The notes beneath the pieces are model-generated. The model searched no databases and was not told where the DNA came from. It saw only the letters and a program-made list of their open reading frames with translations. The position numbers were made by a program, and so were the translations under genes. From Scenedesmus sp. PABB004 (Eukaryota), in NCBI GenBank assembly GCA_014905635.1, contig JABVCE010000008.1, positions 1,364,001 through 1,428,000 on the forward strand: 64,000 nt of DNA, read 5' to 3'. Positions 1 to 64,000 of this stretch are shown in pieces. Position 1 is the stretch's first letter, and each line of letters begins with the position of its first letter.

Positions 1-131
1 CGCCCCCGCGCGGCGGCGCGCGCGCAGCCCGAGCCCTGTCGCCCCCGCCCGCGCCGCGCCCCACACCAGGACGGCCCCGCCCTCACCACGCTGCTCTGCC
101 TTCGCCCCGCGCGCCGCGCCCACACCCCCAG

Positions 132-1978
<1,847 letters not shown>

Positions 1979-2306
1979 GTCTGCGACCCGTCGGCATAGG
2001 TCTGCGCGACGCGTGCGCGCGTGCGTCACGGCGGTGAGCGAGGCGTGAGCGCGCCGGCTGGCCGGGGCGCGGGGGGCGTTGGAGCGCGAGGGCTTTGCGC
2101 GAGGGCTTTGGCGAGGGAGCGGCGAGAGCGTTGAGCGCACGCAGCGGCGCGAGTGGAGAGCTGGGAGTGGTGGAAATCTGCAGCACCGCGCCGCGCCCCG
2201 CGCGCCGCAGCGCCGCCCGCGCGCCCGGCCGCCGCCGGCGCGCCCGCTGCTGCCGTGCAGCGCCGCAGCCGGGTCGGCCCTCCCTGCCGCAGCGCACCGC
2301 GCGGCA

Positions 2307-5300
2307 TGGAGGCGGAGGAGGCGCCGCGCACGCTCCGCTATCGCACCAGCGATGTGCAGAGCGACGCGGGGTCGTTCGCCGACCTGCTGCTGCCGCCGCC
2401 GCTCGTCGCGGCGCTCGCGGCGGCCGGCTTCGCGCGGCCCTCGCCCGTGCAGAAGGCGGCCATCCCGCTGGGGCGCGTGGGAGGGGACCTGATCGTGCAG
2501 GCCAAGAGCGGCACCGGCAAGACGGCGGTGTTCGCGACGCTGCTGCTCGACCGCGTGTCCCAGGCCGTGAACGCGCCGCAGGTGCGCGCGGGGTGCGGCC
2601 ACGAGCGTCAGCTAGCGCACGCGCCCTGGCAGCAGACCGTGCAGCGCCCGCGCGTCCGGCCGCGCCTCCGGCCGCGCCGACGCGCGCCCGCACTCGTGCG
2701 CCGCGCCGCCGCAGGCGCTAGTGGTGGCGCCGACGCGGGAGCTGGCCATTCAGAGCTACCAGGTGCGCCGCGCGAGCCCGCCGGCAGCCGGGGGCCCGGC
2801 GCGCGCGGTCCGACCAGGCCGCCGCGCCCCGCAGGTCATCCAGCGCGTCGCCGCCGCGCTGCCAGACCCCGCGCCCTCGGCGGCGGTGTTTGTGGGCGGC
2901 CTGCCCACCGCCGACGATGAGAAGCGGCTGCGCAGGTCAGCGGCGCCCCGCGCGCGGGGCGCCGCCCTGGCCGGCGAGGCGCGCGCGCCGCCGCGCACGC
3001 CAGCGCCGCCGACGCACCGCTGCGTGCCGCGCAGGGTGTGCCACATCGCGGTGGGCACGCCCGGCCGCCTCGGCGCGCTGGTGGGCTCGGGCGCGCTGCT
3101 GACGGGGCGCGTGCGGGCGCTGGTGCTGGACGAGGCCGACCAGCTGCTGGGCCAGGCCTTCTATGCTGACACGGCATGGCTGCTGTCGCAGCTGCCCCTG
3201 AAGAAGCAGGCGCGCCGGGGGGGGGGGGGGCGGCCGCCCGCGCTGCCGCCGGCGCGGCGCGGCCGCGGCGGCCGAGCACGCGCCGGGTGCGGCAGCTGAC
3301 CGCCCCTGGTCGCTGCGCAGGTGCTGGCCTTCTCGGCGACCTTCACGCCCGAGCTGCTCGCCGACTGCGAGGCGCTGATGCGGCGGCCACAGAAGGTTGG
3401 GGCCGCGCGGGGCTCGTGTGCGCTCGGACGCTGCACAGCGGCTGTCCGGCTCGCGCCGACATGCCCCCGCGCCGCGCCGCGCCGCGCCGCGCCGCGCGCC
3501 GCTGTCAGGTGCTGCTGTGCGAGGAGACGGTGTCGCTGCTGGGCATACGGCAGTTCTTCAAGCTCGTGGGCAGCAGCAGCGCGGCTGAAGAGGACGTCGG
3601 CGGCGGCGGCGGCAGCGCGGCCGGCGCTGCGGCCGAGGCCGAAGCCAGCGCTGGCGGCGGCGGCGGCGAGCCCGCAGCGCAGGCCGGGGAGCAGCAGGCC
3701 GCGGCGGCGCCGGGCCCCGTCGCGCAGCAGCAGGCGCTGCTGCTTCTGAAGGTCGAGGCCCTGCTGCAGCTGCTCTCCACCATCTCCTTCCACCAGGCGG
3801 GCCTGCGCGCGCGCCGCGGCTGCTGGCGCCGCGCGCGCGCCGGTGAGCCGCCGCGGCGACCGACCCCACCCCGCGCACGTGCGCGCGCTCGCCCCGCCCG
3901 CAGGCCGTGGTGTTCTGCAACCGCAAGCCCACTGCCGAGTGGCTAGCGCGGCGCCTCACCGCGGCGGGCTGCCCCGCCGCGCACCTCAGCAGCGACCTCC
4001 CGCAGCCGGAGCGCATGGCGGCCATGGAGGCAGTGCGGGGGTTCAAGGCGCGCGCCGCCCGTGCGAGCCTCGTGCGCACCCGCCCCCGCCGCGGTCACGG
4101 CCGCGGCCGCGAGCAAAGCGCGCGCCGCGCCGCGCCGCGCCGCGCCGCGCCGCGCCGCGCGCGCGCAGGTGCGCGTGATCGTGTCGACTGACGTCATGGC
4201 GCGCGGCGTTGACTTTGACCGAGTCAACGTCGTGGTCAACATGGACCTCCCGCCCGACGCCGCGACCTACGTGCACAGGTGGCCGCGCGGCGCGGCGCGG
4301 CGCGGCGCCTCGGCTGCGAGGCGGACCCCAGCGGCCGCGCGCAGCCGCGCGCAGCCGAGCGCCGCCGCCCGCGCAGGGTGGGCCGCACGGGGCGCTTTGG
4401 CAGCCGCGGCGTTGCGGTGGCGGTGCTCACCGTGGACGAGCTGGCCGCGCTGCGGGGATACCTGGCAGACGTGCGGGGCGGTGCGTGGCGGCTGCGCCAG
4501 GGGGGGGGGTGCGCAGGCGCCGACTGGCGCATGCCGCGCGCCGGCAGCGCCGCTGCCGCGCCGGCCGACGGCCCGCCGCGCCGCCCGCGCGCGCGCAGGC
4601 GAGGTGGCCCCGCTGCCTGAGCACGTGCCGGACGACCTCTACGCCTTTGCCCTGGAGTCAGACTGGGAGCGCGACGCGCTGGCCGCGCTGCTCGCCGCGC
4701 CCACCGGCACGCCGCCGGCCAGCCCGCCGCCGCTGCGGCGGGCCAAGCCGCGCGGCGCCGCCGACGCGCCCGGCGGCAAGGGCGGCAAGGGCAGCGCCAG
4801 TGGCGGCGGCGGCGGCGGCAGCCGCGGTGGGTATGATGAGTGCGAGGCGTGGTATGCGGCGCACGGGCCGGGCGGGGAGGGCGGGCACGATGCGGCGCTG
4901 GGCGAGGAGGGCGAGCAGGCGCACGGGGGCGGCGAGTGGCCGCAGCAGGACGGCGCCGAGGGCGACGACCCCGCCGCCGCGTGGGACGCGTGGGCCGACT
5001 ACTACCGCTCGCTCGGCTTCAGGTGGGGAGCCCCGCCGCGCGCTGCCGCTGGGCCTGCGGCGGCCCGCCGCCGCTGCGCTTGCTGCAGACCGCGCGCGCG
5101 GCGTCCACGCCGCCGCCGTCGCCGCCGCCGCAGCTACGAGCACGCCAACCCCTACCGGCAGCAGCAGCAGGAGCAGCAGCAGCAGGAGGAGCAGCAGCAG
5201 CCGGCGCCCTGGCCGCACGCCGACGGCGCCACCGACGACGAGTGCGAGCTGCCGATGAGCGACGAGGGCGTCGAGCCGCGCGCGCTGGCGCTGCTGGAGC

Positions 5301-5518
5301 GGCTGGAGGTCAGCGACGCGGCGCGAGCAGCAGCAGAGGCGGCGACGGCGGCGGCGGGGGCGGGGGCGGGGCCGCCCGCGCCTGAGTCGGCGCGCGGCGT
5401 GCAGCTGCCCGGCCCGCTATGCCATGGCTGCTGGGCCGCCGCGTACGCGGCCTGGGCGCGCGACTACGACGCCTGGCGACGCGCATGGGTCGGCGGGGCG
5501 GGCTGGCCGGCGGGCTGA
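2307..5518 (+). CDS. DEAD-box RNA helicase, DDX20/Gemin3-like, 11 exons
   Basis: Q motif [64 protein letters not shown] resembles DDX20. Confidence 0.93.
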
Positions 5519-5811
5519 GCCCTGGCAGGGCTCAGCGCTGCGGCTCGGCAACTCGCGCGGCTCGCTCCGGGACAGCGCAGGGCAGGCAGGGCAGGGCAGG
5601 GCAGCAGGGCACGAGCGGCTCACGCACGAGCGTGGGCGCGACAGCTCGGCGCGCCGCCGCTGCCGCCGCCGCAACAGCGCACACCAGCGCACCCGTCCGG
5701 CCTCTCCACGCAGCTGGACGCGGCCTCTCCACGCAGCTCGTTCCAGGGCGGGCTGCCGCCATCTTGGGCACGCCAGCGGCGGCGGCACGTCAGCATCGCG
5801 CCCGCCGCGCG

Positions 5812-6584
5812 ATGCAGGACGGCCGGAGCAGCCCCGAGGGCCTCATGAACGACCTGCCGCGCGTGCGTGGCCGCGTGGGAGCGCGCTCGGGGGCCGGGGC
5901 GGCGCGGGCGCGCCGACGCGGCCCGCGTCGGCGCTGCTGCTGTCGCCGCAGGTGCTGCTGGAGAACTACCTCATGCTCGCGGCCGCGCTGGAGAGCCAAA
6001 ACATGCTGCGCCTCAACGAGCAGCTGCAGTGAGCGGCCGCCGCGGGAGCGGCAGCGCGAGCTGCGGCGCCCCGCCGGGGCGACGCGGCGCTGCCCCGACC
6101 GCCGCCACGCAGGTACCACCAGAAGGTGCAGCAGAGCCTGGTCAGCATCGTGCAGCACATCGAGGACGCGCCGGCGGTCGCGATGACCGCCACCGCGCGG
6201 CCGCCGCCGCAGCCGCAGCAGCTGGGTCGGGGCCCGGACGACCCGTCGCCGGCGGGGCCGCAGCAGCAGCATCAGCAGCAGCAGCAGCAGCTGGAACAGC
6301 AGCAGCCGGAGCAGCAGCAGCAGGAACAGCAGCTGGGCCGCCAGCGGCAGGCGCCGCCGGCGTGGATGGCGGCCGTCAACCAGCCGGTCGCGGCGCTCCT
6401 GGGCGGCCTCGGGCTGGAGCAGTTTGTGCCCGCGCTCGAGGCGGCGGCAGTGGACATGGCGGCGCTGCAGCTGCTGGAGGAGCGCCACCTGCGCGAGCTG
6501 GGGCTGCCCATCGGCGCGGTGGTCAAGATCAAGGCGGCGCTGGCGCGCGGGGGCGGCGACGCGTGCGCAGGCGCGCCGCCGTAG
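5812..6584 (+). CDS. SSXT (SS18/GIF N-terminal-like) domain + Q-rich linker + SAM domain protein; exons 5812-5862, 5952-6028, 6113-6584
   Basis: Spliced LLENYLMLAAALESQNMLRLNEQLQYHQKVQQSLVSI (SSXT-like); C-terminal LGGLGLEQFVPALEAAAVDMAALQLLEERHLRELGLPIGAVVKI (SAM). Confidence 0.8.
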
Positions 6585-6621
6585 CTGGCGCAGCCGTGCG
6601 ACGCGGTGCGGTGCGGCGCTC

Positions 6622-7374
6622 TCACCGCGCTGTTGCAGCCGTCCCGGCGGCTCCGTGGCAACAGCGCGGGCTCCGCTCCCCGCCGCCGGTGGCAGCGCCG
6701 CGCGCCGCGAGCGGCTTGGCCAACTCTCGGCAGCCCGCGTCCGCCGCGGGCCTGAAGCCGTGGCGCTCGAAGAAGCTCCTCGAGCGCTCCACGCTCAGCA
6801 GCCGCAGGCCGCCAATGCGCTCCGCGCCCAGGGCGGCTGCGAGCTGGCCCTCCGCGCCCGCCACAAAGCGCTCGACGTGGCGCAGCAGGCAGCTGCCCGC
6901 GCCGCTCCCGGGCCGGTTGCTCACCAGCAGGTCCACATAAACGTGCGGCCCCGCGGCGCAGCAGCGTGGGCCAAAGATCGCAGCCGCGACGACCTCGCCG
7001 CCAGCGCGTCCGGCGGCCGTCGCCAGGAATATGGGCGCCGCCGCGGCGGCGGCGGCGGCGGCCGCTGACATTGCAGCGCCCTCACGCACCATCGTGAGCA
7101 GCTGCTGGCACACAAATACGTTGCTCGCCGGGCCCGCTGGCGGCGCGGCGAGGGTCGCCAGAGACGCCAGGAGCTCGCCCCACTCGCTGCAGGGGCTGAC
7201 TGCCAGCTCCAGCTGCAGCTCTTTCCCGTCAGCGCCCACGGCCGTGGCGCTCGCGTGCGTGTGCGGCGGCGCCGCACACGCCGCGATTGTCCACGCCGCC
7301 TCGCGCGCGGCAGTAGCCGGCTGCTCTGCTCGCGCCGGCGCCGCCTTTGGCGCCAGGGACGCCACCAGCGCCAT
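6622..7374 (-). CDS. GNAT-family acetyltransferase-like protein, intronless
   Basis: HVYVDLLVSNRPGSGAGSCLLRHVE (motif A) and LRLLSVERSRSFFERHGF (motif B). Confidence 0.75.
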   Translation of the reverse strand: MALVASLAPKAAPARAEQPATAAREAAWTIAACAAPPHTHASATAVGADGKELQLELAVSPCSEWGELLASLATLAAPPAGPASNVFVCQQLLTMVREGAAMSAAAAAAAAAAPIFLATAAGRAGGEVVAAAIFGPRCCAAGPHVYVDLLVSNRPGSGAGSCLLRHVERFVAGAEGQLAAALGAERIGGLRLLSVERSRSFFERHGFRPAADAGCRELAKPLAARGAATGGGERSPRCCHGAAGTAATAR

Positions 7375-10012
7375 GGTGCGCTCGTTTAAAGGCTCAAGCG
7401 CGCCGCGGCGTCCTGGCGCGAGCAGGGCGGGAGCAGCAAGGCGCGCGCACAGCAGCCCGCCACTGCGGCGCACACGAGCCTGTTCGCGCTCGCTCGCTCC
7501 TCGACCGTGCCCGACACGACGTATTCACGGCATTTCGCGGGCTCTGGACGAAGGGGAGGCCGCGCCCGAAGTTTGGCCGGCGGCGGTGCAGCGAGGCGCG
7601 GCTGACCGGCCCGGCACGGACCGCCCGCTCGCGCCTGGCGCCGTCGCGGCTGCTCTCCGTGGCTGCTTACGTACGTACGCCGGTGAGTTACACGCAAGAG
7701 TGGGCGCCGCGCGCCCGTCGTCGTCTCGTGGCGCCGCGCGCCTGTCGTCTCCTTCTTCCTTTCCTGCTTTTCTTTTCTGGTCAACAAAAACGCCTGACTC
7801 GTCGCTACCTTGGTCTGCAAAATGCAAGTGCCGCGGCAAACTCGCCGCCTACTATGGGCGGCTGCGGCGGACGAGCCGCCGCGGCCGCCCCTGCAGTGCG
7901 CCGTGGTCGAGGCCGCATGCGCGCCTGCCGCAGGGCATGCGCGCGTTTTTGTGAGTGATCTTTTCTTTTTGGAGTGATGGCAACGGGTGCACTGCGTGTG
8001 CAGCGTGCACGCCCAGCGATGGTGCGTCAAAGCCCAGCGCCAGCCCGCCCGGCGCTTTGTTTGCGTCCGTCCGTCAGCGGCGCGCGCCGGCCAGCGTCCA
8101 GCCGTGCCTGCGCGCGCACGCGCCCCGCCAGGCCGTCCGTGCGCGCGCCCCACCGGGCGCGCCCCGAGTCGAGCCGAGAGCCGAGCTGTCCTGCCTACCT
8201 ACCGGGCGTCCACTGATGCTGTTTGAGTGAAGGACGGGCGGGGCGGCCGCCGCCTGGGCGCCCCGGCGCCGCCGGCGCCGCCCCCGGGCCCGAGGGCCCC
8301 CACGCCACCTGGCGGCCGACATACGGCGCTCGCCATTCTCAAAAAAGTCGCGCATGCAATGCGCATGCACACTCTCTCTCCCTCCCCCAGAGCAGCAGCA
8401 GCGAGCGCCAACGAGCCGGGCCAAAGCCAAAGCCAAGTGAGGGGGCCGGGCCGCAGCGCGCGTGTGGTTGCGCGGGCAGCAATGCGGGCGCGCCGCAGCG
8501 CCCACGGAGTCGTGCTAGCGTCATGAGGGCCGTGCGGGGCGCGCATGTCGGGGCGCCCCGCACCACAGAAGGAGCGCGCACGCAATGCGGCGTGCGCGCG
8601 GGGCTGCTGTCACAGCAGCCCACGGGCTAGCGGCCGCCGGCCCCGCCGCTGCACCAGCGAGCAGGGCCTGGCGGTCGCCGCGAGATGCGACCGATTGCGC
8701 GTCGACTGCGCCCGAATGGCCCTCCGGCGGCGCCCGTGCCGCCGAGGCCCCCAAATCCCGCGTGCCAGGTCGGTGGGGGGTCAGAGCGCGCTGAGTTTGG
8801 TCAGCTGCAATCACGCGTTGCGCGTCGCAATCACTCCGTGGTAGCTCCTAGGTGGCTAGAGGTGTGCAAAGGCCATGGCCCCGCGAGGGCCGCGCGCGCG
8901 CGTCGGATGCAAATCGTCAGCATCGCTCCCTGCCGGCTGCATCAAGAAATCGCAGCGCCCATCTCTCCCGCCTGTGCTGGCCCCGGCCCCAAGATGGGGC
9001 CGGCCGGCCGAAAGCTCTCCAAAACCAGCAGCGCGCGCAAAACCTGCCCCGCCGCCCCCGCAGTGCCGGCGCGTCGGCTATCCGAACGCACGCGCGGCGC
9101 GGAGGGGGCACAGCACAGCAACAATGAAAGCCCCGCGGCTCCCACTGCGACTCGCGCAGCAGCGGGAGCTACTGCCTCCGCCGCCGGCCTGGTATCAAAG
9201 CCCGAGCAGCACACGACCAGATCTTTGACACCACACCATCACAGCCGCGGGCGGGCGGGCGGGCGCCTGGCGTGCGCCGCGGCGCCGTCCGCCCCCAGCC
9301 AACGCACGACCGCCGGCCTATGCACAAACGCGCGCGCGCGCGCGTGCCGTTGACGGCGCAAGGCTGGGCCCGCGCGCGCACTCTCGAGGGCGCTGGCATG
9401 CACAAGCTCGCTCCGCTGGGTGATGTTCTGCGGATGCCGGGCGCGACCGATGCAAAGCCCTGGCCTCAAAACTCCAAGCACGACACGACACACGCCAGCG
9501 CACGGCGGCGACCCGGGCGTGGCGGCGCGCGCGCTCGCGCGCGAGCGCGCGCGCCGCCGCCGCCGCAGAGCCGGGCCCCGCGCGTGCGTGCGCGTCACGC
9601 CTCGCCGTTGCTCACTGACACACCGTCCATACTGCCCGATGCGCGGCTTCCAACACGGTATGCACAGCCGCGCATGCGAGCCAGCGCTCACGCCGCCCGC
9701 CTGCCCGTCACACCTGCACATGCGCACGCACGCCCGCGCGGGGCGGCGCGGCACACTCAGCATGCTCACCGATACTGCCCCCTCCCCCACGAGGCGCGTG
9801 CGAGCTGCGGCCCCGCATGAGGCCGCGCCGCCGCGGCGCGCCTGCGCGCAGATGTGCGCGCAGGCGGCCGCGCGGCCAGTCTGGTTGAGTTTCTGCTGAC
9901 CCCGGCCGTCCCGCCCGCGGGCTGCGCGCGCATGCAGGTGCGCGCGCCCCCATCACGGCCGCGCGCCGCCCCTGCATCATCAAATGCTGTCTGCATGCGC
10001 GTCGCCCGTCGC

Positions 10013-10548
10013 TTATTTATTAAGCAACCTAGCTGGCCAGCCAAGGTGAGGGGCGGCGCCCAGTGCTGCGCGCGCGCGCCGCGCTCGCGAGGCGGAGCGC
10101 GGCGCCGCGGCCGTGTCGTGCCTCGCGCGCCGCCTCACCTGCTGAGCAGGCCCAGCATCACAAACGCCGGCGGCGGCAGGCCGCCCGCGAGCGAGCCGGA
10201 GCACGCGCCGCCGCCGTCGCCGCGGGGCGCAGCGCGGTCGACGCCCGGCGGCGTCGCGGCGCGCAGGCCGCTGGTGGGCGAGTCGGGGAAGCACAGCTCC
10301 ATCTCGGAGCTGCACGACGAGGCGGGGCTGGGGCTGCGGCTGCACAGGCGCGCCGCCGCCGCGGCCTCCATGCGCGCCAGCCAGGCCGCCGCCGTGGCGG
10401 CGTCGGCGCACAGCGCGGCGAGCGCGGTCGAGGAGGCGCTGCCGCTGGCCATGGGCGACGGCGTGTCCACCGACGGGCTGTCCGGCCGGCCCGCCTCGCG
10501 CAGGGCGAGGGGGCGCAGCGCCGGCGGGGAGCGGGTGGAGTGCGCCAT
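10013..10548 (-). CDS. Hypothetical Ser/Ala/Pro-rich protein, ~141 aa; exons 10548-10139 and 10028-10013
   Basis: ATG-initiated ORF with coding-like codon use; AG|GTGAG donor and TAG acceptor give an in-frame end LLSRLLNK*; no family recognised. Confidence 0.4.
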
Positions 10549-11205
10549 GCGGCCAAAAGTGGTTTGCGCGCCTGGCGGGCTCTGGGGCGTCCGCTTCTGC
10601 GCGGGGCGGCGCGCCGGAGCGGCGCGGGGGTGAGGCGAGTCCCTGGGCGCGAGCGCGGCGCCGGGCACGGCCGGGCGCGCGCGGCGGGCGGGGGCGGGCG
10701 CGGCCGTGATGCCCGGCCGCCTGGCGCCGCGGAGGCGTCCCCCTGGGCACGGCCGGCCGGCTGGAATGCTGCGCGCGTCCGTCCGCACCTGGGGGGGGGG
10801 CGATCAACGCTCGCGCGGGGCGCGCGTGGGAGCGCTGGCGGCAGAGAGGCTGCTGCGGGGGCGCGGCGCGGCTAGGAACGGCGGCGATGCGGGGTGCTCT
10901 AGGGATAGGGGATCAAGCGATGGCGCAGTGCGGGCGGGGCGGGCGGGGCGGCCTGGCGCGGCCGGGCGGCGCGCGGTTGAGCCCTTTCGTTTAAATCAGA
11001 TGCGCTCGCTCTCTGTTGCCGCGCCGCGCGCACGGGGCGGCCGCCAGGCCTACCCGCATCCGCATGCCCAGCGAGACGCAAACTGCGGCGGCGTCACCGG
11101 CGCGGCGCTGTGGTGACGCCTGCTGCTTTTTGGCGGCAAACGCCCCTGCAGGCGAGCCTGCCTCCAGCTCGGGTGCCGCCTGCAACCAACCGTCCAGCGC
11201 TCCCC

Positions 11206-12923
11206 TCAGCCCTCCTCCTCGGCCGCCGCCGCCGCCGCCTCGGCGCGCGCGGCCACAAACGCGGCGTCGCCGGCGGCCTGGAGCGCCGCGAGCTCGTGCG
11301 TCCAGCCCAGCGCGGCCGCCAGCGCCGCCACGGCGGCGTCGCAGGGGCCCAGGTGCACCGCGTCGCGGCAGCGCCCCGCGCCCGAAAAGTCAAACCCCCG
11401 CGCGCCCGCGCCGCTGCCGGCGTCGCTGCCGCTGTCGCCGGCGTCGCTGCCGCCGTCGCCGCTGCGTGGGAGCTCGCCCACGCGCGTCATGTTGAGCAGC
11501 AGCCGGGGGCAATCGGCCGGCACGGCGTCTGCGCGCGGCGGCGGGGCGCGCCAGGCGGGCGCGGCGACCGCACAACATCGGCGCACGCGCCGCAGGCGCG
11601 CAGCGCCCTCTGGCACGCGCGCGCGGTGCGCACCTATCATGCTCGCAAAGGGCTCCACACTCAGGCTGGTCGCCCGTCGCGGTGGGGCCGGGCCGTGCGG
11701 CAGGGGGGCGCGCGGCGGGCGGCAGGGGGGCGTCTCGGGTGCGCGCAATCGCCGGGGGCAGCGCCCTCGCAGCGCGCAGCGCGCAGAGCGGGCGGGGCGG
11801 CGGGCTCGCGCAGGCCAGTCGACTCGAGACGTCTCCGCCGGGGCGGCCGCCGCCGCGCGCACCTCGTGCCCATCACGATCAGCAGCTCGGCCCGCGGCAG
11901 GTCGGCCAGGCGGCGCTGGTGGAAGCGCGCCGGCAGCGGCTCGCCGAAGAACACCACGTCTGTCCACGGCGGGCGGCAGGGGAGTGTGTGTGTGTGGTGT
12001 GGGGGGGGGGGGGGGCGTGGGCGGGCGGGTGGGCGAGAGCGGCACGCGGGCGGCAGCGCGCGCTGGTGGGCACGGCCGGCGGCGCGCACCCGGCTTGAGC
12101 GGGCCGCCGCACGCGTCGCAGCGCGCGACAGAGTCGTCCATCGCGGCGGCCTTCACCGCGTACACGCACGCGGCGCGCCCGCAGCACGCGCAGTGCGCCC
12201 CGTCAAAGCTGCCGTGCGCGGTCACGACCGCGTCGGGCGGCAAGCCGGCGGCTGCCTCGAGGCCGTCGATGTTCTGCGTGAACAGACGCAGCAGCAGGCC
12301 CTTGTCGTGCAGCAGGCGGAGGAAGTGGTGCGTGGGGGTCGGCTTGTGGCGGCCGGGGAACAGCTCCTGCGGCGCGGGGTCGGCGCGGGGGTCGGCGGCG
12401 AGCGCTCGGGTCTTACGGCCGGCCAGCGCCGCGGCCGCCTGCGCGCCGCCGCCGCTCGCCCCCGCACCTTGGCCAGTGCATAAAAGGGCTCTGGCCTGTC
12501 TCTGAAGCAGTGCAGGCTGAACAGGGCCTGCGGCGGCCAGCCTGGCGGGAGCGCGGACTCGAGGTGCGAGAGCCGCGCGTACAGGCCCGTGCCCGACCGA
12601 AAGTCCGGCACGCCCGCCGAGACGCTGATGCCGGCGCCGGCCAGCACCACCACGCGCGGCGGCTGCGCGCGCGCGGCCAGCCACGCGGCAGCAGCGGCCA
12701 GCGTCGCGCTCGACAGGATCCGTGGCGGCGGCGGCACATCCCCGCAGCCGGCGACCACGGCGTCGAGTGTGTCTGTGTGCGCGGGCGGAAAGCAGCTCAG
12801 ACGGCTAGGGCTAGCTCTTGGGGGCGCGGGGCGACACAATGGCGCCCACCATCTCGCCCCGACACGGCCGCTATGCGCCGTGAGCTCACCCGCGAGCTCA
12901 ACATGTGCGGAGGACACCATCAT
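11206..12923 (-). CDS. NAD-dependent deacetylase, class I sirtuin (SIRT2/Hst2-like); start uncertain
   Basis: GAGISVSAGVPDFRS, PEPFYALAKELFPG, TQNIDGLE, AHGSF, Zn ligands CACC and CDAC, KPDVVFFGE, GTSLSVEPF. Confidence 0.93.
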
Positions 12924-13191
12924 GAGCTCGCGGCCGCTGCTGCTGCCGCCAGTGGCGGCCGCCGCCGCCGCCGCTGTCGCCTCCGCTGGCGCCAGCGCGG
13001 CCGCCGCTGCGGCCGCGGCTCCCGCGCAATGTGTGCTGCCTGCGCGGGGGCTGCCTGGTGCTGCAGGACTGTCTGCGACGCGCGCGGGAGCTGGGGGCTG
13101 AGCGCTCTCGCTCTCCCCCCTCGACCAGAACCGCAAGTTGCCCGCTCGCCTCCCCTCTCCGCCGCTCGCCGCGGGCGCGCAACCGTGGCCA

Positions 13192-14831
13192 TCACTCGCC
13201 GTCGGAGTCAAACTTGTAGGAGAAGGTCGCCGCCGGGTCGATCGCGCCGCCCTTGTAGCTGCCGCGCTTCTTCTTGGTCTTCTCGTGCCGGAAGTCCTTG
13301 CCGCGCACCGCGCCGAGCACCTGCTGCGCCTTGAAGCCCCAGCCGCTGCGGCGGGCACGGGGCGCGGGGCGCGGCGTCGGTGGGTGTCGGCGGGCGTCGG
13401 CGCTGCGCGGCGGGCGTCGGCGCTGCGCGGCGGCGGCGCGTCGCGCGCGCCGCGCGCGCGCGGCGCGGCCGGCGCCCCCGGCGCGGCCGGCGCCCCCACC
13501 GCGGTCACCCACGCTGCGAGCACCGCGCGTACTCACGCCTGGCCAAAGGTGTCCTCGTAGTGGTTGCTCTGGCTGCCCTTCTTGCCCACCCACTCGTGGT
13601 CGTGCACGCGCTTAAACGCCTTGGCGCCGCTCGGCGTCTGCGCAGCGCCGCGGCGCGCAGCGGCAGGGTCGGCGGGCGCGGCGGCGGCGCGGCGCGGCGG
13701 CCACGCGGCGCGGCGCGCGGCGCGCGGGGCGGCGTCGCGGGCGCGGCGCGCCCGCACGCACCTTCTTGCCGTTGGCGTCGGGCTCCGACTCGCCGCCGCT
13801 CTTGGCGCCGTTGGCCTCGCCGTCGCTGCCGGCGGCGTCGCCGTTCTGCTGCGCCTTGGCCGCGGCGGCCTTGGCCGCGGCCTTGGCTGCCTTCTTGGCC
13901 GCCTTCTTGGCCGCCTTGTCGTCCGCCGCGGGCTCCTCGGCCGCCGCCGCCTCCGCCGCCGGCTCCTCGGCCGCCGCCTTGGCCGCCTTCTTGGCCGCCT
14001 TCTTGGCCGCCTTGTCCTCGGCCGCGGGCTCCTCGGCCGCCGCCGCGGGCTCCTCGGCCGCCGCCTTGGCGGCCGCCGCCGCCGCCGCTGCGGCCTTGGC
14101 GGCCTTCTTGGCCTTCTTGCCGCCCTGCTGCGGCGCGGGCTCCGCCGCGGGCTTGGCCGCCTCGGCCGCGGGCTTGTCTGCCTGGGCCTCCGCCTGCGCC
14201 TGCGCCTGCTTCTTCTGCTTCTTCGCCGGCGGCTGCTCCGACGCCGGCGCGGGCTGCTTGGCGGGCGTGGACTGCTTGGCCGGCGCCGGCGCCGCTGCGC
14301 CGCCTGCCTCGCCGGCGCCCGCGGCGGCGCCGGCGCCGCCGCCCGCGGCCGCCGCGGCCTTGGCCTGCTTCTTGGCGAACTTCTTGGCGCGCTTGCGCTC
14401 GCGCGCCTCAAACTTGGCAATCTGCGCGCGCGCCTTCTCCGCCTGCGTGCCGCCCGCCGCCAGCATCGCCTGCAGCCGCTCCTCGCGCTTGGCCACGCGC
14501 TTCTCCTTCTCCAGGCGGTACTTCTCGGGGTTGCGCTTGACCTGGCGGCCCGGCGGCGGTGCGCCGGCCGCGGCAGCAGCGGCGGCGTCGGCCGGCGGCG
14601 GCCGCCGGCGGCTGCCACGCGCGCGCGCGGCCCGCGGCGCGCCCCAGCCGCTCCGTCAGCGAACGCGGGCGCTGCCGCGGCCGGCCGACCCGCGCCGGCG
14701 CCGGGCGGCCGGGCGGCGCATCGAAGCCTCTCGGCGCGCACCTTCACCGCCGGCGCCGCGCCGCCCTTCTTGGCCGCCTTCTTGAGGGCCTTCTTCGTGG
14801 CCTTCGCGGACTTCTTCTTAGCCTTGCCCAT
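13192..14831 (-). CDS. SRP40/Nopp140-like nucleolar protein, Lys/Ala-rich with SRP40 C-terminal domain, 4 exons
   Basis: C-terminus AFKRV...WGFKAQQVLGAVRGKDFRHEKTKKKRGSYKGGAID...SYKF. Confidence 0.92.
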
Positions 14832-15203
14832 CGCGAGCTGGACCGCGCGTGGCACGAACAGGGCGGCGCAGGTGCCGGCTCTCGCGCTCGCTCGCTCGTT
14901 CGGCGGCGGGGCAGGGCTGGCGCGGAAGGCCGGTGGCCGATACGCGACGCGCGGGGGGACGCTGCCCGCGCCCCGGCGGCGAAGAACCGCTGCGCAGGCC
15001 GCTACAGCGCTGCAGCAAGCGCGGGTGCCGCCGCGCGCCGCCGGCTCTCCCGCCGCCGTTCGGTTGCGTTTGCGGTTGCTTTACTCAGCCGCCGCGCCAG
15101 GCGGCAGCACGCGCAGCCCCGAAGCTGGCGTGCGCACGCGGCGCACAGCGGTCACACCGCTGAAACGGCAGCGGTGGCCCGCCGGCCGCCCGTGCTCAGC
15201 TGC

Positions 15204-15371
15204 TCAGCCGCCGCCCGCCGGCACGCCCTTGTCCGCCTGCCCCGCGAGCTCCATCAGGTTCTGCTGCAGCTTGGCGCTCCACCTGCGCCGGCGCGGCAGG
15301 CGGCGCGGCGGCGGACGCCTGGCGCCGCTGCCGGACGCTGCCGCAGCTGGCGCCGTCGCCGCCGGCTGCCG

Positions 15372-15406
<35 letters not shown>

Positions 15407-15534
15407 CTGCGGCAGCGGCCCGCGCACCCGTCCACGAGCGCCTGCGTGGCGGGGTCCAGCCCACCCGGCGCCGCCTGCTGCGCGGCGACGATCTTGCTCA
15501 GGAAGTCGTGGTTCTCCTCCAGCTTCTGCGGCGG

Positions 15535-15565
<31 letters not shown>

Positions 15566-15666
15566 GCGCGTCGGCGGCAGAGGAACAGCGGCGGCGGCGC
15601 CCCGCGGCGACGCGGCCGCGCCTGCTGGATGGCGGCCGTGCTGAGCTGCTGCTGGGGCGCGGCCAT
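15204..15666 (-). CDS. GIF/SS18-like SSXT-only mini-protein (~75 aa); exons 15666-15622, 15525-15428, 15282-15204
   Basis: LSTAAIQQKLEENHDFLSKIVAAQQ...WSAKLQQNLMELAGQAD matches the SSXT consensus (IQxxLDEN...LQxNLMYLAxxAD). Confidence 0.85.
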
Positions 15667-16036
15667 GGGCGCCGCCGCAGCGGCGCCACGCCGCACGCGC
15701 TCGCGGCGCGCGCTGTTCGCAGCGGGGCGGCCGGAGCAGCGGCGGCGGCAGCGGCAGCGGCGGCGTTGCAGGGAGGGCGGTGTGATCCGGGTGTCGTTGT
15801 GATCCGGGTCGGGGTGCAGCCGCGCCACGGCGGCTCCTCGCGGGTCCACGCGGCACGTGACGGCGTCGCAAGGCGCGCAAAAAGCGCCGCCGCGCTCCTG
15901 CCCATCCTGCCAGCTCGCCCGCTTCCCCCGCGACCTGCCCGAGGTCCTTGGAGCGCCCCCCGCACACGCGGTGGCGGAGGCGCGCGGCGGCGGCGGCGCC
16001 ACAACAGTGGCGGAGCGCGGCGCGCCGCCCGCTGCG

Positions 16037-18029
16037 ATGCAGCAGCCGCCCGCTGCGGTGCAGCAGCGGACGGCGTGGGCCGCTGGGCTCACGGTCACGA
16101 CATCGGCGATGCCGGCGGCTGACCGCGCCGCTGTGCGGCAAGAGGTGGAGGCGTCCGGTGGCAGGTGGGCCGCTGCCGCGCGCCGGCGCCCACCGCGTCG
16201 CCGGCGCCCACCGCGCCGCGCCGCGCCCGCCCAGGTTCTCGCCCAACCTCAGCCGCCGCACGACCCACCTGGTCACGCCCGAGGTCGTGCGCGGGGGCGC
16301 GTCGGCCAAGCTCGACGCCGCGCGGCGCGGCGCGTACCCGGGCCTGCGCGTGGTGACCGAGCGCTGGCTGGCGGCGAGCATCGACATGCGGCGCCGCGCG
16401 GACGAGGCCGGCTACGCGCCGCGCCTGCCCGGCGACCAGGTGGGCGCGCGCGCCGGCACGGCAGCTGCGCGCGCGCCGCACGCCTGCCCGGCGACCAAGC
16501 AGCTGCGCGTGCGCCGCGCGCCGCGCCCACCCGCCCCGCTCGCGCGCGCAGGACCCCCTGGCGGCGCCGCCGGCGCCGGGGGCGGCGGCGGCGCCGGCCG
16601 GCGGCGGCACGGGCGCCGCGCCGCCCGGCAGCGTGGCCGGCACGCCCGCGGCGCGCGGCGGAGCGGCGGCGCCGCCGGGCACGCCGTGGCTGGTGCACTT
16701 TTCGCAGCTCCCCGGGGACAGCGTGCATGGCATGCCCGAGCTGCCCAGCCCCTCGGCGCACCAGGCGCTCGCGCAGCAGCTGCAGGCGCTGCCGCTGCCG
16801 CCCGTTGCTGAGACCTGCAGCGGCAGCCCAAGCCCCAGCCCGGAGGCGCCGCGCGGCGGCTGGGCGAGCGCGGCGCGGCCCCCGCGCAGCCCGGCCGACG
16901 CTGGCCCCGGCCCGCCGTCTGCGCGGGCAGCGGCTGCGTCGGCGGCCACACCGGAGGCGCCGCAGGCCGGCGCTGCGGCGCGCCGGGCTGGCTGCAAGCC
17001 CCCGGCGCTGCGCCTGCCCGGCGGCGGCTCGCAGGAGCAGTCGGTCGCACGCGCCGCCCCCGGCGGGCCAGCGACTAGCGCCGGGCTGCGACACGGGGGC
17101 GCCCAGGCGTCCCTGCAGCGGCTAGCACAGGGGACGAGCAGCAGCCTCAGCTGGCCCGGCTCGCTGCTGGCCAGCCCAGGCGCGAGCGCCGCCGCGAGCC
17201 GCAGCCCGGCGGCGCCGCAGCTGGACAGCGGCGTGGATGCGCTGCTGCAGGGCCTGCTGGGGCTGGACGCGCGCGCACTCAAGCGCCTCAGCACGCAGGG
17301 CTACAACAGCACCGCGGCGGGGCCTGCTGAGGACGGCGGCGCGCGCGAGGAGCCGCAGCTGGCCGCCGGCGCGCGGTGGGGGGCCGTCGGCGCGGTGGTC
17401 GCTGCGCTGCGCCGCGCCACCGGCGAGAGCCGGCGCGGCACGCACGACGACGCGGGCACAGTCGGCAACAGGTTGCCTGTGCCGGCGGGTGCGCAGCCGG
17501 CACAGCGTGGCGGCAGCAGCGGGGGCGAGGCTGGTGGCGACAGCATCACGGGCGGCAGCTTCGACGGCCTGATCAGCGCGCTGCGCCGGGTGACCGACAG
17601 CAGCAGGCGGAGCACGGCGGAGGGGCCTGGCACCCCACGGCCGGTCGACGCGGCCGACGTCGAGGGGGTGAGCTTGTGTGGCGGCAGCAGCAGCGTGGGC
17701 GACCTGCTGGGCGCGCTGCGCCGCGCCACGGGCGACAGCCGGCGCAGCACCGCCGAGGTGGAGGCGCGGGCATCCGCCGTGCAAGCGCCGCCAGCAGCCA
17801 GCGAGGCGAGCCTGGAGCAGCTGGCCGCAGCGCTGCGCCGCGCAGCCGCGGGAGCCCAGCAGCAGGCGGCGCCTGCGCAAGGCACGCCGGCCCGCACGCT
17901 GGCCAGCGCCGCGACCACCAGCGGCAGCGCGCTGCACGCACCCACACCGACCAGCGTGCCGCCTGTGCGCACGGACGTACAGAGCCTGATCCAGGCCCTC
18001 CGGAGGACCACTGACAGCTTGCTCACCCC

Positions 18030-18082
<53 letters not shown>

Positions 18083-19339
18083 GTGTGAGCGGCGCTGGTG
18101 GGGACGCCGTCAGGCGCACGCCAGGGCAGCCAGCGGCGATGGGTGCGTGGGCAGCGGCGCCGGCCGGCACGAGCCCTGCGGTGCCGGACGGCACGCGCCC
18201 AGCGGCGCCCGCTGGCACGAGCCCAGCAGCCGAGCGCGCGGCGCTGCTAGCAGAGGTACCGGCGCAGGCCTCGGCGCTGCCGGCCGCCGCGTCGAGCGGC
18301 GGTGGCGTCGACCAGCCGCCCGCCCCTGGCGCGCTGGCGCTGAGCGCCATCGCGGCTGTGCTTGCCCCCAGTCTCCCTGAGGGCCTGCGGGCAGAGCTGC
18401 GCGCGGCGCTGGAGGGAGCAGGCGGCACGGTGGTGGACGGCCAACCCCACCTGGCGTGCGGCGCCAACCTGGTGGTCGCGGAGCCCGCGGATGCGGGCGA
18501 GTGGCTGCAGCTGCTGGTGGGCGTAGTCTCGCCCGCCTGGCTGCTGCGTGCCTGCCGGCAGCCGCCGCAGCAGCAGCAGCAGCTGGTGCGGTTGTCGCCA
18601 GACATCGCGAGAGCGCTGGGGCAGCAGCTCGCCAGCGCTGCCGAATGTGCGTCGCCCCGGGAGAACGCCGTGGCCGGCGGCGGTGATGATGGCCGCAGCA
18701 GCATTGTCTGCAGCGCCAGTTGTGAGCATTCCGGCGCCGAGGCGGAGCTGCTGGAGGTGCTGGCGGTGCCCGAGGGCGCCGGGGCGGGGGACGGCCTCCT
18801 GGCTGCCGACGCGAGCGCCGCCGCGCCGCGCCGGCAGCTGCTGCTGCCGCCGACGGCACTGGAGAGCCTTTCGTGGTCGGTGGACGAGGCCCCCAGGTGC
18901 CGGCCGCGGGGCCTGGGCGGCCGCGGGCGGGGCCTGGGCGCGCGGGGGGGGGGGGGGGCTGCGGTCCGCCGGCGGCTCCGCGGCCGACGCCCGCGCCGCC
19001 GCCGTGCCGCCGCCGCGCAGCGCGGTCGGGCCCGAGGAGGCTGAGGCGGTGGTCTTCCCGGGCGCGGCGAGGGTGACGCTGCTGCTGCCGGGCGGCGGCG
19101 AGCGGGGCCACGCAGCGGCCGCGTGCGCCGCCACCTCGCCGGGGCGCGGCGTGGCGTGCGGCGACGTGCTGCGCGCCATACACGAGCACTACCAGCAGCG
19201 CGTCTGGCTGGCGCCGCACGCGGGGGCGGCGGTGGTGGTGCGCGCCGAGCTGCTCGGCAGCCGCCGCCTGCTGGGCGGCCTCGTGCGGGCGACGCGCGAC
19301 GCTGGCGCGCGCGTGTACGAGGTCTGCCTGCAGGGGTGA
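16037..19339 (+). CDS. BRCT-domain protein (two BRCT-like domains plus a conserved green-lineage C-terminal domain); exons 16037-16164, 16235-16439, 16552-18896, 19021-19339
   Basis: EASGGRFSPNLSRRTTHLVT...VVTERWL (BRCT); second LEGAGG...VVSPAWL; C-terminal GVACGDVLRAIHEHYQ...RAELLGSRR...VYEV resembles plant BRCT DNA-repair proteins. Confidence 0.8.
18031..18081 (+). repeat. (CAG)17 polyglutamine tract in the BRCT gene
   Basis: Seen directly. Confidence 0.95.
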
Positions 19340-20042
19340 TCAGGGCCGGGCCAGGCCGCCGCCGGTCATCGCGCACTGAACGCCGCCTCGCGAGTGCGCG
19401 GACCGCCGGCGGTCAGCCGTCTTTAACGCGCTGCCGTTGCGCTGCGCCGCGCGGCGAGGCAAGGCCCGCTGCCCGCCGCCGCTCCGCCAAACCCTGACCG
19501 GACAGGAGACCGTGTTCCCTTGCGCGTGCAGGCCGTCCAACGCAGCAGCTGTTTTCTGCCCTACTGCACCGCAGCGCGCGGCTGAGCCACCCCAGCGCCC
19601 CGCGCAGTAGCGTCTTTGGACGGCAGCTGTCCACACCGATCCGGGCGCGGCCTGCAGCTGCCGCACCGCGCGGCGAGGGGCGCTGCATCGTGCGCCCGGG
19701 CCGCTCAGGAGGGGGCGCCGGCGCGCGATCGTGCTGTCAGAGCTGCTCTACGGACCAAGGCCAGCTGCTGGGCTGGGCGCCAGGCGCGGGTGAGGCGGCG
19801 CGGGGTCGCGGCAGCATCCTGCTCGCCATCTGCGAGCTGCCGCCGGCGCGGCGACCGTCGCCGCCCGGGGCCGCCGCGGCGGGGAGGGCCGCAGCGACCG
19901 CAGTGTCCGCTCGCTGACCGGCGCCTGCGCCGCGGCTCGCCGTTGCAGAGCGGCACGTCGTCGCCGGGCGATGTGGCCGTGAGGTCTGCGCCGGAGCTCG
20001 CGGGAGCTCGAGATGCACCACCACCTGACCGTTCGCTCAATA

Positions 20043-21431
20043 ATGGCGCTGCTGGCGCTGGCGCTGGCTCTGAGCTGCGCCGGCACCGGCGCCGCGGCGC
20101 CGCAGCAGCACCTGTCGCACGGGCGGCGCGGCCTGCGGCAGGCTGAGGATGCGGCGCCGGACGAGGCGCCGGCGCTGGAGCAGCAGCTGCAGCAGCAGCT
20201 GCAGCAGCAGCAGGAGCAGGAGCAGCAGCAGCAGCGCGCGCAGGCGACGCCGCCGGCGGCGTGCGGGGCGGCCGCCGCCGCCGCGTGCAGCGCGCGCGGG
20301 CTGTCGTGCGTTGCGCCGGGGCGCTGCGCGCGGCCGTGCTCGCGCAGCGCGCAGTGTTCCGGCCTCTCTGCGACGCCGTTCTGCGTCGACGGGGTCTGCC
20401 AGGCGCGCTGCGCACGCGACGCGCACTGCGGCGGCCGGCCCGGCACGCCGTTCTGCGTGGCGGGCACCTGCCGGCGGCGCATGTGCAGCACCGACCGGCA
20501 CTGCGCCGGCCGGAACGGCGGGCGCACGCCCTACTGCAGCCGCGTGGAGGGCGAGCCGGCGTGCGTGGAGTGCCGCGACGACAGCGCCTGCGGCAACAGC
20601 ACCACCGGCACCGCGTGCGACCTGCTGCACGGGCGCTGCGTGCAGTGCGTGCGCGACGAGCACTGCGCCGCGTCGACGCCGCGCCCAGGGCCGTGGGCGG
20701 GCGGCTCGTCGGCGCCGGCGCACCAGGCCGTCATGGTCTGCACCAACTACGCGTGCGAGCTGCAGCCGGAGGTCTTCGAGCCGAGCCCCAGCCCGAGCCC
20801 CAGCCCGAGCCCGAGCCCGAGCCCGGCCGCCGAGGAGCTGCCGCCGCCCGCGTCGCCCATCCCTTGGTCGCCCGCGCCGTGCGCGGCCGACGCCGACTGC
20901 CCGCGCGATCGCTTCGGCCCCGCGCAGCTCTGCCGCGAGGGCCGCTGCGTGGAGTGCGAGAGCGACGCCGGCTGCCCCGTCAACCCGCTGGCCAAGGCGC
21001 GCGGGGCGTGCGTGGGGGGGCGGTGCGAGGAGTGCGCGAGCAACGCGGACTGCCCCAAGCGCATGTTTGAGCCGAGCGGCGTGTGCTCCCTCGCGACGCG
21101 CAAGTGCGTGCAGTGCGCGGGCGAGCCCGACTGCCGCACCGCGTTCAACCCCGCCAAGGGCTTTGTGTGCGTGTCGGGCGCGTGCGAGCTGTGCGGCACC
21201 GACGCCGACTGCTGCGGCTACGCCGGCGTGGTCGGCCTCGGCCCCTACTGCGTGGCCGGCAACTGCGCGGTCAAGGGCCGGCCCTGCGCGGCCGACGCGG
21301 ACTGCGCCTACGCCGCCGCCGACGGCAGCTGCTCGTGCACCATGCGCACCGGGTGCCCCGCGCCCAAGTGCGTCGAGGGCGTGTGCGACTCGGGGCTGGA
21401 GCCGCTGCGCCGGCGGCGCGTGTTTGCGTGA
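20043..21431 (+). CDS. Secreted cysteine-rich repeat protein with an (SP)n hinge, intronless
   Basis: Signal peptide MALLALALALSCAG; repeated C-V-[EQ]-C-x2-D-x2-C units; PSPSPSPSPSP. Confidence 0.85.
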   Translation: MALLALALALSCAGTGAAAPQQHLSHGRRGLRQAEDAAPDEAPALEQQLQQQLQQQQEQEQQQQRAQATPPAACGAAAAAACSARGLSCVAPGRCARPCSRSAQCSGLSATPFCVDGVCQARCARDAHCGGRPGTPFCVAGTCRRRMCSTDRHCAGRNGGRTPYCSRVEGEPACVECRDDSACGNSTTGTACDLLHGRCVQCVRDEHCAASTPRPGPWAGGSSAPAHQAVMVCTNYACELQPEVFEPSPSPSPSPSPSPSPAAEELPPPASPIPWSPAPCAADADCPRDRFGPAQLCREGRCVECESDAGCPVNPLAKARGACVGGRCEECASNADCPKRMFEPSGVCSLATRKCVQCAGEPDCRTAFNPAKGFVCVSGACELCGTDADCCGYAGVVGLGPYCVAGNCAVKGRPCAADADCAYAAADGSCSCTMRTGCPAPKCVEGVCDSGLEPLRRRRVFA

Positions 21432-22371
21432 CCGCTGCCGCCGCGGCTCGGCGCAGCGCTTGGGCCCGAGGCTCGGGCTTCAGGCGGCAGCAGTGACTGT
21501 TGCCAGCACCCTGCGCCGGTATCGGTCAGCGTCGGTTGAGCGTTTCTTGGTCAAGGGCTTGAACACCATGTGGCGCAGCAGGCGGGCAGGCGGGCGGGAG
21601 GGGATCGATGTGCGTCGGCGCGGCCCCGAGGCTCGCCAGCCAGCGCGCGTGTGTGTGTGCCGGCGGGCCGCGCGGCTGCCGCGAGCGCGCGCCAGCAGCG
21701 CTGCACGCCCTCGGCCGCCCTGAGTGCGCCCCCACGGGGCGCTGGGTGCGCGCGCACGCGCCGCGCACCTGCAGCCGGGGCTGTGTGTGTGCTCTTCGTT
21801 GACTCATAGTTTTTACGGCATGCATTCCAGGGCGCGCCACCTCGCACTGCGCACTGCGCACTGCAGTGCACTCGACCCCGCAGCCGCGGGAGCGCCCCTG
21901 CGTGTGTGTGCCCCCTGACGCACCACGAACCTAGCCAGCAGGCGGAAACGCAACGGGCGTGTCTTTTCTTTGTCCGGCACGCAGCACGCCCACCGGGCGC
22001 ACTGCAGCACCAGATCACGCGGCCCTCGGCCGACCCTCACGCGTCACCCTTGGCATCTGCGGTATGGTTATATGGGTTGGTCGGCGGAAAATGACGCAGG
22101 TGCTCCAGAAAGCAGTAGAATCAGAATCAAGAACAGGGTGTGGTGCAACACGGTCTGGGGGCGGGGTGGCAGGGAAGGGGGGGGGGGCTGCCTATTTGTC
22201 GCCGGGCGTGCGCGGGCGAAACAACCGCGGCCGGGGCGCACGGCAGGGAGTGTGGGTGACGGCGTGGGTCGGGCGGGCGCTCGCTCGGCGTGCAACTTTT
22301 GTTTGCCGCTGATTTGACGCCCGCGCGCAGCCCGCGCGCGCTGCCCGCCAGCAGCCAGCCAGCCCCGCACG

Positions 22372-22609
22372 CTAGCCCGCCGCGCGCGCGCTGCGCGCGC
22401 CGCCGCCAAAGCCCGCGGCTCGCGCCCACGCGGCGCCGTCGCGGAGCCCCGTGGCGAAGAGCATGTCCAGCGTGGCGTCGTCGGGGATGGCCAGGCCGAG
22501 CGCGTTCCAGGCGGCGTCGCTGCGGTCGAGCGGGCCGGACAGCCCCGGGAAGATGTCCGCGCGCGGCGTGGGCGCCACGATCGGGTCGAGCGGCAGCAAG
22601 GGGTCTGCC

Positions 22610-22670
<61 letters not shown>

Positions 22671-23649
22671 GGCCCGCTCGTGATGGCGGCCGCCTGGCCT
22701 GGCCGGGCGGCCGGGCGGCCCTGAGGGAACCACGCTGCAGCTGGTCCCTGCGCGCGGCCCCGGCTCGCGCGCGCCCGCACCGGGGCCGCTGGCGTTGCGG
22801 CCGGCGACGAGGAGCTGCAGTGTTGAGCTGGCGCCCGCGGGCGCGCCGGGCGCGGGTTTGGCGTGCGGCGCGCTCGCGTTGGCCGGCGGGCTCGCGGCCA
22901 CGCGCACGCAGACCGCCACGCCTGCGCGGCGCCGGGCGCGGGGCGGGGCGCTGGGCCACGCGCGCGCGCGCGCGCGGGGCCCCGCAGGCGCCTGCCGCCG
23001 GCTGGCGGCGGCGGGCTGCCGCGTGGCGGGCCCCGTCGCGCCCGGGCGTGCGCGCACCGGGCGGGCAGGGCAGCGGCAGGCTGAAGCCGCCGTCGTAGAC
23101 GGGCTCGCCGTCAAAGCGCGTCGTCGCGTTGGGCCCGCTCCAGAACGGCAGGTAGGCGGACCCCGCCAGCGCGTCCACCAGCTGCGCCCGGCTGGTGAAG
23201 TTTGTCGCCAGCAGCGGCACGTCGCGCTGGCGCGCCCGCGCCAGCGTGAGCCCGACCGCGAGCCGCCCCGTGCAGCGCGCGGCGGCGTCGGCCGGCAGCA
23301 GCGCGTCCAGGGCGCCGCGCACCGCGCGGTCGAGGTCGCCGCGGCAGGCGAGGCTCGGCCGGCAGCGCGCCGCCAGCGCCAGGTTGGCCGCGCGCTGCCG
23401 CTCGGGCGGGACGCCCGCGCACACCGCCGCCGCCGTGAGCGCGCCGCCGGAGCTGCCCGCCACGTGCGTCGAGGAGGCCGAGAGTGCTCCTGCAGCTTGA
23501 AGGCTGGCGACGACGCCGGTGAAGTAGAGTATAAGGAAGCCGCTGCCCGAAAAGCCGACGCCAAGCGTCCCCGCGGCACTGCCCGCTGCCGCGGCAGCAG
23601 CGGCGGCGAGCGGCGACGTGCCGTTGCCGTTGCCGGCGAGCGCGCCCAT
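22372..23649 (-). CDS. Patatin-like phospholipase (PNPLA/ATGL-like), 3 exons
   Basis: GFSGSGFLILYFTGV oxyanion motif, GSSGG nucleophile motif, DGG catalytic motif. Confidence 0.9.
22610..22668. repeat. (GGC)n tract in a patatin intron
   Basis: About 19 GGC units seen directly. Confidence 0.9.
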
Positions 23650-24050
23650 GCTGCTGCTCGACCGCGTTATCCAGCGACCAGCTCGTCGCAGACGTCAAAC
23701 CTCGCCGCACACGCGAGCCGCGCGGCACGGGAGGCCGCAGCAGCGGGGTGACGCGGCGCGGTGCGCGGCGGCGGGCGAGCGCGAGCGCGCACGGAGAGGC
23801 GCGTTGTGGCCGCCGCGTGGGCGCGCGTGTGGAGGGCCAGCGGGGCGCGGGCATGCGGCTCAGGGCGATGACACGGCGGCGGCGCCGGCGCCTGCTCGCT
23901 TTCTCGCCCCGCCTCCGTGGCTCCAGGTTACCGTGTGTGGCGCTAAGGCGCCGCGCCGCTGCATGTCAAAGTCCCCGCCGCCCAGGTCAAGCGGCGGCGC
24001 GGCGCCTGCCGTGGCCGCGGGCGCCGCGGGATCGCGCCGCCGCGCCGCGC

Positions 24051-24989
24051 TCACACCTCCTCGGCAAACACCGAGCCAAACGCGTAGTACTTGTTCAGCG
24101 CCGCCACCAGGCCCGTGCAGAAGGCGCGGATGGTGGCGCGCAGGTCCTCGTCGACCGGCCGGTCGCACGTCTTCCTGCGGGCCGCGGCGGCCGCGGCGGA
24201 CGCGCGGGCGAGCGGCTCGGCGGCGGGGGCGGCGGCGGCGGCGGCGCGGGCCGCGCGCGCGCGGGGGCTGGCCAGCGCTCCCTCCCTTCCGCCGCTGCAG
24301 CAGCTGCTGCCGCTGCACATGCTGCCGCCGGCTGGTGCCGTTGCGGCCGCCGCGTGCCGCCGCCAGGTGCCGCGTGCCGCCGCCGGGCGCCGCCGGGCGC
24401 CGCCGCGCGCGCACCAGATCTCAAAGTGCTTGCCGGTCACCTCCTCCTGCTTTCCCTCCAGCGTGGGCATGCCGGTCTCGCTGTCCTGGCCAACCCACTC
24501 GCTGCGGACGGCGACGTCGTCGTCGAAGCCGACGCTCATCTCGGCCTGCGTGTTGCCCTCCTTGATGATCTCCAGGTCGAAGCCCCACGTGCTGCCGTCC
24601 TTGTAGCGCTTGTGCACCTTCATGGGCATGCCAAAGTTGCGCTGCCCGCCCTCCTCGGCCTCGATCATCGCCCACGACAGCAGCTGGTCCATCATGTCGT
24701 CGCGCGGGATGAACGCGGGAACCTCCGTCTTGGAGATGAAGAACCCCGTGCGCGGCAGCTTCACGGGCACCTGCTCCGCCGGCGCGGCGGCCTCCGCGCG
24801 ACACGAGAGGCGCAGCCGCTTCCCGGCATGCGGCGCCCGCGCCCCGCCCCGCGCTGCCGCGGCGCCGGGGGCCGCCGCGCAGCTGCGGACCGCAAATGAC
24901 CGCCACGCCGGCGCGCTGGGCTGCGCCTGCGGGCGCGCTGGCGCCGGCCTGGCCGCGGGGGCCTGCGCCCTCGACAGCAGGCACTGCAT
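24051..24989 (-). CDS. Probable chloroplast-targeted protein of unknown function, 2 exons
   Basis: Transit-peptide-like N-terminus ending RLSCRAEA; complex globular sequence ending LNKYYAFGSVFAEEV. Confidence 0.8.
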   Translation of the reverse strand: MQCLLSRAQAPAARPAPARPQAQPSAPAWRSFAVRSCAAAPGAAAARGGARAPHAGKRLRLSCRAEAAAPAEQVPVKLPRTGFFISKTEVPAFIPRDDMMDQLLSWAMIEAEEGGQRNFGMPMKVHKRYKDGSTWGFDLEIIKEGNTQAEMSVGFDDDVAVRSEWVGQDSETGMPTLEGKQEEVTGKHFEIWCARGGARRRPAAARGTWRRHAAAATAPAGGSMCSGSSCCSGGREGALASPRARAARAAAAAAPAAEPLARASAAAAAARRKTCDRPVDEDLRATIRAFCTGLVAALNKYYAFGSVFAEEV

Positions 24990-25225
24990 CGTGGCTGCCG
25001 GGCGCGCGCTGGCCGCCGTGAGCAGCGGTGAGCCGCGAGTGACGCCTGACGAGCTGCTCTGGCGCGCCGTCAGGGAGAAAAGGGCAGGCGCGGCGGCGCG
25101 GCCGCCGAACAAAACGTCGGCGCTGCAGCGCGGCAGCCGACCGGCCAGGGCGCGGCGGGCCGGGGCTGGGGTCGGTGTGTTGCAGCACCCTCGGCTCCCA
25201 CCACGGCTCGGCACACCACGGCTCG

Positions 25226-28200
25226 CTACCGACGCAGCTGCGTGCCGCGCCAGGTGCGGCGGAAGGCGGCCGCGCCGCCGCCCGGGCCCGCGCCCGCGCC
25301 TGCGCCACCGCCACCGCCGGCCGCCGCGAGCTTGGCGGCCGGCACGCTGGCGCCACCGCCGGCCCCCTCCTCGGCCAGGAACTGCGCGACTGCCGCGCCG
25401 CCGACCGCGGTCGCGGCGGGGCCGGGGCGGCGCGCAGTCGCGGGCGAGGCGCGGTTGTCGAGGCCCGGCGACACCGCGTCCGCGCCTGCGGCGGCGCCGC
25501 GCTGCCCGGCGCCCCGCGACGGCGTGAACAGGCGCAGCAGGCCGGCCGCGGGCGACGCCTTGCCGCCCGCCGCGGCTCCGCGCTCGGCGGCGCCGAGCGG
25601 CGCGGCCGCGCCCGGCGCGTCCTCGGCCGCCCCGGCTGTGTCTGGCGTGACCAGGTCAACCTCCTCCTCAGCAGCCCCCACGGCGGCGCGCCGCGACTGC
25701 GGCGTGGCCTCGCCGTCGGCGGGCGACCCGATGCCGGCCGAGCTGCCCGCCCTGCGCGCGCCTGCTGCCGCGGTGCCGCCCGCGCTGGCGGTGCTGCCGG
25801 GGCTGGGTGCCGCCCAATCCAGCTGCTGCGGCGGCGCCGCCGCCCCGCGGCGTGGCCGCGGGCTCTCTCCCCGGCTCGCCAGCGAGCAGGGGCTGCTGCT
25901 GCGCACGCTGGCGCTGGCGCTGCTGGACGCCCCCTCGTCCGCACTGGCGGCGCTGTGCGATGCCGACTCGCTCCGCCTCCGCGGCCCTGGGCCCCCGCGC
26001 TCGTCGCTGCAGCTGCCGCTCTCGCCCGCACCACACCCCACGCCCTGGCAGCCCTGCGGCTCCGGCGTCTGCTGCTCCGGCGCCTGCTGCTGCGCGCCCG
26101 GCGGCGGGTCGCCGGCGCCATCGCCGGCGTCGCCGCCGCCGAGCGTGTGCGGCCGGGTGCCCGTGGGCGTCGCCGGCAGGCGGTCGAGCAGCGACGCCGC
26201 CAGCGCCTCCGACAGGCTCGCCGCGTCGGCCATGAGGCTGTGCACCTGCAGCGCGAGGTGCTCCTTGCAGCGCAGCTTGTCGGCCGCCAGCTTCTGGACG
26301 CTGCTCTGGCGGCTGGCCTCCAGCTCCGCCTCGCTGCGCGCGCGCAGCTCCGCGAGCGTGTCGGCGTGCGCCACGCGCTCGTCGGCCGCGGCGCGCTGCA
26401 GCGCCGCAACGCGCGCCTTGCCGGCGTCGAGCGCGGCCTGCCACTGCGCGCGCTCCGCCGCGGCCTGCGCGCCGAGCGCCGCGGCCTGCTCTGCCGCGGC
26501 GGCGCGCTCCGCGTGCAGCTGGCGCTGCAGCTCGGCCGCGCCCTGCTCGGCGGCGGCGCGAGCGGCGCGCTCCTCCACCAGCGCCTGCGCCAGCGCCTCG
26601 CGCTCGCGCGCCTGCTCCGCCAGCTGCTGCTGCATCGCCGCGGCCGCGGCGCGCTGCTCGTCGCACGCCCGCGCCGCTGCGCGGGCCGCGTCGCCCTGCG
26701 CGCCCGTCTGCTGCCGCAGCTCGCCGCAGAGGCTGTGCAGGGCCAGCAGGCCGCTGCTCGCCTCGTGCAGCAGGCCCAGGCCGGCCTGCTGCGCGGCGGC
26801 GTCGCGCGCCGCACGCCCGTGCAGCTGCTGCAGCGCCGCGCGCAGCTCCGCCGCCTCGCGCGCCGCCGCGGCCGCTTCGTCCGCCCAGCGCCGCTCCCTA
26901 GCCTCCTGCATGGCGGCGGCAGGGTGGCGCGCAGGGCTCGAGCCGCCGCCGCGTGGTGTGCGGATTCGCAGCCCGCCGCCCGCGCGCTGCGCGCGCGCGC
27001 GCGCACCGCATCGTCCTGCAGCTCCGCGTACGCCGCCTCCACCGCGACGAGCTGGCGCGCGAGCAGGTCGTCGGGCGCGGCGCGGCCCTGCGCGAGGCTG
27101 AGCGCGTCGCTCAGCTCCTCCACCTGCATCTGCAGGCGGGCGATGAGCTCGTCCTTCGGTTCTCGGTTGACCACCGGTGTGTTGACCACCGCGCGCGCCA
27201 TCTCGGCAAAGCGCAGCGTCTCCTTGGTCTCCTGGAGGTCGGCGCGCGCGGTCGACACGCAGCCGACGACCAGCAGCCGGCTGTTGCCGCCGCCGAGCGC
27301 GTCCTGCAGGCGCAGCGTGAGCTTGGAGTTCCTGCGCGCCGCGGCGCGGCGCAGCAGCGACCGGGGCGGGCGCGCGCGTCGCCGGGCGCGTCGCCGCGCG
27401 CGGCGCGCACGCCGCCCTGCCCTGCCCGCGGGCGCGCGGCGCCGCCGCACCGGTACGTCGCGACGCGGCCGCCCCGGAACACCTCCTCGATCACCGTCTT
27501 AAGGTGGCAGAGGCTGCGGTTGATCAGGCCCGCCTCGCGCGCCTCCGCGCCGCTGCGCTTGATGTTCTCGCTGCCCGCCAGGTCCACCAGGTACAGCTTC
27601 CTGCACCGCAACGCGCGGCGGCGGCGCGCGGCAGCCGGTCGGCGCGGCACAGGCGCGGCAGAGGGGCGCGGCGCGCAGGCGGGCAGGGCTGCCTGCCGTG
27701 CTGCCGCCGCCGGGTTGCTTGCCGCCGCTGTTGGCCGCACCCGATGAGGTAGGTGCTAACCGGCGCCACCCCCGCGTCGCTGCCGCCGTCGCTGCTGGCC
27801 ACCGCGCCGCGCGGCGTGTCGGGCTCCTCGCTGCCGTCGCCGCCGCGCGGGCTCGGGGTCCCGCCCGCGGGGCTGCCCGCGCCGCTGCCGGGCGCGCTGC
27901 CGGCCGCGCGCAGCGTCACGCACTGCTCCAGCGTGATGGTCACGATGGCGTGGCTGCGGCTGCTGCGGTCGTTGATGCACGTCGCCGCGGTGCGGCGCTT
28001 GCGCAGCGTGCGCGCCACGAGCTCCTTGAGCTGCGCCGCGCTCGTGACGGGCACCTCGCGCCGGCTGTACTTGGCGCGCGGCGACGACGACGACGACGAC
28101 GCGGCGCCGGCGCTGGCGGCCGCCGCCGCGAGCTGTGGCGCGCGCGGCGGCGCCGCGCCCGGCCGCCGGGCGCCGGCCGCGGCGCCGCAAGCGGCCTCCG

Positions 28201-29073
28201 CCTCGCGCGCCGCCGCCACCGCAGCCGCCTGCTCCCTGACCGCCAGCAGGTCGGTGAATCGCTCCTGCGCGCCGGGGCGGCGCCGGTCCGCCGCCGGCGG
28301 GGGCGGCCGCGTGTCGCGCGCGCCGGCGGCTCGCGCGCGCAGCACGGCGGTCGGCGCCCGGCCAGCCAGCCGGGGCAGGCGCGGGCGCGGGCGCGGCGGC
28401 GCACCGAGTAGAGCTCTTCGACCGACACCGTCACGCCGCAGCGCCGCGGCTCGTAGCGCGCCGGCGAGAAGAGCTCATCGATCGCCTCGTGCACCAGCCC
28501 CGGCGCGCCGCCGCCGCCCAGCACGGTGTGCGTCTTGCCGCTGCCCGACGCGCCTGCGCGGCGCCGCCGGGCAGCGGCGCGCGGCTCGGGCGCAGCGCGC
28601 GCGGCGCGGCGCGGCTCGGCCGCAGCGCGCGCGGCCTCGGTATGAGGCGCGTGGCGCAGTCCTCGCGGGGGTTCTCACCGTAGGCGAAGACGGTGGCGTT
28701 GAGGCCCTGGTACAGCCCCGCCACGAGCGGGCGGACCTCATCGCCAAACAGCGAGTCGGCGGCGCGCCAGACGTAGATCGCATCGGCCTCAAACACCCGG
28801 CCCTCCTTGCCCGGCTGCTTGCTGGGCAGCAGCACCTGCACCGGGGCCGCGGCCCGGGGTGGCCCGCATGCGCCCGCGGCGGCGGTCGGCGGCAGGTTCG
28901 GCGGTTGCAGCGGGCGCGGCGGCGGCGCCGCGCGCAAGACTGCTCGCCTGGCCGGGGTTGTGCAGCAGAAGGTCCGTCCCCAGCGCCTCCTCCTCGCCGG
29001 GCGGCGTGGGCCGGGCCTTCAGCACGACCCGAGCACGACTGGAGCGGCCGCCGCCGCCGGCGCTGGACGGCAT
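25226..29073 (-). CDS. Kinesin motor protein (N-terminal motor, coiled coil, low-complexity tail), ~7 exons
   Basis: NATVFAYGASGSGKTHT P-loop, NDRSSRSH switch I, LVDLAGSE switch II, YRNSKLT, ETKETLRFA. Confidence 0.95.
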
Positions 29074-29382
29074 CGCTGCGTGGTGTGCCCCGGCTCGCTC
29101 AAGGCCCGACCGACGCGTGTTCGCCCCCGACCCCGAGTGGGAGCGCGCGTGTATGTGTGTGCAGGCTCGCGCGGGGCGGCGGCTGTTGCGGATGTTCAAA
29201 AAGCGGCGCGCATTCCGGCGCGCGCCGCCGCGCGCAGTCGGTCGTCGCAGCGCCGCAAACGGGGTTTACCCAGCGTCCTGCCCGCTCCGGCCTCCCCCCT
29301 CCCCCGGCCCCGTCCGCCGCGCCGCGAGAGCCATCCTGCCGCAGCGCTGGCCGCTGCCCGCGCTGCGCACGCGCCAGCAGCC

Positions 29383-30913
29383 TCACTTCCTGGCCTTGCC
29401 CGCCTGCACGTTCTTCTCTTTCTGGATGAGAACGCTGAACGTGCCCACGACCTCGGGGTGCTGCGCGCGCGGCAGCGGCACGCGCGGGCGGGCGGGCGGG
29501 CGGGCGGGCGGGCGGGGGGAGCGTCAGCGCACCCCTGCGGAGCGCCGCTGGCCGCCGGGCCGCCGATCCCGCCGCCGGGGCCCCGCCGCCGCGCGCCGCA
29601 CCAGGCGGACGCTGCACTCGTACGTCCCCAGCGCCTTGATGTCCGGCACCTCCAGCTCCAGGTCGGCGATGCTGCGCCCCGTCTGCTGGTAGATCGCGTC
29701 GACGATCTCCTGCTTGGTCACGCTGCGCGCAGCGCGACGGCGGCGGCGGCGCGTTGCAGGGCGGCGCGTTGCAGGCGCACGCCCGCCGCCGGCGCGCGCA
29801 CGCTGCGGCCCCCCGCCCGGCGGCGCTGACCCATTGCCAGCGCGCACCTGCCAAAGAGCTGGTCCTTGTCGCCCGCCTTCTTCTTGAGCGCAAACTTGCC
29901 GATCGTGGCCAGCGCGTTGGCAAACGCCTGCGCCTGGGCCTTCTCCTGCGGGGCGGTGAGCGCAGGCGGCGAGAGTGCCGCGCGCGTGAGCGCGGGCGCA
30001 GGCGGGCGCCCTCGGCGGCGCGCGCCGGCCGCCGGCGCGGGCGGCGCGGGCGCGCGGGCGCGGGCACCCTGCCGCGCGGACCTCCAGCTTGGAGCGCAGC
30101 GCCGCCTCCTTCTGCTTGCGCAGGTCCCTGCGCGCGGGGCGGGCGGGCGGGCGGCTCAGCGCGCCGTCAGGGCGGCGCTGCCGGACGCGGCTGCCTGGCC
30201 GCCGGCCGGCCGCTGCCGCCGCGTGGCCCCGCCCCGGGCCGCCGCCGCGCTGGCGCGCGGCCCCGCCCCGGACGGCCGCGGCGGGCGCGGGCGGCGCTGC
30301 CACGGGCGGCGCTGCGGGCGCGGGCGCTCACTCGAGGATGCTCGCGTTTGCGACCTTCGCGACGCCATTCGGGAGCAGGAAGTTGCGCCAGTAGCCGATC
30401 GGCACCGTCAGCAGCTGCCCCTGCGCGCCGAGCTTGTCGACGTCCTCCAGCAGGATGACCTGCGCGCGGGGCGGGAGGCCGCGGCTCCGACCTGGCGCCC
30501 GCGCGCGCGGCCGGCGGCAGCGCGCCGCCAACGACGCTATTGCCGCTGCGCGCCGCGGCGGCGACAGCCCGCGCCGCGGCCGCGCTGGGCGCGTGCTGCG
30601 GCCGCCCCACGAGCTCCGCGCCGCCGGGCCGCCGCAATGAGGCCGCCCCGGGGCGGGGCAGCAGCAGCTCGCGGGCTGTGGCTGCTGCCGCCCTTCTCCC
30701 AAGCCCGCGGCGCGGGGCCGCACCTTCTGCTTCTTCTGCACGCGCTTGTTGGCGGTCACCACCAGCGCGCCGCGGCTGCCCGCGCCCGGGCGCACCGCGC
30801 CGGCGCTCCGCTGCGGGGCGGCCAGCCATTGAGTCGGCGGCGGCCCCGCGGCGCCCGCGCAGCAGGGGCAGGCGCGCCGCGCTCACCACGCCGCTGCGCT
30901 GCATCGCCTGCAT
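29383..30913 (-). CDS. PRPL9: Plastid 50S ribosomal protein L9 (bL9c), 7 exons
   Basis: [11 protein letters not shown]...[22 protein letters not shown]...VRLHPEV; transit peptide. Confidence 0.95.
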
Positions 30914-31396
30914 CGCGCCGGGGCCGCAGCAGCGAGCTCTGCTCTTGGAGGGGCACTGGTGCCGCGCAGGTGCTCGGTGCGCGTGCTCGCGGCGACAGCA
31001 GTGCGGGCCTGGTTCGTCGTCCCGGCGGGCTCAATTGTGCAGACGGTCGCGGCGTGCCGCCTGAACCGCCGAGCAGCCCCGACGCGCGTGCTGCAGCCAG
31101 TCCTCCTCCTGCCCGCGATACGCGCACCCGCTCCCTCTCGCGCCAGTTCGCCCCGCCACCTCACCACCACATCGCCTCCACCACCGCCTGCGGCCGGCCG
31201 CTGCCGCCCTGCCGCTGCTGCCCGCCCTCGAGGCCAGCTCAGGCCGCCCGCTGGTGCGCCAGCCAGCCAGCCGAACGCCCCGATCCTGGGACGCCCCCGC
31301 GCCTGCCCCAGCCCTCCGAGCAGCCGCACGGGCAGGCGCTGCCCCCTCTGCGCGCGGCGCCGCGCCGACGCCGCCACTGCTGCCGCGCCCGCGGCA

Positions 31397-32639
31397 ATGG
31401 CAGAGCGCCAGGTGCGCGCCCGCGCCCGCGCCGGCCGCCTGGGTGATGCGTGGCGCGTCGGCCGCGCGCCGCGGCGCCGCCATCCAAGCGCGCGCCACCA
31501 CACGCCGCGCGCCGCGCCGCGCCGCCGCAGGGCGGGCAGTCGTCGGCCGCCGCCGCGGCGGCCGCGCTCTACGCGCCCGTGCTGCGCCCGTTCTGGGAGC
31601 AGCAGAAGCAGGAGGTAAGCAGCGTCGGGCGGGACCCCGCCGAGTTCAAGAACCACCAGCTCCCGCTCGCGCGCATCAAAAAGGTCGGCCGCCGCGCACC
31701 GCGCCGCGCGGCGCAGGGCGGCGGGCCCGCGCCCCCGCGCCGCTCACGCCCGCAACCGCCGCGCACCCGGCGGCGCGCAGATCATGAAGTCGGACGAGGA
31801 CGTGCGCATGATCAGCGCGGAGGCGCCCGTGCTGTTCGCCAAGGCACGCCGCCCGCCGCGCCCCGCCCCGCCGCGCCGCGCCGCGCCGCGCCGCCGCCAG
31901 GCAGCCAGCTCAGCTGCCGCCGCTGCGCGCCTCCCCCCCCCTCGCGCCGTCCCCCGCCCGCCGGGCAGGCGTGCGAGATGTTCATCCTGGAGCTCACGCT
32001 GCGCGGCTGGGTGCACAGCGAGGACAACCGGCGCCGCACGCTGCAGCGCTCTGACATCGCCGCCGCGGTGGCCAAGAACGAGATCTTTGACTTTCTGGTG
32101 CGCCCCGCGCCGCCGCGCCCCACCGCGCCGCCGCCTGGGTGCGCGCGCGCGCGCGGGCGCGGGGGCCGACCGCCGCGCCTCGCGCGCCGCGGCCGCCGCA
32201 GGCCGACGTCGTGCCGCTGGACGAGGCGACCAAGGCGGAGCTCGCGGCGGCAGAGGCGGGCGGCGGCCGCCGCCGCGGCGGCGGCGGCGGCGACGACGAC
32301 GACGACGAGAGCAGCGGCGACGGCACGTACGCCGAGGCAGAGGGCGGCGCAGAGGCGGGCCTGGCCGCGGCGGCGGCAGCGGCGACGCCGCCCGCCGGCG
32401 ACGCCGCGGCGGTCCGCGCGGGCCCGAGCAGCGCGCGGCTGCCGGGCCTGTCGCGGCAGCGCGGGCACGGCGGCTCGGCGCCGCTGCTGGGCCAGCGGTG
32501 GGGCGGCGCGGCCGCGTTCACGGCGGCGCAGGAGGCGGCGCCGCACGCGGCGTCGGCGCAGGCGCTGGACGGCAGCCGGGCGCGCCGTGGCGGCGGCGAC
32601 GGGGACGCCGCGATGCCCGGCGCGGGCGCGGGGCCCTGA
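31397..32639 (+). CDS. NF-YC: Nuclear transcription factor Y subunit C (HAP5), 5 exons
   Basis: [41 protein letters not shown]...RRTLQRSDI...FDFL. Confidence 0.96.
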
Positions 32640-32870
32640 GTCACGCTCGGGTCGCGGCCGGCCAGCACACGCGCTGTGCCAGAGTTGGCGGGCGCAGAAA
32701 AGGGGGGGGGCAGCGTGGACGCCTGTCTGCTGCTGCACGGGGCGTCGGCGCACGAGTTGGGCGCGAGGCTCGGTGTCCGAGGTTGTCGCGGTCGGTCGCT
32801 GTTAAACGCCCGCACCGCCGCGCCCCGCCGCCGCGCCCTCGGACAGGCGCGCGCCGTCGCTGACGGCGCG

Positions 32871-33977
32871 TCACTTCTGCGGCAGCCCCTCCTGGCTGCC
32901 CGCGGTGCCGGTCTTGACGCGGCTGCCTGCGTCGCCGCCGCCGCCGCCGCCCGCGGCCGCGCCGCCGCCGCCGGCGCCGCCGTTGGCGGCCTGCCAGCGC
33001 GTGATGTGCGCGGATATCGAGTCGGCGAGCTGCTCGGCGGTGAAGTTTTTGCCGTAAAAGGTCACAAACTCGCCCGCGGGGTCGAGGAGGTACATGATGA
33101 TCGAGTGGTCCACCAGGTAGTCCGCCTCGCTCTCGCCGGTCTTGTGGAAGTAGACGCGGAACGCCTTGCTCGTCGCGCGCACCGCCTCCTCGCTGCCCGT
33201 GAGGCCGACCAGGCGCGGGTGGAACTCGCGCACGTACGCCTTGACCGCGCGCGGGCTGTCGCGCGCGGGGTCGACGCTGATGAACACCGGGCGCACCTGG
33301 TAGCCGCCGGTCGCCGCCTCGATGCGGTCCAGCGCGGCCGCGAGCTTCTCGAGCTCGTCGGGGCAGATGTCGGGGCAGTGGGTGAAGCCGAAATAGAGCA
33401 CGCTGAACGCGCCGCGCAGGTCCTCGTGCGTGAACGGCCGCCCGTCCTGGTCGATCAGCGCGAACGGCCCGCCGACCGCGGCCTTGCCGACGACCTCCTG
33501 GCTGCGCTGCATCATGCCCTCCACCTTTTGCTGCGCCTTGTTCTGCGCCGCCGCGACGACGGCGAGGAAACAGCCGATGCCGACGAGCATGCTGTTGAAG
33601 GTGATCGGCGACTTGCGCCCCGCGCCGCCCCCGCCCGCCGCCGCGCCGCCGCCCGCGCCGGCAGCGGCTCCGGCGCCCGCGCCGCCGCCGCCGGCAGCAA
33701 AGCCGCGCGCGAGCGCGAGCGGGCGCGCCCGCGCCGCCGCCGCTGCGGCGCCGCCCGCGCGGCAGCGGGCGCCGCCCGCCGCGAAGCCGCGCGACAGGCC
33801 ATCCCAGCAGCCCAGGCCGATGGGCCGCTGGGCGGCCAGGCCGCGCCAGGCGGGGGCCCAGGCGCCGCCTGCGGCGGGGCCGGCCGCCCGCCACACGCCG
33901 CTGCTGCTGCTGCTCTGCCCTGCCGCCACGCCTCGGCACGCCAGCCGCACGGCAGCCAGGAGCGCCGAGCGCGACAT
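32871..33977 (-). CDS. SCO1: Mitochondrial copper chaperone SCO1/SenC, intronless
   Basis: GGPFALID, YFGFTHCPDICPDEL (CxxxC), FISVDPARD, YLVDHSIIMYL. Confidence 0.96.
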   Translation of the reverse strand: MSRSALLAAVRLACRGVAAGQSSSSSGVWRAAGPAAGGAWAPAWRGLAAQRPIGLGCWDGLSRGFAAGGARCRAGGAAAAAARARPLALARGFAAGGGGAGAGAAAGAGGGAAAGGGGAGRKSPITFNSMLVGIGCFLAVVAAAQNKAQQKVEGMMQRSQEVVGKAAVGGPFALIDQDGRPFTHEDLRGAFSVLYFGFTHCPDICPDELEKLAAALDRIEAATGGYQVRPVFISVDPARDSPRAVKAYVREFHPRLVGLTGSEEAVRATSKAFRVYFHKTGESEADYLVDHSIIMYLLDPAGEFVTFYGKNFTAEQLADSISAHITRWQAANGGAGGGGAAAGGGGGGDAGSRVKTGTAGSQEGLPQK

Positions 33978-34241
33978 GGCGCGGACGCGATGCAACCGGC
34001 GCCGAGCCGCAGGCAGCCCGGGATCGCGCGATAGGGCCGGCGGATGCGGGCGCGGTCACGTCGCAGCGATCGCGGCGAGCGCGTGCGCCTGCGGGCGTGG
34101 GCGCGGTCCTGGATGTCTGGCGGCGCTGAAATGGCCACGCGCGGCGCGCGCCCACATGCGCTCGCGGCAGAGAGGCGGCGCGGCGCGCTGGAGCGGTGCA
34201 GCGCGCCGCAGGCCCTGCGCGGTGGGTGGCGTCAACGCTTA

Positions 34242-34246
34242 TTACA
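34242..34246 (-). terminator. TGTAA polyadenylation signal for the dehydrin-like gene
   Basis: TTACA on + strand about 180 nt after the stop; TGTAA is the known chlorophyte signal. Confidence 0.6.
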
Positions 34247-34425
34247 ACGTCGCCCGCCGGCTCACTGTGCGCTCCAACACGCCATCATCACCAGCATCAC
34301 GCCGCCAACTCTCTGAGCACACGCCGCCGCCGCCGCCCTCCACGCACACACCGCCCCTCACACCCTCTCGCAGCGGGCGCCCGTCAGCCGCTGGCGCCGG
34401 TCGTCACGGTCGTCGTCGCGGTCGC

Positions 34426-35670
34426 TCACATGCGGCCCTCGGTCATCTTCTTGGCCTCGTACTCGCGCGTGCCTGCGGCGGCGCGGCGCGCGCGGGCTGA
34501 CCGGCCAGGCACGGCCCGCGCGCCGCGCCACCCGCGCAAGCCAACCAGTCACGCGCCGCGCGTTGAGCCGCCCGCGCAGTGTGCGCGGCGCGTGCGAGCA
34601 GGGCGCGCCGCCGCCCACCTGGCAGGGCCTCTTTGATCTTCTGGCCCACCGTCTTGTGCTCGCCCACGCCGGGCTCGCCGACGCCGGCGCCCATCACGCC
34701 CGCGCCGCCGTGCGCGTGGTGGCCGGGCTCGTGGCCGCCCAGGCCGCCCGCGCCGGTCACGCCGTGCGTGGGGTGCACCGCCTGCGCAACGCGGTGCTCC
34801 TCGGTGCCTGGCGGGGGGCAGGGGAGGGACGGGGGCGGCGGTCAGCGCGGCGGCGGCGGCTCGGGCTGGGCCAGCAGGCCCGCGCCGGCGTGCAGCCCGG
34901 CAGCGCCCGCCGCGGCTCACCGGGGATGGCGCTCTTGAGCTGCTCCACGCCGCGGTGCGCAGCCGTCATGCCGTGCGTGGCCTCGTGCCTGGCGGCGGCG
35001 GCAGCGGCAGCGTGAGCCCGAGCGCGCGGCACGGAGCAGGCAACGTGCAGCGCTGAGCGCGCGGGCGGCGTGCAGCGCGTGGGCGCGCACGCGTGGGTGC
35101 CCGGGATGGCCTCCGCCACGCGCTCGCCCATGCCCGGGTGGCCGGCGGTGTGGCCGGCGGTGTGGCCCATGCCCAGGCCGCCGCCGGTGCCGCCGATGAC
35201 GCCCGCCTGCTGCATGCGGTGCTCCTCGGTGCCTGCGCGGGCGGGCGCGGCGGCGGTCAGGCGGGGTCGGGCGGCGGCCGCGCGCCAGGCCGGCGGCGCG
35301 GTGCGGTGCGGTGCGCGGCACGCACCAGGGATGGCGGCCTTGACCTGGGACACGCCCTGGTGCGCGCCCGTGACGCCGTGCGTCGCCTGGTGCCTGCGCG
35401 CGGGCGCATGCGTGGGCGCGCGGGCGGCGGTCAGCATCGATGCTGACCGCGTGCGCGGGGCCGGCCTGCGCGGCGGCATGCACGCGCACTCGTGCGTGCC
35501 GGGGATGGCCTCCATGACGCGCTCGGTCAGGGGCTTGTTCGGCTGCACGCCTGCGCGTGCGCGAGTCGGCGGCGGGCGACGCGTCGGCGGCGCGCGGCGC
35601 GCGGCAGGCTGTGCGCGCGGCCGCGCCCACGGTGTCGGGGCGCACCCTGCTCGTGGCCGATGCGGTCCAT
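34426..35670 (-). CDS. Dehydrin/LEA-like hydrophilin with five K-segment-like repeats, 7 exons
   Basis: Gly/His/Thr-rich; repeats ERVMEAIPGT, SQVKAAIPGT, ERVAEAIPGT, EQLKSAIPGT, KTVGQKIKEALPGT. Confidence 0.75.
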
Positions 35671-36038
35671 GGCGGCGCGGCGGCGCGGGCGCGCGGCAGG
35701 CGCAGCGGTCGGCGGCGGGCCTGGTGTGCGTTTGTTGGTCGCGGGAGGTCGCTGGTGGCGTCGCGGTGTGCTGGCAGGACGGGTACTGTGTCGGGGGCGC
35801 GGGCGGGGCCGCGATTAAGAGGCGGCGACGGGGCGACGGTGACGCGCAGCTCGGGCGCCGCCCGCGTGACTGCCAGCTCCGCCTGCCTTACGAAGCTGCC
35901 CCTGCCCCGCCCGACCGAACGACCGCCCGCGACCGCCCGCCCCCCGCCGCCCGCCGCTCGCGACCGCTCGCGACCGCTGACCGCCGACCAGCTCCCGCGC
36001 TGCGCTCGCTGCTGCGGAACACCTGCCCAGCTCTCCCC

Positions 36039-36418
36039 CTACTTGTTGTAGGCGGTCCCGTAGCACTTGACCTCACCGGTGAGGCCGCTGCGGCCAAACG
36101 TGTAGCTGATGGAGTGCAGCTCGACGCCGTGCAGCGCGCTCGTGTCGGCGTGCTTGTAGACCTTGGCCATGATCGGCCTGCGCCCGCGCCGCGCGGCGCT
36201 GTCAGCGGCGGAGCCGCCGCGCGCGCGCGCAGCTGCCGGCGGCGCCGCGCCGGCAGGGCCAGGTCCAGCGCGCGCCGCAGCTGCGCCGTGCGCCGGGCGC
36301 GGCGCGCACAGGGTCACGACGCCAAAGCCCTGCAGCGCCAGGTCCAGCGCGACCTCGCCGCGCACGCCCGCGCGCGTGAGCTCCATGTCGCAGTCCCACG
36401 CCACCTCGTACGACGCGC

Positions 36419-36450
<32 letters not shown>

Positions 36451-37319
36451 CGCTCCGCCACGCGCAGCGCGCGCGGCGCGCTCCACTCCTGCGCCGCGGG
36501 CCGGGTGCGGGGAGCGCGGGGTCGGCGCGCGCTGCCGGCGGGCCCTGCGCGGCGGCAACGCGGCGCGCGCGCGCCCCACCTGGCCCTCCCGCATCGGCTG
36601 GTACTGGTCAGCGACCTGCGGCAGGCAGCAGCACAGCGCCCCCGCGCCGGGCTCCAGCACCTCCGCCTGGCGGTGCTTGACCTCCGCCTCGGCCACGCTG
36701 CGCGGCGCGGCGCGTGCGGCGCGGCGCGGGCGCGTCGGCGCGCGCGCGACGGGCTGCCAGCCAGGCTGCCGCCGCGCTCGCGCCGCGCGGCGCACGTGAG
36801 GGCCACCGCGGGCGTCGTGGTGATGCTGATGAGGTAGGTGAGGTCCTGCCGCAGCTTGACCGTGGTGTCGGCGCTCGCGAAGCGCGTGCCTGCGGCGGCG
36901 CGTGCGCGTGCGCGGCGTCGGACAGGCAGGCGCGCGCCCGGGGCCGCGTGCGGCGCCGCACCGTCGGACTTGCAGTGCGCCGTCTTCCTGCTGTCGCGCT
37001 CCGCAATGGACACCGACACCCTGCGCGGCGCGAGGGGCGGCGCAGCAGCAGTCGGCGGGCGGCGCGTGCCGACTGCTGGCGGCGCCACCGCCCGTGCGCA
37101 GCTGCTGGCAGTCGTGCAGGGGCTTTCTTAGGAGCGTGGCAGCGCTCAGGCGGGCCGTCCAGGCCCCTCCCGGCAGCGCGGCGCGTCCGGCGCGGGTCTG
37201 CGGCGGCGCGCGCACTTGACCTCCTTCAGCCCGCCCTCGCCCTTCGCACGCGCGGCCTGGCCTGCTGGCCGGACCACGCAGGTGGCTGCGCCGCTCTCGA
37301 AGCCCAGCGCCGCGCTCAT
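36039..37319 (-). CDS. CNRIP1/CRIP1a-like protein (CB1 cannabinoid receptor-interacting protein family), 6 exons
   Basis: Spliced VSVSIAERDSRKTAHCKSDGTRFASADTTVKLRQDLTY and [41 protein letters not shown]...GVELHSISY follow the CNRIP1 pattern as recalled. Confidence 0.75.
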
Positions 37320-37675
37320 GGTGCTGAAAGATGTGGACCGGCGTGCGACGCGCTGCCGGGCGGAGCCGGAGCGTGAGGGGCTGCCGTGCGGACGCGCGGA
37401 CGGGAAAGCGAGGCCTTGGAGCGTGTGGAGAGTGCGGGCGCGGCGCTGAGCCCGCGCGACGGCGCACGGCGGCGCGGCGTTGTGCGGCGGGTCGCTCTGT
37501 GGCCTTCGCAGTCGCTGGGCCTGCCTCCCGACTGCGCGTCAGGCCAAGCTGGCACGCGCCCGCGCGAGCGGCAGCGAGCGCCGGCAGCAGCGCCGCGCCG
37601 CGCCGCCTTGCGCCGCGCCGGGCGTTTGCCGGCCCCCCTCGCAAGCGCTGCGCGGCGCACGCGCGGCCGGGCCGC

Positions 37676-39980
37676 CTACGCCGCCGCGGCCGCGCCGCCG
37701 CCGGGGCTGGCGGGGTCAAAGACCTCCGCGTCGAGGTCGCCCTCCTGGTACACCAGGAAGCCGCTGCGGCGCCGGTTGGCGTTGTAGCACGCGCGGTCGC
37801 CCGGCGGGCAGGGCGCGCACGCCTTGCACGCGAGCGGGCACTTGCCGGCGGCGCCGAGGTCGCCCAGCTGCGGCGGCGCGGCGCCGCGGCGCCGCTGGGC
37901 GTGGGCCGGCCGCCGCGCCGGCCAGCCGCCGCGCCCGCCGCCGCCGCCGCGCGCCCCTCGCACCATGTACTTTGGGTTGCGCTCGCACTCCCCGCTCGCC
38001 GCCCAGCTGGCGCACTCGGGGTGGTGGTCCGCGCACACGCCCGGGTCGACGCTCTCGTACGGCTCGGTGTCGCCAAACGTCTCGGCTGCGGCGCCGCAGC
38101 GACGGCGGCGGCGGCGGCGGCGGCGGCGAGGTCGTGCGCCGCGCGGCGCGCCGCTCGCGCCGCCGTCCGCGCGCAGCGCCCGCTGGCGGCCAGCGCTGGC
38201 CGCTCGGTGCGCGCTGCCGCCGCCGCCGCCGCGCACGTCTGAAGGGGCGGCCGTGGATCCACTTTGTGGCCGTCCACTTGACGCCCTTCAGCACGGGGCA
38301 CCCCGTGTGCATGCTGAACGCGTCCTCGTGGCCGTCCGGCCGCGACGACCAAAACATAAACGCGTCGCCCTGCGCCGCGGGGCGCCGCGCGCGGGCGGCG
38401 CGCTGCTCGCGCGGGCGGTGCGGCGCCCGGGCGCGCGCGGCACCGAGGCGCGAAAGCGCGGCGGCGGCGGGCGCGGCGCACCTTGCGCGGCTTGAACGCG
38501 ACGTGCCCGCGCGCGCAGGGCGACCACGGGCCGAGGCGCTCCGGCAGGCTGCTGTCCACCCAGTCCTCGCTCTCCGGGAACGCCGTCTCGCCGCCCTCGA
38601 TGACGTCTGCAGCGGCGCACACCGCGGGTCGGGCGGCGCGCCCCCGCGGCGGGCTGCGCCGGCGCGCGCGCGCGCGCACTGCCCCCTCCCCACTCGGCCC
38701 ACCGCGCCCTGCCCCGCCCCGCCCCGCGCGCACCGTTCAAATAGAGCAGCACCGTCGCGACGCGCGGGCCGGCGAGGTCGTCGGACAGGCTGTCCATGTG
38801 CGGCCTGTACTGCTGGCCCAGGCCGTACCGCAGCACCTGCGCGACCGCCGCCGCTGAGCCGCTGAGCCGCTGAGCACACCGCGGCGGTGGCGGCGGGGCC
38901 CGAGGCGCGCGGGGCGCGCAGCGCAGCGCAGCGAGGGAGGGGCGCGGGAGGGGGCCGGCGCGCCGCGCTGCGGGCTGGCGCGCCGGTGGCGCGCCTGCAT
39001 GTCCTCCGCGTTCACCGCCGGGATCTGCGCCCAGCGCGCCACGCGCTCCTCGATCGCCGTCACCACGCGGTCCGCCTTGCGCCTGCGCGCGTGCGCGCCG
39101 CGCGCGCGCTCCGCGGCACGCCGCCGCCCTGCCGGCTGCCGCCGGCCCGCGCCGCGCACACCCCCTCCCTGGCCCCGCGCGCCCCCTTGCCCCCCGCGCG
39201 CCCCCCGCGCGTGCTATGCGCTCACTTGACAAAGGTGCCGTAGCTGGTTCGATAGTCATCCAGCACGTTGTCCCCGCCTGCGCCCACCACGGTCGAGCGC
39301 TTCATCTGCGCGCCGCACGACAGGACAGGGCAGGGGCGGCCGCGGGCTGGGGCGGGCGCTCCCGCCGCCGCCGGCGCGGCCGCCGCAGGGCGCGCGGGCG
39401 CTCCCGCCGCCGCCGGCGCCGCGGCGCGCGCGGGCGCGCGGGCGGCGGCCGCGGCGCGCGCGCTGGCGCGCACCATCGGCGCGGCGAGCTTCTTGATGTG
39501 CTCCGCCTCGTCGTCGCTGAGGAAGTTGTGGTACACAAACGCGCGCGGCCGCCAGGACACCACCTCAACCCTGGCCGCGCAGCGGGCGGGCGGCGCGGCG
39601 GCGCGCGGTCGCGGGCGCGCCAGCGGGGGAGGGCACGCGCGCGCCGCGCGCCGCTGCGCGCGGGGCGGCCGGCGCGGCAGCAGGGCGGTCGCTGCGCCGC
39701 CGCGCGCGCACACCACTTCTTCTTGCCGTCGCTCGCGCCCTGCGGCGCGCGGCGGGGCGGCGTTGGCGGAGCGGCGGGCACGCGCGCCGCCCGTGCGGCC
39801 CTGCGCGCTGCGCCGCCGCTGCCGCACCGGCTGGTAGCTCTCGCCCCTCCAGCCGACAAAGGCCTCGTCCGGCTCGGGCTGCGGCGCCTTGCGCGCGGCG
39901 GCCCCGGCGAGCAGCAGCAGGAGCAGCAGCGCCGACCCGCTGCCGGCGCCGCCGCGCCGCCGCCGCCGCGCCGCCCGCAT
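37676..39980 (-). CDS. P4H: Prolyl 4-hydroxylase with C-terminal ShKT domain, ~10 exons
   Basis: [27 protein letters not shown]...[53 protein letters not shown]...CPLACKAC. Confidence 0.96.
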
Positions 39981-40802
39981 GCCGGGCCCGCCCTGCGCGG
40001 CCCGGCCCAGCTGCGGGCGAGCTTCACGGGCGAGCAGTCGCGGAGAGCTGCGTGCAGGTCGGCCTTTTCGCGCGCGTGGTGTCCGGCGCGCGTCTAAGAG
40101 AGCGCTGAGTGCGGCGGAGAGCGCGGCGAGGGCTGCGGCGGCGGGGGGCATCAGGCTGCGATTGGCCGCGTCGTGGCGGCGCAGCGGCGGTTGCGGCCCG
40201 CGCCGCCGCGCGCGGAGAACGGCTCGCGCGCGCCGGGAGGCGGCTCTGACGACGCTCTCCCGCTGCGTGGAGCAGCTTCGGCGATCTGCCGGCGCGCCAG
40301 CGCGCGCGACGGCCACGCGCGCACGGTCGGCGCGCTCCCGCCAGGCGCGCCGGCAGCGCGGCGCGGGCTCGTCCATGCATGCAGCGCCGCCGCGGCGGGA
40401 GGTCGGCCGCAGCGTTTGCACGCGCCTGCGGCGCAGCGCCCGCTCGCAGGGCCTGCGCCGGCGGCGGAGGCGGCTGCCAGCGGCGCGCGCGCAGGACCGG
40501 GGGCTGGCCGGCGCTGCCGCGGCGCGCGCGTGCCGGCCGCGCAAGCGACGGCTGGGGCATCGGCTCTGGCGGGCGAACGCGCCCGCCAGAGCGCAGCACA
40601 CGGCCCGCTCCAGCGCGTAGCGCCTGTTCAAGTCCGGGTGTGGTACACCACCGCCACCGCCCCGCGCCGTCGCCCGCCCCGGCGCCGCGGAGGCAGTCGA
40701 GTATTCGCAGCCCCCCACGTCGCACATGCGGCAGGCACCCCAGCCCTGTGCAACGCGAAAGTAGCCTCTCGCGCCTGGCCACCCTCCGCGCGCGGGCCCG
40801 CA

Positions 40803-43800
40803 ATGGGCATGGCGCGGGTGCTCACCGCGCTGGCGCTGCTGGGCGCGGCGTGCGCCGCCGGCGCCGCGGCGCAGGCGGCGCGGGCGCCGAGCATCGACAT
40901 CCTCGCCCAGCCTGGCTGCGACGTGGGCGCCAGCCTGACGCCGGGCATGCAAGACTGCGTGATCGACGAATTGATGGGCTCCAACGGCACGCTGAGCTTC
41001 ACCTTCAACGTGGGGCCGAAGGCCAAGCACGCCGTTCTCTTCACCCTGCGCTCGGTCGGGGGATCCGCCGTCATGTGAGCCCCCCGCGCCGCGGGCGCGC
41101 CGGTACGGGACGCACCAGGCCGCCGGCCGCCGCCGTGGCCCGCGGCGGCGCGGCGCGGGCGCGCGCCGGGCCGGCACGGCCCGCGGCGCGCCGGGCGCTG
41201 CTGCGCCGCGACGCCGGCCGGCCGCGGCGCCGCGTGCCGCCGGCGCCGCCGCGGGGCGCACGCATGGTCGCGCCACACCCGCCGGAGCCACACACGCCGC
41301 GGGGCAGGCCGGCTTTGCGCGCGTCACTCGGCGGCGTCACCCGCGCGGCGCCGCTGCTGCTGCTGCGAGCAGCCGGCCGCCCCCGGCCGCCCCGGGCGCG
41401 CCGCCGCCAGGGGCGCCGCGCGGCGCGGCCCGGGGGAGCGCCGCGCCCGGCCCCGTCCCCGCCCGCGGCGCGGGGGCGCGCGGGACGCGCGGGGCGCGCC
41501 CCTGGCCCCAGTCGCGCGCCGCGCCGCGCCGAGCGCGCCGCGCCCCGCCGCCGCGCAGGCGCCTGTTCAACTCGGGCCAGGGCGTGTACAACGGCCAGGT
41601 CGTGTACTTCAACGACGCGGTGACCGAGAGCTTCCTGCGCGTGCCCGCGAGCGAGCTGCCGGCGGGGCAGTACACGCTCGTCGTGCAGGGCATGGGCGGC
41701 GCGACGCAGAAGCTGCTGCTCTATCTCCGGGTGCGCCCAGCCGGCGGGACCCGGCGCGCGCGCGGGGCGCCCCGCCAGCCGCCTGGCAGCGGCGCCGGCA
41801 GCGGCCGGCGCCCGCGCCCGCGCGCGCCGCCGCGGCCGGGGCGGCCCGCCCGGCGCGCCCCCGCCCGCCGCGCGCGAACCCTGCCCGGCCGCGCCGCGCA
41901 GGTGCAAACGCCGCCCGCCTCCGTGCGCCTCGCGGACGAGGACCGCACGGCGATGCTCGCCCTCATGCGCGACTGCTGCCCCGCGGGCAGCAGCAAGAGC
42001 CCGATGGCGCCCGAGGTCTGCAGCAACCTGTGAGCGGCCGCGCGCGGGGCCGGCGCGGCGCGCCGCGCGCCGCGCCGCCGTCCGCGCGCCGCGCCCGGCC
42101 CGGCCGCCCACGCTGCCGCCGCGCGCGCGTCGCAGCTTGCCCGGCGCACTGAACGCGAGCAAGGCGGAGGATGACCTGTGCAACGTGGGCGACTTTGTGT
42201 GCGACGACACCGGGCACCTGCAAAAGGTCGACTTCAGCAACGCCGGTGCGCGCGCCGCCGCGGCGCCGCGGCCGCGGCGGCGCTGCTGCCGCGGCGCGCG
42301 CTCGGGGCGCCGCGCCGCCGCCCACGCCGCCCACGCCGCCGCCGCCGCCGCTGCCGCCGCGGCTCCCGCGGCGCAGGGCTGGTGTGCCCGGGTGGCTTCC
42401 CGGCGGCGTTTGGGCAGCTTCCGGCGCTGGAGACGCTGATGCTGCGCTACAACGACTTTGGCGGCGACACACTCGACAACGTCGCGGCGGTGCTCTCGCG
42501 CACCAAGACGCTGCGGCGGCTGATGATGGGCGCGACAAACGTGACCGGCACCATCCCCTGCGCCCTCGTCGAGGACCATGCGCTGCAGACGCTCATGATC
42601 TCCATCAACAAACTCTCAGGCAGCCTGCCCGACTGCGTGCTCGCGGTGCGCGCGCCGCGGCCGCCGCGCCGCGCGCCGCCCCGCCCAGCGCCGCCGCCGC
42701 CGCCGCCGCGCGCCGCCGCGCGCCGCCGTGCCGCGCTGAGTCCCGCGCCGCCGCCGCCGCCGCCGGCGCCGGCGCCGCCGCCGCAGAGCCCCAGCCTGAT
42801 GGAGCTCTACATGAGCCGCACGACGCTCACCGGCGCGCTGCCCGACGCGTTCACGACCGACAGCCAGCTGCGCGTGTGGTACGCGATCAACAACGACCCC
42901 GTGACCGGCGAGCAGCCGGGGCCGGGGTTCAGCGGCGAGATCCCGCCCTCCATCTCGAGCGCCGGCTCGCTGCAGTTTGTGGAGCTCAGCGGGCACCAGC
43001 TGACCGGCGGCGTGCCGGCGCTGCCGGACGGCATCAAGATGTTTGAGTCGCAGGGCAACCGCCTCGACGGCGGCATCGCATGTGCGGCGCGCCGCGCTGC
43101 GCCCGCGCCCGCGCACGCGCGCGCGCCGCGCCGCCTGGCGCCGCTGCCTGGGCCGACGCGGCGCTGCCGCCGCCGCCGTCCGCAGCGCCGCTGCCGAGCA
43201 GCCTCGTCTACTTTGACGTGAACAACAACACGCTCGGGGGGACGCTGCCCGACTTTGGCGGCGCGGGCGAGCTCACGCTGCTCGACCTCAGCCGCAACCA
43301 ACTCTCGGGTTCGCTCCCCGCGTCGCTCGGCGACGCCGGCGGCGCGCTCGTGTACCTCGACGTCTCCAGCAACCTGCTCGGCGGCGAGGCGGGGCCGGGC
43401 AAGCTCTGGGACGGCGCGCCGCAGCTGCAGTACCTCTTCCTGCAGGAGAACAACCTCCAGGGTGCGCGGCGGCGCCACAGCCACAGCCGCCGCCGCGGCG
43501 GCCGCGGACGCAGTGGCGGGCCCCGCCCCGCCGCGCGGCGCTGCCGCCCCGGGCCGCCGGCCGACCGGCCGCGCCGCCGCCGGCCGCGCCGCCGCCGCCG
43601 CGCCGCAGGCTCGCTGCCGGCGTCGCTGGCGGCCAGCAAGACGCTGACGGCGCTCAACCTGGCGAACAACATGCTCGACGGCGACCTCGTGGCCTTTGCC
43701 GACGCGGTCAACCCGCCCGCCAAGGCCTCGCGCCAGGCGGGGCGCCGCCTCGCGGCCGCGCCCGCGGCGCTTAACGGCGGCGCGGCCGTCGCGCGCAGGC

Positions 43801-45384
43801 TCTTTGGCGGTAGTGAGGAGCGCCCCGCGCCGCAGCCCCTGGGCTGGGCGACCGACCGGGCCAACCTCGTGGCGCTGGCGACGCACACGACCGCCGACGC
43901 GCGCCGCCGGCTGCAGCAGGCCGGCGCGGCCGCGCCCGCGCTGGCCGTGCCGCCCGCAGTCGCGCCCGTGGCGGCGACGCCGGCGGCCGCGGCGGCGGCG
44001 GCGGTGGCCGACCCCGTGATCGCGTCGACGCCCGCGGTGCTGCCGAGCGTCCCGCTGCCCACGACGCCCGAGCTGCCCTCCGCGCCCGCCGCGGGCGGCG
44101 CCACGACGACGCTGGTCAACCCCGCCGCGGCGGCGGCCGACCCGGAGCCCGCGGTCGCGCCCGTGCCGGCGGCGGTCGCGGCGCCGGCCAAGCCCGCGCC
44201 CGCCGCGCCCGCCGCGGCGGCCGCGGCGGCGGCGGCGGCGGCGGCGGCCGAGCCCGCGGTGCTGCTGGAGCCGGAGCCGACGCAGCCGGCGGCCGGCCCG
44301 CAGGCGCAGGAGCCGGCCGCCGAGGTGCCCGGCTCCTCGGCGGGCCCGCCCGCGGCCGGCGGCATGGCCGGCGGCATGGCCGGCGGCCCGGGCGCCCAGG
44401 GCGGCCAGGGCGGCGCGGGCGGCCAGGGCGGCGGCGCGGCGCGCAACGACATCGGCATGATGGACGTCCCCTCCTCCTCGGCGCTCGCCGGCAACTCGCT
44501 GCTCTACCTCAACGCCAGCTACAACGCGCTCACCGGCGCCGTGCCGCCGGCGCTGGGCGGGCTCGAGATGTTCCGCTCGCCCGCCAACAGCAGCGACCCG
44601 TACGACGTGTACGTGTACAACCGCGGCGGCCCCGACCGCACGCTCGACCTCACGCACAACCGCCTGTTTGGGGAGTTTCCCCTCTTCCTCATCGAATCGC
44701 CGCCCGACCTCTCCGACGCGTGCCTCTGCACCACAACCTTCAACGTCACCGACGGCAACGCGCTCTTCTGCCCCACCAAGGCCAGCCTCGCGGGCGTGAC
44801 TACGAGCAAGGCGCAGGCCGCGGCGCTCGCCGACGCGGGGTACACGTGCCTGCTGCCTGGCGCAAACGGCGCGACCTCGCCGGTGCGCGCGAGCGCGCGC
44901 GTGCCTGCCCTGCTGTGCCGCCGCTGCGCGCGCTGCCACCGCCGAGCGCGCGCCGCCGCCGCCGGTGCCGCAGGTGTCGCTCGCCAAGTACCTCTCCAAG
45001 CCCGCCGACTGGCTCACCGAGCTGCCGGCCGAGAGCTCGGTCGTGCGCGAGGCCGCGACGCGCGCGCCGCGCGAGGGCAGCCGCGCGGCCGGCTACGGCG
45101 CGGCGCGCGGCGGCGGCGGCGGCGGCGGCGCGGTGAGCGGCGGCGCGATTGCGGGCATCGTCATCGGCGTGCTCGGCGGCCTCGCCATCCTGGGGAGCCT
45201 GGCCTACTTTGTGGGCTACAAGCGCGTGTGGCAGGTGCACCGCGCGACGTCGTTCAAGCGCGGCCAGATACCCGACGGCCCGCCGCTCGGCGGCTACCCG
45301 GGCGGCGCCGCGCCGTACGGCGGCGCCGGCGCGGCGCCGACGAGCGGGTTTGACATTGAGACGCCCCACCCGCAACGCCTGTGA
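40803..45384 (+). CDS. LRR receptor-like protein 1: signal peptide, N-terminal beta-rich domain, Cys cap, plant-type LRRs with large insert, single TM, short tail, no kinase
   Basis: LxxLDLSxNxLSGxLP repeats; TM AIAGIVIGVLGGLAILGSLAYFVGY followed by KR; stop at 45384. Confidence 0.9.
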
Positions 45385-46000
45385 GCTGTGGGGCGCGTGT
45401 GCGGGGGCGGGGGGGGGGGGTGCACTCGTAGCGGCTCGCAGCATCGCCAACGCACGCGCGCCGGCGGGTTTTTTGGCTGAGCAGGCCTGGCGGACCACGG
45501 CGGCCGTGTGACCGCTCTCACTTTCGTCACTTGCTCTGCTCCGGCGAACGGCTCTGCTCGCGGAATCGAAGCAAGTGGAAAGCGGCAGGGCTCAGCGCGC
45601 GCCGCCGCAGGGCTCAGTGCCAGACCGCAGGGCTCGGCCGGGCGGCTCGTGTGCAGCCGCTCCAGCTCGCTCCAGAGCAGCCCGGGCAGAGCCGCACGCA
45701 GGGGCGGCACGTAGGGGCACGCTCCAGCAGGGGCAACGGCGGCGGCAGCAGCGCCACTCGCGCAAGAGCAGCTCGCTGAGCAGGACCGGCCTGCGTCCGC
45801 GGCAGAGCAGGCTGAGGCCGCAGCAGTGGAGCAGCCGCGCCAGCAGCCCACCGACCGGTCGCTGCGTCGTCGCCCGGCAGCGGCGCCGCTGCTGCAGGCA
45901 GCGGCGCTGGCGGAGCCAGCTTTGCTGGCTGCGACCAACAGCAGCAGTGGCGCTGCCGGATCAGCTCTGCGGTGGTGACGCCCGCGCGCCAGCAGCGGCG

Positions 46001-46882
46001 ATGCCGGGCGCGCCGGCGCCCGCGGCGGCGGCACAGCCCCCAGCGTCGCCGCGCGTGGTCGCGGCGACGCGCGACGTGGTGGCCGTGCACAAGCCGCCGG
46101 GGCTGCCCTTCCACTCGCTCGCGCCCGGCGCGCCGGGGCTGCTCGCGGCGCTGCGCGGCGCGCCAGGCCTGCTGGCGGGCACGCCGGCGGCGGGCGCGCG
46201 GCTGCACGCGGTGCACCGCCTCGATACGGAGACTTCGGGCCTCGTGCTCTTTGCCACGTCGGCGCACGTCGCGGGGCTGCTCGCGCGCGCCTTCCGCGAG
46301 CGCCGCGTGCATAAATATTACGCCGCGCTGTCGGCGCGGCGGCCGCGCAAGAAGATGGGCGCGGTCGTCGGCGACATGGCGCCCGCGCGCCGCGGCAGCC
46401 ACAAGCTCCTGCGCAGCGCGGCCGACCCCGCGGTCACGCGCTTCTGGAGCTGCGGCGTGCCCGGCGCCGCAGCCGGCCCGCCGGGGCTGCGCCTCTTCCT
46501 GCTCAAGCCCGCGACGGGGCGGACGCACCAGCTGCGCGTGGCGATGAAGGCGCTCGGCGCGCCCATCCTCGGGGACGCGCGCTACGGCGGCGCCGGCGCG
46601 CCGCGCATGTACCTGCACGCCGCCGCGCTGCGGGTGCAGCTGCCCGGCGGAGGCTGGTTCCAGGCGGTCGACCCGCCCCGGGGCGAGCTCTTCGCCGACC
46701 CCGCCGTCGCAGCCCTGCTCGGCGGCCTGCTGCCGCCGACGCTCGCCGACGAGCCCGGGCCCTGGCTCGCCGACCACCCCGCGCGCAAGCTGCTCTGCTC
46801 CGACCCGACTGCCGGCACGTCAGCGGCGGACTCGGACTCGACCGCCGGGAGCTGGGCTCTTGGCAGTGAGGTGACGGGCTGA
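46001..46882 (+). CDS. RluA-family pseudouridine synthase, intronless
   Basis: HKPPGL, VHRLDTETSGL (catalytic Asp), TGRTHQLRV, GAPILGDARYG, MYLHA. Confidence 0.94.
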   Translation: MPGAPAPAAAAQPPASPRVVAATRDVVAVHKPPGLPFHSLAPGAPGLLAALRGAPGLLAGTPAAGARLHAVHRLDTETSGLVLFATSAHVAGLLARAFRERRVHKYYAALSARRPRKKMGAVVGDMAPARRGSHKLLRSAADPAVTRFWSCGVPGAAAGPPGLRLFLLKPATGRTHQLRVAMKALGAPILGDARYGGAGAPRMYLHAAALRVQLPGGGWFQAVDPPRGELFADPAVAALLGGLLPPTLADEPGPWLADHPARKLLCSDPTAGTSAADSDSTAGSWALGSEVTG

Positions 46883-47333
46883 GCTGAGGGGTGAGCGTGG
46901 GCGAGCTGCGCTCACGCGTCGTCGGTTACTCAGCGTCTCGACGAATGCACCAGCGCGCGCCCGCCGCGCAGCTCCGCCAGTCCGACCAGCCACACAGCGC
47001 GCACGCTGCAGCTGCGCCTGGTCACTCAGCACAGCACACAACAACACAGCACAGCCCGCAAAATTGTTTGGCGGCCGACGCCCCGGTCGGCGGTGCAGGG
47101 TGATTGATGTACACGCCCTGTCAGCCCCTGGCTTGTCTCAGTGCCGGCGGGGGCACACGCGGGCCGAGTACAGTTCACAGGCCCCTCCACCGCGCGCGCG
47201 CGCACAAAACTGTGTGCAGCGCCGCACGGCCATCAGCCCCCGTGGGGCGGCTGCGCCTCGCGTGGACAGCGGCTCTCGGCGCCGGCGCTGCGGCGCCGCG
47301 GCTCAACGGCGCGTGCTCAGCTCGCCGCCCAGC

Positions 47334-47747
47334 TCACTTCTTGTCGAGCCCCGGGAGCTTGCTGATGATCTTGTCCTGAGCGCGGCGCGCAGCACGTGAC
47401 GCGGCGTCAGCAGCCGGCGTCAGCAGCCGGCGTCAGCGGCGAGCCGAGGCCGCCGGTGGGGGCGCGCGGGTGCGGCGGGCGCGCCGCACCGCCGCGGCCT
47501 CGATGTCCTTGCTCGGGCTCTCGCCGTCGACAAACCAGCGCACGCCGAGGTAGGGCAGCGTCAGCAGGCCGACCAGCTGGACAGGGAAGCCGAGCAGCTG
47601 GGCGCGCAGGGGGGGGGGGGGGCGCGGCGCGCGGGCTGAGCGCGGCGCTCCGCGCGCCGGGCGCGGGCGCGGGGGCTGGGCGGCGCTCCGCGCGCCGGGC
47701 GCGGGCGCGGGCGCGGGCGCGGGGGCTGGGCGCGGCGCTCCGTGCGC

Positions 47748-47809
<62 letters not shown>

Positions 47810-48545
47810 CACCGCGTCGAGCGCGGGCAGGTGGATGAGCCACTCGGCGGTGAAGAACGCGGCGAGCGCCGCGGCGGCGTAGCCGATGACGACGGGCTTG
47901 TTATCGGCCTTCTCAAACTTGTCGGCCATCTTGTTCAGGAAGGCATCAAAGTCTGAGTTGTGAGGGTGCCGCGCGGGCGGTCAGCGCGGGCGGGCGGTGC
48001 GGGGCGGTGGGCGCGGGCGGGCGCAGGCGGCGCGGGCGCGCGCGCCGACGAGGGCCGGCTGCCTCGGTGGGCCGCCCCCGCGCGGCGCCGCGCACCCTCG
48101 CCCTCCGCGGCCTTGACCGCGACCGAGCGCGCTGCAGGCGGGGCGGCGGCGGCGGCGCGGTGAGATCCCGCGGATCAGGCCTGCTCGGTGCCGTCCGGCG
48201 CGTCCCGACAGCACGGGGCGGCGAGCACCAGGGCGGCCCAAGCCGCGCGGCGCGTGGGCGTGTGGCGATGGATGGGAGTTTGAGTTGGGCGGCCCAGCCC
48301 GGCCCCGGCACGCCGCCCCGCTGGCTCTGCCGCCGTCTCTCAGCGATCTGCAGTCAATGAGCGCTCCGGGCGCAAGCTCCGGGCGCCCTTGGCGGCGATC
48401 GAGCGCGGTGCTCTCGGCCCCGCTCTCGCGCGTGCGCCCGCTCACCGCGCAGGGCCGCCGGCCGCACGGGAGCCGGCAGGGCGCGCGGGCGGCTGCAGGT
48501 CACGGGCCGCGTGGCCAGCGCGGGGCTGCGGGCGAGGAGGGCCAT
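47334..48545 (-). CDS. CURT1: CURVATURE THYLAKOID 1 (CAAD domain) protein, 5 exons
   Basis: Transit peptide; KMADKFEKADNKPVVIGY; two TM helices, HLPALDALLGFPVQLVG...RWF; C-terminal amphipathic helix. Confidence 0.8.
47630..47810. repeat. Intronic tandem duplications and (GGGCGC)n hexamer repeat in CURT1
   Basis: GGCGCTCCGYGCGCCGGGCGCGGGCGCGGG unit present three times, followed by a GGGCGC run. Confidence 0.85.
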
Positions 48546-48733
48546 GGCGAGCAGCAGCGGCAGCAGCAGAGAGGGCAGCGGGGAGTGCCGGCGGCGTGTG
48601 GCGGCGTGTAGCGGTGTGTGCGGCAGGGACGGGCGGCGCATCGTGGGCGGCGGCAGCGGCGGCACACCCTGCGAGCGTCACCCGGTTGAGCCCTGCAGCG
48701 GCGCTCAACCGCCGGTCAATGGGAGCGAAGATT

Positions 48734-48738
48734 TTACA
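48734..48738 (-). terminator. TGTAA polyadenylation signal
   Basis: TTACA on + strand about 150 nt past the stop at 48884. Confidence 0.6.
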
Positions 48739-48883
48739 CGCGCACGGAGCGCGGCAGCGCTGAGCTCAATCCTGCCGGCTGCACAGCTGCAGATCACGCA
48801 GCGCAAGGCATAGTGCCTGCAAATGATGAAGGTGGTCGCACGCGCTGCGCGCAAGGAATGGAAGGCGGGGCAAATCGGCGGCC

Positions 48884-51353
48884 CTAGGGGTCATCCGGCA
48901 GCGGCGGCGGCTTGGGGCCCTCCTTGCCACAGTCGGGGAACCACTTGCCCAGGTCCCACCCCTCGCTCTTGGCGTCATCGCAGCAGGTCTTCCAGTCGTC
49001 CCACTGCTCGGGGTCCTTCATGTCATAGTCCTGCGCGCGGAGTGGCGCGTGCGCGTGCGCGCGCGCGTGGGCGTGGGCGTGGGCGCGGGCGTGGGCGCAT
49101 AGTCCACGGGCGGGGCCGAGGCAGGCCCAGCCGCCGCCGCCCCTGCGGCCGCGAGCCCTGTCACTCACCGACAAGACGCACTCCCAGTCGGGCTCCTTGG
49201 CCGCGGGCGGCGCCGCCGGCGGCGTCGCCGGCGGCGTCGCCGGCGGCGGCGCGGCCGGCGGCGGGCTGGGCGTCGTAGCCGGCGGCGTCGCCGGCGGCGG
49301 CGCCGCGGGCGTGGCTGCGCCGGGCTTGGCCGGGCGCGTGCCCATGGTCGCGCAGTCTGGCGGGTTGGCGCCGTCCTTCTTGGCCGCGGTGCAGCAGTCG
49401 TTCATGTAATCCCAGTCATCAGCGCTGGACAGGTCGTAGTCCTGTGGGCGGGGGAGCACGGGCGGGTGAGGGGGGGGGTCTGGGTTTCGTTCTCAGGGCC
49501 TACACCCCCCGGGGCCGCCCGCGCCGTCGGCCGACGCACCGACTTGAGGCACTGGTCATTGCTGGGCGCCGTCGGCGCCGAGGGAGGGATCGGCGTCTTC
49601 GGCGTGGGCGCCGGCGTGGGCGCGGGTGTCGGCGCCGGCGTGGGCGCGGGCGTGGGCGCCGGTGTCGGCGCCGGCGTGGGCGCTGGTGTCGGTGCCGGCG
49701 TGGGCGTTGGCGTCGGCGTTGGTGTGGGCGTTGGAGTCGGCGTTGGTGTGGGCGTCGGCGTCGGCGTTGGAGTCGGCGTTGGTGTGGGCGTTGGCGTTGG
49801 CGTTGGCGTTGGCGTTGGCGTCGGCGTCGGCGCTGGCGTCGGTTCAGGCGTCGGCGTCGCCACCGGCGTGGGCGTTGGCGTCGGCGTGGGCGTGGGCGCC
49901 GGAGTCGGCGCCGGTGTCGGCGTCGGCTCCGGCACGGGCGGCGCCACCACGGGCGTCGGCGTGGGCGCTGGCGTGGGCGTCTGCGGGGGGCGGGACGCGT
50001 CAGTGGGGCGGGGTCGGCCGCCGGGCTGCTGCCGGCCAGGGCGCAGCGTGGCGCGCAGCTCACCGTCGTCGCCTCCCCGCCCGCCGCGCTCTCCGGACCG
50101 CCGCTCGCCGGCGGCGTCGCGGCCGGGGGCACCACGGGCGGCACGGGCGCGACGGTCGCGGGCGGCGGCACGGCGCCGGCGTCCGCCGGCGGCGGCGTCG
50201 CGGCCGGCGGCGCTGCGCCGCCCGCCGCGGGCGGCGCAGGCGTCGCGGCCGGCGGCGGCGCGCCGGCGGCGGCGGCAGCGTGGTGAGGTCCTTGGCGACC
50301 ACGCCGTCCGCGGGGTTTGGCGGCGCGGCCACGGGCGAGTCGACCGGCGCGACAAACGGCTCCACGGTGAAGCGCGAGACCGTGTCAGTGTTGGAGTCGG
50401 TCGTGGACGTCACGAGCAGCGTGACGCTGTAGCTGCCCGCCGGCAGCACGACCGTCGTGCGCGGGCCCTCGGCGGTCTTGCGGAACAACCGGTTGTCTGC
50501 GTCGACGCCCGCGACCGTCCACGCAAACGACTGCAGCGCGCCGCCGAGCTCCGCCTTGCTGCCCTGGCCGTCGAGCAGCACCTCGCCGCCGGCGGCGCTC
50601 TGGCTCGGGAAGGCCTGCCGCAGCGTGGGCGAGGTGATGACCACGGTGCTCTGGCTCATCTGCCCGATCCAGTCCATCGCCGACTCCTGCTGCGGCGCGG
50701 GCGGCGGCGCGGCCGCCGGACTGCTGCTGACCGCCAGCACCGACGCCGCGGAGCGCGGCGCCGGCGCCGGCGCCGCCGCGGCAACGCCGGCCGTCGCCCG
50801 GGGCGCGCGCGCCCTGCCACGCCGCGGCGCCGCGCCCGCCGTCGCGGGCGGCGCGGTGGGCGCGCTCAGGCGACGGCGGTGCGACGGCTCGGCGCGCGCC
50901 GCGCCGGCGTCACCCGGCGCCGCCGCTGCTGCTGCTCCTCCCGCGCCGCCGGCCCCGTCTGGGCAGAGCCCATCGAGCAGCGCGCGCGAGCAGGCGGGCT
51001 GCCCGCGGGCCGAGCCGCCCTCCGCGCCGGCCGGCTGTGCGGCCGCTGCCGCGCCGGCCGCGGCGCCGGCGGCCGGTAGCGGCGCGGCGGTGCCGCTGCC
51101 GCTGCCGCGCCCCGCCCTGGCGTGCCCGCCCGGCGCAGGCCTGCGGCAGCGCGGGGGCGGTCGTCGGCGGCGGCGAGCGCGTGCGGGGCGCCCGCGCGGG
51201 GGCCACGACAACGCGACCGCGCCGCGGCGTGCGGGGGAGGCTGCTGCATCCCTTCCACCCCCTGCACCTCGCCGCCAATGACAGCCCCGCGGCGTCAAGC
51301 CCCAGCAGCAGGACGCAGAGAACGCCCAGCGCGGCACCGCATCGCCGCGGCAT
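48884..51353 (-). CDS. Secreted Pro-rich glycoprotein: signal peptide, PKD/Ig-like domain, (TP/AP)n rod, two Cys modules; apparent frameshift near 50260
   Basis: Signal [26 protein letters not shown]...FAWT...[13 protein letters not shown] (PKD-like); long PTPTPT exon; clean splice sites. Confidence 0.75.
49600..49980 (-). repeat. Coding (Thr-Pro)/(Ala-Pro-Thr-Pro) tandem repeat
   Basis: GGCGTY/GGYGTG hexamers on + strand; synonymous variation fits coding on the - strand. Confidence 0.9.
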
Positions 51354-52379
51354 GCCGCTGCGAGCGGGGCCAGGCGGGCGCCAGGCCTCCGGCTCCCTCC
51401 TGCCCGCCTCCCCGGCGCGCGCGCGCGTCGCGGTGACTGGGCGCGGCGGGCTGTTCACACGAGAGCCGCGCCGGCCGTGAACGCGGTGCACCGCTGTGGT
51501 GTGGGCTGCTGAACAGAGCGCGTGCTCGGCGTGGGAGTCTGCGCCGGCCCGAGAGGATGTGCGTGTGCGCGTTTGGCTCGATCGACGGCGCGGTGGAGCC
51601 GGCGCGAGCAGCAGCGAGAGGGGCGGGGGTTCGCGACGGCTTCGCCCAGCGAGCTCCGGTGTGTGTGAGGGGCGTGCGCTCCAAGCCGCGCGGAGCTCGC
51701 CGGCGGCGCTGGCTGGACGCCCCGCCGCGTCGCGGGCGCAGCCGAGCGGCGGCGCGAGTACCGCAAGCGCCCGCGAGCACGGCGCGCCGGCTGGCTCGGG
51801 CGCGGCAGCGGCGGCGCGCCTGGCAGCCGGCGAGCGCTCCAGCACCATCCGCCGCCAAGTGCAGGCGCTGGCGGCTGCCAGGGGCCGCTCGCGCCGCTCA
51901 CCGCGCGCAAGCGTCACCGGGCGCGCCGCGCGAGCAGCGGCGGCCTGCGCTCGCGCGCAGGCTGACGCGCAGCAGCCGCGCAGCTGCGCGACGACGCGTG
52001 TGTTGGCTGGGTGCGGCTGCCAGGCGCGGTGCGCGATCCCAGCGCGCCGTCGAGCGGGGCCTCGTGCCGGATCGGCCCTCTCCGCCGCCCCAACGCGGCG
52101 CAGCTCATCACGCGACTTGCCTGACATTGGAGCACCGGCGGCCCGCGCCGCGCGCGGCGCCAAAATCCAGCTGGTGGTTGCTGGGCGCAGTGACATGTTT
52201 CGCGGTGCCCGCCCCCGCCAATCGGCGCGCCTGCGCAGTCGCGCCCCACACCGCGCCGCTTGATCGTCCCACGCTCCCGCCCATCCCGCATCGCAGAGCC
52301 GCCCAGGGCCCCTGCGCGCGCGAGGCCAACCGTTCATTCGGCTCGGCCGGCGCCAGGCCTCTTGCGGACGCTGCGCGCC

Positions 52380-55300
52380 ATGGCGCGCCGCACAGTGCTG
52401 GCGGCCGTCGTGCTGCTTGCAGGCGCGTGCTGGCCGCGCGCAGCAGGCGGGCGCACGGCGCGCGGTGTGGGGCGCGAGCGCGCAGGCGCACTCCCGCGCG
52501 CCCCGGCCGGCCACGCCGCGCGGGCGTGGGCGCGTCGGGCGCGGGAGCGCCAATAGGCGCGTGAGCGCGCCAGCACGCCGGCGGGGCGCGACCTTCGCGG
52601 CGCTCGCGGTCGTTGCTGCTGGGGCCAGCCGGGGGGCGCGCTGGGGGCCCGCGGCAGGGCGCACGCGCCCCCTCCAGACGCCTGTGCCGAGGCTCACGTC
52701 GGTGCCAGCCCGCCCAGGCCACGCGGCGCTCGCTCACCGCCGCCCGCCGCTGCTGCGCCCGCCGCGCGCCGCCCGCCGCCCGCGCCCGCCGCCCGCCGCG
52801 CCCGCCGCCCGCGCCCGCCCGCCAGGCGCCGTCGCCGTCGCGCACGCGCAGTCCGCCGAGCCCGCGCCCGCGCCGGCGGCGGGCGCGGCGCCCGCGGCGC
52901 CGGCGAAGAAGTGCCGCACCGCGCTCGACCTCATCGCGAGCCAAAACCCCAACCTCCCGCTGCACCCGGTCTTCCAGAACATCCTCAACAGCGAGGACCT
53001 CAAGGGCACGATCTTCATCCCCACCGCCAAGGCCTGGGACTCGTTCTTCGCGACGATGCGCCAGCGCCAGGGCAACCCCGCCGCGCCCGCCATGGTCGCG
53101 CGCTACGGGCAGATCCTGCTCTATCACCTCGCCAAGGTGGGGACACCACCGCGTGCTTAACCCCCGCGCGCAGCGGCCGCCCGCGCGCCGGCCGCCCGCG
53201 CGCCGGGGCGGCGCACAGCGCGCGCGGCACGTGGCAGCCGCCCGGGCGCCGGCTGCCCGCCAGGCGGTTGACCGCCGGCAGCCGCGGCGCCGCCGGCGCC
53301 CGCGCGGCCCGTGCGGCTGGGGCCCCCCGCGCACGCGCGCCGGCCCACGCCGCCCCGCGCGCCGCGCGCGCAGGACGTGCAAGTGCCCGTGGCGGACGCG
53401 ACGCCGGGCATCAGCAAGTTTGCGGTGGACACGGCGAGCACGCTGCAGTGCACCTTTGGCCCGGGCCTGCCCAACAACCGGCTCATCATCAAGAAGACGC
53501 CCCAGGCCATCATCGTGAGACCACCGCCCTCACGCGCGCCGCGCCGCCGCCGCCCGCCCGTGCCCGCGCTCGCGCAGAGGCCCGGCGGCCGCTCGCGGCC
53601 GCCGCCGCGTGCGGGCGCGCGCCCGCGCGGCCGCTCACGCGCACGCCCCGCCGCCGCGCCGCGCGCGCGTCGGGGCGCAGGTCCAGCACGGCACCGGCAA
53701 CGCGACGATCATGAGCCAGAAGATGCAGTACTGCGGCGGCGAGGCCTACCTGGTTGACCAGGCGCGGCACCCTCACGCGCGCGCACGTCCGCACACCCGC
53801 GCGCGCGCACACCCGCACCCGTAGCGCGCGGCCAGGGCCCCCTCCGCTGACGGCCCCGTCGCCGCCCGCGTCCCGCGTCCCGCCGCTGTGCCCATCGGGG
53901 AAACGTGCGCAGGTGCTCAACCCCTGCAGCGACATCGCGGCGATCATGGGTGAGATAGCCAACATCCCCAGCCCCTGCCGCAGCAACGTGGAGGGCGCGC
54001 TCAACAAGAACCAGCTGAGCTACTTCAACGCCCTGCTCCTCGCGACCGGCGTGCAGCGCCCGATCTTCAGCTCGGGTGCGCGCCGCACCCGCCGCGCCGC
54101 GCCGCGCCGCGCCGCGCCGCGCCGCGCCGCGCCGCGCCGCGCCTGCTCCGCTTCCACGGCTCTCCCTCTCCCGCCACGCACGCACGCAACCTCACACCGC
54201 CCACTCATATGCACCTGCCCGCCCCGCGCCCGCCCCTCTGCACCGCAGTGCGCAACTTCACGCTCTTTGTGCCCACCGACCAGGCGATCACCAACGCGCT
54301 GCGCAGCGGCGCGCTCAACTACCCCTACCTCTACGCCAAGAACGGCACGCTGCTCGAGGGCATCGTCGCGTACCACGCCGTCCCGCAGTACCAGTTCGCC
54401 ACGCCCTCGCGCCAGACGCTCAACATGCGCACCCTGCTCACCGAGGCGCGCGCGTGCGCGCCGGCGCCGGCGCCGCAGCATGCGCGCGCGCGCCGGCCGC
54501 GGCGCGGCGCAGGCGGGCCCAGCCCCGCGCGCCGACCCGCTCCCTGACGCCCCCCCCTCTCTCGCGCCGCGCCTCGCCGCGCCGCGCAGGGCACGGGCGA
54601 GGCGGCGTGCAAGGACCCCAGCCTGAGCTGGCGCCCCGACGGCTTCATCTACGGCGGCACCGGCAGCGCGCGCGTGTCGGCCAACGCCGACCGCGGGTGC
54701 AACACGCAGATCCGCGTCATCGACGAGGTGCTGCAGCCCTGCTGCAAGCCCATGGCCGACCTGCTCGGCGGGCCGAGCGGCCTCGCCGCGCGCGCGCCGG
54801 CCGGGTCCATCCAGGCCAAGGCCTACAACTACCTCCTGTCCAAGGTCGAGGTGAGGCCTGCTTGTTTGTTCACGCCCTGCGCGGCCGCAGCGGGGCCGCA
54901 GCGGGGCGCGTCGCGGGCCGCGGAGCTCGCGCCGCGCCCGCCGCCGCCGCCTCGCGCCTGCGGCGGCCGCCGCCGCCTGGACCCCGCGCCGCTCACGCGC
55001 CGCGCGCGCCGCGCCCCGCGCGCGCGCGCCAGGGCGGCGCGGCGGGCACGAGCTTCATCATGCCCTCCGCGGAGGCGTGGGCGCAGTTTGAGGCGGACGC
55101 GGCGAAGCAGCGCGTGACGCTGACGGACGACAAGCTCGACGCGCTCTTCGGGTACCTGCTCACCACGACGCCCGTGACCGCGGCGTCGCTGTCCGCGGGC
55201 GCGGCGGTGCCGATGAACCTCGCGGCAAACAAGAAGGGCGCCGCCGCGCTCTGCCCCAAGGGCACCAACGCGACGGTGGTGTTCGCGTCCGACACCTCCG

Positions 55301-55730
55301 CGGAGCTGCCCGCCGTGTCGGACACCGCCGCCGCGCCGCGGCCCTCGGTCGCGGCGGTCCCGGCGGCGATGTCCTACCCCGCCGCCGCGCCCGCGGCGGC
55401 CGCGTACCCCGCCGCCGCCGCGCCCGCGGCCGCGGCCTACCCCGCCGCCGCCGCGCCCGCGGCCGCGGCCTACCCCGGCGTCGCCGCCGGCTACCCCGCC
55501 GCGGCCGCTGCGCCCGCGGCCGCGCCGGGCTTCGGCCGCCGCCTGGCGCAGGCGCTGGGCGCCGCCGCCGCGCCGGCCGCCGCCGCCGCGCCGGCCCCCG
55601 ACGCCGGCGGCAGCCTGCTGCTGCCGACCACCTTCCAGACCGTCCCCACCGCCGCGACCGGCGGCGCGGCCGCCGCGAGCGCCGCGATCGCGGGTGCGTG
55701 GGACCTGCGCCGCGACTCGCGCCGCCGCGT

Positions 55731-55761
<31 letters not shown>

Positions 55762-56161
55762 GCGCCCCGGCGCGGCGCCCTCGCCCACCCCCGCCGCCCA
55801 CCCCGCCGCCGCGCCGCGCCGCGCACGCGCGCCCGGCGCAGGCCCGGTTGTGCTGGTGGACGGCCAGGAGATGGAGCTGCGCGCGGGGCTGGGCATCCCT
55901 GTGACCAGCATGACCTACTCGTGCGACGGCGCGATCTACAACACCGACGCGGTGCCGCTGCCCTGCAACGTGCTCAACCGCACCGTCGTCAAGCTTGCGC
56001 CGCCGCCGCCGGCGACGTCCACGCTGCTGCCGACCGCCGGCGCGGACGTCAACGCGACCGCGCCCGCCGCGGCGCCGACCGCGAGCGCCGCCGCGGCGGC
56101 CGCCGTGCCGCTCGCGGGCACCGCGCTCGCGGGGCTGCTGCTCGCCGCGCTGCTGCTGTGA
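52380..56161 (+). CDS. Fasciclin (FAS1) multi-domain cell-surface glycoprotein, probably GPI-anchored, ~9 exons
   Basis: Signal peptide; H1/YH/H2-like motifs TIFIPT...LLYH, FTLFVPTDQA...VAYHAVP...IRVIDEVL and a degenerate third copy; hydrophobic C-terminus ALAGLLLAALLL*. Confidence 0.88.
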
Positions 56162-57513
56162 GCGCGGGGCGGGGGAGTAGTAGCTAGGCCGCATTTTGTG
56201 TGTGGTGGCGCGCGCGCACGCGCGCCCGGGCCGCACCCGGCCGTGCAGCGCGCACAGCGCGCGCGCGTGGCAGCACTGCCGTCCACAGCTGGGCGCCCTG
56301 CCCACCCACCAGGGCATGCAAGCTCAAGACCGCTGCAGAGCGGGGCCAAGGAACGAGAGCGCTTTTGGTTGATGCACTGTCCCCGCGCACGACGGCGCGG
56401 CTCGGCGGCCGGAGCAACCGCGAGGCCCGCCGCCGCGGCGGCCCGCGCCCGCCGGCGCGCATGATGCGCTCACGACATCATGCGCGCGGCGCGCGGGCGG
56501 CCGCGGCTGGCGGCGGGCCGCCCACACAGCGCGATTGCGATCGCCGGCCGCTCGGGTCGCCGCCTGATACTGGTAACGCACCGTCGGAAGCGCGTTACAC
56601 TGATCAAGCAGCGAGGCAAGAGATCGCCGCCGCAGAGCGGCAGCCCGGGAGTCTGGGATGTCTGGTCAGCCGCTGCGGCGCTGCATCTGCTGCAGCCGGA
56701 CCGGGGGCGTGCGTTGGGGCGTCTCGCGACGCGCCGGCAACGATCAGAGCGGGTCAGCACACTCAACCGCGAGGCGGGCACACACGCGTCAGCGCTCGGG
56801 TCTCACCAAAGTCAAACGTCTGTTGGGGCAACGCCCGACGGCGCCCCGTGCAGCAGCCACCAGCGCGCAGCCCGGCCGCCGCCGCCCGGCGCGCCACCGG
56901 CCACAGGGCCGGGCGCGAGGGGGGGGCGGTGGCCGCAGCAACACAGCGCAGCCACGGCTGGGCGCGCTGCAGCAGCAGCCGCCCACCCGGTGGCTAGCCA
57001 GAGGCAGCGCGGACGCCCTGGTCACAGTCAAGCCGCTGTTCAAAGTCAACACTGGTCAACACAAGGCTCGGTTCAGAGACAAGGCACTCATCAACGCAAG
57101 GCTCAGTTCAGAGAAGCACGCAAGCGGCGGACGGCGTGCCACCGCGCCGCGCGCGCGCGCCAACCACGCCCCCCCCCCCCCCCCGCGCCAGCGAGCTGTA
57201 ATGTACATGTACAGCGCAGCAGAGTGCGCGGCAGAGTGTACAGCGACACAGCGGCGCACACGCGCCGCCCCTTGCCCATCCTGCCCACCCTCCGTCCAGC
57301 TGCGCGCAGCCAACGCGGCTGCGGCATGCGTTGGATGCAGGCCGCGCCCCGCCGCCCGGGCGCGGCTCAGGCCTGCGCCCCGGCGCCCCCTGCCTGTGCA
57401 GCAGCCCCCTCGACCGAGGCCGGCCGGTCCTACCCACCTGTTGCCCCGTCCACGCACGCCTCCGCCCACCCGTTTGCCCGCCCGCGTGCACACACGCGCG
57501 CATGCGCGCCGCC

Positions 57514-60500
57514 TCACACCAGGGGTTCGCCGTCCTCGCTGCCCGCCTCGGCCGCCGCACGCGGCCGCCCGCCGCCGACGCCGCGGCCGCCGCGCTTGTC
57601 CACGAGGGCAATCTCGCACAGGCCGTCACTGAAGGCGCTGCCGCCGGAGCCGCGGCTGCTCGAGCCCGAGAGCGGGCTGCTGCCCGCGCCCGACCCGCAG
57701 TGCGACCGCGGCGACCCGCTCGCGCCCGACGGCGGCCCCGGGGCGTCGCCGACGGGCTCGTAGTGGTGGAGGAGCGCGTCCAGGCCCTGCGGCCGCGCGG
57801 CGGCGCGGGGGGGGGGGGGGGGGGGCTCAGCAGGGCACAGCGTGCGGCGCCCCGCGCAGCGCTGGCGGCGGCGAGCCGCACGGCACGCGGCCCGGCAGGC
57901 GCGCCGGCGCGCGGCGACGGCACGCACCGCGCCGCTGCCGGAGTGCCGCTGCAGCCGCTGGCGGTGGCGCAGCGCCACGCCCGCCGCGCCCGCCAGCAGC
58001 GCCGCGGCGACGACCGCCGACGCCGCCAGTGCCGCCACCGCGGCGGGGTCGAGGCGGTCGCGCTCGGGCGCCGCCGACCCCGCCGGCTGCGCGGCGCGGC
58101 GCCTGCGCCGCTCCGCGCGCGACACCGCGCTGTTGAAGCTCGGCCCGGCGAGGTGCCACACCGGGACCTGCTGCGGCCGCCCGCCCGCGCCCGCGGCGGG
58201 CGCGGTGCACTGCAGCGCCTCAAAGCCGTGCAGCACCTCCACGGCCTTGCGGTCCAGCGCCGGCACGGCCGGCGGGCAGGCGAGCCCCTGGTCAAGGCTC
58301 ACGCCGATGCTGCACCGGCAGCTCGCCGTAAGCTGCGGCAGCACCGCGATCAGCCAGGCGGGGAACGCGCCCGTGAGGGGGTTGTGGCTCAGGTCCAGGA
58401 TGCGGTGCACCGGCGTCACGCTGCGGGCGGCGACCGCGGCGCGGGCGTCGGCGGCGGCGAGCGGCCGGCGACCAAGGACCAGCTGCCGCGCGGTCGCGCG
58501 CGCAGCGCCGGCGTGCAGGCCCGTGCGCCCCCGCCCCCCCGCCGGCGCACCCGTCGCGCATCGTCACCATCACCGGCCGCACCGCTGCCAGCGCCGCCAG
58601 CGCCGCGGGCACCGCGCCGGAGAGCTTGTTGTGGGAGAGCTGCGCGCGGCGCGGGGCGCGAGTCAGTCGCTCGCGCCGCGGGCGCCGCGCGCCGCCGCGC
58701 CGCGCGCTGGGTCTCACGTTGAGCTGGAGCAGCTGGTTCTTGGGCCCGAGGGCGGCCGCAAAGGCGTCGAGTTTGCCGTCCAGCTCGTTTGAGGACAGGT
58801 CCAAAAACGACAGCGCCGGCAGCGCCGCGAGCGACGCCGGCAGCGGGCCTGGGCGCGGGGCGCGCGCGGCGCTGGGCGCGAGCGCCACGGCGGCGGCAGG
58901 CGCCGCGCGCCACGCGCCGCCGCACCAGAGAGCTTATTCCTGGAGAGGTTCAGCAGCACCAGCAGCGGCTCCTGCTCGCCGCCGAGCCAGGTGGGCGCGA
59001 TCCCGCCCGAGAGCTCGTTGTTGCTGAGGTCTACCCAGCGCAGCACGCGCGGCAGCGCTGGCAGCGGGCCGGACAGCTCGTTGTCCTGCGCGGCGGCGGC
59101 GCGGCGGCGGCTCGACAGACCAAACCAGGTGGCGCCGCACCACGGACGGCGTCGGCGCGCCGCCGGGCCGCCGCGCTGGCGGCGGCGCACCGAGAGGTCC
59201 AGCCAGTCCAGCGCCGTGAGCGGGGCGAGGTCGGGGAGGCTCCCGGAAAAGCTGCGGCGCGGCGCGGCGCAGCGCGGCGCGTCGGCCGTGCGTGCCGCGC
59301 GCGCGAGAGGTAGGGCGCCGCGCCGCGCCGCGCGTGCGGCGCCGCACCGGTTGAACGAGAGGTCGACGTACTGCAGCTCCGGGCTGGCGGAGAAGTCGGG
59401 CAGGCGCTGGCTGAGGCCGTTGCTGCTCAGGTTGAGGTACTGCAGCCCCGCCGGCACCGCGGGCAGCGCACCCGAGAGGCTGTGCCCCGACACGTCCAGG
59501 TAGCGCAGCGACGCGCAGCGCCCCAGGGAGCGCGGCAGCGGGCCTGCGCCGCGCGCAGGCACGGCGCGGCGTCGGCGTTGGCAGGGCGCCGCGCGGGCGT
59601 GGCGCGCGTGCGGCGCCTGCCGCGTGGCGCGGCGCCGACACGTCGAAACCGCACCAGTGAGGCCCGCCTCGTCGTCTCCGATGACGCCGGCCAGGTTGAT
59701 GGAGCGCAGCGTGCCAAAGCCGCACGACGCGCTGCCGGCGCCGGCGCCCGCGTCCGGCAACGGGCCCGACAGGCGCGAGAGGCCTGCGAGCTGCAGCTCC
59801 TGCAGGCTCAGCGAGGCAAACCAGCACGGCGGCAGCGTGCCGGCGAGGCGGTCGTTGTCGGACAGCGCCAGAGCCTTGAGGCGCCTGCGGGGGGGGGGGG
59901 GGGCGCCGCGCGGTGGGGGCGGTGCGCGGCGCGCCTCCCCCAGGGTCGGGCGGGCGGCGGCCGCGCGCGGCGGCCGGCGGCGGCGGCGCTGCGGGCGCGG
60001 CGCGCTCACGTGCCGGCCGCCACCAGCTCGCAGCCGAGCGGGCCTGCGAGGCCGACGCCGCGCAGGTGGAGCTGCTCGAGCGCAGGCATCCGCGCCACGA
60101 CCGCCGCCACGTCGGCGAGCGTGCCGCCGGTGGTCGAATAGCTCAGGTCCAGGTGCGTCAGCCGCGTGAACTGGGCGAGCGCCTGGATGGCGGCGGCGCG
60201 GGGCGGCGCAGCGCTCGGGGCGCGCCAGCGGCAGTCGAGCGGCGCTGCCAAGCGGAGCAGGGGCCCGCCGTCGCGGGCGGGCGGGCGGGGGCGGGCGCCG
60301 CGTGGGGCGCGTGGCGCGCGCCTTTGGAAAGGCCGAGCACTGCAGCGCGTACGGGGGGAGGATGAGCCGCAGCAGCCGGCCGTCGCGGTCGCAGACGTTG
60401 GGCGCGGTGTGGCAGACGTCGGCGTGCCACTGCCGCAGGTCGTACGTCACGGCCGCGCCGACGCCGCCGCACCAGCCGCCGGGCGACGGCCCGGCCGCCG

Positions 60501-61604
60501 CCGCGGGGTCGGCGCCGGGCGGCGAGCCCGCGAGCCCCGGGCAGCACGCCGCGACGAGGGCCTTGAGCGCCTCCTGCTCCTCCGCGACCAGCTGAGTCAT
60601 CGCGCTCGGCGTCGACACCTGCGCCGCCGGCGCGGCGCGTTGGCTGCCAGGGCCGCCGCGCCGCGCCGTGCCGCGCCGCGCCGCGCCGCGCCAGCCGCCC
60701 ACCCCCGCCTCCCCGCCCCCGTGGCGCGCGCGCCGCACCTCGATCGTGACGAGGGGCTGGCCCATGTCGGCGGTCAGCGCGACGACGTACCGCCCCACCG
60801 CCAGCGGGCGGCCCTCACGGCGGGGCAGGGAGAGGTAGGTCTGCTCGCTCGCGAGCGACGCGTGCCCGCCGCCTGTGCGGCGCCACGCCGCGCCGCGCCG
60901 GGGCGTGTGGGCCGCGGCGCGCGCGAGCGGCAGCGCGCGGGGCGCGGCCGGCGGCGCGCGCGGCCCCGCGCGCACCCGCTGCGGACGCGTCCTGGTCCAG
61001 CTCGCGCAGGCCGGGCATGTCCATGTAGTTGGTGCCCGTCTGGGTGGGCACGGCACGGGCGGGGTCGCTGCCGGGGCCCCAAAGCTGCCTGCGGGGCGCG
61101 GGCGGGTCAGCACCACGGGCGCAGCGCGGCGGGGTCGGCGCGGCGCGGCGACGGCGCGGCGCGGCGACGGCGCGGCGCGGCGACGGCGCGGCGACGCCGG
61201 CCGGCCCCGGCCCGCCCGGCTCACATCGTGATTTGGCCTGCGACCGCGCGCGCCATGATGACGACGCTCATGTTGTCGGCGGCGTCGGGTGCCACCTCAA
61301 ACGCATAGTGCACCGTCGCGTGGCGCTGCATCTGCACCGACCACGCGCAGTGCGCCAGCTCCGGCTCGAGCGCGGCGCCCGGCGCGCCGCGCGCCGCCGC
61401 GCGGCTGCAGCCCGGCAGCGACGGGATGCTCTGGGCGCGGCGCTCGCCGTCCAGGGGCGGCGCCGGCGCGGAGGCGAGCCCCGCCGCGCAGCTCGGCGCC
61501 GCGAGCGCCGAGACCGCGACGGCGAGCAGGGCCAGCCGCGCCGCGCGGCGCCGCGCGGGGCGGAGCCGCTCAGCAACGCCGCTGCGCTGCTGCCGCGCCG
61601 ACAT
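57514..61604 (-). CDS. LRR receptor-like protein 2, paralog of the 40803-45384 gene, >12 exons
   Basis: Signal RLALLAVAVSALAA; CC cap; LRRs such as LDLSSNELDG and LDLSHNPLTGAFP; TM AVAALAASAVVAAALLAGAAGVAL; short Ser/Gly tail. Confidence 0.88.
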
Positions 61605-63118
61605 CGCCGCCGCGTGCTGCTGGACCGTCTCAGCAGCCGGAGCGGCCTGCGGCGCCGCGGGCGGAGCAGCGGCGGTCGCCCCAGCGCACACGCGCCGGCG
61701 CGCTGAGCCACGCCATGGCCACCGATCGCGGCGCTCGAGCTTTGGAGCGCTCGCGAAAGCTGCTGCGAGCGCCTGGAGCCAGGGCGGGCCGTGCGGGCGC
61801 GACCGCCAGCGTGCGCCATCCAGAGGCTGCATGGCCCGCCCTGCAGACTGGCTGTGGTGCCGACAGGCCGCAGCGCAAGGTCTGCCGGCCGTCGGACGCA
61901 CCAGGCGAGAGCGCGCGTACGTGGTCTCGACCTCCTCGACGCGGCGCGCTCGGCCCGCTGACGCGCGCTCTACGTGGCGGACGCGGTGCTGTGGAACTCG
62001 GCGGGCCGGCAGCGCGATCTCTGGCCGGCCAGCAGCAGCTGGGCCTGAAAAACCCTGCTCCGCGTTCGCGCTGGTACCACAAAACGCCCGGCCGCGCAGT
62101 CGCGCGCAGGCACGCCCCCTCTCACGCCGCTACTGCAGCTGGCCGTGCCACCGCCGCCGCAGGTGCTGCTGCGCGGCCACCGCTGCTGACCGACCGCGCA
62201 CGGCAGGCGCGGCGCGGCGCGCCGCACAGCGAGCGTGGGTTCAGACATGATTACCATCGTCGCCGCCGGCGCGGCACACGCCGCGCCGCCCACGCCCCAC
62301 TTTCTCATTGCCGCCGCCGTCGTCGCCCGCGCCGCGGGGGTCCATGCGTTTGCAGCATCGCGCTCGCGGGCCAGAGGTGGACAAGCTTCGGCGCGGGGGC
62401 CCGCTGAGGGCGGGCCGCCCGCGCCCGACGCCGCATGGCGCACGGTGGTGTGGGAACGCGGAGCCTCAAGTGCTGCCGACAGCAGGTGCACGTGCAGAGC
62501 GCGCTGCAAAGAGGGCAGCGCTGACGCGCGCGCACGCGCGGGGTGTCGTCCCAGCCTCCCCGCGCACCTCCCTCCGCGGCTGCCGTCGGGTCCGGGTCGC
62601 TGACAAGCGCAACGCACGTTGCCGCCCCCTCCCCGCCTGCCTTCCCCCGCCCTCAATGTGTGCGTGGCTCCACCGCAAAGGCATGCCGCGCCGCTCCCCA
62701 GGAAGGGGGCGCGGCGCGCAACGAGCAAATAGGCGCCGCCGAACGCTCGGGCCGCGCCGGCCGCCCAGCACACACGGCGTGGGCGGCGGCGGGCCGGCTA
62801 GGGCAGCGCGCCCCCGCCACCACATGCGGCGGCGCGGGGGCGGCTGCTGAAGCATCTGCCGGTGCAAGTAATGAGCTGCTGCGTGTGGCCAGCAGCGCTC
62901 GCGCGCGGGTCGCCATCCGCAGCTGAAACCATCGACGCGATCGGTTGCTTCCGTCCAACTGCGCCGCGCGCCCGCCTGCGGAGGGCGGGTGGGCGCCGCG
63001 GCGCCCGCTCCAGATCCGGCGCTCACATGGGCCCCTGTTCACGGGCCGCCCGGGCCGCTCGCACGAGCGCGCCCGTGTCCACGGCCGTCGCGCTGGCGGC
63101 CGGTCCGTCGAGTCGAGC

Positions 63119-63640
63119 CTACTTCTCGTGCTCGTGCTTGCCCTGGCTCTTGAAGAGCTCGTCGATCAGGTCATGGTCCGTGAGCGACTTGGTGGCGGGC
63201 GTCCGCTTGTAGGCTGCGCGGGGCGACGCAGCGAGGGATGGCGGCGGGGCGGCAGCGCAGAGAGTGAGGGCGGCGCGCAGCTGCCCGCAGCGGCCCATCA
63301 ACCTGCTGACACGCCGCTGTGGCCGTGGCGCGCGGCGAAGGGCAGCGCCGGCGGCTGCCCTGGCCGCGCCAGCCTGGCCCCGCTGGCGCCAGCTCGGGGC
63401 CGCGCGCGCGTGCAGCGCCGCCGCGCTGTGCAGCCCCGCCGGCACCATCCAGACCGCCCCACCGCGCGGCCCCCCGCCGCGCCGCCCCGCCCGACCGCGC
63501 TCCACGGCGCTGCGCGCACCGGACAGGCCCCGGCTGATTACGTGCGACGCCGCCGGCAGCGCCGCGCGGGCGGCCTCCATGACTTGGGGGGACGCCAGGG
63601 CGCTGCCAAAGTACTTGACGATGAGCAGCTTGTCGCTCAT
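63119..63640 (-). CDS. Small hypothetical protein, 71 aa; exons 63640-63520 and 63213-63119
   Basis: Splices in frame to MSDKLLIVKYFGSALASPQVMEAARAALPAASHVISRGLSAYKRTPATKSLTDHDLIDELFKSQGKHEHEK*. Confidence 0.7.
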   Translation of the reverse strand: MSDKLLIVKYFGSALASPQVMEAARAALPAASHVISRGLSGARSAVERGRAGRRGGGPRGGAVWMVPAGLHSAAALHARAAPSWRQRGQAGAARAAAGAALRRAPRPQRRVSRLMGRCGQLRAALTLCAAAPPPSLAASPRAAYKRTPATKSLTDHDLIDELFKSQGKHEHEK

Positions 63641-63791
63641 ATTGACTCGTGGGCGTTGCTGGGCCGACGTGGAAGTCGGGCCTCTCGCGTGCTGCGTGGG
63701 CGTTGGGCTTGGTGTCTCGTGTGGTTGGTCAATCGCAGACTGTTGGCGCGGCGGGGGGCGGGCGGCGACCAACGGGGAGCAGGGAGGATGT

Positions 63792-63796
63792 TTACA
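63792..63796 (-). terminator. TGTAA polyadenylation signal
   Basis: TTACA on + strand about 70 nt past the stop at 63865. Confidence 0.55.
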
Positions 63797-63864
63797 CAGA
63801 ACCTGCTGACCTGGCTTCCGGGCCGCGGCCAGGGCGGCGCGCGCGCTGCCACGAGCCTCAGGCC

Positions 63865-63999
63865 TCAGGTCACCTGCAGCATCTCGCCAAAGGCGGCCTC
63901 CAGGCCGGCGAGCTCCTGCTGCGAGAGCTCAGAGAGCGTGGCGGCGGTGGGCCCCTCCGCCTCGGCGACGAGCGCCTTCTCGATGCACGCGCGCAGGTC
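63865..63999 (-). CDS. 3' end of an unidentified gene truncated by the window edge
   Basis: DLRACIEKALVAEAEGPTAATLSELSQQELAGLEAAFGEMLQVT* with GC3-rich codons and a downstream TGTAA. Confidence 0.65.
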   Translation of the reverse strand, partial: DLRACIEKALVAEAEGPTAATLSELSQQELAGLEAAFGEMLQVT

Positions 64000-64000
64000 G

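Follow-up and report, generated by a model that had tools for sequence, protein, structure and literature searches.

Here we report that the window, by which we mean the whole stretch of 64,000 nucleotides that was analysed, almost certainly encodes a 230-residue member of the CNRIP1/CRIP1a family in a green alga. On balance we lean toward the fuller statement that this family member adopts the CRIP1a fold, acts as a putative carrier of a lipidated partner and bears a putatively S-acylated cysteine loop.

Structure of the gene

Listing the splice sites and joining the exons gave a six-exon gene on the minus strand, running from 37319, the A of its ATG, to 36039, the final base of its TAG stop, and interrupted by five GT-AG introns. 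The spliced frame comprises 693 nt, that is 230 codons plus the stop, contains no internal stops and begins at the first ATG of its open frame. The parts of the gene are these:

Exon 1, 37216..37319, minus strand: residues 1-34 and two bases of codon 35; ATG at 37319-37317, GTGCGC donor at 37215; encodes the N-terminal extension ahead of the CRIP1a-like domain
Exon 2, 36962..37020, minus strand: residues 35-54; CAG acceptor at 37021, GTGCGG donor at 36961; carries the first of the beta strands and the opening part of the conserved K-x-D-G-x-R-F motif
Exon 3, 36796..36889, minus strand: residues 55-85; encodes the core motifs RF...TTVKL...Y...P
Exon 4, 36580..36697, minus strand: residues 86-125; in a frame different from that of exons 2, 3, 5 and 6; encodes one beta strand and then most of a subgroup-specific insert
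Exon 5, 36310..36488, minus strand: residues 126-184; encodes the E-W end of the insert, a (GA)4GG loop and the conserved W-x-C...R...F-G strands
Exon 6, 36039..36177, minus strand: residues 185-230 and the TAG at 36041-36039; encodes the conserved K-V-Y...H-G...Y strands and the C-terminus
Introns 1 to 5, minus strand: 37215-37021 (195 nt), 36961-36890 (72 nt), 36795-36698 (98 nt), 36579-36489 (91 nt) and 36309-36178 (132 nt)

Four of the five introns start with GTGCG and one with GTGGGG, and all five end in CAG. Together they amount to 588 nt with a GC content of 86%, against 72% in the coding sequence, where the values at the three codon positions (GC1/GC2/GC3 of 68%, 53% and 96%) follow the periodicity of a genuine coding sequence in a GC-rich genome. 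The six exons and the coordinates given in an earlier note on this DNA turned out to be exact, and the joins are backed by two related proteins, the transcript-derived P0001 and P0002. The peptides that the note had quoted were likewise present in the translation: KSDG followed by TRFASADTTVKLRQDLTY spans the joint between exons 2 and 3, a 41-letter peptide lies across the joint between exons 5 and 6, and GVELHSISY was also found. The polyadenylation-type signals TGTAA, TGTAG and TGTTA did not occur within the 1.2 kb downstream of the stop.

The (GA)4GG low-complexity loop of exon 5 is encoded by a GC-rich repeat of hexanucleotide type (36420-36449, minus strand) and is three residues longer than its counterpart in Hariotina. 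It may illustrate how microsatellites drive the expansion of loops in a genome very rich in GC.

Support for the exon joins from related proteins

When the unspliced frame, in which exons 2, 3, 5 and 6 are in phase, was used as the query, a single protein was retrieved, P0001 (E 5e-28), a 224-residue EukProt entry derived from a transcriptome assembly. A phmmer search with P0001 yielded 59 proteins at E <= 0.001, among them P0002, a protein of 207 residues from Hariotina reticulata. The spliced product and P0002 share 59.9% identity over 207 columns (model residues 24-230 against P0002 residues 6-207), and their alignment has no gap at any of the exon joints. BLASTP comparison of the unspliced frame with P0002 opened gaps of exactly 24 and 44 residues, which are the lengths of intron 2 (72 nt) and intron 5 (132 nt). 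Exon 2 aligns with residues 17-37 of P0002, exon 4 by itself matches P0002 with a BLASTP E of 7e-10, and the C-terminus encoded by exon 6 aligns by BLASTP up to the final residue of that protein.

Judging by these alignments, exon 1 is the least supported part of the gene model. Its comparison with P0001 gave an E of 0.008 over the weak similarity TCVV[RK]P...LKE[VL], and P0027, an 84-residue database fragment, aligns to model residues 1-85. Beyond the H-G motif P0001 itself no longer follows either the model or P0002, a divergence that we read as an unspliced or alternative 3' end of that transcript.

The window has a GC content of about 78% throughout and shows long open frames on both strands. 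A Pfam scan of the neighbourhood, which covered 120 frames in the interval 27.5-46.9 kb, each running from stop to stop and at least 110 residues long, identified the following features:

Kinesin motor piece, 27527-28474, minus strand: Pfam match
Ribosomal protein L9 N-domain, 30331-30882, minus strand: Pfam match
SCO1/SenC copper-chaperone domain, 32874-34055, minus strand: Pfam match of 161 bits over the full profile (1-134) in one long frame
Upstream neighbour, 37676-39300, minus strand: 2OG-Fe(II) oxygenase matches in two pieces, at 25.9 and 19.5 bits (each under the cut-off), and a ShK domain at the C-terminus (24.8 bits, over its cut-off of 20.9)
LRR frames, 42175-45350, plus strand: Pfam matches
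RNA pseudouridine synthase, 45512-46879, plus strand: Pfam match

The SCO1/SenC gene seems to be a single large exon, and from its domains the upstream neighbour looks like a protein of the prolyl 4-hydroxylase type. Nothing among the neighbours within 27.5-46.9 kb suggests a functional tie to the CNRIP1 gene. On the other strand, long open frames such as 35016-36677 and 36160-36834 gave no Pfam match, and we took them as by-products of the GC content.

That the gene could be a pseudogene, an annotation artefact of GC-rich DNA in which every frame is open, or contaminating animal DNA is in our view very improbable. DNA of 78% GC does offer long open frames in all six frames, but several features of this gene argue that it is more than chance: the contrast between a GC3 of 96% and a GC2 of 53%, the still richer introns, the six exons that stay in frame across canonical splice sites, the 60% identity to the Hariotina protein with gaps at none of the joints, the gaps of exact intron length that appear when the unspliced frame is aligned, and the match of exon 4. 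Contamination is opposed by the identity of only about 18-20% to the rat CRIP1a chain, by a composition and intron style that match the remainder of the window, and by the neighbours being ordinary nuclear genes. As far as the sequence can tell, the gene is nuclear and intact and comes from a chlorophyte of very high GC content with its closest relatives in the Scenedesmaceae; the nearest relatives recovered are from the Scenedesmaceae and the Selenastraceae, in keeping with an origin in green algae.

Membership in the CNRIP1/CRIP1a family

Pfam CNRIP1 (PF15043, with a gathering cut-off of 27 bits) was the sole family match of the read-through frame at 36042-37127 on the minus strand, with an E of 7e-5 and a score of 22.9 bits that lies below the cut-off and comes from exon 3 only, in unspliced DNA. 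Exon 3 alone matched the same profile with an E of 0.0014 and 18.7 bits and was the sole part of the window to do so by itself; exons 5 and 6 alone gave no Pfam match. The relatives scored well above the cut-off, with 67.6 bits for P0001, 60.5 bits for P0002 and 51.2 bits for P0003. Among the 27 longer phmmer matches, 22 contained CNRIP1 at E <= 0.01, 17 of these above 27 bits; of the other five, P0017, P0029 and P0033 matched no family, P0040 gave a weak unrelated match and P0059 showed ankyrin repeats. All 11 short fragments that were scanned matched CNRIP1 at E <= 0.1, and four passed the cut-off. The spliced product itself scored 118.5 bits over residues 30-228 against a profile of our own, which was built from 14 distant members with the close group excluded and whose members each match Pfam CNRIP1 above the cut-off. 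These results bear out the identification as CNRIP1 made in the earlier note, since both P0001 and P0002 pass the Pfam threshold and the spliced product is recognized by the profile of distant members.

Comparison with the sequences of known structures pointed to the same family. A profile of 19 sequences (A1) matched the rat CRIP1a chains 7q2t (E 8e-21) and 6wsk (E 5e-20) over chain residues 9-163 of 164, and a profile made from the five closest algal proteins (A2) matched 7q2t and 6wsk only (E 5e-4 and 6e-3). With P0001 alone as the query CRIP1a was also the top match, but with an E of only 0.24. The residue pairings with the mammalian protein that the earlier note had proposed are the same as those in the HMMER alignment to the rat chain of 7q2t. 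Three residues in the part encoded by exon 5, W133, R145 and G158 in P0002 numbering, are invariant in the 19 family members of profile A1. In the ESM Atlas the three best clusters were CNRIP1 proteins from chordates and nematodes (cosine 0.91-0.92), to be taken as a lead only, the recognition value of 2040 being below the mark of 2300; these clusters added no taxa beyond animals.

One other family name was considered. The Tetradesmus fragment P0008 carries the automatic UniProt name 'C2 NT-type', after the NT-C2 family; at E <= 0.1 Pfam gives this fragment only CNRIP1, with 26.2 bits, and the NT-C2 family is absent among the Pfam matches (E <= 0.01) of the 27 longer proteins.

Fold and residues of the barrel

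The earlier note had proposed that the fold be compared with that of CRIP1a, and the predicted structure shows the antiparallel beta-barrel of CRIP1a, by way of the 60%-identical relative P0002 rather than of the window protein itself. Mammalian CRIP1a (PF15043; 6WSK, 7Q2T) has 164 residues, against the 230 of the window protein. In the latter, exon 1 supplies roughly 30 extra residues at the N-terminus, an insert of similar length with a cysteine cluster separates two strands, and a Gly-Ala loop shows a short expansion; by hand mapping, three of the four residues that stitch the barrel gap are replaced.

Two groups of barrel residues are named in the CRIP1a structure paper, where seven 'lid' residues and four gap-stitching residues are given (PMC8446797). 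When these positions were mapped by hand from the alignments, five of the seven rat lid residues proved to be kept in kind (Ile38 to Val, Leu40 to Leu, Tyr46 to Tyr, Tyr89 to Trp and Ile105 to Val), and rat Val23 was Ala in the window protein. At the gap, hand mapping gave Tyr145 as kept and Trp121, Thr119 and Glu161 as replaced by Ile, Leu and Thr, respectively. The hydrogen-bond network across the gap is a feature of the rat structure and lies outside the Pfam definition of the family. Since three of the four gap-stitching residues are replaced, the side opening proposed for entry of the myristoyl group may be built differently in the alga.

The cysteine cluster in the exon-4 insert

The insert between the two strands, about 30 residues long and encoded mostly by exon 4, contains a run of cysteines:

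Cysteine cluster, 36625..36633, minus strand: TGC TGC TGC, encoding Cys108-Cys110, in exon 4

The CCC-containing insert that the earlier note had pointed out is thus real, and it is kept within a subgroup of the family. Together with its cysteine cluster the insert is common to the Sphaeropleales-type group formed by P0001, P0002, P0003, P0016, P0028 and P0029, and the alignments show it to be absent from the proteins of Haematococcus, C. leiostraca, Acetabularia, Bryopsis and Caulerpa and from the rat chain. All 12 database proteins that cover the insert keep CC, and eight of the 12 have CCC or CCCC. In the model of P0002 the insert forms a low-confidence loop and a short helix, with a pLDDT of about 58-60 over residues 81-100. 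The cysteine-cluster insert seems to be undescribed.

Adjacent cysteines (CC or CCC) within a flexible loop in the cytosol are a typical setting for S-acylation. We infer that the exon-4 loop with its conserved Cys-Cys(-Cys) is most likely S-acylated, and in this algal subgroup the modification would serve to anchor the carrier at a membrane or to regulate it. The alternative is that the cluster is a metal-binding site or a redox or disulfide switch, which we consider unlikely. Such a role would draw on an extra cysteine, part of an A-E-C-x-E-P motif and situated 7-9 residues before the cluster, which 11 of the 12 relatives covering the insert possess and which brings three or four cysteines within about 10 residues, and on another subgroup-specific cysteine that precedes K-S-D-G. 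A four-ligand site would not be universal in the subgroup, however, because the position of the upstream cysteine is occupied by Val in the window protein and by Phe in P0029, and the CC and CCC runs have the arrangement that is typical of S-acylation, which we regard as the better reading of the cluster.

Proposed function as a carrier of lipidated cargo

To our knowledge, chlorophytes have no CB1 receptor, and the host of this gene would be no exception. As for the second known partner, surveys of other green algae as summarized in one review state that no G protein elements were found in the sequenced green algal genomes, which makes G-alpha unlikely as a partner here (PMC3718340). The two known partners of CRIP1a would accordingly be absent from an organism that has retained the protein, and, as far as published surveys go, the cargo must be something else. 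The same circumstance indicates that in algae the fold and the conserved surface were kept for another purpose.

What such a purpose may be is suggested by work on the mammalian protein. According to the binding results given in the structure paper, rat CRIP1a bound a myristoylated 9-mer of G-alpha-i with a Kd of 21 uM, the unmodified peptide showed no binding, and the authors set CRIP1a beside Unc119 and PDE6-delta (PMC8446797). Together with RhoGDI, these two carriers of lipidated proteins count among the closest known systems. By analogy, a partner that is acylated or prenylated would probably have its lipid group held in the hydrophobic interior of the algal barrel, much as the myristoylated peptide is bound by rat CRIP1a, and the algal protein would serve this partner as a soluble chaperone or shuttle. 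We put this carrier mechanism forward as tentative, its likelihood falling somewhat short of even, and it should be borne in mind that the carrier role of CRIP1a is a proposal even in mammals. That the algal protein represents an ancient, receptor-independent carrier of lipidated cargo is, by the same analogy, a reasonable inference.

The window protein may also be a true CNRIP1 member whose ancestral job was a different one, either that of a protein-protein adaptor or that of binding a small hydrophobic molecule in free form, a fatty acid or a sterol for instance (compare the NPC2-type sandwiches), and we hold this to be unlikely without being negligible. Two observations speak for a lipidated partner instead, namely that binding by rat CRIP1a needed the myristoyl group in the experiments cited (PMC8446797) and that, by our hand mapping, the algal protein retains the hydrophobic positions of the lid and the core. 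The carrier reading can be extended to the family as a whole, with CNRIP1 not as an accessory to cannabinoid signalling but as an old eukaryotic chaperone that binds lipid moieties, predates animals, is independent of CB1 and of heterotrimeric G proteins, and is S-acylated through an exon-encoded cysteine loop in Sphaeropleales-type algae; in this general form we regard it as doubtful. If it were true, whatever the protein carries in algae (myristoylated small GTPases, for instance, or flagellar or membrane-signalling proteins) would point to a function that is ancestral and that the human protein possibly still performs.

CRIP1a has been treated as a vertebrate partner of CB1 with an unclear cellular role (PMC8446797, PMC6832298), and the former source describes it as expressed in all vertebrates (PMC8446797). 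A distant relative of CRIP1a in a green alga implies that the family is older than the cannabinoid receptor. CRIP1a is in this way recast as older than its receptor, with a function that we can suggest by analogy, and algae become organisms in which the purpose of CRIP1a is unmasked by receptor biology and a place to seek its ancestral role.

Distribution in green algae and novelty

Other green algae carry the family as well, and their proteins with PF15043 appear as orthologues or close paralogues of the window protein. The named carriers recovered are all chlorophytes:

Hariotina reticulata: P0002
Monoraphidium minutum: KAI8469088.1
Tetradesmus obliquus: WIA11379.1, WIA31466.1
Haematococcus lacustris: KAL6764067.1
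Chlamydomonas leiostraca
Acetabularia acetabulum
Caulerpa lentillifera
Bryopsis sp.: GMH33121.1

All entries from these eight named chlorophytes are designated hypothetical or uncharacterised, with no curated name or described function. Several public algal proteins already bear a precomputed PF15043 label, so the occurrence of the family in algae was latent in the databases rather than hidden. A literature search of limited coverage found no match for CNRIP1 with Chlamydomonas or for 'cannabinoid receptor interacting protein' with 'alga'; searches on CNRIP1 and cilia returned nothing relevant in titles or abstracts, and those on C2orf32 returned nothing structural or evolutionary by title. 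Discussion of algal CNRIP1 thus seems to be unreported, the family itself being known. We regard the claim as a modest one, since the family label could already be computed from public data and the field is small.

Profile searches added to this picture within the scope that they covered. The search with A1 gave 16 matches, none of them animal, and that with a third profile (A3) gave five, none of them from Chlamydomonas reinhardtii or Volvox; in each case only 8000 word-sharing candidates were scored, and neither result is evidence of absence.

The chlorophyte proteins differ in their architecture. Those of the ulvophytes have a longer N-terminal extension than the window protein and no cysteine insert, and the Haematococcus and C. 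leiostraca proteins are also without the insert. In the ulvophyte-type proteins P0041, P0045, P0046, P0057 and P0058, N-terminal extensions of 60-90 residues carry repeated short motifs resembling L-x-R-[ST]-S before the CNRIP1 domain, and these repeats might be phosphorylation or targeting sites. The models behind the two Tetradesmus obliquus entries (P0008 and P0078, that is WIA11379.1 and WIA31466.1) are truncated, with 103 and 154 residues where full-length proteins have about 207-230. A fused form was also found in the Logan records P0048 and P0061, both of 553 residues, in which a complete CNRIP1 domain (profile positions 5-157) occupies the C-terminus at residues 388-552.
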